A stretch of DNA of 64,000 nt from Bdellovibrionales bacterium. GTDB taxonomy: Bacteria; Bdellovibrionota; Bdellovibrionia; Bdellovibrionales; UBA1609. Under the pieces are notes generated by a model. That model ran no database searches. It saw only the letters and a list, made by a program, of their open reading frames with translations, and had not been told where the DNA came from. Made by a program: the position numbers and the translations under genes. The stretch is taken from contig OZ241329.1 of the NCBI GenBank assembly GCA_965199825.1, forward strand, positions 1,504,001 through 1,568,000, given 5' to 3'. Of the stretch, positions 1-64,000 are shown one piece after another. Each line of letters begins with the position of its first letter. Position 1 is the stretch's first letter.

Positions 1-999
1 GTGATGACCGCTTTTGCTCTTGTGATGGGATTGATTGCAGTGCATCTGCTTCATCCAGGTACCGGTACTCCGCTCCCTCCACCAACCGCAGTGGCTCAAG
101 AGTATGTTCAAAAGCCACAAACCACACTCGAAACCATCGAGCATATCGTTCCCCGAAGTTTTGTTGAGGCGGCCGCCCAAAATGATATTTTAGAAGTGAT
201 TTTCTTTTCTGTTCTTTTTGCGTTGGCCCTCACACAAGTCGATATTCCTCACAAAAATGTGATGCTCGGGGTGTGTCGCTCCCTGGCTCAAATTATGTTT
301 AAATTCATTGGTATCGTAATGAATTTTGCGCCGATTGCGGTTGGGGCATCCATTGCGGTGGCGGTGGGTCAATCGGGATTGCAGGTCATCGCCAATCTGA
401 GTTGGCTTGTGCTCACTCTTTATTTGGCCTTGGTTGCGTTAATTTTATTGTTCTTTGTGCCCACACTTTATTTTTTAAAAATTTCGATTCCTAAATTTTT
501 TGCTGCGGTTCGTGAGCCTGCATTCTTGGCTTTTAGTACGTCCTCATCAGAGGCCGCACTTCCGATTGCGCTTCGAAAAATGGTCGAGTTCGGAGTGCCT
601 GAGCACATCGTTTATTTTGTATTGCCCTTGGGCTATTCGTTCAACTTAGTGGGATCGACTCTTTATCTTTCGGTGGCCGCAATTTTTGTGGCCCAAGCTG
701 CAGATATTCATCTGACTTGGATGCAGCAATCGGCAATGATTTTGACTTTGTTAATCACAAGCAAAGGGGTTGCGGCTGTGCCTCGAGCCTCGATGGTTGT
801 GCTTTCGGCCACACTCACCAAATTCAATTTACCACTAGAAGGGATTGCGGTGATCCTAGGTGTAGACGCCATCATGGATATGGCGCGCAGTATGGTCAAC
901 GTGATCGGCAACTGTTTAGCGTCAGTTGTATTGTCGCATTGGGAATCGGCCACGCCAGTAAAGAAAATAATAAAGCACGCCGAAGAGAGCCCCACCTAA
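1..999 (+). CDS. Dicarboxylate/amino acid:cation symporter (DAACS, GltP/DctA family), 5' end outside the window
   Basis: AFSTSSSEAALP, LPLGYSFNL and MDMARSMVNVIGN motifs; many TM helices. Confidence 0.93.
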   Translation: MMTAFALVMGLIAVHLLHPGTGTPLPPPTAVAQEYVQKPQTTLETIEHIVPRSFVEAAAQNDILEVIFFSVLFALALTQVDIPHKNVMLGVCRSLAQIMFKFIGIVMNFAPIAVGASIAVAVGQSGLQVIANLSWLVLTLYLALVALILLFFVPTLYFLKISIPKFFAAVREPAFLAFSTSSSEAALPIALRKMVEFGVPEHIVYFVLPLGYSFNLVGSTLYLSVAAIFVAQAADIHLTWMQQSAMILTLLITSKGVAAVPRASMVVLSATLTKFNLPLEGIAVILGVDAIMDMARSMVNVIGNCLASVVLSHWESATPVKKIIKHAEESPT

Positions 1000-1527
1000 G
1001 TGGGCGCCGTGACCAATCGGCAGGCCACCGCCTTGGGCCTGTGCTGACAATCCCCAGAGATCAAGACCAACAAAGAGCACCGCACCAAACATGGCGGGCA
1101 TTGGAATAATCCAGAAGAGCAAAAGCTTTTCGCGCGGATACAGAAAGGAAAAAAGTAAAATCAATCCCGACAAGGCACCCGAAGCCCCAAGTGCCGGCAG
1201 TGCGGGTTCGTGGAGTAAAAACGCGGACACCAAACAATGGCAAAGCGAACTAAAAATTCCCGCACCAAGATAAAAAAATAAAAATCGTGGAACTCCTAAA
1301 ATACTTTCGACCAAGCCGCCAAAACTCCTCAGCACCATCATGTTGAGTAAAAAATGAATAAACAAATTGTGCGAAAAAACAGAGGTGAGCAAAGTCCAAT
1401 AGCGACCCTGTAATAAACCTTCCCAGCTGACCAGAAAATGGGTCGACATAAAACGAAAGTCACGTCCCCAAAAATAAAACACCACTAAATTTATAATTAA
1501 CAAGACCGGTATGGTTGAGCGTCTCAT
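922..1527 (-). CDS. Rhomboid intramembrane serine protease
   Basis: TSVFSH..HFLLNM, GASGA catalytic Ser, AHLGG catalytic His. Confidence 0.93.
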   Translation of the reverse strand: MRRSTIPVLLIINLVVFYFWGRDFRFMSTHFLVSWEGLLQGRYWTLLTSVFSHNLFIHFLLNMMVLRSFGGLVESILGVPRFLFFYLGAGIFSSLCHCLVSAFLLHEPALPALGASGALSGLILLFSFLYPREKLLLFWIIPMPAMFGAVLFVGLDLWGLSAQAQGGGLPIGHGAHLGGALFGVLYYFLYWRGRFPMRQYN

Positions 1528-2654
1528 CGGATAAAACGCGGTTTAGGTGGTAGGTTTGAAAGTAAAATCGAGTCACCAAATTTTTGTTTTAATTGATCCT
1601 TCAATTGTTCGACCTTTATTGTTTTTTCGTTATTAAATAAATTAAGTTGGATCTCTTGCCCTACCGATAAATTTCTCACGCTAATCCCTAAGAGTCTCAA
1701 AGGCAGGTTGGGATTTTTGTGTTCAATCAATAATTTCTGACCGATTTCGGCAATTTCTGCAGCCACACAGGTAGGCTGGCTAATCGATTTTGCCCGGGTC
1801 ACCGTAGTAAAATCGGGATAGCGAATTTTAATCTGCACCGTTTGGGCCGACATATTTTTTTTTCGTAGATCAGTGGCGATGTCTTCGCTCATGTCGCGCA
1901 AAAATCGCATCAAGTATTCCACTTGGGAAATGTTTTCGGCAAAGGTTCGCTCGGCTCCGATAGATTTTCGTTCATGCCGAGTTTCGACAATTCGATTGTC
2001 GATGCCCTTGGCCATTTTTTGAAAATCAGGAAACTGCGGGCTTTTTGCAAGTTGGGCACAGGTATGAATTCCGAGTTGGGCCAAGCGCGAGAGTGTTTTT
2101 GGTCCGATGCCAGGAAGTTTTGATACTGAGAGTGAACTCAAAAATTTTTCTTCATCACCCACCGGAATTTCTAACAGACCATCGGGTTTAGCAAAATCAG
2201 AAGCAATTTTAGCAAGCAGTTTATTGCTAGCAATCCCAACGGTGCAGGTCAGTCCGCTGACCTCGAGAACCGACTGTCTTATTTTTTTGCCGCTTTCGAC
2301 TCTTGAGGCATACAATCGTTCACATCCGGTGAGATCAAGATAGGCCTCATCAATCGAAACCTGTTGGACTTTGGGTGACAGATTTTCGAGGCTCTCAAAA
2401 ATAAGATGAGAATAATGCGAGTAATCTTTAAACTCAGGCTTCACCATCACAAGGGCAGGGCACAGTCTTCGAGCTTGGCCCACAGGCATAGCCGATCGCA
2501 CGCCAAACTTTCTTGCCTCATAGGAGCAACTGGCGACTACGCCGCGCGCACCAGTGCCACCCACTCCGACCGGCTTGCCGATCAGGCTGGGATTTTTGAG
2601 TCTTTCGACCGCAACAAAAAAGCAATCCATGTCGACATGGAGGATCCAAGACAT
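1524..2654 (-). CDS. dinB: DNA polymerase IV (Y family)
   Basis: HVDMDCFFVAVE, SYEARKFGVRSAMP, SIDEAYLD, KLLAKIASDFAKPDG. Confidence 0.96.
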   Translation of the reverse strand: MSWILHVDMDCFFVAVERLKNPSLIGKPVGVGGTGARGVVASCSYEARKFGVRSAMPVGQARRLCPALVMVKPEFKDYSHYSHLIFESLENLSPKVQQVSIDEAYLDLTGCERLYASRVESGKKIRQSVLEVSGLTCTVGIASNKLLAKIASDFAKPDGLLEIPVGDEEKFLSSLSVSKLPGIGPKTLSRLAQLGIHTCAQLAKSPQFPDFQKMAKGIDNRIVETRHERKSIGAERTFAENISQVEYLMRFLRDMSEDIATDLRKKNMSAQTVQIKIRYPDFTTVTRAKSISQPTCVAAEIAEIGQKLLIEHKNPNLPLRLLGISVRNLSVGQEIQLNLFNNEKTIKVEQLKDQLKQKFGDSILLSNLPPKPRFIR

Positions 2655-2724
2655 GAGGCTTTATATCGTCTTTTAGATTTTAAGTTTATTGAAAACATCT
2701 GGTATCATCAGCGCTGGAGGCAAT

Positions 2725-3162
2725 ATGAAGTATCTGCTCGTTTTATTGGTGTTTTCGTCGAGTGCTTTGGCCAAGACCACGAAGGTGGCCCATTTTGTTC
2801 TTTGGCAAGATGATGAGACCAAAAAGACCTCGATGGCCCAGCTCAAAAATTTTGGGGCGCATCTAAAAAAGTGCAAATATGAGCTCGAATTTTGTGGCAA
2901 CGACGTGGAAGTCGAAAAGATCGAAAAAGTATGTCATCAAACAGGCCAGCCTCAACCCCTTGTGAAGCAAACCCATCATGCTGCATTTGAGCAACTCGAC
3001 TTCAAGATACCTGTCGAAACTGAATTTTATAAAGTGAAACTTGAGGTCAGACACAATGCCTTACTCAATACGGGCGAAATTGAATTTTTAAATTCTGAAG
3101 GCGAAAATCTGCCCTTTGGAAAAAAGGCAGCGTTTTTTCAGCTCTTCCAAAACTGCCCTTGA
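2725..3162 (+). CDS. Hypothetical secreted protein
   Basis: GGAGG RBS before ATG 2725; signal peptide MKYLLVLLVFSSSALA. Confidence 0.7.
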   Translation: MKYLLVLLVFSSSALAKTTKVAHFVLWQDDETKKTSMAQLKNFGAHLKKCKYELEFCGNDVEVEKIEKVCHQTGQPQPLVKQTHHAAFEQLDFKIPVETEFYKVKLEVRHNALLNTGEIEFLNSEGENLPFGKKAAFFQLFQNCP

Positions 3163-3597
3163 ATGACCAATTATCTCGAAAGCTTTGGGTTTTATAATCG
3201 TTGGGCCAACGAAAGACTTTTTAAAACCCTCAAAAGCGAAATCAGTCCCAACATTCTAAATCTTCTTGCGCAGCAAATTGGTGCCGAAGAGTTGTGGATG
3301 GGGCGCATCCAAAAACCAAATGAAGATCTTAAAGCTGTTCAACCTGATTTTGTTTACCTTGAAAGACGCCGCAGAAGTCTTGATGAGGACTGGATTGATC
3401 TGGTCGAATCCAAATTAGATCTTGGGCGCAACGTTGAATATGAAACAATCACCGAGCCTCGCATGCGCCGCACAGCTCAGCTCGAAAGAATTTTGCTGCA
3501 CGTATTCAATAGCCAAACCTTTTCGCGTGGCCAGATTTGTGCCGAGCTCCAAAAACCACCGCCACTTGAAATGATTTATTTTTTTAGTGGTCGTTAG
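3163..3597 (+). CDS. DinB/YfiT-superfamily protein with degenerate metal site
   Basis: YNRWANERL N-terminus and ILLHVFNSQTFSRGQI resembling the HvfNHqtHHRGQ motif. Confidence 0.75.
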   Translation: MTNYLESFGFYNRWANERLFKTLKSEISPNILNLLAQQIGAEELWMGRIQKPNEDLKAVQPDFVYLERRRRSLDEDWIDLVESKLDLGRNVEYETITEPRMRRTAQLERILLHVFNSQTFSRGQICAELQKPPPLEMIYFFSGR

Positions 3598-4253
3598 GGT
3601 TCGGTAATTGCGATCGAGTCAATATAGGCAATACCAAATCGACCATCTCGAAGCGCCATATTTAGAGGCGTGATATTGACCCGAATCTTATCGCACATTT
3701 CGGCATTGAGCCTCAGAGTCCACACATCGGTATCTTGCAAAGGACTCTTCACCACAACACTGCAGAGGCCGCCGGTCTTTAAAAAAGCCTCAAATCCGTT
3801 GAGCTTTTCGATCACCACACTCTCAAATTGTTGAGGCTCTGAGGTATCGGTTTGGCGGTTTAAGACCTCCACCGCAGGAAGAACAATCAAGAGGGCACCA
3901 AGGGGAGCAAAAACCATTACCTTCCAGATCGAGGCCTTGAGACCACGTTGACGAAAAAAGGTCGACTTGGTCATCTTTAGCGAAAAGAACAGCAGAATCG
4001 TAAACATAATAAAAAACGGAAATGAATTTTCGAGCAATTCTTCGCGACGCAACACTTGGCTTAAAGGGTAGCCAAACAGGCGCTCCCCAAAATAGGCCGC
4101 CCAACAGGTGACAAAGATCGCAATCCAAATCACCTCGAGTTTTGGAATATAAAAGGGATCCTCGGCCCGACGATTTTTTGCCTGACTTTTGCGAATAAAT
4201 CCCCAAAGCGTTCCAACGAGTAGACCAAAGCCTAATGAAATCAATATGATCAT
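3594..4253 (-). CDS. Hypothetical membrane protein
   Basis: 219-aa ORF with about four hydrophobic helices. Confidence 0.65.
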   Translation of the reverse strand: MIILISLGFGLLVGTLWGFIRKSQAKNRRAEDPFYIPKLEVIWIAIFVTCWAAYFGERLFGYPLSQVLRREELLENSFPFFIMFTILLFFSLKMTKSTFFRQRGLKASIWKVMVFAPLGALLIVLPAVEVLNRQTDTSEPQQFESVVIEKLNGFEAFLKTGGLCSVVVKSPLQDTDVWTLRLNAEMCDKIRVNITPLNMALRDGRFGIAYIDSIAITEP

Positions 4254-4352
4254 AAGAAATTATCAACTCAATCAAAATCAAATGGCAATGACAAAAAACG
4301 TCGCCGGTTTTTACCTTACTTCAAGCGATCTCCACGAAGGGCCATTAGATTT

Positions 4353-4368
4353 GGGCATTGTGCTTGCT
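4353..4368 (+). promoter_or_regulatory. Putative sigma-54 promoter
   Basis: GGGCATTGTGCTTGCT fits GG-N10-GC, about 40 bp upstream of ATG 4410 with AGGAGG RBS. Confidence 0.55.
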
Positions 4369-4409
4369 GATATGTTGAGTGTGAAAAACATTTTTTAAGG
4401 AGGATTGCC

Positions 4410-5036
4410 ATGAAGGCAATTTTATTGACCCTGTTGATCTCAAGCCCAGTATGGGCAGCAACTCTTGATACTGTAAACGAAAAGTCCTTCGACGTTGAAG
4501 CCGAAGAGATGGATGTTTACGATCACGCTGCTTTAGAAAAAGCGGCTAAAGACGAAACCGCTCAGATGAATCACGATACAAAAGTGATGGATCAAAAGGT
4601 TTCAAGTCTCAAGCGCGAGAGTGATAGATTAAAGCAGAACGTAAAAAACCAATCCGATCGTTTTGCTGAATCAAAAAAACAAGGTGTTGAGATGAGTCGC
4701 AAAGTTGCTTTGCAACAACGTGATAAAGATCATGTTCAAAAAGATCTTGAAACCGCTCAATATAAATTGAAACAAAGCCAAGATCAGTTAGCAGATCGCA
4801 AAAATCAACTGGCCCAAACCAGAAGTCAGTTGAATGAGTTGAGTCACCAAAAAGCTTCGGCATTAAACCGAATTCACCGAGCTGAGCAACAGATTGCAAC
4901 TGCCGAAAGACAACTCGAGCGCTTAAAAAGCCAAAAGCAAAATTTAAAAAAGAATGTTGTTGAATTGAATCGAAGAGCTGATGCGAGCGAAGGACGTGCG
5001 CAAAAGTATCAGACCCGTTTAGCATCCTTACGCTAA
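4410..5036 (+). CDS. Secreted coiled-coil protein
   Basis: Signal peptide then long Q/K/E/L heptad region; strong RBS. Confidence 0.75.
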   Translation: MKAILLTLLISSPVWAATLDTVNEKSFDVEAEEMDVYDHAALEKAAKDETAQMNHDTKVMDQKVSSLKRESDRLKQNVKNQSDRFAESKKQGVEMSRKVALQQRDKDHVQKDLETAQYKLKQSQDQLADRKNQLAQTRSQLNELSHQKASALNRIHRAEQQIATAERQLERLKSQKQNLKKNVVELNRRADASEGRAQKYQTRLASLR

Positions 5037-5047
5037 ATTTTTTTAGA

Positions 5048-5087
5048 GGGTTGCGATGACGAACATGGATTGTTTGTCTTGCAACCC
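5048..5087. terminator. Long hairpin between convergent genes (terminator or regulatory)
   Basis: GGGTTGCGA-T-GACGAACA pairs with TGTTTGTC-TTGCAACCC; loop TGGAT. Confidence 0.55.
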
Positions 5088-5159
5088 GAATTTATGACAA
5101 CATATGACCTGTGATTTTTTTTACGCTTCAGCCTCACTTCGTGAGGTCTTGTCGAAACT

Positions 5160-5900
5160 CTAAACGCCCCATTCTGACCGAATCTTTGCAACCTCTTCGG
5201 GTGTCATCGCTTTTTTAAAACGAGCCCCAGATCGACCTTTGACTCGAGCTTCGCATTCGGCCCAAGTGGTATGCTGCTCGAGCTTTCCGTTGACCAAACT
5301 TAAATAACAAAAAGGAATTTTTTTTTGGGTGCGCTCTTTCATGTCGGGGAGGGCTTGGGGCTCAGGCAAAACATCAAGATCTAAACCGTAGCCACCCAAT
5401 GGTCCTTTGTAGAGAGCAGGCATTTGACCTTTTGAGTGCGCCACTGCGATCACATCGCAGCGCTCATTACCGGGTGTTCCGCGATGGCCGCGAACAAAAT
5501 TCCATGTGATGCGTTTGCGATCAATGGTGAGCACCGTGTTCATCAACTCTTGCCAAAGATCTTGATTGGTCACGTCTTTGCCATCGGCGGTTTTCCAACC
5601 GCGGCGTTGCCAACCAAAAACCCACTGAGTGATTCCACGAATTAAATAAACAGAGTCGGTAAATACCGAAATATTTTCTGTTCGTTCGCTTACAAATTGG
5701 AGACCGCGAAGGGCCGCCGTCATTTCCATCCGATTATTTGTTGTCGATGGGCTTGCACCACCCAGCTCCTGAACTTTCAAATCAGGTGTGAGCACCACCG
5801 AGGCCCATCCGCCGGGACCAGGGTTTCCTGAACATGCACCATCGCTGTAGATGATGATGTTGTCGGTTGAAACATTTTGACAATCAAAAGCTCGCTCCAT
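5160..5900 (-). CDS. rnhA: Ribonuclease HI with C-terminal hybrid-binding (viroplasmin-like) domain
   Basis: YSDGACSGNPGPGG, TTNNRME, TDSVY, VRGH..GNERCD; C-terminal TWAECEARVKG..ARFKK. Confidence 0.93.
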   Translation of the reverse strand: MERAFDCQNVSTDNIIIYSDGACSGNPGPGGWASVVLTPDLKVQELGGASPSTTNNRMEMTAALRGLQFVSERTENISVFTDSVYLIRGITQWVFGWQRRGWKTADGKDVTNQDLWQELMNTVLTIDRKRITWNFVRGHRGTPGNERCDVIAVAHSKGQMPALYKGPLGGYGLDLDVLPEPQALPDMKERTQKKIPFCYLSLVNGKLEQHTTWAECEARVKGRSGARFKKAMTPEEVAKIRSEWGV

Positions 5901-5949
5901 TAGGTTTCCTTATTACAAAATTAACCCTTGTACATTGAAGAGAGTATTT

Positions 5950-8388
5950 ATGAAATTTGGAAAGTTACAAAGCTTGCTTTTCGCGACATGTTGCGCGCCG
6001 GTCGTCAGCTTCGCGAGTGAGGCTGATTTAAGGCTTCCCGATCTCAATGTGAGCTTTAGCGGTCTTGGCGGCATTAGTGGTCATCAAATTCTTTGGAGCG
6101 GCATCTTGGTTGCTGTTTTGGGAATTCTTTTTGGACTTTATGAATTTGCCAAAATTAAAGCGCTACCCGTTCATCGTTCGATGTTGGAAATTTCAGAACT
6201 CATTTACGAAACCTGCAAAGCGTATATGATTCAACAAGGCAAACTTTTGTTGCTGCTCGAAGTTTTGATTGGTTTTTGTATCGTTGGCTATTTTGGACTG
6301 CTGATGAATTTTGAAACAAGCCGCGTGCTTCTCATATTGATGTGGTCATTTTTAGGTATAATCGGATCGTTCAGTGTGGCTTGGTTTGGAATTCGAATCA
6401 ACACTTACGCCAATAGCCGCACCACGTTTGCGTCTCTCGCAGGCAAACCCTATCCGGTCATGAGCATTCCGCTCCGCTCAGGAATGTCGATCGGTGTTGT
6501 ACTTATTTGTGTCGAATTGATTTTGATGATCGGCATTTTACTTTTTGTATCACCCGAAGCTGCGGGCTCTTGCTTTTTAGGATTTGCGATTGGCGAATCT
6601 TTAGGTGCTTCCGTTTTGCGAATTGCGGGTGGGATTTTCACAAAGGTTGCAGACATCGGATCTGATCTGATGAAAATCGTTTTTAAAATCAAAGAAGATG
6701 ATGCTCGAAACCCAGGCGTGATCGCCGATTGTGCAGGCGACAATGCGGGTGATTCGGTGGGCCCAACCGCCGATGGTTTCGAAACTTATGGTGTGACCGC
6801 AGTCGCTTTGATCAGCTTTATTTGTTTAGCTGTGGGGATGCAATTAAATCCCGATGGATCACGAACTCCTCTTGCAGGTGGAACCGACATCCAAGCCCGA
6901 TTTATCATTTGGGTTTTTGCAATGGCCACAATGATGATTGTGACATCGATCGCCTCTTATCTGATTAACAATTCCTATATGAAAAACAAATTTGGCAAAA
7001 GCGCCCGATTTGATTTTGAAATTCCGCTGACGTCATTGATGTGGTTGACCTCGATGGTGTCGATCTCGGTCACTTATATTTTAAGTTCGGTAATGCTCGG
7101 CGATCTGGCCGATGGTTTATGGTGGAAGCTCTCAACGATTGTCAGCTGCGGAACTTTAGCCGCGGCAGTCATCCCTGAAATCACAAAGATTTTTACTTCA
7201 TCAAAATCGATTCATGTGCACGAAGTGGTACAAGCCTCACGCGAAGGTGGAGCCTCGCTCAATATTCTTTCAGGGCTTGTCGCGGGTAATTTTTCGGCTT
7301 TTTGGAAGGGTATGGCGATTATTGGGTTAATGTTTGTAGCCTACAAAACAAGTTTACTTGGTCTTAACGCATTTATGATTCATCCAGCTGTTTTTGCCTT
7401 TGGCCTTGTGGCTTTTGGAATGTTGAGCATGGGTCCAGTGACCATCGCGGTGGATTCTTACGGACCTGTATCAGACAATGCTCAATCGGTATTTGAACTT
7501 TCACAAATCGAAACCTTGCCTGGCATTTCGCAAGAGATCCAAAAAGACTTTGGATTTAGTCCCAACTTTGAGCTCGGCAAAGAATTTTTAGAATCGAACG
7601 ATTCGGCTGGAAACACATTCAAAGCCACAGCAAAACCGGTGTTGATTGGTACAGCCGTGATCGGTGCAACCACAATGATTTTTTCGATCATTTTACTTTT
7701 AAATCTTAAGCTCGATCTGCTTGATCCAAAAGTTTTGTTCGGACTCATTGCGGGCGGCTCGGTGGTCTATTGGTTTACCGGAGCCTCCACCCAAGCGGTG
7801 GTTACCGGTGCCTATCGTGCGGTTGAATTTATCAAAGAAAATATTAAACTCACCGGGCAAAAAGCATCGGTGGAAGATTCCAAAAAAGTTGTTGAGATCT
7901 GTACCCAGTTTGCCCAAGCCGGAATGATTAATATTTTCCTCGTTGTGTTTTTAGGAACACTCGCTTTTGCATTTTTTGATGCTACATTTTTTGCGAGCTA
8001 TTTAATTGCGATCGCGATCTTTGGATTATTTCAAGCCATGTTTATGGCGAACGCCGGTGGAGCCTGGGACAACGCCAAAAAATTGGTCGAAGTAGACCTT
8101 AAAGAAAAAGGCACCGAACTTCATGCGGCTTGTGTGGTTGGTGACACGGTCGGTGATCCCTTCAAAGATACCGCATCGGTGGCGCTCAATCCCATTATCA
8201 AATTCACCACTCTGTTTGGTCTGCTCGCAGTGGAAATTGCGGTGAAGTTAACGGGTGAGCACACCTCGCAGCCTCCAATGGATGGTGGCGGAAATATTAC
8301 GCTCTATCTTGGCCTTGCCTGTTTTGCAGGAATGTTATTTTTTGTTTGGCGCTCGTTTTACGGAATGCGCATCAAAAAATCGAAGTAA
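5950..8388 (+). CDS. hppA: Membrane-bound H+/Na+-translocating pyrophosphatase
   Basis: GGIFTKVADIGSDL, EDDARNPGVIAD, DSYGPVSDNA, GGAWDNAKK, GDTVGDPFKDT. Confidence 0.95.
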   Translation: MKFGKLQSLLFATCCAPVVSFASEADLRLPDLNVSFSGLGGISGHQILWSGILVAVLGILFGLYEFAKIKALPVHRSMLEISELIYETCKAYMIQQGKLLLLLEVLIGFCIVGYFGLLMNFETSRVLLILMWSFLGIIGSFSVAWFGIRINTYANSRTTFASLAGKPYPVMSIPLRSGMSIGVVLICVELILMIGILLFVSPEAAGSCFLGFAIGESLGASVLRIAGGIFTKVADIGSDLMKIVFKIKEDDARNPGVIADCAGDNAGDSVGPTADGFETYGVTAVALISFICLAVGMQLNPDGSRTPLAGGTDIQARFIIWVFAMATMMIVTSIASYLINNSYMKNKFGKSARFDFEIPLTSLMWLTSMVSISVTYILSSVMLGDLADGLWWKLSTIVSCGTLAAAVIPEITKIFTSSKSIHVHEVVQASREGGASLNILSGLVAGNFSAFWKGMAIIGLMFVAYKTSLLGLNAFMIHPAVFAFGLVAFGMLSMGPVTIAVDSYGPVSDNAQSVFELSQIETLPGISQEIQKDFGFSPNFELGKEFLESNDSAGNTFKATAKPVLIGTAVIGATTMIFSIILLLNLKLDLLDPKVLFGLIAGGSVVYWFTGASTQAVVTGAYRAVEFIKENIKLTGQKASVEDSKKVVEICTQFAQAGMINIFLVVFLGTLAFAFFDATFFASYLIAIAIFGLFQAMFMANAGGAWDNAKKLVEVDLKEKGTELHAACVVGDTVGDPFKDTASVALNPIIKFTTLFGLLAVEIAVKLTGEHTSQPPMDGGGNITLYLGLACFAGMLFFVWRSFYGMRIKKSK

Positions 8389-8395
8389 AGAATTT

Positions 8396-8426
8396 CGGGC
8401 ACGACGGTTTGATCGTGCCCGTTTTT
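8396..8426 (+). terminator. Rho-independent terminator built from the GGGCACGA motif
   Basis: CGGGCACGA-8 nt-TCGTGCCCG followed by a T run, just after the hppA stop. Confidence 0.75.
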
Positions 8427-10951
8427 TAGATTGCTGACCGGAGTGCCTCGACACATGGCTCTTCGCTCATTGATTCAAGTGCCTCTTCAAGCGCTTTAGT
8501 AAGGGAGTAGGCAAGCAACAAATACTGCGGCTCTTTTAATTTTTGAAATTTTGGCTCAGGATCTGAGTTTTGCTCAATTTTTTCTATGAGATAAATTTGA
8601 TATTCTAAAATCTTTTTAAGGCTAGACTTATCGAGTATTGAAACTCCTCGCTGCAAATCACCCGCTACCTTTAGAAGTCGAACAAGTGGATGACTCGAGT
8701 CGGGCTTCAAATCAAAAAAGCTTTTTAATATTGGATTCTGCTGTACCGATTCTATCGCTTTGCTTTGAAGCGGCTCTGCAACTTGTCGAGGGGTTGAGTC
8801 CAAGGTCAATATTAATTTCCCATATAGAAAAAGTCCCACAACAGCGTGGGCATCCCAAGCTGATATGAATGAGCCCTGCACTCTAAAGCCCGATACAATT
8901 TTAAATTCTAATCCAGACATGGCTGCGACTGAGTTTTGCAAAATAAATAAAAGAAGTTGAGCAGCGGCTGTACATTGATATTGAGCAACACCTTTACTGT
9001 CTAAAAATGTTTTTAGTGATTGCAGGGGATTTGATTTAAAAAATTGAGTCTCCAGTTGAGCATCAAAACTGTATCGAGCTGTTTCTCGGACAATTTTCTC
9101 GATTTCAAAAATAGATTCTGGCTGTCTGACCTTCAACCGGTCAGATAATTTCTTAAATCCTGCGTCTTGAAGTTGAGTTATTACAAATTTTAGCCATTCA
9201 AGATCAACGGTTGGGCTAAAAAATTCCTTTACGGTCTTGGTGGGAACAAAATCAATCGAGAGAGAAGTTTGCGGCACCAATGGCTTTTTGACTGATACGT
9301 TGCCTGTCTCTGAAACTAAAATCTGATAATCCTCGCCATCTGCTGCATGAGCTTTAAAATCTAGAGGCGTAGGAATATGAAGCGAGTCGTTTTGATTGAG
9401 GTAGAATGGCAACACATGAAGCCGAGCATGGTGCGATGGTTTTAAGACTTCAAGATTGTTTTCAATTTTATCTAACGGCGGTTGACCCTCCGGCATAAAT
9501 GCTAAAAAGCGAATGGGCTGATCGCCTTGCTCAATTTGAAATAAAATTTGTTTTTTTAAATCCTGTTGCTCTGAGCGAGAAAAATTTTTGATTAAGGTCT
9601 GTCCTTGCGGATTGCCAGCCTCAACGCTCCTTTGCTGCCGCGGCTTGAACTTCGCTGGCCTCTGAATCGTTTTTCGTGAGCTTAAAATCGATGCCGCATA
9701 GGGAAGTGTTCGAGATTGAATTCTAGGTCCTTCCAATCGAGCAAAAAACTTTAGAGCTTGCTGCTGCAGCGGTAAAGTCCAATCAGGTAATTGCAGTTGA
9801 TCCATTTTAGGAGAGTAAAATGAAAGTGCATAAAATTTAAAATTATTAATAAGCAGCTGATCAACGAGTAATTCAGCGCTTTCATTAAAAAAATTTTTAT
9901 CGAGAAGCCTTGATAACTGCACATTCAAGATTTGCTGATTCATTGCTATTGAATGGTTCAAATCAAAAATCACTCGTCTCATCTGAGTGAGGACATTATA
10001 GAAAACGTCGGTTGGACTGATAAGCATTTCGAGAGAAATGATCTCTGTCGTATGAATTGAAATATCATTTCCGTTCTTGCTAAGAATGGCGCCAAGTTGC
10101 TCAATTAATTGATTGTTGGTATAAAACTTTTGCGAATCTGAGATCACCCAGTATCGATGTCCATTGGTAAAAATAGGAACATTGGATTTTACATCAATAA
10201 GAGTTTTCATTTTCATAAAGGTTTGCCGATCAAATTTTTCAGAGGGTCCAACAATGTGAAGTTGAGAGCCTTGGTAGACAACTTCTCGAAATGAAAAGGG
10301 AGTGGTCACAATTGGACTTAGAGCTAACTGAGCAACAAAATCATAGAGAGATTCGAACTCGAAATTAAATTGTTCGAAGTTTAATTTTTTCGGTGGAGCA
10401 TTTTCATAATGATTGAGACGAAAGAGTTCGTCGTAAAATTGCTTCGCATACCAACCGAAGTCGCGTTCAAATTCTGGATAAATAGAACGGTATTTTATCC
10501 TTAAGTTACTCTCGTGAAAAATGGCAGCAATCGAATCATTTTTTGACAAAGGCTTTTTCATCCAGAATTGAGTCAGTTTATCAATAGCCGCCTTTGCAGT
10601 TTGGAGATCTTCACTTTTAGCAAAAGTTTGTCTGATTACTGCACCTAAAATGCTTTGCATTTTTTGATCTAAAGCTTCTTGATGGTCGTCGGCTAAAATC
10701 CATGCCTTAAAATCATTTTCAAGATCCAGTCGCTTTTCGACATAGTATTTAAAGCGCTCATGTGTAAGGCCTGGCAATAGTGTGCCGACACTGTTTTTCC
10801 AGTATTCATAATCTTTCAGATAATCTGACTTGATAGCCACTTTCTGGCCAGAGTACCGGGGCTGAGGACCGAAGAGATCATCGAAATTAAAGTGCTGTGC
10901 GACGCTAAATTGCAGGAAAAATAAAAATAGAAACACGCGCTTTGCTACCAA
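8426..10951 (-). CDS. Large secreted protein with transglutaminase-like (Cys-His-Asp) domain
   Basis: Signal peptide; YQCTAAAQLL..VSGF..AHAVV..TLDSTP order matches a transglutaminase-like core. Confidence 0.6.
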   Translation of the reverse strand: MVAKRVFLFLFFLQFSVAQHFNFDDLFGPQPRYSGQKVAIKSDYLKDYEYWKNSVGTLLPGLTHERFKYYVEKRLDLENDFKAWILADDHQEALDQKMQSILGAVIRQTFAKSEDLQTAKAAIDKLTQFWMKKPLSKNDSIAAIFHESNLRIKYRSIYPEFERDFGWYAKQFYDELFRLNHYENAPPKKLNFEQFNFEFESLYDFVAQLALSPIVTTPFSFREVVYQGSQLHIVGPSEKFDRQTFMKMKTLIDVKSNVPIFTNGHRYWVISDSQKFYTNNQLIEQLGAILSKNGNDISIHTTEIISLEMLISPTDVFYNVLTQMRRVIFDLNHSIAMNQQILNVQLSRLLDKNFFNESAELLVDQLLINNFKFYALSFYSPKMDQLQLPDWTLPLQQQALKFFARLEGPRIQSRTLPYAASILSSRKTIQRPAKFKPRQQRSVEAGNPQGQTLIKNFSRSEQQDLKKQILFQIEQGDQPIRFLAFMPEGQPPLDKIENNLEVLKPSHHARLHVLPFYLNQNDSLHIPTPLDFKAHAADGEDYQILVSETGNVSVKKPLVPQTSLSIDFVPTKTVKEFFSPTVDLEWLKFVITQLQDAGFKKLSDRLKVRQPESIFEIEKIVRETARYSFDAQLETQFFKSNPLQSLKTFLDSKGVAQYQCTAAAQLLLFILQNSVAAMSGLEFKIVSGFRVQGSFISAWDAHAVVGLFLYGKLILTLDSTPRQVAEPLQSKAIESVQQNPILKSFFDLKPDSSHPLVRLLKVAGDLQRGVSILDKSSLKKILEYQIYLIEKIEQNSDPEPKFQKLKEPQYLLLAYSLTKALEEALESMSEEPCVEALRSAI

Positions 10952-10975
10952 ACAAAGTTTAGCCTAGCAACAAAT

Positions 10976-12052
10976 CTAAACGGTCATCCGCCAATTCCCG
11001 GGATCAGCCGCACGGCCACGTTGAATGTCTTCGAGCTTTGCTCTGAGCTTCAATGATTTTTCGAAAGGACCTGGAATTTTCAAACTCTCAGTAACCGAAT
11101 CTTCGCGGTCTTGAATCAACAACTCGCCAATCGGTTGAATCACTGCGGCAGTGCCACAGGCAAAGGCTTCAAGGATATCGCCACTGTGAACACCGTCGAT
11201 CACTTCTTTTAAAGTCAGCCGCTTTTCGACAGGCTTTAAGCCCATTGACGGTGCAAGTTCCATCAATGTCCGCCGAGTCACTCCGTTAAGAATGGCGCCG
11301 TTCATTTCTGGCGTGATCAATTTATTTTTTTTGATCACAAAAAAGTTCATGCCGCCGAGTTCATCAATCGCTTCATGGTGGAGTGCATCGAGATACAAAA
11401 CCTGATCGCAGCCTAATTTTTTTGCGATCATTTGGGGATACAGGCTCACCGCATAATTTGCTGCGGTCTTTGCTTCACCCACACCGCCAGGGCATGCGCG
11501 AACGAAGGTACGGTTGACCAAAACTTTTGCTGAGCGAACCGAGTCACTGCCAAAGTAACCTCCAACAATTGAACCCAAAACATAAAACAAATATTTATTC
11601 GAGCGGCCCACCATAATCTGATTGTCGGCCGCAATCATCATCGGTCTTAAATAAAGAGAATGATCTTTTTCATGCGGGATCGAGGCGCGTTCAAACCGCA
11701 CATATTCAGCCACACATTTTAAAAATTGCTCTTCGGTAAAAGACGCCATCGCCATTCGAGCAGCCGATTTGACAAATCGTTTTGCATGCATGTCGGGCCT
11801 AAAAATTGAGACCTCGCCATTTTCCTGTTGGTAGGCTTTAAGCCCCTCAAAAATACTTTGGCCATAATGAAGGGTGAGATTTCCAGGCGACATCAGTTCG
11901 CGATCAAAATGAGCGATGTGGGCATCCAAGACTTCGGGGTTTGCAGGATCAATTTCCATTCGCAAATAATGTGGAGCGAACAGCGTTCCGAATTTTGGAT
12001 GCGGTGGATATTTGGCTTTTGGCATCTGTGTACCGTAGTGAAACTTGATCAT
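10976..12052 (-). CDS. ilvE: Branched-chain amino acid aminotransferase
   Basis: LHYGQSIFEGLKAY, YLRP, AKTAANY, ELGGMNFF, ILNGVTR, CGTAAVI. Confidence 0.95.
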   Translation of the reverse strand: MIKFHYGTQMPKAKYPPHPKFGTLFAPHYLRMEIDPANPEVLDAHIAHFDRELMSPGNLTLHYGQSIFEGLKAYQQENGEVSIFRPDMHAKRFVKSAARMAMASFTEEQFLKCVAEYVRFERASIPHEKDHSLYLRPMMIAADNQIMVGRSNKYLFYVLGSIVGGYFGSDSVRSAKVLVNRTFVRACPGGVGEAKTAANYAVSLYPQMIAKKLGCDQVLYLDALHHEAIDELGGMNFFVIKKNKLITPEMNGAILNGVTRRTLMELAPSMGLKPVEKRLTLKEVIDGVHSGDILEAFACGTAAVIQPIGELLIQDREDSVTESLKIPGPFEKSLKLRAKLEDIQRGRAADPGNWRMTV

Positions 12053-12126
12053 TGTTAAAACCTATTGCACTTTATGCGACCACGCAATGGATTGACACTC
12101 CTCATCGTTCATGTGAAACGGCTCGC

Positions 12127-12753
12127 ATGTCGAAAGCAATTTGTCTCGGAAAAAACTATTTAGATCACGCGGCCGAAATGAAGGAAGGTGTTCCTGAAGT
12201 TCCGGTTTTGTTTATTAAACCCCTCGACTGCTGCATTTTTTCTCACGGCGAAATGATCACGGCCTGGTTGCCGCTGAATCGCGGATCGCTTCATCACGAA
12301 TGTGAGATTGTGTTGCGCATCTCAAAGGATTGCTTTCAGATTTCTGAAAGCGAAGCCGACGATGTGTTTGATGAGGTCGCCTTAGGTCTGGATATGACGC
12401 TTCGAGATCTCCAGGCAGAGCAAAAAAAGAAGGGAGCACCATGGGAAATTGCCAAGGCTTTTCCTCATTCCGGCTTGATTGGACCTTTCCAACAGAAATC
12501 CTATCTTCAAAAAGATTTTCGCCTCGAAGTTGATGGAGGAATTCGTCAGACCTCACACGCAAAAGCGATGAGATTCAATCCGGCAAAATCTCTGAGTCAC
12601 GCAAGCCAACATTTTTTGCTCAAAAAAGGAGATCTGATTTTTACCGGAACTCCAGCAGGCGTTCAGGCGGTGAATGACGGTTCTGTGGCTCAACTTTTTT
12701 GGGGTGATGAGCCGCAGTTCAAAGTAACGTGGGATTCAAAACGGGCGCTTTGA
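12127..12753 (+). CDS. Fumarylacetoacetate hydrolase family protein
   Basis: ICLGKNYLDHAAE, HHECE, LDMTLRDLQ, GDLIFTGTPAGV. Confidence 0.92.
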   Translation: MSKAICLGKNYLDHAAEMKEGVPEVPVLFIKPLDCCIFSHGEMITAWLPLNRGSLHHECEIVLRISKDCFQISESEADDVFDEVALGLDMTLRDLQAEQKKKGAPWEIAKAFPHSGLIGPFQQKSYLQKDFRLEVDGGIRQTSHAKAMRFNPAKSLSHASQHFLLKKGDLIFTGTPAGVQAVNDGSVAQLFWGDEPQFKVTWDSKRAL

Positions 12754-13383
12754 AATCGTTTTTTTGGCCAAATAAGGTTTAAACCATTCGTATTTATCTA
12801 AATTTTTTAAAGGCTTCTTTTTGGTAAAATGCAGGTAAATGCTTTCGACCTCTTTGAAAGACAGTTTAGCAAAACTCTCGATACTCGTCGCGGGCAAAAA
12901 ATTGGCAAACCGTTCGGTTTCAGAAAAATAAATTTTTGATAAAATTTTGGCTTTGAGCTCAAACTGTTTTTGGGTGAGCTTTAAAGTGAGGTCGGGATAA
13001 CAGTTGTAAGCGACACTCGACACATCTTTAAATGTTTTGTGGACCGCCATTGAGACATCCTGATGATGAGGATGCCCATATTCACCAACGATGCCATGGG
13101 TAAAAACCGATTGCGGGCGATAGCCTTTTAATCTTTCAACAAGTTTTGGGATCGACAATCGCTTGTGGTAGATGTCCAAAAAATCCCATTGCTCAAAGGA
13201 GCTGACCTTTTGGAGATTCAAAGCTTTTTCAAATTGCTTTGTTCGTTTGTGGCCTTGACCGTCGGCATTGCCGTCAGTGACGCAGATCACATGCCACGGT
13301 TTAAGGGTTTGAAGAAGGCCCGAAAAAAAAATGGTTTCATCGTCGGGATGAGCAATCACGAGTAAGTTGAAATTTGAATTCAT
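12736..13383 (-). CDS. PIG-L/LmbE family deacetylase
   Basis: AHPDDE, VTDG, GEYGHPHH. Confidence 0.88.
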   Translation of the reverse strand: MNSNFNLLVIAHPDDETIFFSGLLQTLKPWHVICVTDGNADGQGHKRTKQFEKALNLQKVSSFEQWDFLDIYHKRLSIPKLVERLKGYRPQSVFTHGIVGEYGHPHHQDVSMAVHKTFKDVSSVAYNCYPDLTLKLTQKQFELKAKILSKIYFSETERFANFLPATSIESFAKLSFKEVESIYLHFTKKKPLKNLDKYEWFKPYLAKKTISKRPF

Positions 13384-13401
13384 TCAACTCTAGTATAAGG
13401 G

Positions 13402-14007
13402 ATGAATTTAATTATCTGCAAATCGGCTGATGAAATGACCCTTAAAGCAGAGCATTGGCTTAAGACAAAGGTCTCGCAGTCGCTGTTTTGTCCAGCTGGA
13501 GAGACTCCAAAAAAACTATATCAGCGAATCAATGGCCAAGATTTTTTCAAAAAATTAAAACTTTATCAAATTGATGAAATTATTTCGGGCAGTAAACAAG
13601 GTGAGTTTAAAAAATTTTTTGAAAATCATTTGCCTGATCACCTCGACCAATTTGTTTGGATAGATCAGCCACTCGGTCAGGCTCGATTTGCACTCTTAGG
13701 TTTTGGAAAAAACGGGCATCTGGCCTTTCATGAACCACACTTGCCGCCAAGCTTTATGGGCGGCGAAGTGGAGCTCTCACAGAGCACTTGCGAAACCTTG
13801 CAGATAAAAGATAAGACTCGCGCCTTAACTTATGGAATTGGAGCTTTTTTGAAAACCGAAGCCTGCCTCCTGCTCATCACTGGAAGTGGGAAACAAAATG
13901 CTTTTCAAGATTTCTTAGCAAATAAATCAACCATTCCTGCTGTCGCCCTAAAAAAACATAACGACCTTACCGTATTGGTTTCTCAAGAGATATCCGATGC
14001 CTGTTAA
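13402..14007 (+). CDS. Glucosamine-6-phosphate deaminase-like protein (NagB/6PGL family)
   Basis: PAGETP, QIDE, LGFGKNGHLAFHEP, ALTYGIG. Confidence 0.8.
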   Translation: MNLIICKSADEMTLKAEHWLKTKVSQSLFCPAGETPKKLYQRINGQDFFKKLKLYQIDEIISGSKQGEFKKFFENHLPDHLDQFVWIDQPLGQARFALLGFGKNGHLAFHEPHLPPSFMGGEVELSQSTCETLQIKDKTRALTYGIGAFLKTEACLLLITGSGKQNAFQDFLANKSTIPAVALKKHNDLTVLVSQEISDAC

Positions 14008-14434
14008 AATCGTTTCGCCTCATGAGGTTTTGCCATTAAGAGCCAAGGTGCTTCGCCCTAATCTCAAGCCTGAGGATTGTGTTTATGATCACGATCTTTC
14101 GCCAACCACATTTCACCTCGGCTATCTTGAAGACGATAAAGTGTGTTCGATATTGACCGCCATCAGAGAGGGATCACCTCTATTTTTGGCCCAACATCAA
14201 TATCGACTACGGGGTATTGCCACAGATTCCAATTCGTTGCGGCGCGGTTATGGCTCCCAGCTGATGAAAACAGCCGAAGCAATGATCGCCGAGCAAAAAG
14301 GCGAATTAATTTGGTTTAATGCCCGTGTTGAGGCCTTCCCATTTTATCAAAAAATGGGCTACGGATTTTTAGGAGAGCTTTTCTACATTGAAGGAATTTG
14401 GCCCCATCGAGTCATGTTTAAAACGATGCTTTAA
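13997..14434 (+). CDS. GNAT acetyltransferase
   Basis: LRAKVLRP, RRGYGSQL, WFNAR..FYQKMGY. Confidence 0.88.
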   Translation: MPVKIVSPHEVLPLRAKVLRPNLKPEDCVYDHDLSPTTFHLGYLEDDKVCSILTAIREGSPLFLAQHQYRLRGIATDSNSLRRGYGSQLMKTAEAMIAEQKGELIWFNARVEAFPFYQKMGYGFLGELFYIEGIWPHRVMFKTML

Positions 14435-15049
14435 GCGGGTTCGGTGCCGAATAAAAAAGAGCAATCCCACTCCAACTAAACCCCAAATAAAATATGTTTG
14501 GTAATGCAAAAATTCGTGTAAAACATCTTGTCCATAAAGACCGATCAGAATAATTTGGGTTGGAATCGAAATCAGTGCCGCAGCACCATCGATCAAAATA
14601 AATTTATTAAATGGAACATTCATCATTCCGCAAGCAAGGTGCCCCGGAAATCTTAATCCAGGTGTAAATCGGAAAACCCCCGAAGCCCAATATCCATAGC
14701 GACGCATCCAAGCTTCGGCTCGTCTTAAAATTTTTGGTGGACAATGCTTTGCCACAAATGGACGCGCAAGAAATTTGCGACCATAACGGCGACCGAGATA
14801 ATAAATCAATCCATCCGCCAAGATCACCACTAAAAATCCGATGGCGGCTGCCATCCACACATTGACTCCGCGAGCACCCTCAAAGGGTGGTGGAAAATTG
14901 CGCGCGATATTTGCGGCCACTCCCACACCGACGATGGTGACTTCTTCAGGAATCGGCAAACCGAAACACGACAGAAACATCATGGTGCACATTGCGAGAT
15001 AAACAAGATAGGGCTGATAGGCGTAATTGGTAAAAAGATCCATTATCAT
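14369..15049 (-). CDS. DedA family membrane protein
   Basis: GLPIPEE, D..YYLGRRYG, RFTPGLR. Confidence 0.9.
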   Translation of the reverse strand: MIMDLFTNYAYQPYLVYLAMCTMMFLSCFGLPIPEEVTIVGVGVAANIARNFPPPFEGARGVNVWMAAAIGFLVVILADGLIYYLGRRYGRKFLARPFVAKHCPPKILRRAEAWMRRYGYWASGVFRFTPGLRFPGHLACGMMNVPFNKFILIDGAAALISIPTQIILIGLYGQDVLHEFLHYQTYFIWGLVGVGLLFFIRHRTRLKHRFKHDSMGPNSFNVEKLS

Positions 15050-15118
15050 GTGATCTTATTTTAGGTTTAATCTGTTTTTTTGCCCACTTAAAAAAGATGT
15101 TTAACGCCCGTCGATCGT

Positions 15119-15826
15119 CTAGGCTTTGAACTGCTCCATAAACTGTTTTTCTTTTTGGAGTTTGATTTGATTTTGGCTTACTCGTTTTTCCCATCCTTTT
15201 GCCATCGATCTAAAAGGTCGAGCTTCAAGTTGGGGTCGAGCTTGGTTAGAAAGCAAGAATTGATAGGTGTCTTCGGCCGTCATTGTTGAAGTCAGCCAAA
15301 GTCGCGCCGATTTTGAATCTAAAAATAAAGGCTCGCGATGATGTCCAATACGCAAAATAAATTCACCCGGCGTGTGAAGGATTAATGAAAATCCAAGATA
15401 AACTTCACCTGTTTGGTTGAGATGTCCTTCTTCAAAAATAGCGGCACAATACATCGGATCTTTTTTTACTGAGGTGAACTGCATCATTTGTCCGGCATGT
15501 TCGCCCAAATAAACCGGCTCGATAAAGGAATCAATCGGCACAAGGCATCGCGCTTTTTTTAACGGACCAGTCCAAGTCCTTTTGGCAAATATCGGAATAA
15601 TCTTTTTTTGTTTATCATCCCAGGAGGCCAATCGAGCATTAAAAGTGGGATACGGGGTGCCCGGTGGTTTCAGCGAAAACCCCATATCCTCGGCGCCGGT
15701 TGGGGTGATCGCCGGGCAAGATTGATAAATTCGCACGTGTTGGGAGTCAAAAAATTGCGAAGACGCAATTTCAAGCTCGTTTAAGATCTGGGCATCAACC
15801 GTTCTGGAAATAAACTCGGCACACAT
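15119..15826 (-). CDS. SRAP (YedK/HMCES-like) abasic-site protein
   Basis: Cys2 N-terminus (MCAEF), FNAR, RCLVP..F.EP, HHREP. Confidence 0.8.
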   Translation of the reverse strand: MCAEFISRTVDAQILNELEIASSQFFDSQHVRIYQSCPAITPTGAEDMGFSLKPPGTPYPTFNARLASWDDKQKKIIPIFAKRTWTGPLKKARCLVPIDSFIEPVYLGEHAGQMMQFTSVKKDPMYCAAIFEEGHLNQTGEVYLGFSLILHTPGEFILRIGHHREPLFLDSKSARLWLTSTMTAEDTYQFLLSNQARPQLEARPFRSMAKGWEKRVSQNQIKLQKEKQFMEQFKA

Positions 15827-15906
15827 AAAAAACCTTTAGCGGAGTGATCCGCTTTTTGCAATGAAGCCAGTAAGACCTTTAAATGCATCAAAACCTGGAA
15901 GTTGTT

Positions 15907-16341
15907 ATGAAAAAAAGTCTGCTCTTGTCTATGATTTTGGCAGTGACCTTCTCAGCCTCAGCCCAAACTTACGATCGTTTTCGCGAGATCTTGCCGCAGG
16001 TAGATTTGATTTTTTCGATGACAGTAAGAGAAACCCTCGGCCCCAAAGTGATCAAAGAAGAGCCCGTTCAGTTGACCGATTTTAGATTTCTCGATCACGC
16101 CTTTGCGATAGGCACAAAAACTATTTTGCTTAATGATGGACGCCATTGCGACATCATCGCCACCGCGAACATCACATTCGACAAACTAGGTAAGCCCTTC
16201 TTAGAAGACCTTGTCTTGTCGAGAGCTGACGGAAACTTCGAATTCAGGAACAGCGTCAGTTGCTTCAAAGGCGAAGAGATCGTCGATTCGAGAGATATTT
16301 TCGAAAGTTTGAAAAAGTTTTTGTACGTAGGGACCCGCTAA
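15907..16341 (+). CDS. Hypothetical secreted protein
   Basis: Signal peptide MKKSLLLSMILAVTFSASA. Confidence 0.7.
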   Translation: MKKSLLLSMILAVTFSASAQTYDRFREILPQVDLIFSMTVRETLGPKVIKEEPVQLTDFRFLDHAFAIGTKTILLNDGRHCDIIATANITFDKLGKPFLEDLVLSRADGNFEFRNSVSCFKGEEIVDSRDIFESLKKFLYVGTR

Positions 16342-16385
16342 ACGAAGCCCTTTACACTTTTTAAATTAAGTGTTTAGCGTGCGCC

Positions 16386-17339
16386 ATGAAAACACTCTTA
16401 TTCGTTACCCAAATAATTTTTATTTTTAAGACCTTTGCCGATCCTTGCACGCTCAATTTGACCCGGCCTCTTTCATTTGCCCAGTTTGCTGAGCATCATG
16501 AAATGATCATCAAAAACGTCTTTAATTTTAACTCAACCGTGTCGGTTGAGGGGAAAGTCAATATTATCTCTATCGACCGATGGTATGAGATAAAAAAGTA
16601 TTTTCCCCATCTCACCGAGTTTTCCGAAAAGATCACGGATAAGCGCGAAGGCGTCCTCGATCTCAAAACGGTTTTTGATCTCCAAAAAAACAGTGTGATT
16701 TTGCTTGCACCGCGAAGAAACCCGTTGGTCCTCCTTCTTAATGAATTTCACACACCAAATGTTATAACCCCGCCCTTTCTCAAGATTTCACTTAGAGATT
16801 TTAATGATGCGTATCTTGATTCATTAAAAGATGTGGATCAGCCCGTGATTGTCACTATTGGAAACGAAGAAAAAATTGTGGTTCGACGAATAAGCTCTGA
16901 TGAGGATGTGCCGGATGTCACGACTATTTCAAGTGTGGACCACAACACTCACAATTTGATGATCAGGATGATAAAACAAAACGAGAAGTTTTTGGTACAG
17001 CGAGGTGAGGCAAGATTTTCTATCAGGTCCATCCTTTTTGTTAGCGAAATTCCAATCCAAAGATTCGGCTTTGGAGTCTCTGCCGAAGATATCCGGGTGC
17101 ATTGGAAATCTGTGCTCAAACGTTTGGCCTATGGTCAAGATTCCCTGTTACTTACTCACAGAGATAAACCGGTTGGAAAAATTAAACTTGAAAGCTTCTC
17201 GAACATCGACCCCAGTTTCGAAGAGGTCACTTACGACTTTTTAAAAAATAATTCAAAATCCATTTTGCTCGAAGGCAAACAATCAGTTTTTGTTAAAATC
17301 TCGGACGAACAGGCTGTCGTCATTACGCCGTTAAAGTAA
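16386..17339 (+). CDS. Secreted protein with tandem Phd/YefM-like repeats
   Basis: Signal-peptide-like N-terminus; best repeat VSAEDIRVHWKSVLKRLAYGQDSLLLTHRDKPVGKI. Confidence 0.5.
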   Translation: MKTLLFVTQIIFIFKTFADPCTLNLTRPLSFAQFAEHHEMIIKNVFNFNSTVSVEGKVNIISIDRWYEIKKYFPHLTEFSEKITDKREGVLDLKTVFDLQKNSVILLAPRRNPLVLLLNEFHTPNVITPPFLKISLRDFNDAYLDSLKDVDQPVIVTIGNEEKIVVRRISSDEDVPDVTTISSVDHNTHNLMIRMIKQNEKFLVQRGEARFSIRSILFVSEIPIQRFGFGVSAEDIRVHWKSVLKRLAYGQDSLLLTHRDKPVGKIKLESFSNIDPSFEEVTYDFLKNNSKSILLEGKQSVFVKISDEQAVVITPLK

Positions 17340-17366
17340 AAAAAAGGCCCTCCAAAGGAGAGCCTT
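17338..17366 (-). terminator. Rho-independent terminator of the RRM gene
   Basis: Minus strand GGCTCTCC-TTT-GGAGGGCC followed by a T run. Confidence 0.75.
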
Positions 17367-17391
17367 AATTCTAACAAATTGTTTAAAACAA

Positions 17392-17766
17392 TTAGTCGCG
17401 GTATCCGCCGCCGCCGCCGCCGCGGTATCCACCGCCGCCGCCGCCACCACTGCGACCACCGCCGCCGCCAGAGCCGCCACGGAATCCACCACCGCCGCCG
17501 CCGCCACCTTGGCGTGGAGCTTGAGGACGCGCTTCACTTACAGTGATGTTGCGGCCTTCAAGTGGAGTTCCATTTAACTGCTCGATAGCTTGGCTTGCTT
17601 CGTCATCAGCTGCCATTTCAACAAATCCGAAGCCTTTGCTTCGGCCAGTTTCACGGTCAGTGATTACACGAGCGGACTCAACAGTTCCAAATTGCGAAAA
17701 CGCATTTTGTAATGTGTCGTCTTGAACAGAGTAGGGAAGATTTCCCACATATAACTTTTTACCCAT
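17392..17766 (-). CDS. RRM RNA-binding protein with Gly-rich tail
   Basis: RNP2 LYVGNL, RNP1 KGFGFVEM, AGGAGG RBS before ATG 17766. Confidence 0.95.
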   Translation of the reverse strand: MGKKLYVGNLPYSVQDDTLQNAFSQFGTVESARVITDRETGRSKGFGFVEMAADDEASQAIEQLNGTPLEGRNITVSEARPQAPRQGGGGGGGGFRGGSGGGGGRSGGGGGGGYRGGGGGGYRD

Positions 17767-18092
17767 AGATCCTCCTATTGGGGTTTGAAACGCCACGGAA
17801 GGAACCAGAAGCAGAAAGCACTTGGACCCACGTAGCAAAAATAAAACTTAAAATTTTAAAAAAATAAATTGAAGAAGAAAACTTAGAATTTAGGCGGCAA
17901 ATATCAAAACACTTATAATTCACACAATCACTCAAAAATTTCAAAAACAACTTCGCGCCGCTTCATAGACAGGCTGAAACTGTCGTAACCCAAGTTATAA
18001 CAGAGTGCTAGTAAAATCTCGCTTAAACTTGAGGCCTAGGTTTGCCCCCCCGAACTTTCTACGCTGTAATGCTAAAAGGGGAGAGTGGGAAA

Positions 18093-18848
18093 ATGAAATA
18101 CTTAACAATTTTGGGCTTATTTTCGCTAAGCAACGCTTACGCCTATGACACTATGATCACCGTAATCAGTTGCTACGCAAAGTACACTCGGGTGCGTATT
18201 CCGGAGCCCGAAAACGGAGTGCCACCAGAAAACGTGGATCAGCAAACTTCGGAATTTAAATGTGGTATGGTCCAAGGTCAGCGCTCGGCGGCACTTCAAC
18301 TCAACGATCATATGCGTCTTAATCTTAATTTTAAGGTCAACAGCTATAAATCATTGATGCCCACCGCGACCCTCCAGGATGCCAGTGAGACTTTGGATGC
18401 TGACCGTACGACTCGAATACCAGCAAAAGAAACCGAACCTTTACGGCAGTTGCGGGCGGTTTTCGATGCCAGTGATACTGAGCATAAAGAAGGTTGTTTG
18501 ATTAAGATTGGGACCTGTCGATACACCGATGGCAAAGTGGATTTGCATTGCCAATTTGAATATACAAAATCAGTTTACATATCACCTTGTGAAAATACGA
18601 GTACGGGTCCTCGGCCCTCAACAAATGGAGTGGCGCAAGAGAGACCTCAGTTCGATATAGATCCGGATGCTATAGTGATTGATGGACGCCCACGTATTGA
18701 GGGTGATGATCGCAGACCAGGACAAGCTCCATTTGTGAATACGCCGAGAATTCAGCAGAGATCGACACCGATGGATTCGGTGCCTGAGGAGAGTCCACCG
18801 GTGCGGCAACCCTTGGTGCCGCGACGATATACTCCCAGTACTCCTTAG
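18093..18848 (+). CDS. Hypothetical secreted Cys-containing protein with Pro-rich tail
   Basis: Signal peptide MKYLTILGLFSLSNAYA; six Cys. Confidence 0.65.
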   Translation: MKYLTILGLFSLSNAYAYDTMITVISCYAKYTRVRIPEPENGVPPENVDQQTSEFKCGMVQGQRSAALQLNDHMRLNLNFKVNSYKSLMPTATLQDASETLDADRTTRIPAKETEPLRQLRAVFDASDTEHKEGCLIKIGTCRYTDGKVDLHCQFEYTKSVYISPCENTSTGPRPSTNGVAQERPQFDIDPDAIVIDGRPRIEGDDRRPGQAPFVNTPRIQQRSTPMDSVPEESPPVRQPLVPRRYTPSTP

Positions 18849-20728
18849 TTTTTGTCGATACGGCGAACGATGGAGCGTTGATTCTCTTTGAGTTGTTTTT
18901 TACGAACACGGATTGACTGAGGAGTGACTTCGATCCACTCGTCTTCGTCAATCCACTCGATACAACGTTCAAGAGTCATGTCGCGAATCCCGCGCAAGGT
19001 CACAAGAATTTCGGCGCTGGCTGCGCGGACGTTGGTGAGTTTTTTCTCGCGGCAGGCGTTGACGTTAAGATCATTGTCTTTGCTAGATTCACCAATGACC
19101 ATACCTTCGTACACATCCACACCTGGACTCACAAACAACACGCCGCGCTCTTCGAGATTGAAGAGTGCGTATTCCACCGCTTTGCCGTCACGATCCGAAA
19201 TCAATGCACCGTTTTGACGGTGAAGCATATCGCCCTTCCATTCGACATAACCTAAGAGACGCGAGCTAAATATTCCCTCACCCTTGGTGGCGGTCAGATA
19301 TTTTGTTCGCATGCCCAGGAGGCCGCGAGTGGGAACATCAATTTCAAGGCGCACACGATTTTGGGTTCCGCCGGGTCCACTTTGTGTTCCGCTATTTTCG
19401 TAAGATCCCAAAATTCCTTTGCGAACTTGAAACATCCGAGTGACTTCACCCGAAAATTCTTCGGGTAAATCTAGTGTTGCACGCTCGAGAGGCTCCATTT
19501 TTTGGCCATTTTCGACTTTGGTCAAAACCACAGGCCGACCGACCATAAATTCTAAACCTTCTCGGCGCATCTGTTCGATCAAGATTGCAAACTGCAATTC
19601 ACCACGACCCAAAAGTCGAAATTGATCGGGCTGCTCTGTCTCTTGAAAGCGCATCGCAACGTTCATATGAACTTCGCGCATCAAGCGCTCACGTAATTTT
19701 CGCGATTGAACGGCTTCACCTTCGCGACCCGAAAATGGCGAAGTATTTACTGAAAAAACCATGGCGAGAGTAGGCATTTCGACTTGGATGCGAGCAAGTG
19801 AAGCAACCGCTTCTGAGCCCACAACCGTATCACCAATATCAAAATCTTCGGATCCTGCAACTACCGCAATATCGCCAGCAACCAACTCTTTGGTTTCGAC
19901 CTGTTGTAGACCTGAGTAACATAAAACTTTTAAAACATTAAAAGGCTCAGAGACGGGCTCGCCTTTTTCGTTAATCCCTTTGCGGACAACTTTATCGCCT
20001 TGAGTGATTTTGCCAGACAAGATCCGACCAATCGCAAGACGGCCCACATAATCGGACCAACCTAAATTGGCGACCAACATCTGAAATCCACCCGCATCAA
20101 CAACTGCAGGTGCAGGCATTACGCTTTCGATAAGATCAAATAATGGATCGAGAGTCCCTTTTTTTTCTTTTGAAATTAAGGCGGGAACTTCATCGTAATT
20201 GGTGGTGCACCAACCCTCACGCGCACAGGCATAAACAATTGGAAAATCGGCCTGCTCTTCGCTTGCGCCAAGATCGATAAACAAATCAAAAGCGGCATTG
20301 ACCACTTCTTTTACGCGCTCCGTTCCCTGACACTCAGGGCGATCAACTTTGTTTACACACAAAATGATTTTATGACCGCGCTCTAATGCTTTTTGCAAAA
20401 CGAAACGGGTTTGTGGCAAAGGACCTTCAGCGCCATCGACCAGTAAAACTGCGCCATCGACCATGCCTAAAATCCGCTCAACCTCGCCACCAAAATCGGC
20501 GTGTCCCGGAGTGTCGACAATATTGATGCGCACATCACCACGTTGGACCGAAGCATTTTTGGCTTGGATGGTGATTCCACGTTCTCTTTCGAGATCCATT
20601 GAATCCATCACACGATCGCCTTGAATATCGCGGTTGGTAACTGAGCCGGCTTGACGAAGCAAATGATCAACTAACGTCGTTTTGCCGTGATCGACGTGAG
20701 CGATAATACATATATTTCTTGTTTTCAT
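18845..20728 (-). CDS. typA: Translational GTPase TypA/BipA
   Basis: [42 protein letters not shown]. Confidence 0.96.
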
Positions 20729-20772
20729 AATTTAGACTTATGGTTCTAACCGCGAACTGCGATTTTCACAAA

Positions 20773-22464
20773 TCAAATGTTCTTTAAAGCTTCTTCCACC
20801 GCTTGATCGGCGGTGTCGCAGATTAAAATCTCTCGGCATGGTTCACATAAGGTGCTCATTTGACAAATTTGTAAGCGATTGGCGCCGGGGTGAACAACAA
20901 GACCAATTTTTTGTTTGCGTAACAGCATGGTTTTAATTGCAGAGTCTAAAGCGACGAGTCCAGTGACATCTAAAATAGGGACCTCTGCCAAATCCAAAAT
21001 AACAAAACGAACATCTTTGCTCAGTTGCCCTATCGAACTGATCGCGCGTTGAGCCGCACCAAAAAACATCGCCCCAGAAATTTTATAATAAAAAACCGAC
21101 GGCGGTAAATTTGGAATCGGATTTCCTTTTACCGGATTAAAGTTTTTTAAAATTTGGCCCTTTGTCATATTGGCCAGACGTCTGACAAAAAGCAAAGCGG
21201 CAAGCACAACACCAATACCCACACCGATTGTCATATTAAAAATCACGGTGAGTAAAAAACAGACCATCAAAACCACTTTGTCTTCACGGGTTCCGATGCG
21301 CAAAATATTGGTGAAGTGAGCCCGTTCGGCCATATGGTAAGCGACGAACATTAAGAGTGCGGCCATAGATGCCAGCGGAATCGAATTGACCAAGGGTGCA
21401 AAACTGACAAGCACCAATAATACTGTGAGGGAATGAAACACCGAGGCCAGTGGAGTCACCGCTCCACAGCGAATATTTGTGGTGGTACGTGCAACCGCAC
21501 CCACCGCAGGGATGCCGCTAAAAAAAGGACAAAGCACATTTGAAATTCCAAGAGCCACGAGTTCGACATCGGAAGAGTGTTTTTCGCCCGTGATGCCGTC
21601 GGCAATGGTGGCGGTCAATAAAGTTTCGATCGCCCCTAGCATCGCAATCGCAAACGCCGAAGAAATTAAACTTTGGGCCGCATCGAGCGAAAATTCAAAA
21701 CCACTCCAAGGCAAAACCGCAACGGGCAGAGATTGCGGAATTCCTTGGAAGCGTGAGCCGATAGTAACGAAATTTATTTCGGGATAAAAATAGTGAATCA
21801 AAAATGTCGCCGCTGTCACTGCGGTTAAAGCTAATATAGGTACAGGAAACCGGCTGATCTTTTTTGTTCCCAGAGCAAGAAGCAGGAGTGTGGCAATGCC
21901 CACACTTGTTTCTGAAATACTGATGGTATCAATAGATAAGGCTATCTCGCGCACTCGTCCCAAAAAATGGGGCGATTCGGTGAGGGCTTCGAGCCCAAAA
22001 AAATCCCTGAGTTGCAAAGTTCCAATCACGAGTGCAATGGCTGAAGTAAATCCGGTGGTCACAGGATGGGGAATAAACTGGATCACGTCGCCAAGTTTCA
22101 TCACCCCAAAAAGAATCAGTAAAAATCCTGAAAGCATTCCGGCAATCAACAATCCAGATAAACCAAAATTGTGTACAATCGGAAAAAGCAAAACAACAAA
22201 CGAAGATGTCGGCCCTGTGACCTGATAGCGCGAGCCGCCTAAGAGAGCTGTGACTGAGCCCGCAATGATTGCGGTGTACAATCCATATTGAGGTGCGACA
22301 CCACATGCGATCGCCAGCGCCATGGCTAACGGAATGGCCACACTTCCAACAACGATGCCCGCACCCACATCGCTTAAAAATTTTTGCTTGTTATAGCCTT
22401 CGTGTAAAGCTTCTCGAAGTGCTAAACCTAACCTCAAATGTTTGAGAGCCTCAAAATTTTTCAA
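20773..22464 (-). CDS. SulP family anion transporter with STAS domain (DauA-like)
   Basis: AIPLAMALA..GLYTAI, GGSRYQVTGPT, C-terminal STAS GAMFFGAA..LDVTGL. Confidence 0.92.
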   Translation of the reverse strand: MKNFEALKHLRLGLALREALHEGYNKQKFLSDVGAGIVVGSVAIPLAMALAIACGVAPQYGLYTAIIAGSVTALLGGSRYQVTGPTSSFVVLLFPIVHNFGLSGLLIAGMLSGFLLILFGVMKLGDVIQFIPHPVTTGFTSAIALVIGTLQLRDFFGLEALTESPHFLGRVREIALSIDTISISETSVGIATLLLLALGTKKISRFPVPILALTAVTAATFLIHYFYPEINFVTIGSRFQGIPQSLPVAVLPWSGFEFSLDAAQSLISSAFAIAMLGAIETLLTATIADGITGEKHSSDVELVALGISNVLCPFFSGIPAVGAVARTTTNIRCGAVTPLASVFHSLTVLLVLVSFAPLVNSIPLASMAALLMFVAYHMAERAHFTNILRIGTREDKVVLMVCFLLTVIFNMTIGVGIGVVLAALLFVRRLANMTKGQILKNFNPVKGNPIPNLPPSVFYYKISGAMFFGAAQRAISSIGQLSKDVRFVILDLAEVPILDVTGLVALDSAIKTMLLRKQKIGLVVHPGANRLQICQMSTLCEPCREILICDTADQAVEEALKNI

Positions 22465-22484
22465 CAGATCTTAACGCTACAGAG

Positions 22485-23504
22485 TTAGCGATTGAGACGC
22501 AACTGCGGACTGATCCACTGCGGAGTCGGAGTGAGTTGCTGCACCCAATTGACCACGACACGATCCATCCAGCGGTATCCATGATGCCATTTATCAAATC
22601 CGACAAATCCCAAGTGACCCCCTTGCTCAGTGATGATCAAATCTTGTCCGCTGCGGACTGGGAGTCGCAAGATTTCGCTTGTTTCGGCGATAGGATCATC
22701 GAGAGACGCAAGAATTAATGTGGGCACCCGAATATGCGGAATGTAATGAGCACTCGAGCACTGCTCGTAATACTCTTCGGCATCTTTAAATCCATGAACG
22801 GGAGCGGTATAGCGCTGATCGAAATCGCGAATTCGAATCACATTATCAAGGCAAGGTGTTTTTGTTTTTAAGATTTGATGGAGGCGTTGAACGTCTCGCT
22901 TTAAGAGCTTTACAAAATAGGAATCAAAAAAACTTTTGCTCAGTCGGTGTGCGGTCTGCCCCAAATGGAGAGGCGGCGAGACCGCGATCACGCTATCGAG
23001 TCCTCCGGTGGTTTTGATTCCATCTTCGCCCGCAAGTTTAAGAGTGAGATTTGCACCGAGTGAAAATCCGATTTGTGTCACTGGTGATTTAGGATAGTTC
23101 TCATTGAGCCAGCGCAAAACAAAACGGGCATCTTCGCTAATCCCAGCGTGATAAGTTTTTTTGGATAAACCAAATCCGGGGCCGCTGTTTCGCAAATTTA
23201 AACGAAACACCGCCACACCCGATTGCACCAGTTTGCGAGTGATTCGCCGCATGTAGCCCGAATTGTGGGAACCCAAAAGACCATGAACTAAGAGGGCGAC
23301 ACGACCACCGGGTTGAAAGCTAAATGGTCTATTTTCGATAACAATCAGACGATCAAGATCCGGCAAAACCAATTCATGGACGCATGTTGGAAAGAGATCA
23401 CTGGGTTGTGGAAAGTAGGTGCCTGCAAGAGTTTGGGCCAAAGGGTGTTTGAGGTAGGCAAGAGGTGTAAAGGGTCCGACTCCAATTCTTTTTAAAACAT
23501 CCAT
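22485..23504 (-). CDS. YheT-like alpha/beta hydrolase
   Basis: HGLLGS, GFSLG nucleophile, DDP, GGHLGF; start codon uncertain. Confidence 0.88.
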   Translation of the reverse strand: MDVLKRIGVGPFTPLAYLKHPLAQTLAGTYFPQPSDLFPTCVHELVLPDLDRLIVIENRPFSFQPGGRVALLVHGLLGSHNSGYMRRITRKLVQSGVAVFRLNLRNSGPGFGLSKKTYHAGISEDARFVLRWLNENYPKSPVTQIGFSLGANLTLKLAGEDGIKTTGGLDSVIAVSPPLHLGQTAHRLSKSFFDSYFVKLLKRDVQRLHQILKTKTPCLDNVIRIRDFDQRYTAPVHGFKDAEEYYEQCSSAHYIPHIRVPTLILASLDDPIAETSEILRLPVRSGQDLIITEQGGHLGFVGFDKWHHGYRWMDRVVVNWVQQLTPTPQWISPQLRLNR

Positions 23505-23772
23505 CTCTTCTATGAGGAGGCCAAAGCCAAAAGTTGTCGAGTCGGGTTTTAAAAATCTCGACTTCGAGCGGGTAGCAAACAATTTTTGTTGGCTTGGTTT
23601 TTAGGTTTATAAAAATAAAATCAATTGCTGCCATTAAGATTTTTATGATTTTGAGAGGTTGTTTATTTGACGTAGCAAAAAAAACACACTTTTCATTTTT
23701 CTGCTTGCCCCCTGATTCCAATTTGGCGCAGTCTGAGCGGACACAACAGCTCAAAGTTTATAAAGGTGATTT

Positions 23773-24663
23773 TTGGTCCCTCTTATTTTATTTCTCCAAA
23801 TGATTTGTGTTGTACATGCCGCTGAGCCGACAGCCAGTTCTCCTATTGCGGTAAAGACAATGGTCGCCGATTTGTTTAAGCCCTGGCACAGATTTGAATC
23901 GATGTTTCAGCAGAGGCTTAAAAGTAATGAACTCGAGTTTGTGCGTTCTCAAAATCACGCCCTTGATGAAGCGAGCACATTTGAAGAATGGCAGCGGATC
24001 ATTTCGGATCAAGACAGAAATTCAATTTATTTTTTTGCAATCAATAGACAGATTTTGGATCACCAAGTTTCAAGGGCCGTACGATTTGGGGATGACTTCA
24101 TTGCCTGGTTTGATCAGATGATCCAAACAAAAAATTTGGATTATTGGATTGGCCAAAATAAAGATGTCACTCCCGTTAATATTTTTGCAGAGATTTTGCA
24201 GCGGGTCCCGCAGGCAACTCGAAATTATCAAGGCTTTATTGAAGAAATTGTTTATTTACTTGGATCACCTAAAGATCAAATCTTTGTTTCATTTCGACTG
24301 GCGCGATCATTTGTGAATTCAGAACGAGGAGAATTAAGTATTTCACCTCCATCTCCCTTTTGGAGATTTGCTCGCCAGAATGATTTTGCTGACCCTCCTA
24401 TGGTGACAATCTCTTCGGTGGCCTACTACTCACTTTTAAAAAAGAAAATGATGATTCGTATTTTAGCCAAAGCTTGCGAGCAGGGTGCTGTTCTTCATTT
24501 GAGCAGGCAAGAATTCGCACGAGTGACGGCGGCTGCGCGGTCGGTGGGTTTTCAACTCAAAGGCAAGCCCGATTGGGCTAAAGTGGTCCGAGGGACCTCC
24601 ATGGTTTCACGCTGCCTCCAGCTCTTAGCCCCACAGAGTGGCCGGCTCCGGACCTTGCTTTAA
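23773..24663 (+). CDS. Hypothetical secreted protein
   Basis: 296-aa ORF with signal-peptide-like N-terminus (VHA-A). Confidence 0.6.
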   Translation: MVPLILFLQMICVVHAAEPTASSPIAVKTMVADLFKPWHRFESMFQQRLKSNELEFVRSQNHALDEASTFEEWQRIISDQDRNSIYFFAINRQILDHQVSRAVRFGDDFIAWFDQMIQTKNLDYWIGQNKDVTPVNIFAEILQRVPQATRNYQGFIEEIVYLLGSPKDQIFVSFRLARSFVNSERGELSISPPSPFWRFARQNDFADPPMVTISSVAYYSLLKKKMMIRILAKACEQGAVLHLSRQEFARVTAAARSVGFQLKGKPDWAKVVRGTSMVSRCLQLLAPQSGRLRTLL

Positions 24664-24753
24664 AATATCGCGAACGAAGGTAGAGCTAACGAAGAATTTT
24701 CAAATCGAAATCTGTGGGATAAGTTCAACATCGTTTTCTGCTATAAACATAAA

Positions 24754-26652
24754 ATGAAAAATTTGATATTTGTGATTTTGTTTTTGGGTTTTTCTGCTCA
24801 TGCTGTCGAGAAATCAAGCCCCGTCAGTTGGAGTTCGCGCTTTTTGGCAACCGGCAAAGTGATGAGTGATCCTGAAAACACTGTTGAGCAAAAGTCTCAA
24901 GACCTTCATCGTTTGTTTAGTGATGTCGACTCCGCTTGCCAGCTCAATTGCCGTTTGCCGATTGAGGGTTTGGTAAAAGCAATTGATACGCTGAACAGTT
25001 GGCAAATCGTTTACGCACTAAAAGCTTTTGGATTTAAGCATGGCGATGTGCTGGCTCATTACGCAGACAAAACCCGTGATGTTCTCACCCGAATTGACGA
25101 CGACCTGTTAAAGTCGACCGTTCATTCTGCAATTCAGCTGCTGCGGTTTTTTGTTTCAATCCATCAAAACTCTTTATTTGAATTTGCCAAGGCCGATGCA
25201 GCAGAGCGCAAAGCCATAATCGATCGCGAATTCGCCACACTTAAAAACCAAAAAGAAGCGATCACAAAATTCGCTTCCTCTTTTTCAAAGGGTCAGGACG
25301 CATCTGCGCTGACAGATTTAGAAATCAAACAGATCGCCGCTACGGTATCGCATTTTCGATTGATTGTTTTTTCGCGGTTGATCGAAGCCGTCGTGAGTAA
25401 TGCCGGATTGCTAGCACCTGAGGTTGCGATAACTCTCAATCGGGTGCAGCAACAGCTCCCACTGCCCACGGTTTTAGAACTCCGCGAAATTGTTTTTGGT
25501 GAATTTGGAATGGATCCAGATTCGTTGTATGAGGGGCTTGATTTTGAGCATCCCATTCGCAGTGATTATATCGCGGTTTATTACCGCGCACGAACCCGAG
25601 AAAAAAAACCGCGTGATGTGGTTGTCAAAATTCAAAGACCAAATCTGGATAAACAAATTCAACATAACTACGATTTGAATCATCTTTTACTGAGTGTCGC
25701 ACGGACATTGAGGCAAGAGGGTGCATTTGATTCCATAGAGAATTCGGCAATGATTTATTGCGCGATGGATGTGGCCTTGGCTGAAATCGAGAGCTACACC
25801 CAAAAAATGGAATTTGAGTTGGATTTTAGACTCGAAAGCCAAGCCTTAGAAAAAGCACGGGATATGAACATTGCGAATTTCAGTGTGCAAGTTCCTAAAC
25901 CATTAAGGGATTATTCAACTATTAGAATCTTAACGACTCTTGAGTCACCAAGCGGAATCTCTATTGATAAGTTGATGAACGGTGAGGGATCCCAGGTGGA
26001 GCAATCGGCGCGTGCTGAGGCGTTTGGCAGTATGGTGCGCTCATTTATTTATCAAACATTTGTGCTGGGCCAAATTCCGGGTGAGGCGAGTGCAAACCGC
26101 ATTGAGATTCAATCCAATGGGAATGTTTCGTTAAATCAATGGTCTCATGTATTTCAGGGCCGAGTTCCTATGGGAAAACCGCTCAAGGCGGTGATCTATT
26201 TGGCTCGAGGGGATAGCAAACGTTTTGCTCGAGCTTTTGCTCATATGGGTCGTAACCCCAATTTTCCTGAGCAAGAATTTGAGCAAGCGGTACAACAAAT
26301 TTTAGATCAACACGAGGTTCAAAAAAAATCGGGTTTTAGGGGAGTGAACCCAAAAAATTGGGCGTGGTCTTCATTGACCGAACTGATGGAGCCTGTTCTT
26401 GCCGAGGCTTATAAATTGGGATTTGAGGTGTCGCCGCAGTATGTGGAATTTGTGCGCTCGGTTGCACCGTTTGGATTGAGCGTCTATGGTATTGCCAAAA
26501 CACTGCCAACCAAAACTCTGGCCATTCACGGAGGGCTTGCGGTGTTATCTTCGGTGGTGGAACTTCCTGTGCAATTGGCTGTGGGTAAAGTAACTTGGAT
26601 GGGCCGTCGAACCATCGATAAATGTAAAGCTTTGCTGTCGAGTGGAACTTAA
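24754..26652 (+). CDS. Secreted ABC1/UbiB-like atypical kinase, catalytic motifs degenerate
   Basis: Signal peptide; VVVKIQRPN, ELDFRLE, VQVPKP..RILT. Confidence 0.7.
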   Translation: MKNLIFVILFLGFSAHAVEKSSPVSWSSRFLATGKVMSDPENTVEQKSQDLHRLFSDVDSACQLNCRLPIEGLVKAIDTLNSWQIVYALKAFGFKHGDVLAHYADKTRDVLTRIDDDLLKSTVHSAIQLLRFFVSIHQNSLFEFAKADAAERKAIIDREFATLKNQKEAITKFASSFSKGQDASALTDLEIKQIAATVSHFRLIVFSRLIEAVVSNAGLLAPEVAITLNRVQQQLPLPTVLELREIVFGEFGMDPDSLYEGLDFEHPIRSDYIAVYYRARTREKKPRDVVVKIQRPNLDKQIQHNYDLNHLLLSVARTLRQEGAFDSIENSAMIYCAMDVALAEIESYTQKMEFELDFRLESQALEKARDMNIANFSVQVPKPLRDYSTIRILTTLESPSGISIDKLMNGEGSQVEQSARAEAFGSMVRSFIYQTFVLGQIPGEASANRIEIQSNGNVSLNQWSHVFQGRVPMGKPLKAVIYLARGDSKRFARAFAHMGRNPNFPEQEFEQAVQQILDQHEVQKKSGFRGVNPKNWAWSSLTELMEPVLAEAYKLGFEVSPQYVEFVRSVAPFGLSVYGIAKTLPTKTLAIHGGLAVLSSVVELPVQLAVGKVTWMGRRTIDKCKALLSSGT

Positions 26653-26687
26653 AGTCTTGAGCCTCGTCAAAGATGCGTTAAGGAAGA

Positions 26688-27938
26688 ATGATGGATAAAT
26701 CTCTTTGGGCACTCGTCCCAGTCGACGATACGCGCATCCGCAAGGACTCATTTAAAGAGTCAAAAAAGATCATTCATAAAATGGATCGGCTTGAGCAAGC
26801 CCTCCAAAATTTTTATTCTACGGGGCAAAGATTATTTAACAGTTGGTCCGAACTCACCTTCCGGGGCCTGCGCGAGCAACTACAAAAGCAAGAGGAAGAA
26901 TACATCCGTCTTGCAACTCGGCATAATTCGATTGTTACTGTTTCTGAAATGCACAATGTGCCGATGTGGAAAGCCTACAAATTTATTCTAGAAGAAGAGC
27001 GCGTTTATCAAACCGCAACCGAATCCGAGCGCGAGCAGATCGAACAAATGCGTCAAAAAAGAGAAGAGTTTTTAAAACAACAGATGCACGAATCCTTTGG
27101 CTTTGAGGATCATGTTCCACCTCAGGAAGACGTCAATGAAGATCAATCAACCCTTCAGTTAGAAAAAATCAAAGAACTCAGTCTTGAACAAATAAACCAG
27201 CTGCTTGCAGATAAAGATCTCTGTCTCCCTTTTTTAATGGATGTGTTTAAACTGTGTGATGAAAACGACGAGATCTCATTTTTTTATAAAATTTGGTTAA
27301 TGACGGGCGCCAAAAATCAAAAAAACTTTAAAAGATATTTTTATCAAACCTATCAAGAAGATCTCGATGCCGTTTTGGAAGAGCATGGAAATTATCAAAC
27401 ACGGGTTAAATCTAATCAAAAACCAGCTGTGAAGACCTTCGATTTTGAATCGCTTAAATTTATTTATCGACAATTGGTGCAGCTTCTCCATCCTGATCGA
27501 CACTCCGACATTCACAATGCCAAAAGTCTGTGGATGACTCGAGCGTGGCATCAAGTTCAATCCGCCTATAAGGCAAAAGATAAAGAGGGGCTTGAAAGAT
27601 TGCTCCTCACAGTAAGAATTCGAACCGACGAGCTTTCTAACTTAAGTGTTTTTGAAATTCGCCAAAGCTCGGTTTTGCTCAAGGATGATCTTAAAATTTT
27701 AGAAACTAAAACTAAGCAGATAAAAAAACATCCGGCTTGGGGTTTTGCAATAGGTCGGGACCGTGCAAAGCTCGAAAAAAAAATCAGCGATGATCTCACA
27801 AATGATATTGGTAAAATAAATTATAAAATAAAAGAAATTGAATCCATCCATAGCCAGTACGCGCAAATCATCGATCGCAATCAAATGCGAGGTCAGCCCA
27901 AACGTCGTCGCTCACTCGATTATGAGCGCGAACTTTAA
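26688..27938 (+). CDS. Coiled-coil protein with internal J domain
   Basis: LKFIYRQLVQLLHPDRH (HPD motif) followed by WHQVQSAY. Confidence 0.7.
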   Translation: MMDKSLWALVPVDDTRIRKDSFKESKKIIHKMDRLEQALQNFYSTGQRLFNSWSELTFRGLREQLQKQEEEYIRLATRHNSIVTVSEMHNVPMWKAYKFILEEERVYQTATESEREQIEQMRQKREEFLKQQMHESFGFEDHVPPQEDVNEDQSTLQLEKIKELSLEQINQLLADKDLCLPFLMDVFKLCDENDEISFFYKIWLMTGAKNQKNFKRYFYQTYQEDLDAVLEEHGNYQTRVKSNQKPAVKTFDFESLKFIYRQLVQLLHPDRHSDIHNAKSLWMTRAWHQVQSAYKAKDKEGLERLLLTVRIRTDELSNLSVFEIRQSSVLLKDDLKILETKTKQIKKHPAWGFAIGRDRAKLEKKISDDLTNDIGKINYKIKEIESIHSQYAQIIDRNQMRGQPKRRRSLDYEREL

Positions 27939-27939
27939 T

Positions 27940-28818
27940 CTAGAATGGCAGATTTCTTATTGTTTTGAGCTCATGATGGGTTCCGTATTTTCCAGCTTCG
28001 GATTTCACAATTTGGGCGGCCGAAATCTCGGTGTCATGAGTAAAAAAAAGCAGCCAATTTTCTTTAACCGCGGTTGGAAAGAGCTCGGTTTTTTCGTCTA
28101 TCAACAACTCAGGAAATCGGTCATAGCCCATGGTGATCGGCACATGAACCCAAGCTTTGCCCGGGACCAGATCGCCACAAAAAAACACGGTTTGATTTTC
28201 ACCCCGGAAACCCACATGCAAATGTCCTGGAGTGTGGCCGTGGCTATGGCGAAAAAATAAAACTTCTTCAGGAAAATATTCTTTTAAACTATTTTTATTT
28301 GTGATGATAAGGCGCTTCGAGTTTTTGAGTTTATCAGTAAGACCGGGGATAAAGGAGGCGCGGTCGCGAACGTGAGGCTTGACCGCTCGTGCCCAAGCGT
28401 CCTCGCCCACCACATATTTGGCGTTTGGAAAAAGCAACTGATCATTGCCCTCAGCAATTTGTTGATATGCGGGAAGAAGGCCACCCACATGATCAAAATG
28501 GAGATGCGAGAGGATTACAAAGTCGATATCTGAATCCTTGATTCCGAGAGATTCCAAGTTTTCGATCAGCAAATGTCTGCTTGGTTCTTGAACCCCAAAT
28601 CTTTCGGCCAGTTTAGGCTCAAAAAAAGCCCCGATCCCGGTTTCGCATAAAATCTTTATACCTTCGTACTCAATGAGCAGTGCTCGACAAGCAAGCTCGA
28701 TGCGCCCTTTTTGATCGGGAGGTGCCCATTTTTCCCAAACTACACGTGGCGCATTGCCAAACATTGCCCCCCCATCCAGTTTTTGGCGGTTGCCTTCGAC
28801 GCTCGAAATCTTTGTCAT
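27940..28818 (-). CDS. MBL-fold metallo-hydrolase
   Basis: LDGGAMFG, SHLHFDHVGG, GHTPGH, FTHD. Confidence 0.92.
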   Translation of the reverse strand: MTKISSVEGNRQKLDGGAMFGNAPRVVWEKWAPPDQKGRIELACRALLIEYEGIKILCETGIGAFFEPKLAERFGVQEPSRHLLIENLESLGIKDSDIDFVILSHLHFDHVGGLLPAYQQIAEGNDQLLFPNAKYVVGEDAWARAVKPHVRDRASFIPGLTDKLKNSKRLIITNKNSLKEYFPEEVLFFRHSHGHTPGHLHVGFRGENQTVFFCGDLVPGKAWVHVPITMGYDRFPELLIDEKTELFPTAVKENWLLFFTHDTEISAAQIVKSEAGKYGTHHELKTIRNLPF

Positions 28819-28877
28819 TGGGTCTCCTTCACACAGCGAGTCTTGTTGCCATGAGGCCTTTGTTTTAGCCTTTGAGA

Positions 28878-30779
28878 ATGAAAAACATTGCTCTACTTTT
28901 TTTATTCGTCGGTTGTGCGCATCCGCAAACAAAATATTCTGGCTATGGTCAAAATAGCATATCGCCCACCGTTGCAAAAGTTTTTGCGCCTCCGCCTATT
29001 GATCCTATTTTAAGAAAGCAAATCCAGTCGATGCTCGACACCAAGGGACCACTGGCGGCATCGATTGCACCTAATAAAAAAGATATTTATTTTCATTGGT
29101 CGGTGAGCGGCAGCTATCAGGTTTGGAAGTGGAATGGTAATTTTCCCGAGCAAATGACCGCGGGCGAAGATCCCACGTCGTTAGTTAAGATCACTCCTGA
29201 CGGAAAATATCTGATTTTAGCAAGAGACCAAGGTGGGGATGAGTACCATAGTATTTATCTGCAAAAAACTTCGGGAGGTGCACTCGAGCCTTTGATTGTT
29301 CGACCCAAGGTCAAAATCTATCCTCAATTTTTAACCAAAGATGGCCGCTTTCTTTATTTTTCGACAAACGAAAAAGATCCATCAAGTTTTGAAATTTATC
29401 GGATTGAGCTCGAAACCAAAAAGGTCGAATCAGTATTTGATAAAAAAGGATTGTGGGGCATCGATGATCATCTTGAAAATGGTTCGCTCCTGTTATCTTT
29501 AGAAAAAGGGCATTCGGCAAAGGAATATTACCTTTATCAAAATTCGGTCTTGAAGCCTTTGTTTGGACAAAATGAAAATGAGCAATACAGTGCTCGTTTT
29601 GGTGCTCACCCCGGTGAGATTTTGGTTTTGACCAATAAATTTGGTGAATTTCAAAAACTCTATTCGTTTAAAAACAATAAATTTACTGAGCTCTCAAAAA
29701 ACATTACCGATGAGATTGAAGGATTTAGAATTGATTTAAATCGCCAAAGGATTTTGCTGAACCTGAATCAACAAGCACTCTATAAGCCAGTGGCTTATGA
29801 TGCCAATACCTATAAACAAATTAAATTTAAATCGCCGGAAGGTCTTCAAGTTTATTGGGGCGCCACTTCTCAAGATTCTTCGCAAACATTGATCGAGACC
29901 GAAACGCCCCAGTCTCCAGGTGATGTTTATCTTCTTGATTGGAAAACCAATCATCTCAAAAAAGTATTTTCACCAAGTTCGCCCGAAGCGGATTTAAAAA
30001 CCTTTGTAGCACCTCGTATTGCAAGCTTTAAGGCCCGCGACGGTGTCAGTGTTCCCGAACTGATTTGGCAAAGTGAGGCTTGTAAACAAAAAGCATGTGC
30101 TGTGATTGTTCACTTGCATGGTGGACCTGAATCCCAAGTGCGGCCGCGATTTAATGTGCTTGCCCAAATCTTGGTGGCTCATGATTACATTTTAGTTGAA
30201 CCTAATTTTCGTGGCTCTACCGGATACGGAAAAAGTTATGAAAAAGCCGACGACGGCGCGAAACGACTGAAAGTGATCGCTGACATTGCGGATGTGGGGC
30301 TTGATGCCCGAAAACAATTTACCTTTAACGGCAAAATCCCGCATGTTGGGGTTTTTGGTGGCAGCTATGGAGGCTATGCAACTTTGCTCGCGATGAGTCT
30401 GTTTGCTGGTACCTACGATTCGGGCATTGCCGAAGTCGGAATCAGCAACCTTAAAACCTTTTTGAACAATACTGCAGGCTACCGAAAGCAACTTCGAACC
30501 TCCGAATATGGAGATCCCGAAAAAGACTCAGATCTTCTCGCTCAGCTTTCGCCCATTACCCACATCAATCAGGTTCAGGCTCCGATCTTGATTGCTCACG
30601 GGCTCAATGATCCTCGAGTTCCGGTAGGTGAGGCCTATCAGTTTTATCAAGCTTTAGAAAAAAGGGGACAAAAACCGCGCTTGATCATTTTTCCTGATGA
30701 GGGACACGGGGTCCAAAAGCGCTCAAACCGCGTCTTAATGACCGGCTATATTTTAGATTTTTTTAACACGACTTTATAA
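28878..30779 (+). CDS. S9 family peptidase, lipoprotein
   Basis: Lipobox FVGC; HGGPE, GGSYGG, NDPRV, DEGHG. Confidence 0.92.
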   Translation: MKNIALLFLFVGCAHPQTKYSGYGQNSISPTVAKVFAPPPIDPILRKQIQSMLDTKGPLAASIAPNKKDIYFHWSVSGSYQVWKWNGNFPEQMTAGEDPTSLVKITPDGKYLILARDQGGDEYHSIYLQKTSGGALEPLIVRPKVKIYPQFLTKDGRFLYFSTNEKDPSSFEIYRIELETKKVESVFDKKGLWGIDDHLENGSLLLSLEKGHSAKEYYLYQNSVLKPLFGQNENEQYSARFGAHPGEILVLTNKFGEFQKLYSFKNNKFTELSKNITDEIEGFRIDLNRQRILLNLNQQALYKPVAYDANTYKQIKFKSPEGLQVYWGATSQDSSQTLIETETPQSPGDVYLLDWKTNHLKKVFSPSSPEADLKTFVAPRIASFKARDGVSVPELIWQSEACKQKACAVIVHLHGGPESQVRPRFNVLAQILVAHDYILVEPNFRGSTGYGKSYEKADDGAKRLKVIADIADVGLDARKQFTFNGKIPHVGVFGGSYGGYATLLAMSLFAGTYDSGIAEVGISNLKTFLNNTAGYRKQLRTSEYGDPEKDSDLLAQLSPITHINQVQAPILIAHGLNDPRVPVGEAYQFYQALEKRGQKPRLIIFPDEGHGVQKRSNRVLMTGYILDFFNTTL

Positions 30780-30814
30780 AAATATTCGGCATAATCCCCC
30801 TTAATTGGAGGTCA

Positions 30815-31303
30815 ATGATGCAAGTGAATATTGGTATTTCAGACGGCGATCGCAAAGCGGTGGCTGAAGGTCTGTCAAAATGTTTGGCGGATTCCTACAC
30901 GCTTTATTTAAAAACCCACAACTTTCATTGGAATGTCACAGGTCCAATGTTTCAAACTCTTCATTTGATGTTTGAAACTCAGTACACCGAGCTTGCCAAT
31001 GCGGTTGATCTTTTGGCCGAACGGATTCGTGCGCTTGGCGTTTTTGCACCTGGAACTTATAAACAGTTCGAGAAGCTCTCCTCCATTGATGAAGCCGATG
31101 GTGTGCCCCAGGCGAAAGAAATGATTCGTCAACTTTTAGAAGGGAACGAAGCGGTGATTCGCACTTCGCGTGCGGCCTTTCCGGCAATTGAAAAAGCGGG
31201 CGATGAGGCCACTGCCGATTTATTGACTCAAAGAATTCAGACTCATGAAAAAACCGCATGGATGTTGCGATCTTTGCTCGAAGGCGAAACCAAAACTTTA
31301 TAG
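30815..31303 (+). CDS. dps: DNA starvation/stationary phase protection protein
   Basis: KTHNFHWNVTGP, LHLMFE.QY, DLLAERIRALG, HEKTAWML. Confidence 0.95.
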   Translation: MMQVNIGISDGDRKAVAEGLSKCLADSYTLYLKTHNFHWNVTGPMFQTLHLMFETQYTELANAVDLLAERIRALGVFAPGTYKQFEKLSSIDEADGVPQAKEMIRQLLEGNEAVIRTSRAAFPAIEKAGDEATADLLTQRIQTHEKTAWMLRSLLEGETKTL

Positions 31304-32257
31304 TTGGACCAAAATTCGCCCATGAGTTTTTCGCGCCAACATATTTTCAGATTGGGTCAGAATATCTTCAAGCGAAATTGTTTGGGTTAAAATTTTATCA
31401 AAATCTGGCGGTTGCTCAGCGAGCGAGTGCCAGATTTTTTCTCTCAAACTCCAGGGACAATTGTTTGAGCTGATTCCCAAAAGGCTCACACCTCTTAAGA
31501 TCAAAGGCATCACTGTGGTTTTTAATTCGGCGCCTGAGGCCAATCCCACACAGGCGATATTTCCATAAAGTCCAATATGCGCCGAGAGTTTTGCCAAAAC
31601 TTCTCCACCCACATTATCGATCGCACCGCCATATTTGGCCGACTCTAAAGGACGCGATCCAAGTTCAAGATCCTCTTTGATATCGTCGGCACCGAGTTGC
31701 CGCAGCCAAGAGTGAAGTTGTTTTTTTCCACTTAACGCAATGACCTTATACCCTCGCGACTTTAAGAGTCCGATGGCAAAACTACCAACGCCGCCACTGG
31801 CGCCGGTCACAACCACTGATCCTTTTTGGGGACTTTGATCCATCTGCTCCATACGAAAAATTGCAAGGGCCGCGGTAAATCCGGCAGTGCCAATCATCAT
31901 GGTTTGTGGAAGTGTTAGGCCTAAGGGTTTTTTGATCACAACATCACCCGATGCTTTTACAAAATCGGCATATCCGCCATCAAAGCTCTCACCGCACTCG
32001 CATCCCGTAATTAAAACTTCATCCCCTTTTTTAAACTTTTTGTGTTTAGATTCAACAATGGTGCCCGCAACATCAATGCCCGGAGTTAGCGGAAATGATT
32101 TGAGGATGGCTCCTTTTCCGGTCACAGCTAAAGCATCTTTATAGTTGATCGAGGAATACTGGGCGCGGATTAAGAGTTCGTTTTCTAAAATTTGGGGCGT
32201 TGAAATTTCGCACATGCGAGCTTGCGATTTTTTTGCTTCGACTCTTAATGCTCTCAT
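31298..32257 (-). CDS. YhdH/AcuI-family NADPH oxidoreductase
   Basis: SSINYKDALA, PGIDVAG, IGTAGFTAAL, VTGASGGVGS. Confidence 0.92.
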   Translation of the reverse strand: MRALRVEAKKSQARMCEISTPQILENELLIRAQYSSINYKDALAVTGKGAILKSFPLTPGIDVAGTIVESKHKKFKKGDEVLITGCECGESFDGGYADFVKASGDVVIKKPLGLTLPQTMMIGTAGFTAALAIFRMEQMDQSPQKGSVVVTGASGGVGSFAIGLLKSRGYKVIALSGKKQLHSWLRQLGADDIKEDLELGSRPLESAKYGGAIDNVGGEVLAKLSAHIGLYGNIACVGLASGAELKTTVMPLILRGVSLLGISSNNCPWSLREKIWHSLAEQPPDFDKILTQTISLEDILTQSENMLARKTHGRILVQL

Positions 32258-32700
32258 GTGGTCAGTTGGCGATAAAGTTCTCTGCAAGAGTCCTCAAGAA
32301 TATCCAAAACCTCTTCGAAACCTTCTTCGCCCTTGTAATAGGGATCAGGAACTTCGGCCACTTTATTTTTGACGCAATAATCGCTCATCTTAAGAACCTT
32401 GTCGGAATATTCTTTTCCGGGATCGAGGGATTTTAGGTTGGACAAATTTGAATTGTCCATCGTCACTATTAAGTCAAAATTTATAAAATCATCGAAGCTA
32501 AAATTTCGACAGCGATGGTTCAAAATATATCCCCGTTTTTTTGCATGCTCACGCATGCGCGAATCGGGAAACATACCGGCTTGATGGGCAGAGGTTCCGG
32601 CAGAATCAACCTCGAAGTCATCACCACACATCGAACGAAAGATTTCCTCGGCTGCGGGTGATCGACAAATATTTCCTAAACAAACAAATAAGACTTTCAC
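32254..32700 (-). CDS. Low molecular weight protein-tyrosine phosphatase
   Basis: VCLGNICRSP, DSAGT, VPDPYY; probable GTG start at 32700. Confidence 0.93.
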   Translation of the reverse strand: MKVLFVCLGNICRSPAAEEIFRSMCGDDFEVDSAGTSAHQAGMFPDSRMREHAKKRGYILNHRCRNFSFDDFINFDLIVTMDNSNLSNLKSLDPGKEYSDKVLKMSDYCVKNKVAEVPDPYYKGEEGFEEVLDILEDSCRELYRQLTT

Positions 32701-32710
32701 AACTTTCCCT

Positions 32711-33028
32711 TTAGTGGAGAGGGCGCATGTATCGCCCATTTTCGAATCGACTAAATATATCAGCAATAAGCGAATTGATAATAGGATCTGATGAAGAATC
32801 AACCTCTAATGACAATTCAGGAATATAAGTCATCTCGTCTTCTCCATCGATCAGCACATGATACCAAGGCTGTGCCTTTGGAGGTTTTGATCCCTGAAGC
32901 TCTTGATATGCGGCTTCGTCACCACGAAATTGGTCATCGATTTCGACGATGACTCCGCGGAAACCCATTTGCCTATGCTTTACGATTTCACCTAAAGAAA
33001 ATCGGCATGGTACTTCTTTTTCTGTCAT
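32711..33028 (-). CDS. hspQ: Heat shock protein HspQ (YccV family)
   Basis: F.LGEIVKHR..FRGVIVEID, QPWYHVL. Confidence 0.88.
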   Translation of the reverse strand: MTEKEVPCRFSLGEIVKHRQMGFRGVIVEIDDQFRGDEAAYQELQGSKPPKAQPWYHVLIDGEDEMTYIPELSLEVDSSSDPIINSLIADIFSRFENGRYMRPLH

Positions 33029-33123
33029 GTATAAGTTCCCCCTGTGTTGATTTTGCGTGAGCCTTCAAACTAATGTCATGTTGCATAGGCTCAAATAGGA
33101 ACTGGACTTAAGGAGAGCGAAAA

Positions 33124-33669
33124 ATGGATATCGATCAACTCATAAAATCACGGCGAACTGTTCATGAATTTGAACCACGCGAAATCTCGCAAAATATTTT
33201 AGAGACCGCTTTGGAGTTGGGGGCATGGGCTCCGAACCACAAGCTCACTTTCCCATGGGCATTTTACGATTTTAGTCCTGAACAAAAACAAATAATAGCT
33301 CGGTGGCATGTTGAATCAAAAAATGTAACCAGCGAAACCTTGAGACAGATTGAGTGGAATAAGTTTGGGGCAATTCCACGATTGGTTTTATTACTACAAA
33401 AAATTGAACCCGATCCCAATCGCCATAAAGAAGATTACGCCTCAGTTTCGTGTGCAATACAAAACATCGCGCTCTTTCTTTGGCAAAAGGGCATAGGCAC
33501 AAAATGGAGTTCTGGAAAAATGAGTAGAGATCCAAGAGTTTTAGAAATGGCAAACTGCCAAAACTATTCGAGTGTGGGGTTTTTGATGATTGGATTTCCT
33601 AAAGTCACTCCAAAACCTGTCGAACGAAAACTCAAATTAACCAATCAACTGTATACGGTGTCGCGATGA
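33124..33669 (+). CDS. Nitroreductase family protein
   Basis: IKSRRTV, WAPNHKLTFPW, CAIQN..GIGTKWSSG. Confidence 0.88.
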   Translation: MDIDQLIKSRRTVHEFEPREISQNILETALELGAWAPNHKLTFPWAFYDFSPEQKQIIARWHVESKNVTSETLRQIEWNKFGAIPRLVLLLQKIEPDPNRHKEDYASVSCAIQNIALFLWQKGIGTKWSSGKMSRDPRVLEMANCQNYSSVGFLMIGFPKVTPKPVERKLKLTNQLYTVSR

Positions 33670-34301
33670 CAGGTTTAAAAGAAGCATCAGGCTTTGATTA
33701 TCTCGAAAAACCAGGAGCCGACAAAACGATTGTTTTTTTTCATGGCCACGGAGCAAATGCCTTTGATTTTTTTTCGATCACTTCTGATCTTGGCAGCAAA
33801 AGTCGTTTTTTATTTCCACAAGCACCCATTGCCCTCGATGTGGGTTGGGGTCAGATCGGTTATTCGTGGTTTCCTTTGAATGTCACGGTTCCTTTTGCTC
33901 AGCAATCCACAAAACCGATTGAGCCGTTGATAAAAAAATTGATTCAATTTTTATCTGCGGTGAATTGCTCGTTTGATAATTTAATATTGGGTGGATTTTC
34001 GCAAGGTGGGATTGTGGCAGCTGAATTGGCGCTTCATCTTCCTCAGGCTCCAACCGGGTTGCTGCTCCTATCTACGACTCTGGTCGATGAAGTCCGATGG
34101 CAACAGGAGTTTAAGCGCTTGACCGACACAAAAGTCTTAATCAGTCATGGTGAGCAAGATGATGTGTTGGCCTATTCTCATGCGCAACGCCTCGATGAGG
34201 TTTTGACTCAAGCAGGTTTGTTTACCGAATTCGTTAGCTTTAAAGGCGGGCACACCGTGCCCGACCAAGTGATCAAAAGTGTGTCGAATTTTATAAAATA
34301 G
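33666..34301 (+). CDS. Phospholipase/carboxylesterase
   Basis: FFHGHG, FPQAP, GFSQG, HGEQDDV, GGHTV. Confidence 0.9.
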   Translation: MTGLKEASGFDYLEKPGADKTIVFFHGHGANAFDFFSITSDLGSKSRFLFPQAPIALDVGWGQIGYSWFPLNVTVPFAQQSTKPIEPLIKKLIQFLSAVNCSFDNLILGGFSQGGIVAAELALHLPQAPTGLLLLSTTLVDEVRWQQEFKRLTDTKVLISHGEQDDVLAYSHAQRLDEVLTQAGLFTEFVSFKGGHTVPDQVIKSVSNFIK

Positions 34302-34403
34302 ATGTTGGTTGGTGGCTGGATTGGCTGATGGGTAAAAGTCGAGTGTGACCCCGTCGGCTTTTGTTGGGATTTTTTGCGGGCATTTTGCGGGCGCTTGGCG
34401 ATT

Positions 34404-34556
34404 TTCAAGTGGGCACGATCTTCAAGTGGGCACGATCTTCAAGTGGGCACGATCTTCAAGTGGGCACGATCTTCAAGTGGGCACGATCTTCAAGTGGGCA
34501 CGATCTTCAAGTGGGCACGATCTTCAAGTGGGCACGATCTTCAAGTGGGCACGATC
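34404..34556 (+). repeat. Perfect tandem array, 9 x 17 bp TTCAAGTGGGCACGATC
   Basis: Counted directly; no spacers. Confidence 0.97.
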
Positions 34557-34732
34557 TTCCCGTACCTTCGTTCACCACCCATTTCGGCTCCTACTAAAAT
34601 TGGGCTGTCAAAATTAAATGAGTACAAAAGTTTTGACCCCTCCGGAGATTTCGCAAATGCCGATCGCCTCAAATCAAAATAATTTTGTTAAACTTGTTCC
34701 GGACAATTTAAGAAATGATCAACTTGTGTCGC

Positions 34733-34775
34733 GGGCACGATCCTTGAGGGGCACGATCTCTTAAAGGGCACGATC
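34733..34775 (+). repeat. Three further GGGCACGATC cores at 16-17 bp spacing
   Basis: Cores start at 34733, 34749 and 34766 with diverged linkers. Confidence 0.9.
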
Positions 34776-34859
34776 CACACGCAACCAAATCAACCCCAAC
34801 CAAGCATTCAAAAATCCCCAGCATCAAATCGTAAAAAAGCCCATCCAAATAAAAAATAT

Positions 34860-35135
34860 TTAGGGACAATCGTAAGAGAGGCCGGTCACAACCGTTTGAG
34901 ATGACGAGTACTGTTGAACCACCACAAAATTTGCACCTTTTAATGAGGCTTCTTTTTTTAAATCCTCAAGTGCATCTTTTGCGGTTCCATGAACATTTAA
35001 AGTTGCTCCACGAACCGGTCCAATCTCTCGACATCGAGGAGACGCTGCCTCACGAGAAACTTTGACATATCCAGGGTCGGGCGTGATGGGCTTGGTGGCA
35101 CAGCCAACCAAAAATAATCCAATCAAAAACCACAT
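34860..35135 (-). CDS. Small lipoprotein (DUF4156-like)
   Basis: Lipobox LVGC; C..IGPV, LKKEA..KGAN.V, C-terminal YDCP. Confidence 0.7.
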   Translation of the reverse strand: MWFLIGLFLVGCATKPITPDPGYVKVSREAASPRCREIGPVRGATLNVHGTAKDALEDLKKEASLKGANFVVVQQYSSSQTVVTGLSYDCP

Positions 35136-35144
35136 AGTTTCTCC

Positions 35145-36275
35145 TTAAAGATTGTCGAAATCGATTTTGACAACTCGACTTAATTGTTTTGCTTGGCAAG
35201 TGAGGGTTTCAAAGGCGGCCACATTTTCTTCGGTCAAGATTCCGGGATCATCTTGATAGACCACGCCCTCACGCACTTTAGCCATACAGGCCATGCACGC
35301 GCCGTCCATGCAGGAATAAGGGGCGCTGTATCCTTCGGCCAATAAAGTTTCCAAAACGGTTTGGCCTTCCACCGCTTGAACTTCAATCTCTTCGCCGTTC
35401 AGAAGAGCAATTATTTTTTCTGGAGTTTCGTTCAATTGATGATTGCCCTGACCAATCACCGTTTTGTTATCAAGATTATTTTTTGGGGTATGAATACTTT
35501 CAGAATGGGCCGAGGTTCCGACCGCTTCGCCAAAACTTTCGATGTGGATGCGGTCAGCCTCAAGCCCTTTGGCCAAAATTTGCTCGCGGGCGGTTTGCAT
35601 AAATCCCACCGGGCCACACAGATAACATTCCATAGGATGAGTGGTCTGAAGGGTTGAGTAAAATGCGGCAAAAGTTTCGCGAGTAAGGCGTCCTTTGAGA
35701 CCGGCAAAACTTTCTGGCGGTTGAGTTAAGAGATGCTGCACGTTGAGACGTGAAGAATATTTTTTTTGTAACTGCTCAAGTTCATTTTTGTAAATCACAT
35801 GATCATAAAACCGATTGGCATAAAGAAGCGAAACCCGATTTTGTTCGTTTGCAAACAAAACTGATTTTAAAATTGAAAACAGCGGTGTGATCCCACTGCC
35901 GCCGGCAAATAAAATATAATGAACCGCACCTGTGTGTTTTGGCGGTTGAAAAAACTGACCTGCTGGTGGTGTCACCCGCAACACATCTCCCACTTGTACC
36001 TCGTCCATCAAATGGGTGGAGGCTCTACCGCCGGGAATTTTTTTAACGGTGATTTTAAATTCTTGATCAACAAATGGCGAAGTTGAGAGCGAATAACTGC
36101 GTTTAATTTCTTCGCCCTTGATGGGTAAAAAAAGAGTTACAAATTGACCAGGCCTATAAATAAAATCTGTTTTTAAATCATTAGGGATTTTAAAAACAAG
36201 TGAGCAGGCCTCGGAGGTCTCGATAATTTTTTTTTCGACCGTTAATGGCCGGGTGATTTTTTCGGTCAACGACAT
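35145..36275 (-). CDS. FAD/NAD-binding reductase with C-terminal 2Fe-2S ferredoxin (PaaE-like)
   Basis: PGQFV, RSYS, AGGSGITP, YLCGP, C.DGAC.AC...TCQ. Confidence 0.92.
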   Translation of the reverse strand: MSLTEKITRPLTVEKKIIETSEACSLVFKIPNDLKTDFIYRPGQFVTLFLPIKGEEIKRSYSLSTSPFVDQEFKITVKKIPGGRASTHLMDEVQVGDVLRVTPPAGQFFQPPKHTGAVHYILFAGGSGITPLFSILKSVLFANEQNRVSLLYANRFYDHVIYKNELEQLQKKYSSRLNVQHLLTQPPESFAGLKGRLTRETFAAFYSTLQTTHPMECYLCGPVGFMQTAREQILAKGLEADRIHIESFGEAVGTSAHSESIHTPKNNLDNKTVIGQGNHQLNETPEKIIALLNGEEIEVQAVEGQTVLETLLAEGYSAPYSCMDGACMACMAKVREGVVYQDDPGILTEENVAAFETLTCQAKQLSRVVKIDFDNL

Positions 36276-36285
36276 AAGTGAGGAT

Positions 36286-37044
36286 TTAGCCTAACCACTC
36301 GAACTTGGCAATGAGGTGAGCTTCGCCCGTAAGGCGAGGGCGCGCTTCATTACTCACCACCAGTTCACCACCAGGCATCTGGATATTGAGACTTTCAAGC
36401 TCGGGACGTTGATGAAATCCAACTAAAGCGGCTGCCACAGCTCCGGTCCCACACGCCAAGGTATAGTCCTCGACTCCGCGCTCAAAGGTTTGGGCCGAGA
36501 GAGTATGGTCATTCACCCACTGAATAAATGTGACATTGGTTCCGTGTTCACCAAAACGGGCATGGCGTCTCAGCAGCTTCACGCTTTCAAGGTTTTTGAC
36601 CTGTGTGACCACCGCGTGGGGTACGCCGGTATTCACAAACTCAAATTCTAAACCAGACTCGGTCCATTTTTTTGGGGGATCGACATGAGGCATCTGCACG
36701 TCGATCCAATTTTTTGCGAGCTGCACACCCTCAATCACTCCAACAACCGTTTCAAATTTTACCGGCTGGGTGGTCGAAGGATTTTGGTCAAGCCAATATA
36801 AAATCACGCAGCGTGCAGCATTGCCGCACATCTCGGCGTGTGAACCATCGGTGTTGTAAAAGTCCCACTTAAAATCGGCCGAGTCGGAGGGATCAAGAAA
36901 AACAAAACCATCGGCCCCCACACCATTTTTGCGATCACAAATTTTTTGCACAAGCTGTTTGCGATTGATTAAAGAAGGTTGATCTTTACTTAAGTCCAAC
37001 AAGATAAAGTCATTCGATGCGCCAGAGGCTTTGAAAAAATTCAT
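36286..37044 (-). CDS. dapF: Diaminopimelate epimerase
   Basis: GASNDF, GVGADG, EMCGNAARC, NTGVPH, ERGV..TLACGTG. Confidence 0.95.
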   Translation of the reverse strand: MNFFKASGASNDFILLDLSKDQPSLINRKQLVQKICDRKNGVGADGFVFLDPSDSADFKWDFYNTDGSHAEMCGNAARCVILYWLDQNPSTTQPVKFETVVGVIEGVQLAKNWIDVQMPHVDPPKKWTESGLEFEFVNTGVPHAVVTQVKNLESVKLLRRHARFGEHGTNVTFIQWVNDHTLSAQTFERGVEDYTLACGTGAVAAALVGFHQRPELESLNIQMPGGELVVSNEARPRLTGEAHLIAKFEWLG

Positions 37045-37092
37045 GAAGACACAATAGCAGAAACAATGTTGAATGAACATGAAGAGGTTGTG

Positions 37093-38160
37093 ATGAAGAA
37101 AATTAGATTTGCCTTGGTGATTTGTTTAGTTGGTCTGGGCTGTAGTGTGTCCAAAGATATGAGCAATATGGTCGATACGGCCGGCGCCATGAATGAAAAA
37201 ACGGGACAAATGCGCAACAGTCTCGAAAACCTCTGCCAAGGCGGGCGAGAAGACGCGATGTCAAAGGTCGTGCCCGCGGCCTCCGATAAAATCCGTCACG
37301 TCGCTCACATTCATGACAAGTTGATTGCAGCAGCCCAATACATTTATGGTTTTGAATTTCAGCATTGGAAAATTTGCTACGACACTGATCTCGAATTCCG
37401 CCAACAACTTTTTGCTAAAGCCTTGAGGTATCTCTTTGTCGATACTGCCGATTTATTTCAGTACTCGCGACGTTTTAAACGTTGGGCTCATGATTTTGAA
37501 ATCGATCCTGGATTTTTCCCGCCCACCGACAATTGGCGATCACTCGCGGCGATTTCTTTTGTGATTGGCGAAAATGATCCCAACCATACGCAAACCGCTT
37601 TAGAAAAAAACTTTTCTCCGGTCACTTTTTATACCTTGATCAAAGATGGTCTTAAAGCTCGCGAAAAATTAGAAAACAACGAAGCCTTAACCGAACCCGA
37701 AAAGGTGGTGCTTCAATTTGAGCATCAGGCCGAAGATCTTCTTCAATTGCGGCATAATTTTTTACCCTTAATGGCAATCAGCGATCTGGATTCTTTTGGT
37801 AACGCTTGGCTCACTCAGGTGAGATTTCGATTTACACATTGGATTTTTGATATAGACAAATTTAATTTAGTTCAGCTTGATCAGCAGATCGAATTTTTAA
37901 ACCAAGCAAAAGAAACCCGAGAATTTTTAGAAAAGCACGGCATTGCGATCCAGTGGTATGAAAATTTGCGCCAAATTTATTCGCATGTTCAGTTTGTATC
38001 AAAAAGATCTTTTATAGCTCAGCAGATTTTAAATGGAGAGGAGATCGACCCCGATTCGGTTCTGGGGCCTCTTGAATTAAAAGCCCAAATATATCGTGAG
38101 CTGTGGAAAAAGATTGCGGCACCCAAGCCGGAACGAAGAGTCTACGAAGATTACAACTGA
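37093..38160 (+). CDS. Hypothetical lipoprotein
   Basis: MKKIRFALVICLVGLGC lipobox. Confidence 0.7.
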   Translation: MKKIRFALVICLVGLGCSVSKDMSNMVDTAGAMNEKTGQMRNSLENLCQGGREDAMSKVVPAASDKIRHVAHIHDKLIAAAQYIYGFEFQHWKICYDTDLEFRQQLFAKALRYLFVDTADLFQYSRRFKRWAHDFEIDPGFFPPTDNWRSLAAISFVIGENDPNHTQTALEKNFSPVTFYTLIKDGLKAREKLENNEALTEPEKVVLQFEHQAEDLLQLRHNFLPLMAISDLDSFGNAWLTQVRFRFTHWIFDIDKFNLVQLDQQIEFLNQAKETREFLEKHGIAIQWYENLRQIYSHVQFVSKRSFIAQQILNGEEIDPDSVLGPLELKAQIYRELWKKIAAPKPERRVYEDYN

Positions 38161-39053
38161 CTTTTTCGCTTGAGCATATCTTGCCGAATCCGATCGGCCA
38201 GCACTTCAAGCTCTCTAAACTCATCGCCCTTTCGAACCCGAAACACCCGGTCTTTACCTTCGAGCATGTCTTCTAAAAAACGCTCAAAGCCGTAAATGGG
38301 TCCGGCCGTTTTGTGTGACAGCAATCGACCGAGCATAAAGAGCAGGGTCATAAAGCCTAATGCAATCACGATAAAAGTTAAAACAAAGGGATATAAGAAT
38401 CGTGACTCGAGCAGCACGTTGCGATTGCCAATCAACTCCTCAATTGTAATACGCAAATAGGTATAACTAAAAACCCCGCACACCATGGCAAATCCAAAAC
38501 CAACAAACATTAAGATAAAACAATATTTTAATTGGTAGGAGGGATTGACCCAAATGCGCTTTCGCTCATTGGTGTCGGGCCAAAGGGCTTGGCCGTCGCG
38601 CACAAGTGTATAAACAATAAGTATATAGCCAATCCATTGAATCGCATCTGCCATATTGAAAGCAGGAGTTGCAAAAGTGGGTGTTCCAAAAAGTAAAAAA
38701 TCTGTGACCGAGCCTGCAACAATGCGATCGACCACGTTGCCCAAAATTCCACCAAGAAGAAGCGACATGCCCACGCGCAAGAGCATCACGCGTCCAGGGA
38801 GCAGATATTGGATCGATGCATAGACACAGGTTAAAAACATTCCGCCGGTGGATAAACTCACCACTCTCAGCATGGGAGGCAAAGTTGAAAATGCGCCAAG
38901 GATAGCACCGGGATTTCGATGATAAACCAAACCAACAAAGCCATAAAATTCGAGTCGAGTAAAATGGCTAATTGCATACAGCTTGGTCAATTGATCAAAC
39001 AAACAAGCCAAAGGGACGAGGCCGATCACGTAGAACCATTCGCGTTTTTTCAT
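38151..39053 (-). CDS. lspA: Signal peptidase II with C-terminal TM/HAMP-like extension
   Basis: DQLTK, NPGA, GNVVDR, VTDF, FNMAD; extra ~150 aa ending SHKTAGP..RVRKGDEFREL. Confidence 0.8.
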   Translation of the reverse strand: MKKREWFYVIGLVPLACLFDQLTKLYAISHFTRLEFYGFVGLVYHRNPGAILGAFSTLPPMLRVVSLSTGGMFLTCVYASIQYLLPGRVMLLRVGMSLLLGGILGNVVDRIVAGSVTDFLLFGTPTFATPAFNMADAIQWIGYILIVYTLVRDGQALWPDTNERKRIWVNPSYQLKYCFILMFVGFGFAMVCGVFSYTYLRITIEELIGNRNVLLESRFLYPFVLTFIVIALGFMTLLFMLGRLLSHKTAGPIYGFERFLEDMLEGKDRVFRVRKGDEFRELEVLADRIRQDMLKRKSQL

Positions 39054-39074
39054 GAATTTATGCTAGCAGCAGGA

Positions 39075-39974
39075 TTAAAGAGCCACAACAGTTCGATTGC
39101 GACCCAAACGTTTGGCCTCAAGCAAAGCCTGATCAGCGCGGCCAATCAATTGCGAGGGTGATTTTGCTTGTTCCGGAAAACAAGCCACACCAAGGCTACA
39201 GGTCAAATACTCTGCGGTGCTGAGCGAAGTGATAAAGGGATGTTGGCTCAAAGATTCGCGAAGTTCTTCGGCCCGCTCTAAACCTTTTTTTAAATTTAAA
39301 GTGGGAAGTAAAATCGCAAACTCTTCGCCGCCGTAGCGCGATACCGATTCTCCAGGTTGAGTGGTTTGTGCCAGCAAGCGCGCTAAATGCTGCAACACCT
39401 GATCTCCCTGAGGGTGACCATATTTGTCGTTAAAATGTTTAAAATAATCAACGTCAGCCATGATTAGCGATACCATCGTTCCCTTTTCGCAAAGGGTTTT
39501 GAGGTGATTTTGAAAATATCGATGATTGGTTAATCCGGTGACAGGATCGGTCACCGAGAGCGAGCGGAATTCTTCGCGCGAAGCGAGCAATTGGTGAGTT
39601 TGAAGTGCTTCAAGCATTTGGATGCGCAGATATTCATTTTCCCATGGCTTTAATAAAAAGCGATGAATCTCTGCCCCGTTTAAGGCTTCAACCATTTGGC
39701 GAAGATCCATCTGGCCTGATAAAATGGCTCGCACCGCAAGAGGGCAAATTACTTTGGCTTGCCTTAAAAAGTCGACGCCGTTTTGACCCGGCATGCGGTA
39801 ATCCGAAAGAACAACCGCGAGGTCTGGCTCGCGGTGAAGCACCGCAATCCCTTCGATCGCATTTGCGGCGAGTCGAACATCAAAATCCTCGCGCAGCAGC
39901 CGCTCAAGAGCATTTCTCACACCCTCTTCGTCATCGACGCACAATATTTTCGGTTTAACTTTGCCATCTGCCAT
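39075..39974 (-). CDS. Response-regulator diguanylate cyclase (REC-GGDEF)
   Basis: CVDDE, SDYRMP, KPW; DVDYFK..NDKYGH..GD, RYGGEEF. Confidence 0.93.
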   Translation of the reverse strand: MADGKVKPKILCVDDEEGVRNALERLLREDFDVRLAANAIEGIAVLHREPDLAVVLSDYRMPGQNGVDFLRQAKVICPLAVRAILSGQMDLRQMVEALNGAEIHRFLLKPWENEYLRIQMLEALQTHQLLASREEFRSLSVTDPVTGLTNHRYFQNHLKTLCEKGTMVSLIMADVDYFKHFNDKYGHPQGDQVLQHLARLLAQTTQPGESVSRYGGEEFAILLPTLNLKKGLERAEELRESLSQHPFITSLSTAEYLTCSLGVACFPEQAKSPSQLIGRADQALLEAKRLGRNRTVVAL

Positions 39975-40006
39975 AAATCTAGAAGTAGAATAAATGAGAA
40001 CAAAAC

Positions 40007-41404
40007 ATGAGTATACTTTTACTTTACCTCTTCAGCCTGAATGCCTTTAGTTTTGATATCTCTCATGAGGTGTCAAAACTCCATTTGCAAAGTGGTGATC
40101 TCTCACTTTATGCGGTCAGCAAAAAAGAAGTGCTGATCGATCTCAATTCAAAAAAATTGATGACGCCAGCAAGCGTAACCAAATTGATCACGGCCTCTGC
40201 GGTCTTACACGCTCTTGGGCCCTCGACCAAGTTGACCACCGAATTGCTTTCCTCGGCCCAAATTGAAGAGACGATTTTAAAGGGTGATATTTATCTCCAT
40301 GGTGGGGGTGATCCCAGTTTTGTTTCCGAAAGCATGTGGTTTTTGGTCAACGAACTCACACGCACCCAAATAACAAAAATTGAGGGCGACATTGTTGTTG
40401 ATGACACTTTGTTTGATGCGGTCCGTTTTGATTCGGGTCGAGAAAAAGTGCGCAATGACCGCGCTTATGATGCGCCCATTGGGGCAATGTCGATGAACTG
40501 GAATGCGGTCAATGTGTTCGTGAGACCGGCCAAAAAAGTGGGTGAGCCTGCTTTGGTTTTTGCCGATCCCGAAACATCTTATATTCAGATTAAAAATGAG
40601 AGCAAAACAGTTTCGGGCAATAAGGCTGATGTGTTTGTTTCGCGCAAAGGTAAAATTCTCGAAGACGAAGACAGCGTTGGCTTTGGCGATGCGATTGTGA
40701 TCAGCGGCAAAATCGGAATTGAAGCAAACGAAAAAGTGATTTTCAAGAATATCTCACAGCCCGATCTTTGGAGTGGCGCCAACTTGCAGGCATTTTTAAA
40801 AGCTCGCGGGATCTCAATCACTGGTCGAGTGCGCGCCGGAAAAACTCCACCGGGTGCAAAAACGCTCGCCCGTTTTGAAAGTAAACCGTTAACCCAAATG
40901 ATTAGCGATATGCTCAAGTTTTCGAATAATTTTGTGGCCGAGATGTTGACCAAACAGCTTGCGCTTAAAAAAGGAATTGTGCCGGCGACTCTTGTATCGG
41001 GCCTTGAGGATATCAGAATCTATTTACATTTCTTGGGATTTAAAGATGATGCGATCAAAATCGAAAACCCTTCGGGGTTTAGTCGCCAAAATAAAATATC
41101 GGCCTTAAGTCTGACCAACGTCTTACTCAAAGTTCAAAATGATTTTAAAATTTTTCCCGAACTCTTTGCCGCTTTGCCCATTAGTGGCCGCGACGGCACT
41201 CTCAAAAACAGAATGAAGGGTCTAGCCGAAAAAGTTCGGGCAAAAACTGGATATATGACCGGTATAGCTGCACTTGCGGGCTTTGTGGATCGCGGCGAGA
41301 ATGAAGGTGTGACATTCGCATTTTTATTTAATGGACCCGCTGACAAAGCTGACGAAGCAAAGACATTGATGGATCGTCTTTGCGAAAAGCTAGCATCGAA
41401 ATGA
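40007..41404 (+). CDS. dacB: D-Ala-D-Ala carboxypeptidase/endopeptidase (PBP4, S13)
   Basis: PASVTK (SxxK), GGGDP, SNN, KTG. Confidence 0.93.
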   Translation: MSILLLYLFSLNAFSFDISHEVSKLHLQSGDLSLYAVSKKEVLIDLNSKKLMTPASVTKLITASAVLHALGPSTKLTTELLSSAQIEETILKGDIYLHGGGDPSFVSESMWFLVNELTRTQITKIEGDIVVDDTLFDAVRFDSGREKVRNDRAYDAPIGAMSMNWNAVNVFVRPAKKVGEPALVFADPETSYIQIKNESKTVSGNKADVFVSRKGKILEDEDSVGFGDAIVISGKIGIEANEKVIFKNISQPDLWSGANLQAFLKARGISITGRVRAGKTPPGAKTLARFESKPLTQMISDMLKFSNNFVAEMLTKQLALKKGIVPATLVSGLEDIRIYLHFLGFKDDAIKIENPSGFSRQNKISALSLTNVLLKVQNDFKIFPELFAALPISGRDGTLKNRMKGLAEKVRAKTGYMTGIAALAGFVDRGENEGVTFAFLFNGPADKADEAKTLMDRLCEKLASK

Positions 41405-41408
41405 GTTT

Positions 41409-42701
41409 ATGATTATTGCCGTGCTTCTTGGTTTGGCATTTGCGGCTGAGTATACACCTGTTTTATTTACCGACATGAATAGCGACTCTGCGGCCTTTCG
41501 GCCATTGATGGGATCAACCCCCTGGCAGCCGCCGGACTATTCCAAACAACCTGGCGCCTTGGGCTATGGAGCAAACACTTTTCAAATTCCACCGGGAATG
41601 GAAGATCGGGTTCAATTTTGGAAAGAGATTTATGTTCGCTACACCACCGACCAAGGTCTGTTTCACGATAGTCTATATACCAATGTGATGTATGAGCCTG
41701 TCGATTTTGGCGAGATTATGAAAAATTCGAGTTTGAATCTCGCCCAAAAAGAAAAAGCGCGAAGAGCATTTATGGAATCCATTCGCTCATCCATTCGCGA
41801 ACGACTTGTTCGCCTCCAATCTTTAAAAAACAGCAGTGGCCTTGAGGGTGAGGATCTGCGCTACTGGAAGATGTTTGAAAAAATTAACGATCCCGACAAG
41901 TTCAAGTCGGCAAGCGAAGAGGGCCGGCTGCGATTTCAGCTCGGCCAAAAAGATCGATTTATCCAAGGCATTTTTCAGAGTGGGCGCTACCTTTCGCAGA
42001 TGGAACAAATCTTTCGTGAAGAAGGTGTGCCTATCGAACTCACTCGGCTGCCCTTTGTTGAAAGCTCATTTAATCTCAAAGCACGCTCGCGTGTGGGCGC
42101 AAGTGGAGTTTGGCAGTTTATGAAATCTGCGGCTAAACAATATTTGCATATGAGTCTTGCTCTTGATGAACGAAACGATCCTTTAAAGGCCACACGAGCG
42201 GCAGCAAAAAAATTGAGATTCAATTTTCAGATGCTCCAAACCTGGCCCTTGGCGGTCACCGCCTACAATCGGGGACCCTCCGGTGTGAAGCGATTAGTTG
42301 ACGCCAACAAAACCAAGAATCTTTCCGAGCTTTTGAATGTGCGAACCGGTCGGTTTGGTTTTGCATCAGCAAGTTTTTATGCGAGCTTTCTTGCGGCCCT
42401 TGAGACCGAGGCCGAAGCCATCACCCATTACGGAATGATTTATCGAATGTCGGAAATGAAGGGTGGAGATATTGTTCTTAAAAAACCGCTGAATGCCCCA
42501 TTTTTGTTGGGACTTTTTTACGACAACTCCGATATGGCCAGAGACTATAATCCGCATCTGTCGGAGCGATTTTGGAAAAGTAAGACCAATCTGCCGCCAA
42601 AATCATTTATACGTGTGCCACTCGAAAAATATGACGAAGCCCTCGCGGCTCTCGCCCATCCCAACAAAATTCCGATTCGCACCACCACCTCGGCAAGGTA
42701 A
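41409..42701 (+). CDS. Lytic transglycosylase (SLT/MltD-like)
   Basis: LPFVESSF, GASGVWQF, DERNDP, TAYN. Confidence 0.9.
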   Translation: MIIAVLLGLAFAAEYTPVLFTDMNSDSAAFRPLMGSTPWQPPDYSKQPGALGYGANTFQIPPGMEDRVQFWKEIYVRYTTDQGLFHDSLYTNVMYEPVDFGEIMKNSSLNLAQKEKARRAFMESIRSSIRERLVRLQSLKNSSGLEGEDLRYWKMFEKINDPDKFKSASEEGRLRFQLGQKDRFIQGIFQSGRYLSQMEQIFREEGVPIELTRLPFVESSFNLKARSRVGASGVWQFMKSAAKQYLHMSLALDERNDPLKATRAAAKKLRFNFQMLQTWPLAVTAYNRGPSGVKRLVDANKTKNLSELLNVRTGRFGFASASFYASFLAALETEAEAITHYGMIYRMSEMKGGDIVLKKPLNAPFLLGLFYDNSDMARDYNPHLSERFWKSKTNLPPKSFIRVPLEKYDEALAALAHPNKIPIRTTTSAR

Positions 42702-42716
42702 GGCATCCAGATTGCT
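42701..42716 (+). promoter_or_regulatory. Possible sigma-54 promoter of ku
   Basis: AGGCATCCAGATTGCT fits GG-N10-GC, but lies very close to ATG 42730. Confidence 0.4.
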
Positions 42717-42729
42717 TTAATCAGAGATT

Positions 42730-43614
42730 ATGGCAAAAAAAAAGACAGCTAAAAAATCAGGTGGAAAAAAGATCAATCATCGCGGGCTCTGGAGTGGCTC
42801 CATTTCGTTTGGATTGGTCAATGTTCCGGTCGAACTCTACTCGGCCAAAGACGGCGAGCAATTAAAATTCAATATGCTCGATCGCCGTGATCATGCGCGG
42901 ATTGGTTATAAACAAATCAACAAATCGACCAAAAAAGAGATTGCGCGCTCAGATATTGTTAAAGGCTATGAGTATGAAAAAGATCAATATGTGATCATCA
43001 CCGATGAAGATTTTAAGCGAGCCAATGTGAAAGCGACCCAAACTATTGAGATCGAAGATTTTGTTCAGCTTTCCGAAATCGATGTGCTTTATTTTGAAAC
43101 CCCTTATTACGTGGTTCCAAAAAAAGGTGGTGAAAAGGGCTACAGTCTTTTGCGCCAAGTTTTAGAAAAGGGCGAAAAAGCGGGCGTCGGTAAAATTGTG
43201 ATTCACCAAAAGCAACATCTCGGAGCCCTTATCGTTCGCGATAATTATATTGTTTTTGAAATTTTGCGGTTTGCCGATCAAGTTTTAGCATTGAAAAAGG
43301 GCGATGTCTTAGGACACGACATTGCGGAGGCCAAAATCTCCTCTCGTGAAATGCAAATTGCCGAGCAATTGGTCGAGAGCCTCACTTCAAAGTGGGATCC
43401 CGAAAAATATCGCGACACCTATCATGATGATATTTTAAAACTGATAAATAAAAAAATTAAAACCGGCAAGACCACCACCGCATTGACCGAAGAGGATCAA
43501 GCAGTCGAAGAGGATCAATCAAGTTCAACATCGAATGTTGTGGATCTTTCAAGCCTACTCAAAAAAAGTTTGGCTAAAGCTGCTGGTGCCCGAAAAACCA
43601 AAAAACAGGCTTAA
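42730..43614 (+). CDS. ku: Ku protein (NHEJ)
   Basis: WSGSISFGLVNVPV, IVKGYEYEK, PYY..P, Y.D.Y. Confidence 0.95.
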   Translation: MAKKKTAKKSGGKKINHRGLWSGSISFGLVNVPVELYSAKDGEQLKFNMLDRRDHARIGYKQINKSTKKEIARSDIVKGYEYEKDQYVIITDEDFKRANVKATQTIEIEDFVQLSEIDVLYFETPYYVVPKKGGEKGYSLLRQVLEKGEKAGVGKIVIHQKQHLGALIVRDNYIVFEILRFADQVLALKKGDVLGHDIAEAKISSREMQIAEQLVESLTSKWDPEKYRDTYHDDILKLINKKIKTGKTTTALTEEDQAVEEDQSSSTSNVVDLSSLLKKSLAKAAGARKTKKQA

Positions 43615-44399
43615 AGAATTTGGATGGAGTAGCCGGCGGCAATTAAAACCAAAATTGTTCCGCCAAGCAGAATGCGGTAAATTCCAAAGACTTTAAGCCC
43701 ATGCTTTGAAACGTAATCGATAAAAAATCGAATCGCAAAAAGACCCACAACAAAGCTCAAAAGATTTCCCAGCACCAAAATTTTTAATCCATCGCTGGGC
43801 AAATGTGAGGCAAGTTTTAAGGTTTTGATTAAGGTCGCTCCGGTTAGGGTGGGTACGGCTAACAAAAAAGAAAATTCAGCAGCCGATCGGCGGTTGAGCC
43901 CCGCTTTTAATCCGGCAAGAAGTGTTGCAGCACTGCGCGAGACGCCTGGAATAAAGGCAACACACTGACAAAATCCAATAAATAAGCTTTGTTTTGATGA
44001 AAGGGTCTCTACAGTTTGCGACTTTTCGGTGCGCTTGAAATAGGAGTCGGTCACTACGAGTATCACTCCACCGAGAATCAGCGACCATGCGACCACCCGA
44101 ACATCATCGAGCAGTAAATCGATTTTATTTTTGACCAACAAACCGATAACGGCTGCGGGTAAAAATGCGATGATTAATTTTTTATAAAGTTCAATGCTGA
44201 CCAAGAATTTTCGCCAGTACAAAACCACAACCGAGAGGATTGCGCCGAATTGCACAATCACGGTGTAGCCTTTTACAAAATCATCATTTTGGATACCCAT
44301 CAATGCCGAGGTCAAAATTAAGTGACCTGTTGAGGAAATGGGTAAGTATTCGGTTAATCCTTCAACCACCGCCAAAATAAGAGATTGCAGCAGTGTCAT
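43611..44399 (-). CDS. uppP: Undecaprenyl-diphosphate phosphatase
   Basis: EGLTEYLPISSTGHL, PGVSRS, AAEFSFLL. Confidence 0.95.
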   Translation of the reverse strand: MTLLQSLILAVVEGLTEYLPISSTGHLILTSALMGIQNDDFVKGYTVIVQFGAILSVVVLYWRKFLVSIELYKKLIIAFLPAAVIGLLVKNKIDLLLDDVRVVAWSLILGGVILVVTDSYFKRTEKSQTVETLSSKQSLFIGFCQCVAFIPGVSRSAATLLAGLKAGLNRRSAAEFSFLLAVPTLTGATLIKTLKLASHLPSDGLKILVLGNLLSFVVGLFAIRFFIDYVSKHGLKVFGIYRILLGGTILVLIAAGYSIQIL

Positions 44400-44920
44400 C
44401 AGTTAATGTTTTGCACTTGGGCGATATAGGGAAGATTGCGGTAAAGACCTTGGTAATCAAGCCCATATCCCACAACAAAATCATTGGCGATTTCGAAACC
44501 CACTTCGTCTAATTCACAAGCCACTTTAAGAGCGTGGGGTTTTAGAAGAAGAGTCAGTGTGGTGAGCGATTTTGGCTCGCGCAATTGAAGATGAGATTTT
44601 AAAAAATTCATTGTTAAACCGGTATCCACAATATCTTCGATCAAAACCACATCTTTGCCAGCGATGGCTGCGGTGAGATCCATGGTGATCTTCACTTCGC
44701 CAGAAGAGTTCATGGTGTTGCCATAACTTGAGCATCCGATAAATTCGCAAGCCACATCGGCTTCGAGTTCGCGAATCAAATCGGCATAAAAAATAAATGA
44801 ACCTTTTAAGACACAGACCGCAACAACTTTGGAGCTCTTCATTTTTTTATTTAAAGAGGCGCCCATTTCGCGTACCCGTTTTTTGATTTGTTCTTCGGTA
44901 ATCAAAGGATTCAAATTCAT
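44399..44920 (-). CDS. hpt: Hypoxanthine phosphoribosyltransferase
   Basis: VLKGSF.F.ADL, IEDIVDTGLT, FVVGYGLD. Confidence 0.95.
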   Translation of the reverse strand: MNLNPLITEEQIKKRVREMGASLNKKMKSSKVVAVCVLKGSFIFYADLIRELEADVACEFIGCSSYGNTMNSSGEVKITMDLTAAIAGKDVVLIEDIVDTGLTMNFLKSHLQLREPKSLTTLTLLLKPHALKVACELDEVGFEIANDFVVGYGLDYQGLYRNLPYIAQVQNIN

Positions 44921-45015
44921 TGCAATCACAATTGCTCCTTTCGAAGGAGCAATCAATATCAGATTCTCCTTTAAAGATTCGAAGTCTGCCGCAGCCCCTT
45001 ATTCAAATCAAGGCT

Positions 45016-45927
45016 CTAGTGAAACTGCAAAATAAAAACGACTTCGTTTAAATTTTGCTGAAATGCGGTGGATCCCAAAACCGCAAAGGGTGTCTTTGCC
45101 AAATCGGCCGGCTGCGCGGGTATGGCAATGCCATTTGGAATCAGACCAATCACCATAATCGATTGATCTGGCGAGCTCACCACCGTTTCATCCATTCTTA
45201 AAGTGAGCGGTTGAGACTCATTGGATTTTTGAAAGCCGATCAACTGAGCTGTGAGATGAGTCGAAAAATTTTGTTCAACCGGATGGGCCATGGGCTGACC
45301 CACGTCAAACTTCAAACCCACTTCACTGCTCCGAGCGGGAAGAATAAATTGAAAGTGCGAATCCTTAAATGGAACAAGTTGTGCCGAGCCCGGAAGTTCG
45401 CGCACGCGCTGAAGGATTTTAAGCTTTTCGGAATCTACCGTAAACACTTGCAGGGTGGGTAGGACCGAAACACTATGAGCCTCGCGCAATAAACTAGCCA
45501 GAATGTCTTTTGAAACTTCAAAAAAGAGAGCATCCACTGTGTCGGGTAATTTCACTGTTGAATGCACACTGGGCGGAGTTTCCTCGGTGACCGAAGGAAG
45601 ATCTTCGTATTCGGGCTCATCAGAAATATCTTCCACATGACTCACTGTTTTAATAGGCGTCGTTTGGGTTTGTGGTTGAGCTTGCAGCGGAGCTTGAGAT
45701 GTCACAGGGATCATGGGGGCATCAATAATTTTTGTTTGTCTGTGGAATAAGAAATAAATAAAAAGGATGACGATTGCCAAAGACAATGAGGCCTGAAACA
45801 GCGGAGATCTAAAAACTCGCAATAGAATTGGACGCTTTTTTGGCGTGAAGTTTTGGATGTCTAATCCACAACTTGCGCAGTAGCGATCCGAAGGCTGAAT
45901 AAATCCACACCGAGGACATTCAATCAT
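45016..45927 (-). CDS. Zinc-ribbon, single-TM hypothetical protein
   Basis: MIECPRCG..YCASCG followed by a TM helix and a low-complexity linker. Confidence 0.65.
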   Translation of the reverse strand: MIECPRCGFIQPSDRYCASCGLDIQNFTPKKRPILLRVFRSPLFQASLSLAIVILFIYFLFHRQTKIIDAPMIPVTSQAPLQAQPQTQTTPIKTVSHVEDISDEPEYEDLPSVTEETPPSVHSTVKLPDTVDALFFEVSKDILASLLREAHSVSVLPTLQVFTVDSEKLKILQRVRELPGSAQLVPFKDSHFQFILPARSSEVGLKFDVGQPMAHPVEQNFSTHLTAQLIGFQKSNESQPLTLRMDETVVSSPDQSIMVIGLIPNGIAIPAQPADLAKTPFAVLGSTAFQQNLNEVVFILQFH

Positions 45928-45955
45928 TGAAAAAAATCGTAGCAGCAATAGTGAC

Positions 45956-46837
45956 TTGACGCAAACACCCCTGTCACTCCACATTGAGCGCGTGCATATA
46001 CCAGTTTTGTTGGAAGACGTTTTACAGTTTTGTGCTATTGAGCCGCAAACTTTGCTTGATGCGACTTTTGGTCGCGGCGGCCATACCAGAGCTCTTCTTG
46101 ATAAATTTCCCGATCTCAAAGTTGTGGGTTTAGATCGAGATTTAGCAGCTATCAAATTTGGTCAAAGCCACTTTCCACAAGTTGAATTTGTTCATACCGA
46201 TTTTCTTAATTTTAAAACCGATCAGACTTTTGATTTGATCTTACTTGATCTTGGTGTGAGCTCTCCTCAGCTTGATGAAGCCCATCGCGGTTTTAGTTTT
46301 TATCACAGTGGTCCACTCGATATGCGAATGGACAGCTCACAAGGTATCACCGCTGCAGAAGTGGTGAACACCTATGACGAGCAGGCCCTCAAGGATTTAT
46401 TTTTTCATCTCGGTGAAGTTCGTAAACCTGCGCGGGTGGTCCAGCGTATTTTAGAGCATCGACCATTTACCACGACCACACAGTTGAGTGAGTTGATCGA
46501 AAAGACCGAAGGGTGGAGGCGGCGTGGACAACATCCGGCCACCCAATATTTTCTAGCCCTTCGTCTAGAGGTGAATCAAGAACTCAAGCAAGTGGAGCTC
46601 GCGGTGCCCGCTCTGGTCGAAAAATTAAACGACCAAGGTCGTATTTTGGTTATCACCTTTCACTCACTTGAAGACCGTATCGTAAAATATATTTTTCGTA
46701 ATTCGGTACTTGGACGGCCAGTAAATAAAAAGGTGGTTCAGGCCAAGTGGAGCGAACAAAAGATTAATCCTCGGGCAAGAAGTGCTAAGCTAAGGGTCTT
46801 TGAGAGGAGATTTGATCATGAAGAGACAACGCCTTAA
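45956..46837 (+). CDS. rsmH: 16S rRNA m4C1402 methyltransferase
   Basis: HIPVLL, DATFGRGGH, DLGVSSPQLD, FHSLEDR, NPRARSAKLR; start could be GTG 45992. Confidence 0.96.
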   Translation: MTQTPLSLHIERVHIPVLLEDVLQFCAIEPQTLLDATFGRGGHTRALLDKFPDLKVVGLDRDLAAIKFGQSHFPQVEFVHTDFLNFKTDQTFDLILLDLGVSSPQLDEAHRGFSFYHSGPLDMRMDSSQGITAAEVVNTYDEQALKDLFFHLGEVRKPARVVQRILEHRPFTTTTQLSELIEKTEGWRRRGQHPATQYFLALRLEVNQELKQVELAVPALVEKLNDQGRILVITFHSLEDRIVKYIFRNSVLGRPVNKKVVQAKWSEQKINPRARSAKLRVFERRFDHEETTP

Positions 46838-47117
46838 AGATCTTGAACCGTTTTTGAGTTTACTGTTTGTGGTGGCCACGCTTTTTTCATTCGTATTTGT
46901 AAAAATTGAGCTGCGTCGCATGGGCTATGCGGTTTTAAAAGAAACTCGCCAATATAAATTATTGCGGGATGAGCACCGCAGTCTCACCATCGAATATGCC
47001 AAGCGAACAACTCCTGAGCGTGTGCAACACATTGCGGTCAATCAGCTGACAATGAATCGTGCAAAAATGGGCCAGATCATTCAACTCACAGGGCAAAGGT
47101 TAGCTGTTCCACAATGA
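46818..47117 (+). CDS. ftsL: Cell division protein FtsL-like
   Basis: Between rsmH and ftsI; TM plus coiled coil plus PERV..IA..L.M. Confidence 0.75.
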   Translation: MKRQRLKDLEPFLSLLFVVATLFSFVFVKIELRRMGYAVLKETRQYKLLRDEHRSLTIEYAKRTTPERVQHIAVNQLTMNRAKMGQIIQLTGQRLAVPQ

Positions 47118-49039
47118 AGAATCGCATTGCGGTTGTCTTTTTATTTGTCTCGATCTGTTGGAGTCTTTTATTTTTGCGCGGAATGTTTGTTCAAATCTGG
47201 CCACAAAAGCGTTTGAACGAATTAAAATCTCGATTGTTCGAAACCACAATCGAGATTCCGGCACGACGTGGGCTGATCCTTGACCGCGATGGAAAAGAAC
47301 TCGCGGTCAGTGTTAATGGTCATGGTTTATTTGCAGATCCCCATCTGATTCCTAATCGCAAAGTGGTGGCGCCAAAGATCGCCAAACTTTTAAAAATTTC
47401 TAAAACCGAAGTTTTGCAAAAATTAAAAGACACATCAAAACGTTTTATCTGGCTCAAACGGGGTTTGAGTGATGAGCAAAAATTTGCGGTGGAACAGCTC
47501 AAAATTCGCGGTCTTGGTTTTATCGAAGAACCAAGGCGTGTGTATCCTCAAGATCATTTGGCTTCGCAAATTTTGGGATTTGTTGGTGCAGACGGACGAG
47601 GGCTCGAAGGTTTAGAACTGCAACTCGATGAAAAATTGCGGGGTCAATCTCGCCGTGTGCTTTTGCCGCGCGATGCTCGTGGTCGGCCCTTGCTCCAAGA
47701 TGGTCACGCGCTGACCGATGTGCCCGATGGCTCAAGTGTCACGCTCACTCTAGATTCCGAGCTTCAGTACGCTTTAGAAAGTGAACTCGAAACCGCAACA
47801 CGGCTTCATAAAGCAAAAGGTGCGGTGGGTGTGGTCCTTGATGCCCAAACTTCAGAAATTTTGGCTTTAGCCCATGTTCCCTTGGTGGATTCAAATCACG
47901 CATTTAAGGAAAATCCCGAAGATCGGCGCGGCCGTGCGGTGACCGATGCGTTCGAACCGGGAAGCACCTTAAAGCCTTTTGTAATTGCGGCTGCTCTCCA
48001 TGAGAGAACAATTAAGCCTGGAACAAAAATTGATTGTGAGGGCGGAAAATTGAGCGTGGGTGGACATCTGATCACCGAAGCCGAGGCCACTCATCAATTT
48101 CGTGTTCTCACGGTCAGTGAAATTTTAGCCGCAAGTTCAAATGTCGGCATGGCAAAAATTGGCTTAGGGCTTGGAGCCGAGCGCTTAAGAAATTTTTTGG
48201 ATTTATTTGGATTTGGTCATTCTACCGGTGTTGAATTTCCGGGTGAATCAAGAGGTGTTTTGTTGCCGCTACCCTGGCGGCCACATCTTTTGAGTAATAT
48301 TGCATTTGGCCAAGGCATCACGGTAACGCCTCTTCAATTGGCTCAAGCCTATGCTGCAATTGCCAACGGTGGATTTTTGCGCAAACCCTCGATCATCAAG
48401 TCGGTGCAAAATTTCGAGCGCGGCGAAGTGTTGGATTTTAAATTGCCACAAAGTATTCGCGTACTCACTCCGCAAGAGGCTTCGATTCTCACCTATATGC
48501 TCACCTCGGCAACAAGTGCACAAGGCACCGGATTTAATGCGCGCATTCCTGGATTTCCGGTGGCGGGTAAAACCGGAACTGCACAAAAAATTGATGCGGG
48601 CCGTGGGCTTTACAAAAAAGATTCCTACATTGCAAGTTTTGCGGGTTTTGTTCCCGCACATGATCCGCGTTTTGTGATTTACATTGCGGTTGATGAACCA
48701 AAAAATGGCTACTATGCTTCACAAACGGCAGCGCCGGTATTTTCAAAAATTGCTCAGTATGCGGTACGCAAAAAAGGATTGATCCCTGTGCTTATCGAAA
48801 ACAAAAATGTATTGGCATCCGCCATCGAGCAGCCCCTGGTCAAAACTCCAGAGATGGCTCGCGGATTGGTGCCTCAATTTATGGGGCTGACCCTTCGCGA
48901 AGTTTATCAAAAATCATATGGTCTGCCGCTGCGATTTGATGTGCATGGATCAGGCGTGGTCGCACGCACCGTGCCCGAAGCCGGGCAAAGTTTGCCGCCA
49001 ACTGCAAGGGTCAAACTGATCTTACAGAAAACTGAGTAA
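47114..49039 (+). CDS. ftsI: PBP3 transpeptidase with C-terminal PASTA domain
   Basis: RGLILDR, EPGSTLK, SSN, GKTGTAQ. Confidence 0.93.
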   Translation: MKNRIAVVFLFVSICWSLLFLRGMFVQIWPQKRLNELKSRLFETTIEIPARRGLILDRDGKELAVSVNGHGLFADPHLIPNRKVVAPKIAKLLKISKTEVLQKLKDTSKRFIWLKRGLSDEQKFAVEQLKIRGLGFIEEPRRVYPQDHLASQILGFVGADGRGLEGLELQLDEKLRGQSRRVLLPRDARGRPLLQDGHALTDVPDGSSVTLTLDSELQYALESELETATRLHKAKGAVGVVLDAQTSEILALAHVPLVDSNHAFKENPEDRRGRAVTDAFEPGSTLKPFVIAAALHERTIKPGTKIDCEGGKLSVGGHLITEAEATHQFRVLTVSEILAASSNVGMAKIGLGLGAERLRNFLDLFGFGHSTGVEFPGESRGVLLPLPWRPHLLSNIAFGQGITVTPLQLAQAYAAIANGGFLRKPSIIKSVQNFERGEVLDFKLPQSIRVLTPQEASILTYMLTSATSAQGTGFNARIPGFPVAGKTGTAQKIDAGRGLYKKDSYIASFAGFVPAHDPRFVIYIAVDEPKNGYYASQTAAPVFSKIAQYAVRKKGLIPVLIENKNVLASAIEQPLVKTPEMARGLVPQFMGLTLREVYQKSYGLPLRFDVHGSGVVARTVPEAGQSLPPTARVKLILQKTE

Positions 49040-50491
49040 ATGAAATTAGTTGAGTTGTTTGCCATCTTTAAGCAATGGAAAATGGGCGATCACTGGGATA
49101 AAACTGTGGCCTTGCTTTCAACCGATTCAAAAAGCTGTGATGACAAAAGTGTGTTTATTGCGGTCAAAGGAAGCAGCAGCGACGGCCACCTGTTTTTAAA
49201 TGAAGTCTGTGATAAAAATCCTATAGGTATTGTGGTTCAAAAAGAGAGTTCAGTTCCCAACTCCTATCGCGGTGCTGTGGTCGAAGTCGATTCCACGCGA
49301 GAAGTTTTGGCGGTTCTTGCTTCAAGATTTTATCATGCGCCAAGCGATAAACTTCTTAGCTTTGGGGTCACGGGAACAAATGGCAAAACAAGCGTGACCC
49401 TGATGCTCGAAAAAATTTTGAATGACCATAAAGGTCCAACTGGAGTGGTCGGAACCATTGATCACCATCTTTTAAATAAAGTGTGGGACACACATCTCAC
49501 CACTCCCGACGTGATCACACTACAAAAACGTTTGAGCGATTTTGTTGAGATGGGTGCCAAAAATTTTGTGGGCGAAGTCTCATCTCATGCTTTAAAGCAG
49601 GGCCGATGTGACGGAATTCATTTTAACGTGGCGATCTTTACAAATCTCACTCGTGACCATCTTGATTATCATAAAGATTTTGATGACTATTTTCTATCTA
49701 AACAAAAACTATTTTTAGAAGGTTTAGAAAATTCAAAAAATCCGGTGGCGATCATCAATACCGACGACGAAGCCGGGGCTCAGCTAAAAATTTCGACGCG
49801 CGCAAAGGTAATCACTTATGGTCAAAACGACCAAACCTTTTCATTTCGAGTTTTAAAGCTGGGTTTAACCTCGACCGTATTTGAAGTTCAAAACACTCTT
49901 ATTGAGGTGCCCCTCGTAGGATTGCACAACGTTTACAATTGTGTGGCCGCCTTGGCCGCAAGTGTTGCGGTGGGTCTCTCATTAAACGATGCAGCCCAAT
50001 CTTTAAAAAATTTTGCTGGAGTGGCGGGTCGACTCGAGCGCGTCCCGACATCAAAAGAGTGTCATGTGTTTGTCGATTACGCTCACACTCCCGATGCTCT
50101 CGAAAAAGTTCTTGAAGGCCTCAAAGCGGTTGCACAAAAACGAATCCTTACGGTGTTTGGGTGCGGCGGTGATCGCGACCAAGGCAAAAGACCTTTGATG
50201 ACCAAAGCAGCACTCCAATTTTCGGATGTGGTGATTTTAACTTCAGATAATCCACGCACCGAAGATCCAATGACCATCATCAAAGATTGTCTTAGTGGAA
50301 TTACGAGCGAGGTGATCATCGAGGTGGACCGCAAAAAAGCGATCCATCAGGCTCTTCAAATGGCCAATAAAAATGATGTGGTGTTGATTGCGGGCAAAGG
50401 CCATGAGCAATATCAAATCATCGGCAAAACGCGCCATCCTTTTTCGGATGTGCAAGTGGCAAAGGAATTTGGTCATGAAATGGACGCGTGA
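49040..50491 (+). CDS. murE: UDP-MurNAc-tripeptide ligase (DAP-adding)
   Basis: GVTGTNGKTS, EVSSH, DHLDYH, DYAHTPD, DNPR. Confidence 0.96.
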   Translation: MKLVELFAIFKQWKMGDHWDKTVALLSTDSKSCDDKSVFIAVKGSSSDGHLFLNEVCDKNPIGIVVQKESSVPNSYRGAVVEVDSTREVLAVLASRFYHAPSDKLLSFGVTGTNGKTSVTLMLEKILNDHKGPTGVVGTIDHHLLNKVWDTHLTTPDVITLQKRLSDFVEMGAKNFVGEVSSHALKQGRCDGIHFNVAIFTNLTRDHLDYHKDFDDYFLSKQKLFLEGLENSKNPVAIINTDDEAGAQLKISTRAKVITYGQNDQTFSFRVLKLGLTSTVFEVQNTLIEVPLVGLHNVYNCVAALAASVAVGLSLNDAAQSLKNFAGVAGRLERVPTSKECHVFVDYAHTPDALEKVLEGLKAVAQKRILTVFGCGGDRDQGKRPLMTKAALQFSDVVILTSDNPRTEDPMTIIKDCLSGITSEVIIEVDRKKAIHQALQMANKNDVVLIAGKGHEQYQIIGKTRHPFSDVQVAKEFGHEMDA

Positions 50492-51875
50492 TGAAATCAT
50501 CAAGGCAACCGGTGCAAAACTATTGTCTTCTGCTGGTGAGCAATTTGATGGCATCAGCACTGACTCCCGCCAAAATCTAAATCAAACACTTTTTGTTGCC
50601 CTCAAAGGAGATGCCTTTGATGCACATGAGTTTTTGGAGCAAGCTCTCGAGCAGGGGGCCGCTGGAATTTTGATCCACGACCAAAAAAAACTAAATCCTG
50701 ATTTACTCAAACGAGCCACCGTATTTTTGGTCGACGACACTCTCACCGCGCTTGGCGATCTTGCCCACTTTTATCGTAAGAAATGTAAATTCAAAGTGAT
50801 TGGGATTACGGGATCGAACGGTAAAACCACAACCAAAGAATTTGCCCGCGAAATATTGGGTTCGTCATTTAAGGTTCATGCCAGTCGCGGAAGTTTTAAT
50901 AATCATTGGGGGGTGCCACTCACTCTGCTTTCTGCACCCGAGGATAGCGAAATTGTGATTCAAGAAATGGGCATGAATCATGTGGGTGAGTTAAAAAATC
51001 TTGCGCGCATTGCCGAGCCGGATGTGGTGTTGGTCACCATGGTGGGCCGTGCTCATATTGGAGAATTGGGTTCGCAAAAGATTGTGGCTCAAGCCAAGGA
51101 AGAAATCTATCTTGCGTGCCCCAATGCCCAAGCGATTTACAATTTGGATAATGAATGGACTCTCGACATGTTTTCAAGAAAGGGATCGCGCCCAAGGGTG
51201 ATCACTTTCTCATGCTTTAATGACAAAGCTGATGTGATGCTTCGGGCCACCCACATTCATCTTGATAGCTTAAAAGTGGTTGGCAGGATCAAAGATTTTG
51301 CGGTTGAGGCCGACATCATGGTGTCAGGCCGACAGCATCTTACCAATATTATGGCGGCCATTGCGATTGGTCTTGCTTGTGAGATGAAGCCCGATGCCAT
51401 TGCCAAACAACTTTTTGGTTTAAAAACAATTTGGGGACGCGGTCAGATTTTAAATCATACCTCAGGCGCAAAAGTTTTATTCGATGGCTACAATTCTAAC
51501 CCCGACAGTTGCTCGGCACTTTTGCGAAGCCTTTTAGAGATCGAAGTCTCGGGCCAGAAGATTGCGATTCTTGGCGAGATGCTTGAGCTTGGCGAATTCG
51601 CAAGTGCCGCCCATCATGATTTAGGTGAACTTGCAGCCGGTGTGGGATTTAGTCAAATTTGGTTTATCGGACCGCATGCTGCAGATTTTGAAAAAGGTTT
51701 GATCGCCGCCAAATCAAAGTCAGAATTATTCTCGAGCCCTCAGTTTGAGGACTCGATCGCATCCCAAATAGCCAAAAATTTAAAGCCGAATGATATTGTC
51801 GTGATCAAAGGGTCACGCGGTGTAAAAATGGAAAAAGTTTTGGAGAGCTGGAAAATTTCAGCACCAAAACCTTAA
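50475..51875 (+). CDS. murF: UDP-MurNAc-tripeptide D-Ala-D-Ala ligase
   Basis: GITGSNGKTTTK, NNHWGVP, EMGMNH, GEMLELG, KGSR. Confidence 0.96.
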   Translation: MKWTRDEIIKATGAKLLSSAGEQFDGISTDSRQNLNQTLFVALKGDAFDAHEFLEQALEQGAAGILIHDQKKLNPDLLKRATVFLVDDTLTALGDLAHFYRKKCKFKVIGITGSNGKTTTKEFAREILGSSFKVHASRGSFNNHWGVPLTLLSAPEDSEIVIQEMGMNHVGELKNLARIAEPDVVLVTMVGRAHIGELGSQKIVAQAKEEIYLACPNAQAIYNLDNEWTLDMFSRKGSRPRVITFSCFNDKADVMLRATHIHLDSLKVVGRIKDFAVEADIMVSGRQHLTNIMAAIAIGLACEMKPDAIAKQLFGLKTIWGRGQILNHTSGAKVLFDGYNSNPDSCSALLRSLLEIEVSGQKIAILGEMLELGEFASAAHHDLGELAAGVGFSQIWFIGPHAADFEKGLIAAKSKSELFSSPQFEDSIASQIAKNLKPNDIVVIKGSRGVKMEKVLESWKISAPKP

Positions 51876-53485
51876 TCCATTTCGGCAATAAAAACTCCAT
51901 AAGGCTCCAGCTGAACTTGAGATGCTGATTTCTTTACGCCGATTTCGAGCAGTGCATTCTTATATTTCATGCCGAGCCGATGCATCTTTTTGGACATATT
52001 CAACACCACCAAAATCTTTTGATCATTGTCCTGGCGGATAAATTGTAAAACCGAAGTGCTCGACATCGAGGTGTATTTTCCTTTTCTGAGCGCAGGATAA
52101 TTTTTCCTTAAGTGCAAAAGTTTTTTATAAACTGAAAATATTGAGTCCGGATTTTTTGATTCGAAGTCGACATTGGTGGTCTTTGCCGCTGGAGGGATTG
52201 GAAGCCAAGGTTTGGTGTCAGAAAAACCATCGCTTCCCCATTGCATCGGAGTTCTTGAGCCGTCGCGCCCTTTTTCTTTTGGCCATCCTGTGATGCCTAT
52301 GGGATCTTTGACCTCGCTTTTGTGGCGGGGCTCAGTGGTGAGCATGCCGATCTCTTCGCCGTAATACAAAATGGGAGTGCCGCGCAACGACAGATACAAA
52401 GCGGCCATCAGTTTTGCGATCGCCACATTGTTTTTGCCATCACCATAGCGATCACTCGAGCGCACAATATCATGGTTGCTGATCAAAAAAACGGGCCAGC
52501 CTTTGGCGCTATCGATATCGGTGATCTGTTTATGAAATTCTTTGGCCGAAAGTTTATTGACCGACGTAAACAACAGATCCATGGGCATCTGAAGCTCATC
52601 TTCATTTTCGCCGTAATATTTTTTTAATTCGTTGATATCGTTGGTCCAAGTTTCACCCACCAAAACCGCATCATGTTGATCTGCAATTTTGCGTAGCCCT
52701 TTTAGGACATCATGAACCTCTGGCAATTTTGTTGTGTATTGCTCTTTTAAGTTAGGATCGCCAAATTTATTTTTGCCCTTAAGAACGGGCTCGTCGCGCA
52801 ACTCTGGATCTTCAAAAAGTGTATCCACCGCATCCAAACGAAACCCTGAAACCCCGCGCTTGTACCACCACTCGGTGATTTCAAACATTGCCTCTTTGAC
52901 TTTTGGATTGCGCCAATTGAGATCGGGCTGTTCCTTATAAAAACGGTGATAATAGGATTGATCCATCGATGAGATATATTCCCAAGCCGATCCCCCAAAA
53001 ATCGAGATCCAATTGTTTGGCGGTTTTTGACCCTGATGCCAAATATAAAAATCGCGGTACTCTGGCGAAGTCTGCGATTTTTTAAACCATTCGTGTTGAT
53101 CCGAGGTGTGGTTTAAAACAAAATCCAAGATGATTTTGATATTTCGTTTTTTGGCTTCTTCGATCAGATGATCAAAATCTTTTAGTGTGCCAAATTGCGG
53201 ATCGATATTTTTGTAATCCGAGACATCATACCCAAAATCCACCTGGGGTGAGGGAAAGCAAGGTGTGATCCAAACCGCATCGACACCAAGGTCTTTAAGA
53301 TAATCTAATTTTGATGTGATGCCGTTGATATCGCCAATGCCGTCGTGATTGCTATCTTTAAAACTGCGAATGTACACTTCGTAAAATGCGGCATCCTTAT
53401 ACCAATTGGTGGGTTGGGCTTGGGTGTTGGTTTGGGCGTGAACCTGGGCTTGGGCCAAAAATAGAGATAGAAATAGACTGATCAT
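51872..53485 (-). CDS. GH13 alpha-glucosidase with signal peptide
   Basis: SFKDSN.DGIGD, VLNHTSD, GFRLDAV, VGE, NHD. Confidence 0.92.
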   Translation of the reverse strand: MISLFLSLFLAQAQVHAQTNTQAQPTNWYKDAAFYEVYIRSFKDSNHDGIGDINGITSKLDYLKDLGVDAVWITPCFPSPQVDFGYDVSDYKNIDPQFGTLKDFDHLIEEAKKRNIKIILDFVLNHTSDQHEWFKKSQTSPEYRDFYIWHQGQKPPNNWISIFGGSAWEYISSMDQSYYHRFYKEQPDLNWRNPKVKEAMFEITEWWYKRGVSGFRLDAVDTLFEDPELRDEPVLKGKNKFGDPNLKEQYTTKLPEVHDVLKGLRKIADQHDAVLVGETWTNDINELKKYYGENEDELQMPMDLLFTSVNKLSAKEFHKQITDIDSAKGWPVFLISNHDIVRSSDRYGDGKNNVAIAKLMAALYLSLRGTPILYYGEEIGMLTTEPRHKSEVKDPIGITGWPKEKGRDGSRTPMQWGSDGFSDTKPWLPIPPAAKTTNVDFESKNPDSIFSVYKKLLHLRKNYPALRKGKYTSMSSTSVLQFIRQDNDQKILVVLNMSKKMHRLGMKYKNALLEIGVKKSASQVQLEPYGVFIAEMD

Positions 53486-53902
53486 TAGCGGCCCCTTTAA
53501 TGGTTTTTTATTTTTTGAATTTTAGACCCGGTTTCATCCTATGCACAAGTGGGGAGATGCTAAATTTTGGCGGGTTGAATGTCAGATAAACTGAGGGGGA
53601 GAAAAGGCGATATTATAACCACGCAACTGCGATCTTTATCTCATGGTCAGTTTAAAGAGAGATTGGATTTTTACTGGAGCGATGAAAAGTGTTTTGGGGC
53701 ACCAGGCTCTTCTCAGGTTTTGTGTGATCTTAATTTAATTAACACTTTGAAGAGATTGTGCTTTCAATTGTGTTTCCTATCCGTAGAGCGCTATTCCAAA
53801 CGAGTGATGCTGGTAAATTTTTAAAATATTTCGCTCGTAAAAAATGACATTGCCCCAGCAAATATGATTGTATTTTGATATATATAAATATAGTTTATAG
53901 AA

Positions 53903-54430
53903 ATGAAACAGCTCTCATTTTTTAATCTCTCAAACCGGAAGAATTACGGTGGCGAAATGAAAGGCCGTCGCAAAACAATGCGGCCTTTAGACAAGAAGCG
54001 TTTACATCACGTGATTTTGAAATCGCGGCATGCCAAGGGCGACCGAAGCTTTAAAAAGTTCGACATGCAGATCCAATATAAAAATTTAATTTACTCAAAA
54101 GCTAAGAAATATGGAGTGCGTATTGCTGCCTATAGCAACGTGGGCAATCATTTTCATTTGCTCATCAAGTTTCAAGATCGCAATTTGATCAAAACTTTCT
54201 TTAAAGTGATTGCCGGAGTGATCGCGCGTCTTGCGGTTGGTGCACAAAAAGGCAAAAGGTTTGGCCGTTTTTGGGATTCGGTGCTGTTCACTCGCATCAT
54301 TAGCAAAGGTCGTGATGAACTTCGCATTTTTGATTATGTAGAAGCAAATTTAATTGAAGCGCACTTTGGGAAAGCGGCTCGTAAACATTTTGAAATGATT
54401 TGTAAGGAGTATTGGAAAGATCTTTTTTAA
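53903..54430 (+). mobile_element. RAYT/IS200-like Y1 HUH transposase
   Basis: HHVILK, GNHFHLL (HUH), RFWD, DYVEAN (catalytic Tyr); AT-rich, gene-free flanks. Confidence 0.8.
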
Positions 54431-54804
54431 AAAGCCACGCGCGTAAACTCTTGTTTGAATCAAACGCCGGGGCAGGGAACAACTGTTTGATTCACATTCA
54501 AAGCTGAGCTTGAATACCCTAAGGTCGGCTGATTGGACTATCAAACGGCGAGACCGCACATGAATAAAAAAATATTCTGCTCGCCCTCATCCTATCGGTC
54601 ACCTCTGTTTCAATCAGAGTGTAGGATGCAATTTAGAAATAAGGGGAGCACGCCTTCACTGACAGTGCTGACCATGGCGAACGTATTCCCATATCTTATC
54701 GATAGAATTGGCGAGTCCCAACAAATCAGTCACGCTGGCCAAGCTGTTATTTTGAGGCATTTCGACACCACATAAAATTCACCCACCAACTTCGACAACA
54801 AAAG

Positions 54805-55236
54805 TTAGGGCGAAGACGTCCCGCGATCGCCGGCAGGTGCTGACGGACCATTCGAGATACAAATGGCATAATTATTTAAACCTACCACTGAGTCACTAGG
54901 GCTGCGGGGGTTTGGCAGCATGTTTCTTGGGGCAAATCCCGCATCACATTTTTCTGATTTGTTTTTGACTTGGCAATTGGCGGAAGTCATCAAAAAATCG
55001 TTGGTGGCTTTCGACTTGAGCGCGCGTGGAACAATCATCACAGGGGAACAACCCACCGCTTTTATCTGAAGTTGTAAGATGCGGGCGCCGGCTGTGGTCA
55101 GCTGATCGGGTCCAGACGCACTCAAACCTAAAACTGTATCGTTACTTTTGAGCTCGTCTTCGCTAATACTGATGGTGCTGTCAAAAGCAAAGGCTGCAGG
55201 CGAACACAATAAAAAAACAAAAAACATTTTGGTCAT
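54805..55236 (-). CDS. Hypothetical secreted protein
   Basis: Signal peptide ending AFA; four Cys in the mature part. Confidence 0.65.
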   Translation of the reverse strand: MTKMFFVFLLCSPAAFAFDSTISISEDELKSNDTVLGLSASGPDQLTTAGARILQLQIKAVGCSPVMIVPRALKSKATNDFLMTSANCQVKNKSEKCDAGFAPRNMLPNPRSPSDSVVGLNNYAICISNGPSAPAGDRGTSSP

Positions 55237-55246
55237 TCCACTCGCC

Positions 55247-56164
55247 CTAATCCTGAAAGTATTTAGCCGTTAATCTTTGCTTACCAGAAGGAATCCGAAT
55301 GCGGTGCGATTTCACGAACGAAGGCACAATCCCTTTAACAAGCTCGGGGTTGAGCATCGCGAGCAGATCTTCGGTAGTCCCAATAGAATTGGCTAAGCCC
55401 GCCAGGTCGGTCCCGCCGGGTGCGGTGTAGTATTCAAAATCATGGGGCATCTGTTTTTGCACATCAGTAAACCCATATAGTTTAGGAGCCTTTGAGATCA
55501 GCATCGCTGCCAAGAGTTTTGGAATGTAGTCGCTGGTTTCTCTTGGAAAATCTGGAAATTTTGAGAGTTCCCAAAAGTTGCGTGAGCCATACTTGGTCAC
55601 AAGCCTTCGCAATCGATTCTCGCCCATATTGTAGGCGGCTGCGGTCAAGTACCACGAATCAAAAATGCGGTAGATGTCAGAAAGATAGCGAGCCGCTGCG
55701 ACCGTACTTTTATTAAAATCTCTGCGCTCATCGAGCCACCAATTTATTTTTAATCCGTAGCGATTGGCGGTACTTTCGATAAACTGCCAAAATCCTACCG
55801 CATCGGCATGAGAGGTTGCGGCAGCCGAAAATCCACTTTCGATCATTGCGATAAAAGCCAAATCTTGCGGCATCTTATTTTGACTCAACAATTTTTGCAT
55901 GTTGGGCATAAAGCGTGAGGAGCGCTGCAGGTAAGTTTTAAAAAATCGGCGGCCGTCGGTTTGGAAGTATTTAATCCACTGTTTTACTTTTGAATTGTAG
56001 GTGATGGGCAAATCAAAAAATGGTTTTGTATCCACAGGCGCAAACAAATTTTGGCGTGGTCTTTTGTCGCGCATGGCTTCTGCCACTTTTTTTATTTCAA
56101 GCGCCTGATCTAAACTTTCAACCGACGCATAAACATGAAGTGTGAATAAAAATATTTTTATCAT
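55247..56164 (-). CDS. Lytic transglycosylase (MltD-like)
   Basis: AMIESGF, AVGFWQF, DERRD, AAYNMGE, ET.DY.PK. Confidence 0.92.
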   Translation of the reverse strand: MIKIFLFTLHVYASVESLDQALEIKKVAEAMRDKRPRQNLFAPVDTKPFFDLPITYNSKVKQWIKYFQTDGRRFFKTYLQRSSRFMPNMQKLLSQNKMPQDLAFIAMIESGFSAAATSHADAVGFWQFIESTANRYGLKINWWLDERRDFNKSTVAAARYLSDIYRIFDSWYLTAAAYNMGENRLRRLVTKYGSRNFWELSKFPDFPRETSDYIPKLLAAMLISKAPKLYGFTDVQKQMPHDFEYYTAPGGTDLAGLANSIGTTEDLLAMLNPELVKGIVPSFVKSHRIRIPSGKQRLTAKYFQD

Positions 56165-56330
56165 CGAGTTCGATCTTAAGAGAGGTTTGTTTAAAGGTCG
56201 AGTCCCGATATTGCGGGTGTCAGTTCGCTGACATTGAGCGTGAGAATTTTGATGAGGACAAAAGTCGAATCAAAGCTTTATTGCGCGGTTAATGAGGCAA
56301 TCAGCTTGAGCACTCAGACAATCGTCTTGG

Positions 56331-56346
56331 TGGCACCATCATTGCT
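56331..56346 (+). promoter_or_regulatory. Sigma-54 promoter of the flgF operon
   Basis: TGGCACCATCATTGCT matches TGGCAC-N5-TTGCT, 26 bp upstream of flgF. Confidence 0.75.
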
Positions 56347-56372
56347 CAATTTGGGTACATGGGGGACACGAT

Positions 56373-57161
56373 TTGAGCACAAAAGGAATTTACACTGCAG
56401 TCAGCGGCGCCATAGCACAGAGTCAACGCCTCGATACCATCGCCAACAACATTGCGAATTCAAACACCACTGGATTTAAAAAAGACAATCAGGTGTTTAA
56501 TGAATATTTGTCGGCATACGAAAAACCACCAGATTCGATGACCATTCCACGCATCCCAGCAAGCACCGAAAATTTTTATGACTCTCAAGGTGCTGACCGA
56601 GCGTATGTCGATGCCGCAGGAACTTACACCTCACACACTCAAGGTGCATTGAAACCCACCGGATCAAATCTCGATTTGGCTATTGAAGGCTCGGGATTTT
56701 TTCAGGTGGACACTCCCCAAGGCACACGCTTTACCCGCAGCGGCTCGCTCAATATTGATGGCAGCGGTCAGTTGGTAAATAAAGAAGGTTTACCCATGTT
56801 GCTCGAGGGTGGTCAAAAGATTAATCTTCAATCCTCGAATGTGACGGTGTCTGAGCGCGGTGAAATATATGATGGCCAAAAATTATTGGGCCGTCTTGCA
56901 GTTGTTGATGTGCAAGATAAAGATGCGTTTGAAAAAGTCGGGAATTCTTTATTTCAGCTGAAAGCCAATTCCAAAGAAACTCTGAAGCCCGCTGATGATT
57001 GCAAAGTGATGCAAGGTTTTCTCGAAGGCAGCAACGTCAACATCGTTGAGGAAATGACCAATATGATTCAAGCCTCACGAGCGTTTGAAACCAATCAGCA
57101 AGCGATCAAGGCCTTTGATCAAATGGATGAAAAACTCGTTCGCGATGTCGCAAAGTTATAA
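56373..57161 (+). CDS. flgF: Flagellar rod protein FlgF
   Basis: IANNIANSNTTGFK, TRSG, LEGSNVN..EM. Confidence 0.92.
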   Translation: MSTKGIYTAVSGAIAQSQRLDTIANNIANSNTTGFKKDNQVFNEYLSAYEKPPDSMTIPRIPASTENFYDSQGADRAYVDAAGTYTSHTQGALKPTGSNLDLAIEGSGFFQVDTPQGTRFTRSGSLNIDGSGQLVNKEGLPMLLEGGQKINLQSSNVTVSERGEIYDGQKLLGRLAVVDVQDKDAFEKVGNSLFQLKANSKETLKPADDCKVMQGFLEGSNVNIVEEMTNMIQASRAFETNQQAIKAFDQMDEKLVRDVAKL

Positions 57162-57173
57162 GGGAAAAATTAA

Positions 57174-57959
57174 ATGATTAAATCACTCAATACCGCAGCA
57201 ACCGGAATGCAAGCTCAACAAACCAATATGGATGTGATTGCCAACAATATGGCAAACACCAACACCGTGGGTTTTAAAAGATCACGCGCTGAGTTTGAAG
57301 ATTTGATGTATCAAACTCACAAAGAGCCTGGTGCACAAACCGGAGCCAACAGTGTTTCGCCCACAGGTGTTCAAGTGGGTTTGGGTGTAAAGACTGCTGC
57401 GGTAAATAAAGATTTTGAGCAAGGCTCGGCGCAGATTACCAAAAACGCATTTGATTTAGAAATCGAAGGCGCTGGGTTTTTTCCTGTTCAACTTCCTAAC
57501 GGACAAATTGGTTACACCCGTGACGGCGCATTTAAAAAAGGTCCCGACGGAAGACTTCAAGATAAAAACGGAAATATTTTGCAACCCGAGATCGCGGTTC
57601 CACCAGACTCCTCTGGAGTTGAAATATCGGTGGATGGGCAAGTGAATGTGATTACCGCAGCAAATTCTCAGCCCCAAAATATTGGCCAAATCCAGGTTGT
57701 TGGATTTGTAAATCCTGCGGGCTTAAAAAACATGGGACGCAATATTTTTATGCCGAGCAATTCGAGCGGAACCCCACAACAATCTGTTCCGGGACAAAAC
57801 GGTTTGGGTTTAATCGCTCAAGGCCAACTTGAAACAAGTAATGTGAATATCGTTGATGAGATGGTCAATATGATCACGGCTCAAAGAGCCTACGAGACCA
57901 ACTCAAAAGTGATTCAGGCTTCGGATCAAATGATGCAACAAATAAATAACTTAAGGTAA
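57174..57959 (+). CDS. flgG: Flagellar distal rod protein FlgG
   Basis: ANNMAN.NTVGFK, FEDLMYQ, QVGLGV, AQRAYETNSK. Confidence 0.96.
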   Translation: MIKSLNTAATGMQAQQTNMDVIANNMANTNTVGFKRSRAEFEDLMYQTHKEPGAQTGANSVSPTGVQVGLGVKTAAVNKDFEQGSAQITKNAFDLEIEGAGFFPVQLPNGQIGYTRDGAFKKGPDGRLQDKNGNILQPEIAVPPDSSGVEISVDGQVNVITAANSQPQNIGQIQVVGFVNPAGLKNMGRNIFMPSNSSGTPQQSVPGQNGLGLIAQGQLETSNVNIVDEMVNMITAQRAYETNSKVIQASDQMMQQINNLR

Positions 57960-57966
57960 TTTTAAA

Positions 57967-58869
57967 GTGATTTGGTTTTTTTCAATTTTTGCTTTTGCTA
58001 GTGAGCCCACTCTTTCGGTCAAATCCTTGGTTTATACCGAAACGGCAGTGTCGCTTGCAGATGTGGCCGAGTTGAGCGACGTCTCAAAAGACGTTGTGGT
58101 GCTCGCCCAAAATTTTCAGTTGTGCGATGCTCCTGCCAAAGGTGAAAAGCGCACATTTTCGGCTCGTGCGATGAGCGAGCTGCTGCGCGCATTTTCAAAT
58201 CAACTCGCAAAGAAAAATCTAAGCGTTAAATTTGTTGTTCCCCAGTCGGTGACGATTGAGCGTCCACGTCTTGAATTGAGCGAAGCCATTGTGCGTGATC
58301 AGTTATTAAAAGCGTGGGGCGCTTCATGTAAGGAATGTAAACTTATTTTGTCGGATCTCCAGTTGCCAGTGCGTACACAGGTAAACGATTGGGAACTCCA
58401 AATCAAAAAAGAACTTCCACGCGGTCAGTTTTCGGTAGCGATCAAAATAAATAATAAAGATTTGGTTTGGCTCAAAGGACGACTTGAGATTCAGCGCGAG
58501 GTACCCGTGGCCAACCGGGCAATTTATTTCGGCGAGCGTTTGACTCAAGCTGATTTTCATACCGAGTTTCGTGATTCGACATTTTCAAACGACCGTGCTC
58601 TCAAACCAGAAGAGATCGATGGTCAAAGGTTGAAGAGCCCTGTGCGAGTGAACGATATTATTTCGCGCTCACAAATCGAAAAAGAAAAGGCCTTGGTCAA
58701 AGGAAGTATCGTGCGACTTAAGAGCAATGACTCTTCATTCGAGGTGAGTCTTGAGGCTCGCGCAGAGCAAGATGGTTTTGTTGGTGACACAGTCGCTGTC
58801 AGAAATTTGCAAAGCCAACATATTCTTCAAGCAACAGTCACAGGCAAAAGTGAGGTTTTGGCACAATGA
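57967..58869 (+). CDS. flgA: P-ring assembly chaperone FlgA
   Basis: SAF-like region; LVKG..A.QDG.VGDTV.VRN..S; operon position. Confidence 0.85.
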   Translation: MIWFFSIFAFASEPTLSVKSLVYTETAVSLADVAELSDVSKDVVVLAQNFQLCDAPAKGEKRTFSARAMSELLRAFSNQLAKKNLSVKFVVPQSVTIERPRLELSEAIVRDQLLKAWGASCKECKLILSDLQLPVRTQVNDWELQIKKELPRGQFSVAIKINNKDLVWLKGRLEIQREVPVANRAIYFGERLTQADFHTEFRDSTFSNDRALKPEEIDGQRLKSPVRVNDIISRSQIEKEKALVKGSIVRLKSNDSSFEVSLEARAEQDGFVGDTVAVRNLQSQHILQATVTGKSEVLAQ

Positions 58870-59582
58870 AAAAGCTTATCGTATTGGCATTGCTCTCAAC
58901 CGGTTGTGCGTCTTTAGGTCGTGAGTGGAAAGCATTTTTAAATGGTAATTTTCCAGGCTCACCCTCGGATTCTGAGCCGACCTATTCAGAGCGGTCAAAT
59001 ATTTTGCCACCTTCACAAAGGCAGTACCATCGGGTCACAAAACAAAGCTTGGAAAATGAAGCAGGTTTGGATGAGCGTTCGGGATCTCTTTGGGTGATGG
59101 AAGGCCAAGGTGCTTATCTTTTTGCTCATAATATTATGCGTATGACGGGCGATCCAATTCCAATCACTTTAGAGGGTGATCCAAAAACTCAGATTGAAAG
59201 TAAAGTGGGAGTGATCAAAAAGTTGGTGGATAAGATCGAGGCCCGCTATCGCGATCAAGGCGGAGATTCACAGCCTGCGGCCGAGGGTGCTCCGGCCGAA
59301 GCTCCCGCGCCACAAGCCACCGCTCAAAAACCAGATGACAAAAAAGAGAGCGACTTCAAGGTTGCAATTGTTCCCACTCGAATTGTTGAGCGAACCGCAG
59401 ATGGAAACTACCGAGTTAAAGGGGCTCAGCAATTTAATATCGGCACTCGAGAATATAAAGTGATTGTTACAGGAATTGTGCGCGCCGAGGATTTTTCAGA
59501 AGACGGCGTGAGCAGCACAAAATTAATGGATCCTAAATTTGATGTGGTAAGTGCTCGCAGCGAGGATAAACAAAAATTATGA
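58866..59582 (+). CDS. flgH: Flagellar L-ring protein
   Basis: Lipobox STGC, GSLW, GNYRVKG, VTGIVR.ED. Confidence 0.85.
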   Translation: MKKLIVLALLSTGCASLGREWKAFLNGNFPGSPSDSEPTYSERSNILPPSQRQYHRVTKQSLENEAGLDERSGSLWVMEGQGAYLFAHNIMRMTGDPIPITLEGDPKTQIESKVGVIKKLVDKIEARYRDQGGDSQPAAEGAPAEAPAPQATAQKPDDKKESDFKVAIVPTRIVERTADGNYRVKGAQQFNIGTREYKVIVTGIVRAEDFSEDGVSSTKLMDPKFDVVSARSEDKQKL

Positions 59583-60559
59583 AGTTTATTTTATTACTTA
59601 GTTTTTTGGCATTCGATGCAAATGCTGCGCGAATCAAAGATATCGCAAACGTAAGAGGTGTTCGCACCAATCAACTTGTTGGCTACGGAATCGTCGTTGG
59701 CCTTAAAGGAACTGGCGACAGCAAAGCCGAATTCACCAGCAAGAGTATGGGCCGCATGCTGGACCGGCTTGGCAGCAAGGTGAGCGAAAAAGATGTGGCG
59801 AGCAAAAATGTGGCTGCTGTGATTATCACCGCAGAACTTCCAGCTTTCGCACGCGCCGGAAATAAAATTGATATCAACGTCAGTGCAATAGGTGACTCTA
59901 CGTCTCTTAAGGGTGGAGTTCTTATACAATCTCCTTTAAGGGCGGCTGATCAGCAAATTTATGCTGTGGCCCAAGGCTCAGCAGTTGTTGGATATTCAAG
60001 CACCGGAATGCACGAGACAGTGGCACGCATAATAAATGGAGCAATGATCGAGCGCGATATGGCAGCCGAATTTGCTTCGCGAAAAATGTTTCGGTTAACG
60101 CTGGTCAATCCTGATTTTACCACCGCCGCGCGTGCAGCAAAAACCATTAACCAAGAGCTTGCTGGAAAATTTGCGTCGGCTCTGGATGCCGCAACAGTGG
60201 ATGTGATTGTGCCCAATTCCTATGAGGGCAAAGGGGTTGAGTTGCTCTCTCTGATTGAAACTTTGAACGTCAATCCCGACAACACGGCGAAAGTCGTGAT
60301 CAATGAAAGAACTGGAACAGTCGTCATTGGCTCCGGCGTGAGAATTTCAAAAATTGCAATCAGCCATGGCGATCTCACCTTAAAGGTGGGCGAGGCGACA
60401 AAAGGTGGCGACCGCGTGATGGGAATCGAAGACTCGGCTAACGTCGGAGATATCGTAAAGGCGCTCAACCACATGGGTGTAACGCCAAGAGACTTAATCA
60501 CAATCCTACAGAGCATTAAAGCAGCTGGAGCTTTGCAGGGGGAACTTGAAATTTTATAG
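59579..60559 (+). CDS. flgI: Flagellar P-ring protein
   Basis: RIKDIA..GVR.NQLVGYG.VVGL.GTGD, ERTGTVV, AAGALQ. Confidence 0.96.
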   Translation: MKFILLLSFLAFDANAARIKDIANVRGVRTNQLVGYGIVVGLKGTGDSKAEFTSKSMGRMLDRLGSKVSEKDVASKNVAAVIITAELPAFARAGNKIDINVSAIGDSTSLKGGVLIQSPLRAADQQIYAVAQGSAVVGYSSTGMHETVARIINGAMIERDMAAEFASRKMFRLTLVNPDFTTAARAAKTINQELAGKFASALDAATVDVIVPNSYEGKGVELLSLIETLNVNPDNTAKVVINERTGTVVIGSGVRISKIAISHGDLTLKVGEATKGGDRVMGIEDSANVGDIVKALNHMGVTPRDLITILQSIKAAGALQGELEIL

Positions 60560-60592
60560 AGATAATTTTTAAAGTATCGATTACACTTAAAT

Positions 60593-60794
60593 AGATTCTC
60601 TTTACATGGATGTGGGGGGAATCTTCGGGGAGGGGTGAGTTAGTAGCTATGTACCATGGAAGGTATCAATCAACCAGTTTTCTCGCAGGAAACAGGGACA
60701 AATATTCTAAGCATATCCAGGGAATGGTAAAGCTCAGTTTGTCGAAAGCGTGCAGGATGCACAAGTGTTCTGATTCATCTTCCCCTTTCTTTTT
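60593..60794 (+). ncRNA. Putative CsrA/RsmA-binding structured RNA (multi-GGA)
   Basis: Six CA(N)GGA motifs, four in hairpin loops; long-range stem 60627-60643/60770-60785; T-rich 3' end. Confidence 0.55.
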
Positions 60795-60810
60795 ATCGGA
60801 TCTTTAAAAA

Positions 60811-61413
60811 ATGGCATTGCCGATCCAAACAACTTTGCCGGTTCGAAAACACGAACCGGCGGATGTCGAAAAAAAATTAAAAGACGCAGCCTCTATGTAC
60901 GAACAACATTTCTTGCAAGAAATGATGAAGGGCATGCGCAAAACAGTCACTCAAGGAACGCCACTGTCTCAAGGCGAAAAACTTTACCGCGAACAACTTG
61001 ATCAAAAATATGTTGAAGCCTGGAGCAGCAACGGCGGCATTGGTTTATCAAAGGTGATTTATGATCAGCTTCACGCCAAATTTTTTCCGGATCGCACCGC
61101 ACCCGCACCAAAAGGTCCGTTGCCGGCAGAAACAAGCCGCGTGCATTCGGTCAAAGATGGCGATGCGCGGATGGATTTTTCGTTTGAAGGCACTGGCGAT
61201 GTGACCGCACCGTTTGATGGCAAAATTCTTTCTGCGCAAGCTTTGCCCTCGGGTGAAACCGGTGTTTTGATTTCACATCCTGAGTTGAATATGGAATCGC
61301 GATTGGTCTTTAACGGTTCAGCAAATATAAAACCCGGTCAAAACATCGCAGCCGGCGAAGTGCTCGCATCGAATTCCTCGGGGAAAACATACTGGTCAGT
61401 TGTTGCGAGCTAA
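60811..61413 (+). CDS. flgJ: FlgJ rod-binding protein with degenerate M23-like domain
   Basis: LKDAA..YE..F..EMMK.MRKTV, GIGL..VIY.QL; C-terminal V.APFDGKI..V..G..I..GE. Confidence 0.8.
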   Translation: MALPIQTTLPVRKHEPADVEKKLKDAASMYEQHFLQEMMKGMRKTVTQGTPLSQGEKLYREQLDQKYVEAWSSNGGIGLSKVIYDQLHAKFFPDRTAPAPKGPLPAETSRVHSVKDGDARMDFSFEGTGDVTAPFDGKILSAQALPSGETGVLISHPELNMESRLVFNGSANIKPGQNIAAGEVLASNSSGKTYWSVVAS

Positions 61414-61454
61414 TTTGATTTGCACATTGTTTTAAATTCCGGGTATCACTGGGG

Positions 61455-61895
61455 ATGCTTTTATTTTTATTTCTCTCGCTGTTATCCGCACATGCGGGTC
61501 CCAAAAAAAATCCTTTAACGCCGTCGAGATGCGAACGACTTTGTGATCAAACTTTTGAAAGCCTTCGACTGAATGATTTGATTGCGGTAGATTTTGTTTT
61601 CAATGGCAGAAAAACGAGCGCCGCTGGAATCATCTTGGATCTTTCTCATGATTCGATAGTTTTTGGTAGAACACATGTCTACAGAGACGAAATCACCGCG
61701 ATTCGTCTTGCGAGGGTGAATGCCGAAACCGAAGTCGTCTATGGAGTCGGCAACTCAAGAGATCTCGCAAAGGGAAAATATCTTGGATTCTCATTCACCG
61801 CGAATAGCATCAAAATTGGATCGCGAGATGTTGTCATTTCTGAAATCATAGACATTACTGGAGTCAAAGTTAAAACCTTTGAGTTGCAAGAGTAG
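61455..61895 (+). CDS. Hypothetical secreted protein, paralog of 63371..63805
   Basis: Signal peptide; collinear similarity SLR.ND..F..NG..AG, I..IR.AR, GVG.S..A.G.Y.GF.FT. Confidence 0.75.
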   Translation: MLLFLFLSLLSAHAGPKKNPLTPSRCERLCDQTFESLRLNDLIAVDFVFNGRKTSAAGIILDLSHDSIVFGRTHVYRDEITAIRLARVNAETEVVYGVGNSRDLAKGKYLGFSFTANSIKIGSRDVVISEIIDITGVKVKTFELQE

Positions 61896-61952
61896 ACCTA
61901 CCTTCGTTCACAAATTCTAGCGCAATGCTGGTCCCATTTTATGCTGGGCGAA

Positions 61953-62066
61953 ACAACGAAATCTCCGGTGGTGTTGAAAACTTTGTTGGGTCTATTTTGT
62001 GTTCGTTTGGTGTGCCCAATAAATTAAACCTGAATCAAAGACCGACACCGCCGGAGATTTCGTTGT
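61953..62066 (+). ncRNA. Long nested hairpin (putative ncRNA or ssDNA element)
   Basis: 24-bp stem 61953-61976/62043-62066 whose only mismatches are two G.U pairs; inner stem 61982-61990/62015-62023 with one G.U. Confidence 0.55.
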
Positions 62067-62092
62067 GCTTGAGCACCTAGTTTTGTTTTTTG

Positions 62093-62264
62093 AGTACAAA
62101 GTTGTCGTGCCCGCTCAAGTACAAAGTTGTCGTGCCCGCTCAAGTACACAGTTGTCGTGCCCGCTTAAGTACAAAGTTGTCGTGCCCACTTAAGTACAAA
62201 GTTGTCGTGCCCGCTTAAGTACAAAGTTGTCGTGCCCGCTTAAGTACAAAGTTGTCGTGCCCGC
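62093..62264 (+). repeat. Tandem array, 6 full + 1 partial copies of 25 bp AGTACAAAGTTGTCGTGCCCGCTYA
   Basis: Counted directly; single-base variants in copies 3 and 4; no spacers. Confidence 0.97.
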
Positions 62265-62459
62265 ACCTTTTATGTTGACAGGTTTTTCGGTCGACTTTTT
62301 GGCGAGGTATTTGGCTTAGACAGCGTTGGGGGCTTTTCAAAACAAAAAAATTCAATGGCCCATGTTTATAGCCAAAAAAAGCGTGTCTACTGAGACGCCA
62401 CTACCTCTCTATGTTGCGCTTCAAATTTCATTTCTAAAAGTCGTGCTAAACTTCGTCAA

Positions 62460-63287
62460 TTGGAGAAGAGATTTATAAACCATGAAATGATTCACACAAA
62501 GGCTTTGAAGGCTGCAGATCAACACCGACAAACAGAATTGCAATTGCTCAATTCTTTAGAAGAGGTTTGGAAAAACAGAACCTATTATAAATATGGATGT
62601 CGCTCATTGTTTGACTATTCAGTTTCGAAACTTGGGCTTTCTGAGGAGGTTGCGAGTATTTTTAATAAGCTGGCCAAAAAGTTTACCGACGTGCCCGAGC
62701 TTAAAACTGCAATTGCCTCAGGAAAGGTTTCGGTTTCAAAAATCAATCGGATCTGCAGCGTGACCAACAAATCCAATGTGGATAATTGGCTCAAAATCGC
62801 TGAAGGCTCCAAAAGAAATTTGGAAAAACAGATCGCATTGGCTCATCCTGAAAAAGCTTTGCCCGAGCGTTCACGATTAAAAGCGGTAGGCGAAACATTG
62901 AGAGTGGAAGTGAAGTTTTCTTTAACCGAAGAAAAATTTGAATCTTTCAAACGTGCGCAAGATCTTTTAAGCCAAAAGCTGCAACGCCCAGCGACGATCG
63001 AAGATCTAGTAAACGAAGCGACACAGCTTTTTTTAGAAAAGCATGATCCGTTAAAAAAATCGTGCCCGCCAACAAGAACCCAAACACTGAGCAGCGTATT
63101 TAAAAGAACAGTGCATCAACAGCATCACAGTCAGTGCACTCATATCAATAATCAAGGAGAGAGATGCACAGAGCAGCGATTCCTCCATATCCACCATATC
63201 GTTCCGCAATCCGAGGGCGGAACACATACTTTAGAAAATCTCACTTTGTTGTGCGCGGGCCATCATCGTGCCCATCACGTTCATTAA
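62460..63287 (+). CDS. HNH endonuclease with helical N-terminal region (DUF222-like family)
   Basis: QC...RC..LHIHHIVP.S.GG.H..ENL.LLC..HH..HH; N-terminal YG..SLFDY...LGLSE; alternative ATG 62487. Confidence 0.85.
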   Translation: MEKRFINHEMIHTKALKAADQHRQTELQLLNSLEEVWKNRTYYKYGCRSLFDYSVSKLGLSEEVASIFNKLAKKFTDVPELKTAIASGKVSVSKINRICSVTNKSNVDNWLKIAEGSKRNLEKQIALAHPEKALPERSRLKAVGETLRVEVKFSLTEEKFESFKRAQDLLSQKLQRPATIEDLVNEATQLFLEKHDPLKKSCPPTRTQTLSSVFKRTVHQQHHSQCTHINNQGERCTEQRFLHIHHIVPQSEGGTHTLENLTLLCAGHHRAHHVH

Positions 63288-63370
63288 AGAGCGGTTGAGG
63301 TTCACACTCCTCAATTTATCAAAACTAAAGTTGTTGCCCATATCAACTGATTCTGTGTATCAAGCCACAA

Positions 63371-63805
63371 ATGATTTTATTAATAGTTTTTTCGCTACTC
63401 ACAGCGAACGCTGGGCAACACGGGCCTCTCCCTTACAATTGCAGAGTCCTCGAAACAGAAGCATTATTGAGCTTACGGCCCAATGACTTCGTTTCGATTT
63501 TATTTATCAAAAATGGCGAAACAAAAGTCACAGCAGGATTGTTTAGCCGGATTGCCGGTGATTACTTTGAAATCAACGAACAGCTTATTCTCATCGACCA
63601 AATTCGTGAGCTGCGGCGGGCTCGAATCGGTGACGAGCTTTATGTTGCCCATGGTGTAGGCAAGTCGTTAGGTTACGCAGCTGGAATATACCGCGGTTTT
63701 GATTTCACATCGGCGACCATCACCCTTGGAGACAATAAGATCAAACTGACCGAGCTTGTGGATTTCAACGGCCCCACAATTCAGCTTTTTAGCCGACAAA
63801 AATAA
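63371..63805 (+). CDS. Hypothetical secreted protein, paralog of 61455..61895
   Basis: Signal peptide ending ANA; same motifs as the paralog. Confidence 0.75.
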   Translation: MILLIVFSLLTANAGQHGPLPYNCRVLETEALLSLRPNDFVSILFIKNGETKVTAGLFSRIAGDYFEINEQLILIDQIRELRRARIGDELYVAHGVGKSLGYAAGIYRGFDFTSATITLGDNKIKLTELVDFNGPTIQLFSRQK

Positions 63806-63932
63806 GCATACACCGCCTAAAATCGTGTTCAAACCAAAGCCCAGCGCCAAAAATTGTCACTCACACAAGCAAAACTAGCCAGACCTCTAAGAGTTGGGAC
63901 AAATCCGTCTCTTCATGATACGATTTAAGGAT

Positions 63933-64000
63933 ATGAAAATCTCGAATCAAAAAAGTCAGAGCACCTCGCAGTCTGCTTCGACCACGAATCAAACAAAGGT
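63933..64000 (+). CDS. Start of a CDS running off the window (MKISNQKSQSTSQSASTTNQTK), possibly FlgM
   Basis: AAGGA RBS; open to the window end; MKI plus low-complexity start and position downstream of flgJ fit FlgM. Confidence 0.4.
   Translation, partial: MKISNQKSQSTSQSASTTNQTK

Follow-up and report, generated by a model that had tools for sequence, protein, structure and literature searches.

What links an HNH nuclease gene to the long hairpin and the tandem array that lie directly upstream of it? This question is raised by the cassette at 61896-63287 of the window, the 64,000-nucleotide stretch of a Bdellovibrionales genome that was analyzed. The HNH gene (62460..63287, + strand) encodes 275 aa from a TTG codon and matches PF01844 (E 5e-9). 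The array (62093..62264, + strand; period 25, 6.9 copies, 96%) consists of seven 25-bp units, as stated in a preliminary description of this DNA, and each unit contains the word TCGTGCCC with its core at 62105+25n (62105, 62130, 62155, 62180, 62205, 62230, and 62255). In short-read contigs of two runs, one perhaps from the source sample, both flanks are joined to array units, so the array is not purely an assembly artefact; these contigs cover the junctions rather than the number of units. On the left, the cassette is preceded by a host gene outside the element (61455..61895, + strand, 146 aa), whose tandem paralog lies on the right (63371..63805, + strand, 144 aa; 34% identity over the full length, E 2e-27). 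This copy thus lies between two host paralogs, the position expected of an insertion. A search for an empty-site allele found none, and the left flanking gene used as query was unmatched elsewhere in 108 family genomes. At the family start position (62475), this copy has ATA with an altered ribosome site, and 25 of 27 copies have ATG or GTG there; the copy may be weakly expressed and a weak member of its family.

As assessed by tblastn, the genome contains 28 HNH loci, 27 of them starting at the N terminus, with 44-86% identity. Twenty-four have intact frames, one has an internal stop, one is frameshifted, one is truncated, and one is a fragment. Near-full paralogs number 27, the HNH gene of the cassette among them, and the earlier suggestion of a selfish element is supported. 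Paralogs were aligned after omitting two loci whose frames were not recovered whole, the truncated copy, and the fragment (n = 24). The active site and Zn-binding residues do look intact, the catalytic/Zn Cys, His, and Asn being invariant in 24/24 aligned paralogs, and identity is 62% for the protein against 40% at four-fold sites, which indicates purifying selection. No match was found in phages or plasmids. Metagenome scans gave zero relatives by protein and 16 pattern matches, which were due to chance and included no HNH homologs. A third multi-copy family, of ∼310 aa and IS transposase-like, occupies six loci on the main contig, C1 (e.g. 1289493-1290419).

The word of the array accompanies the whole family. 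Within 1.1 kb upstream of all 27 near-full paralogs, TCGTGCCC occurs 151 times in the forward and once in the reverse orientation. It is present 522 times genome-wide, ∼9.5-fold more than predicted by a third-order model, which places it among the top over-represented 8-mers; 229 copies are at HNH loci, 211 in other clusters, and 82 are lone (45-50 expected). It is asymmetric, with free flanks and no palindromic hairpin. The expansion is specific to this genome: a 12-mer, TGTCGTGCCCRC, has 234 copies here, and its count is only 0-4 per genome in 150 others belonging to the order. On C1, 17 of the 23 strong tandem arrays are built on TCGTGCCC, with units of 16-25 bp that differ by locus and keep only the 8-mer and a few bases. 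Array junctions lie from a few to 12 nt on either side of the word, positions that fit local duplication and also plain slippage. Ten clusters have no HNH gene, one of which precedes a Y1 transposase gene. The window itself contains a stand-alone array (34399..34776, − strand) composed of a 17-bp unit (9.5 copies) and three more copies, together with the TACCTTCGTTCAC word and a CCGGAG module, with no HNH gene. Upstream words at 22 loci are separated by 65 mostly unique spacers of 20-200 nt. The idea of captured spacers was rejected, because only 12 of the 65 have distant matches, seven to other copies or arrays and five that are short (16-19 nt). A Chi/KOPS-like host signal was also rejected: the TACC word described below shows no strand bias (33/76 leading), and lone cores number only 82. 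Elsewhere, on a 21-kb contig, tandem repeats of 88, 60, and 21 bp that are unrelated to TCGTGCCC form a block present in duplicate (C5:1857-2894 and 14044-15081).

The array core was also said to recur within the HNH gene itself. This holds at 63060 and 63266, but not for a near-match at 62690 (ACGTGCCC), which is not kept in paralogs and is likely due to chance; the conserved third site is a reverse copy at 62869. Site 1 (62869..62876, − strand) lies in E-R-A-R codons and, although degenerate in this copy, is exact in 16/24 aligned paralogs. Site 2 (63060..63067, + strand) lies in the linker, in K-S-C-P codons, and paralogs have it exact in forward (11/24) or reverse (11/24) orientation. Site 3 (63266..63273, + strand) falls where the metal-binding helix of the HNH domain is encoded, in the codons for H-H-R-A-H-H, and is exact in 23/24. 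Its H-R-A codons are CAT in 24/24, CGT in 24/24, and GCC in 23/24 paralogs, which, being related copies, are not 24 independent draws. By comparison, in eight other Arg columns outside the sites the top codon reaches only 7/22 to 15/23; codon usage predicts the site 3 combination at 3.5%, and four-fold sites are 40% alike between paralogs. As judged from these codon counts, TCGTGCCC is held at silent codon positions of the HNH gene. In the linker, having the word in one or the other orientation entails a wholesale change of peptide, and a single split on the tree separates the two linker types. One paralog that has lost site 1 has a new reverse site 19 nt away. A reverse-forward pair of words 191-192 bp apart is found 18 times, built from different sites in the two linker types; this constant spacing may be partly due to protein length.

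The last array word (62255, + strand) and site 3 would be the left and right ends of the element. Four groups of young copies were compared: in three of them the homology begins no more than 6 nt from an upstream word, and in the fourth it begins 20-30 nt after the word. In close pairs it ends 4-15 nt beyond site 3, or ∼45 nt later in one pair. These word-bounded ends are suggestive only, because BLAST edges get drawn to shared motifs. Two copies 28 kb apart share 521 identical bases, which end 4 nt past site 3 and start 106 nt before site 1, and the truncated copy breaks ∼35 nt past site 2. Since this conversion tract starts off-site and the truncated copy breaks off-site, the sites do not fix breakpoints. 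Inspection of five close copies by eye revealed no target duplication or inverted ends.

The HNH protein was modeled with a pLDDT of 81, and three domains were predicted: a ParB/KorB-like helix-turn-helix (HTH) (∼62520-62849), a ribbon-helix-helix (RHH) (∼62904-63068), and a Zn-bound HNH domain (∼63093-63284), all on the + strand. For residues 14-123, the top four rows of the fold search were ParB/KorB/Spo0J DNA-binding domains with modest Z scores of 6.5-7.0 (under 8), three of which superpose with an rmsd of 2.8-3.3 over 91-97 residues. Residues 142-196 match RHH proteins, again with modest Z scores (4.3-5.1), and the C-terminal end matches HNH domains. Foldseek returned no match at E<=0.001, the N-terminal domain folded poorly alone (pLDDT 62), and PF17762 gave a weak match in 2/16 homologs (E ∼0.02). 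A Pfam search of the protein at E<=0.1 identified HNH families only, with no Nop, RuvC, or GIY-YIG domain. When modeled as a homodimer (pLDDT 82), the protein scored 0.71 against 0.04 for the best control, with 93% contact agreement between runs, and the strand 142-148 pairs with itself as in RHH dimers. The mark used for homodimers is reached by 20/30 solved dimers and 1/23 monomers, and RHH likeness may help in passing it. The model predicts an RHH-linked dimer with two HTH heads. The repeats are likely binding sites for the N-terminal domain, as had been suggested.

Homologs are present in 19 of 40 relatives, often in many copies (match counts 0-37), the other 21 having no match with the HNH query, and the family comprises 5,415 clusters at E<=1e-10. 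In relatives, palindromes were found in 27/96 linker windows versus 9/96 control windows, and many of them have a 6-4-6 layout (e.g. CCTGTC.n4.GACAGG and TTGTGC.ccgg.GCACAA). From its sequence, the word of the HNH cassette reads as half of TCGTGC.ccgg.GCACGA, the source genome having half-sites only. In a Pseudobdellovibrionaceae metagenome-assembled genome (MAG), homologs L142-L145 are 44-49% identical and share a putative recognition helix, SIxNKxAKK; both half-sites lie 83 nt apart in 2/2 linkers, and GGCACGA lies ∼50 nt before the leader at 2/2 5′ ends. The MAG thus has the helix together with almost the same word as the source genome, a covariation that comes from a few related lineages. 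Two of these homologs, L144 and L145, have a long N-terminal extension of degenerate repeats before the conserved start. In the MAG genes, two bases of the terminal codons are different, so it looks as though the source lineage acquired site 3. The idea that every relative writes its own word into the terminal His codons failed, and site 3 looks specific to the lineage. In one relative (G015), 7/9 copies of its own palindrome flank three HNH genes, and in another (G010) both copies are found in and before one HNH gene. It speaks against generality that only 3/38 relatives' genes have their linker palindrome again in the flanks, and a test for shared 9-mers did not separate linker from control (45 versus 40 of 72). 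At 6/10 loci inspected (L002, L022, L032, L035, L036, and L039; genome G036), the HNH stop codon is directly followed by a REP-like inverted repeat, which starts with AACTTTT(C/G)AAA and in most cases has a CATGGATG core.

The long hairpin (61953..62066, + strand; arms 61953-61974/62045-62066) that had been reported upstream of the HNH gene is real, and consists of two inverted copies of a dispersed module, ACACCNCCGGARWTTT. Its mismatches were described as all G.U; the + strand does have 7 G.U pairs of 40, but bulges are also present. Fold z scores are −5.58 on the + and −4.46 on the − strand. Ten HNH loci and three Y1 loci have the module, usually once. Only this HNH copy has the hairpin (1 of 28 loci), its 19-bp helix being unmatched at the other 27 HNH loci (6-15 bp) and found nowhere else by BLAST. 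Between array and gene lies a leader of fixed length (62275..62452, + strand), with TTGAC at 62275 and an extended −10-like TGnTAnAcT at 62444. TTGAC and TG.TA are separated by 168-171 nt in 24/24 copies scored and by 167-189 nt in relatives. These −35-like and −10-like boxes are ∼150 bp too far apart, and the lineages have 167-171, 175-176, or 186-189 nt, roughly in helical-turn steps; the leader is possibly a looped or wrapped promoter. A search of 25 leaders revealed no consensus fold (RNAalifold 0 kcal on both strands) and no clear period or dyad, and Rfam gave no match above chance.

The motif noted after the 61455 gene, TACCTTCGTTCAC, is present (61899..61911, + strand), and is a dispersed word of a Y1 (RAYT-like) transposase clade that is not cassette-specific. 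Its form TACCTTCGTNCRC has 76 copies genome-wide (0.2 expected), 55 of them in ORFs, and is found in the window at 61899-61911 and 34563-34575. Of 11 stretches chosen from 25 sites in three relatives, 10 have it immediately ahead of the start of a Y1 gene. By appearance, it is a word linked to transposases that has been written into the coding DNA of the host. The genome has 17 Y1/RAYT-like genes (PF01797), including one in the window at 53903-54430 (+ strand) with a word at 53843-53857. Most Y1 genes have their own dispersed word, AAATGACANTGCCCC, upstream (49 copies genome-wide, 43 outside ORFs), which makes them a parallel self-tagged family.

How does this arrangement compare with known systems? 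IscB has a split RuvC around its HNH domain, with a conserved structured RNA upstream. The cassette resembles IscB/HEARO in having an HNH domain with repeats or structure upstream. NF040563, however, scores 31.6 bits against a cut-off of 175, over the HNH stretch only, and the rest of the protein models as HTH and RHH, which excludes IscB; HEARO-omegaRNA is rejected because Rfam has nothing above chance, the hairpin is found at 1/28 loci, and 25 leaders have no consensus fold. TIGR-TasH, too, is an HNH domain with repeats upstream, and is described as having 36-nt guides with variable spacers (PMC12045711), whereas the cassette has near-identical units of 16-25 bp, a period that varies by locus, and no Nop domain. 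As for CRISPR, the units of the 62093-62264 array are near-identical and the unique spacers at other loci are irregular (20-174 nt). The initial view that this is not CRISPR, TIGR, or IscB is upheld by the near-identical array units and by the lack of RuvC or Nop domains.

The system works in the manner of RAYT-REP and Ssn-SRM but lacks the domains that define them, and it is similar to 13E12 without a DUF222 match. RAYT-REP/REPIN and TIRYT-TIR have a nuclease gene amid its own lineage-specific short repeat, with tandem clusters elsewhere (PMC3116915, PMC3733652). Here as well the gene is flanked by its repeat (27/27 loci), which is over-represented genome-wide (∼9.5-fold), but the nuclease is HNH rather than HUH/Y1, the gene itself is multi-copy, and the repeat is a polar asymmetric 8-mer without hairpin, embedded in coding sequence. 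Ssn (NTS/SRM) genes are likewise flanked by repeats, which Ssn has been shown to recognize, in lineage-specific pairs with large expansions in some genomes; Ssn consists of one GIY-YIG domain, which reads a hairpin of ssDNA (PMC11893778), whereas the HNH protein has separate predicted dsDNA-binding modules and no hairpin. The predicted HTH fold would be that of ParB-parS, Noc-NBS, and KorB-OB, and the 6-4-6 linker palindromes of relatives have the 16-bp parS/NBS layout (PMC7383237). Unlike ParB, the HNH protein has no CTPase domain in its 275 aa, is fused to HNH, and has lone half-sites around its own gene. REP13E12/DUF222-HNH shares many dispersed chromosomal copies, a helical N-terminal domain with a C-terminal HNH, and inter-copy recombination; it differs in that the accessible passages mention neither a cognate DNA word nor tandem arrays for it (PMC3381160, PMC13157036). 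PF02720 (DUF222) has no match in the source genome at E<=0.1, and DUF222 is found in 21% of the members of one look-alike Atlas cluster, so distant kinship is possible.

We propose a protein-DNA self-addressing system, in which a dimer docks on half-sites, nicks nearby, and primes gene copying and local duplication, an account that we hold to be somewhat likelier right than wrong. Its parts do not stand equally firm: the word RTCGTGCCCR is quite probably the HNH protein's own docking site, and the chances that it drives mobility of the HNH gene are about even. The word would be the docking half-site of the predicted ParB-like HTH, and the RHH-linked dimer would bind two half-sites. HNH would then nick near bound sites, and the nicks would prime the copying of the gene into new intergenic positions as well as conversion between its copies. 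Upstream, nicking or stalled repair at the sites would duplicate 16-25 bp around the site, and slippage would lengthen the array, which would recruit more protein. Nuclease-triggered amplification of the array is plausible, and stand-alone arrays may be by-products or remnants.

Short tandem units also expand by slippage without any nuclease. This would be enough to lengthen the arrays if the sites were operators only, in which case the protein would repress or titrate its own genes, the slippage-born arrays would be sponges against a toxic nuclease, and the genes would have spread by another route. The predicted HTH and RHH are repressor-type folds and the sites cluster just before the leader, both of which suit such a role. 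Sites at both ends of the duplicated unit, a polarity of 151:1, and nine clusters without an adjacent nuclease gene are left unexplained, and we consider the operator reading unlikely. Still less likely is a domesticated, damage-inducible host family whose sites seed recombination and rearrangement to the benefit of the cell. Purifying selection and 24 intact frames among 28 loci are what one would expect of it, but cis-acting selfish genes would stay intact too. The mycobacterial 13E12 genes offer a precedent, being LexA-controlled (PMC3381160) and located at inversion breakpoints (PMC13157036). Against domestication are the match counts of 0-37 among 40 relatives, 21 with none for the HNH query, and the confinement of the word expansion to the source genome among the 150 other genomes of the order that were compared.

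The remaining two readings turn on the upstream elements. The 17 Y1 transposases might be responsible both for the arrays and for the movement of the HNH cassettes, in the way that RAYTs act on REP sequences; one Y1 gene does have arrays of TCGTGCCC upstream, the Y1 word TGACANTGCCC has TGCCC in common with TCGTGCCC, a 25-nt module is common to Y1 and HNH upstream regions, and in 6 cases (0.8 expected) no more than 40 nt separate the core from the Y1-linked TACC word. However, TCGTGCCC is found at 1/17 Y1 loci versus 27/27 HNH loci, TGACANTGCCC at 0/28 HNH loci, and TCGTGCCC is not a hairpin, which makes this explanation improbable. We give the least credence, and very little of it, to the original proposal that transcripts of the hairpin and array serve the HNH protein as an RNA partner or guide. 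The better fold and G.U pairs of the hairpin on the + strand, the 65 mostly unique spacers (20-200 nt) at 22 loci, and the fixed-length leader could be seen in its favor. The hairpin with its 19-bp helix is nevertheless confined to one of 28 loci, and the period of the arrays varies (16-25 bp). Moreover, 25 leaders share no consensus fold and Rfam has nothing above chance, the spacers match little except the upstream regions of other copies, RuvC and Nop domains are absent, and TACCTTCGTTCAC is a word of the Y1 transposase clade.

Returning to self-addressing, a broader reading is that these genes form a transposase-free selfish class, in which an HTH reads a word in the gene's own ends and catalytic-helix codons, HNH nicks, and the word is amplified into genome-wide arrays; this we put forward tentatively, and with more doubt than belief. 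New here are the lone polar half-site, its entry into catalytic-helix codons, and the runaway tandem arrays. In a search of openly accessible articles, none was found that describes HNH genes with a cognate word of their own. Such multi-copy HNH genes are abundant and unexplained, and this genome supplies an exact candidate for the recognition word, which makes binding, cutting, and mobility simple to test. If self-addressing is right, there would be an HNH-based route, beside RAYT and Ssn, for a nuclease to breed its own repeats, which would account for most tandem arrays in this genome. If the broader class is real, the family clusters, thousands in number, would each have a recognition helix matched to a word of its own, amounting to a natural library of compact site-specific nickases.
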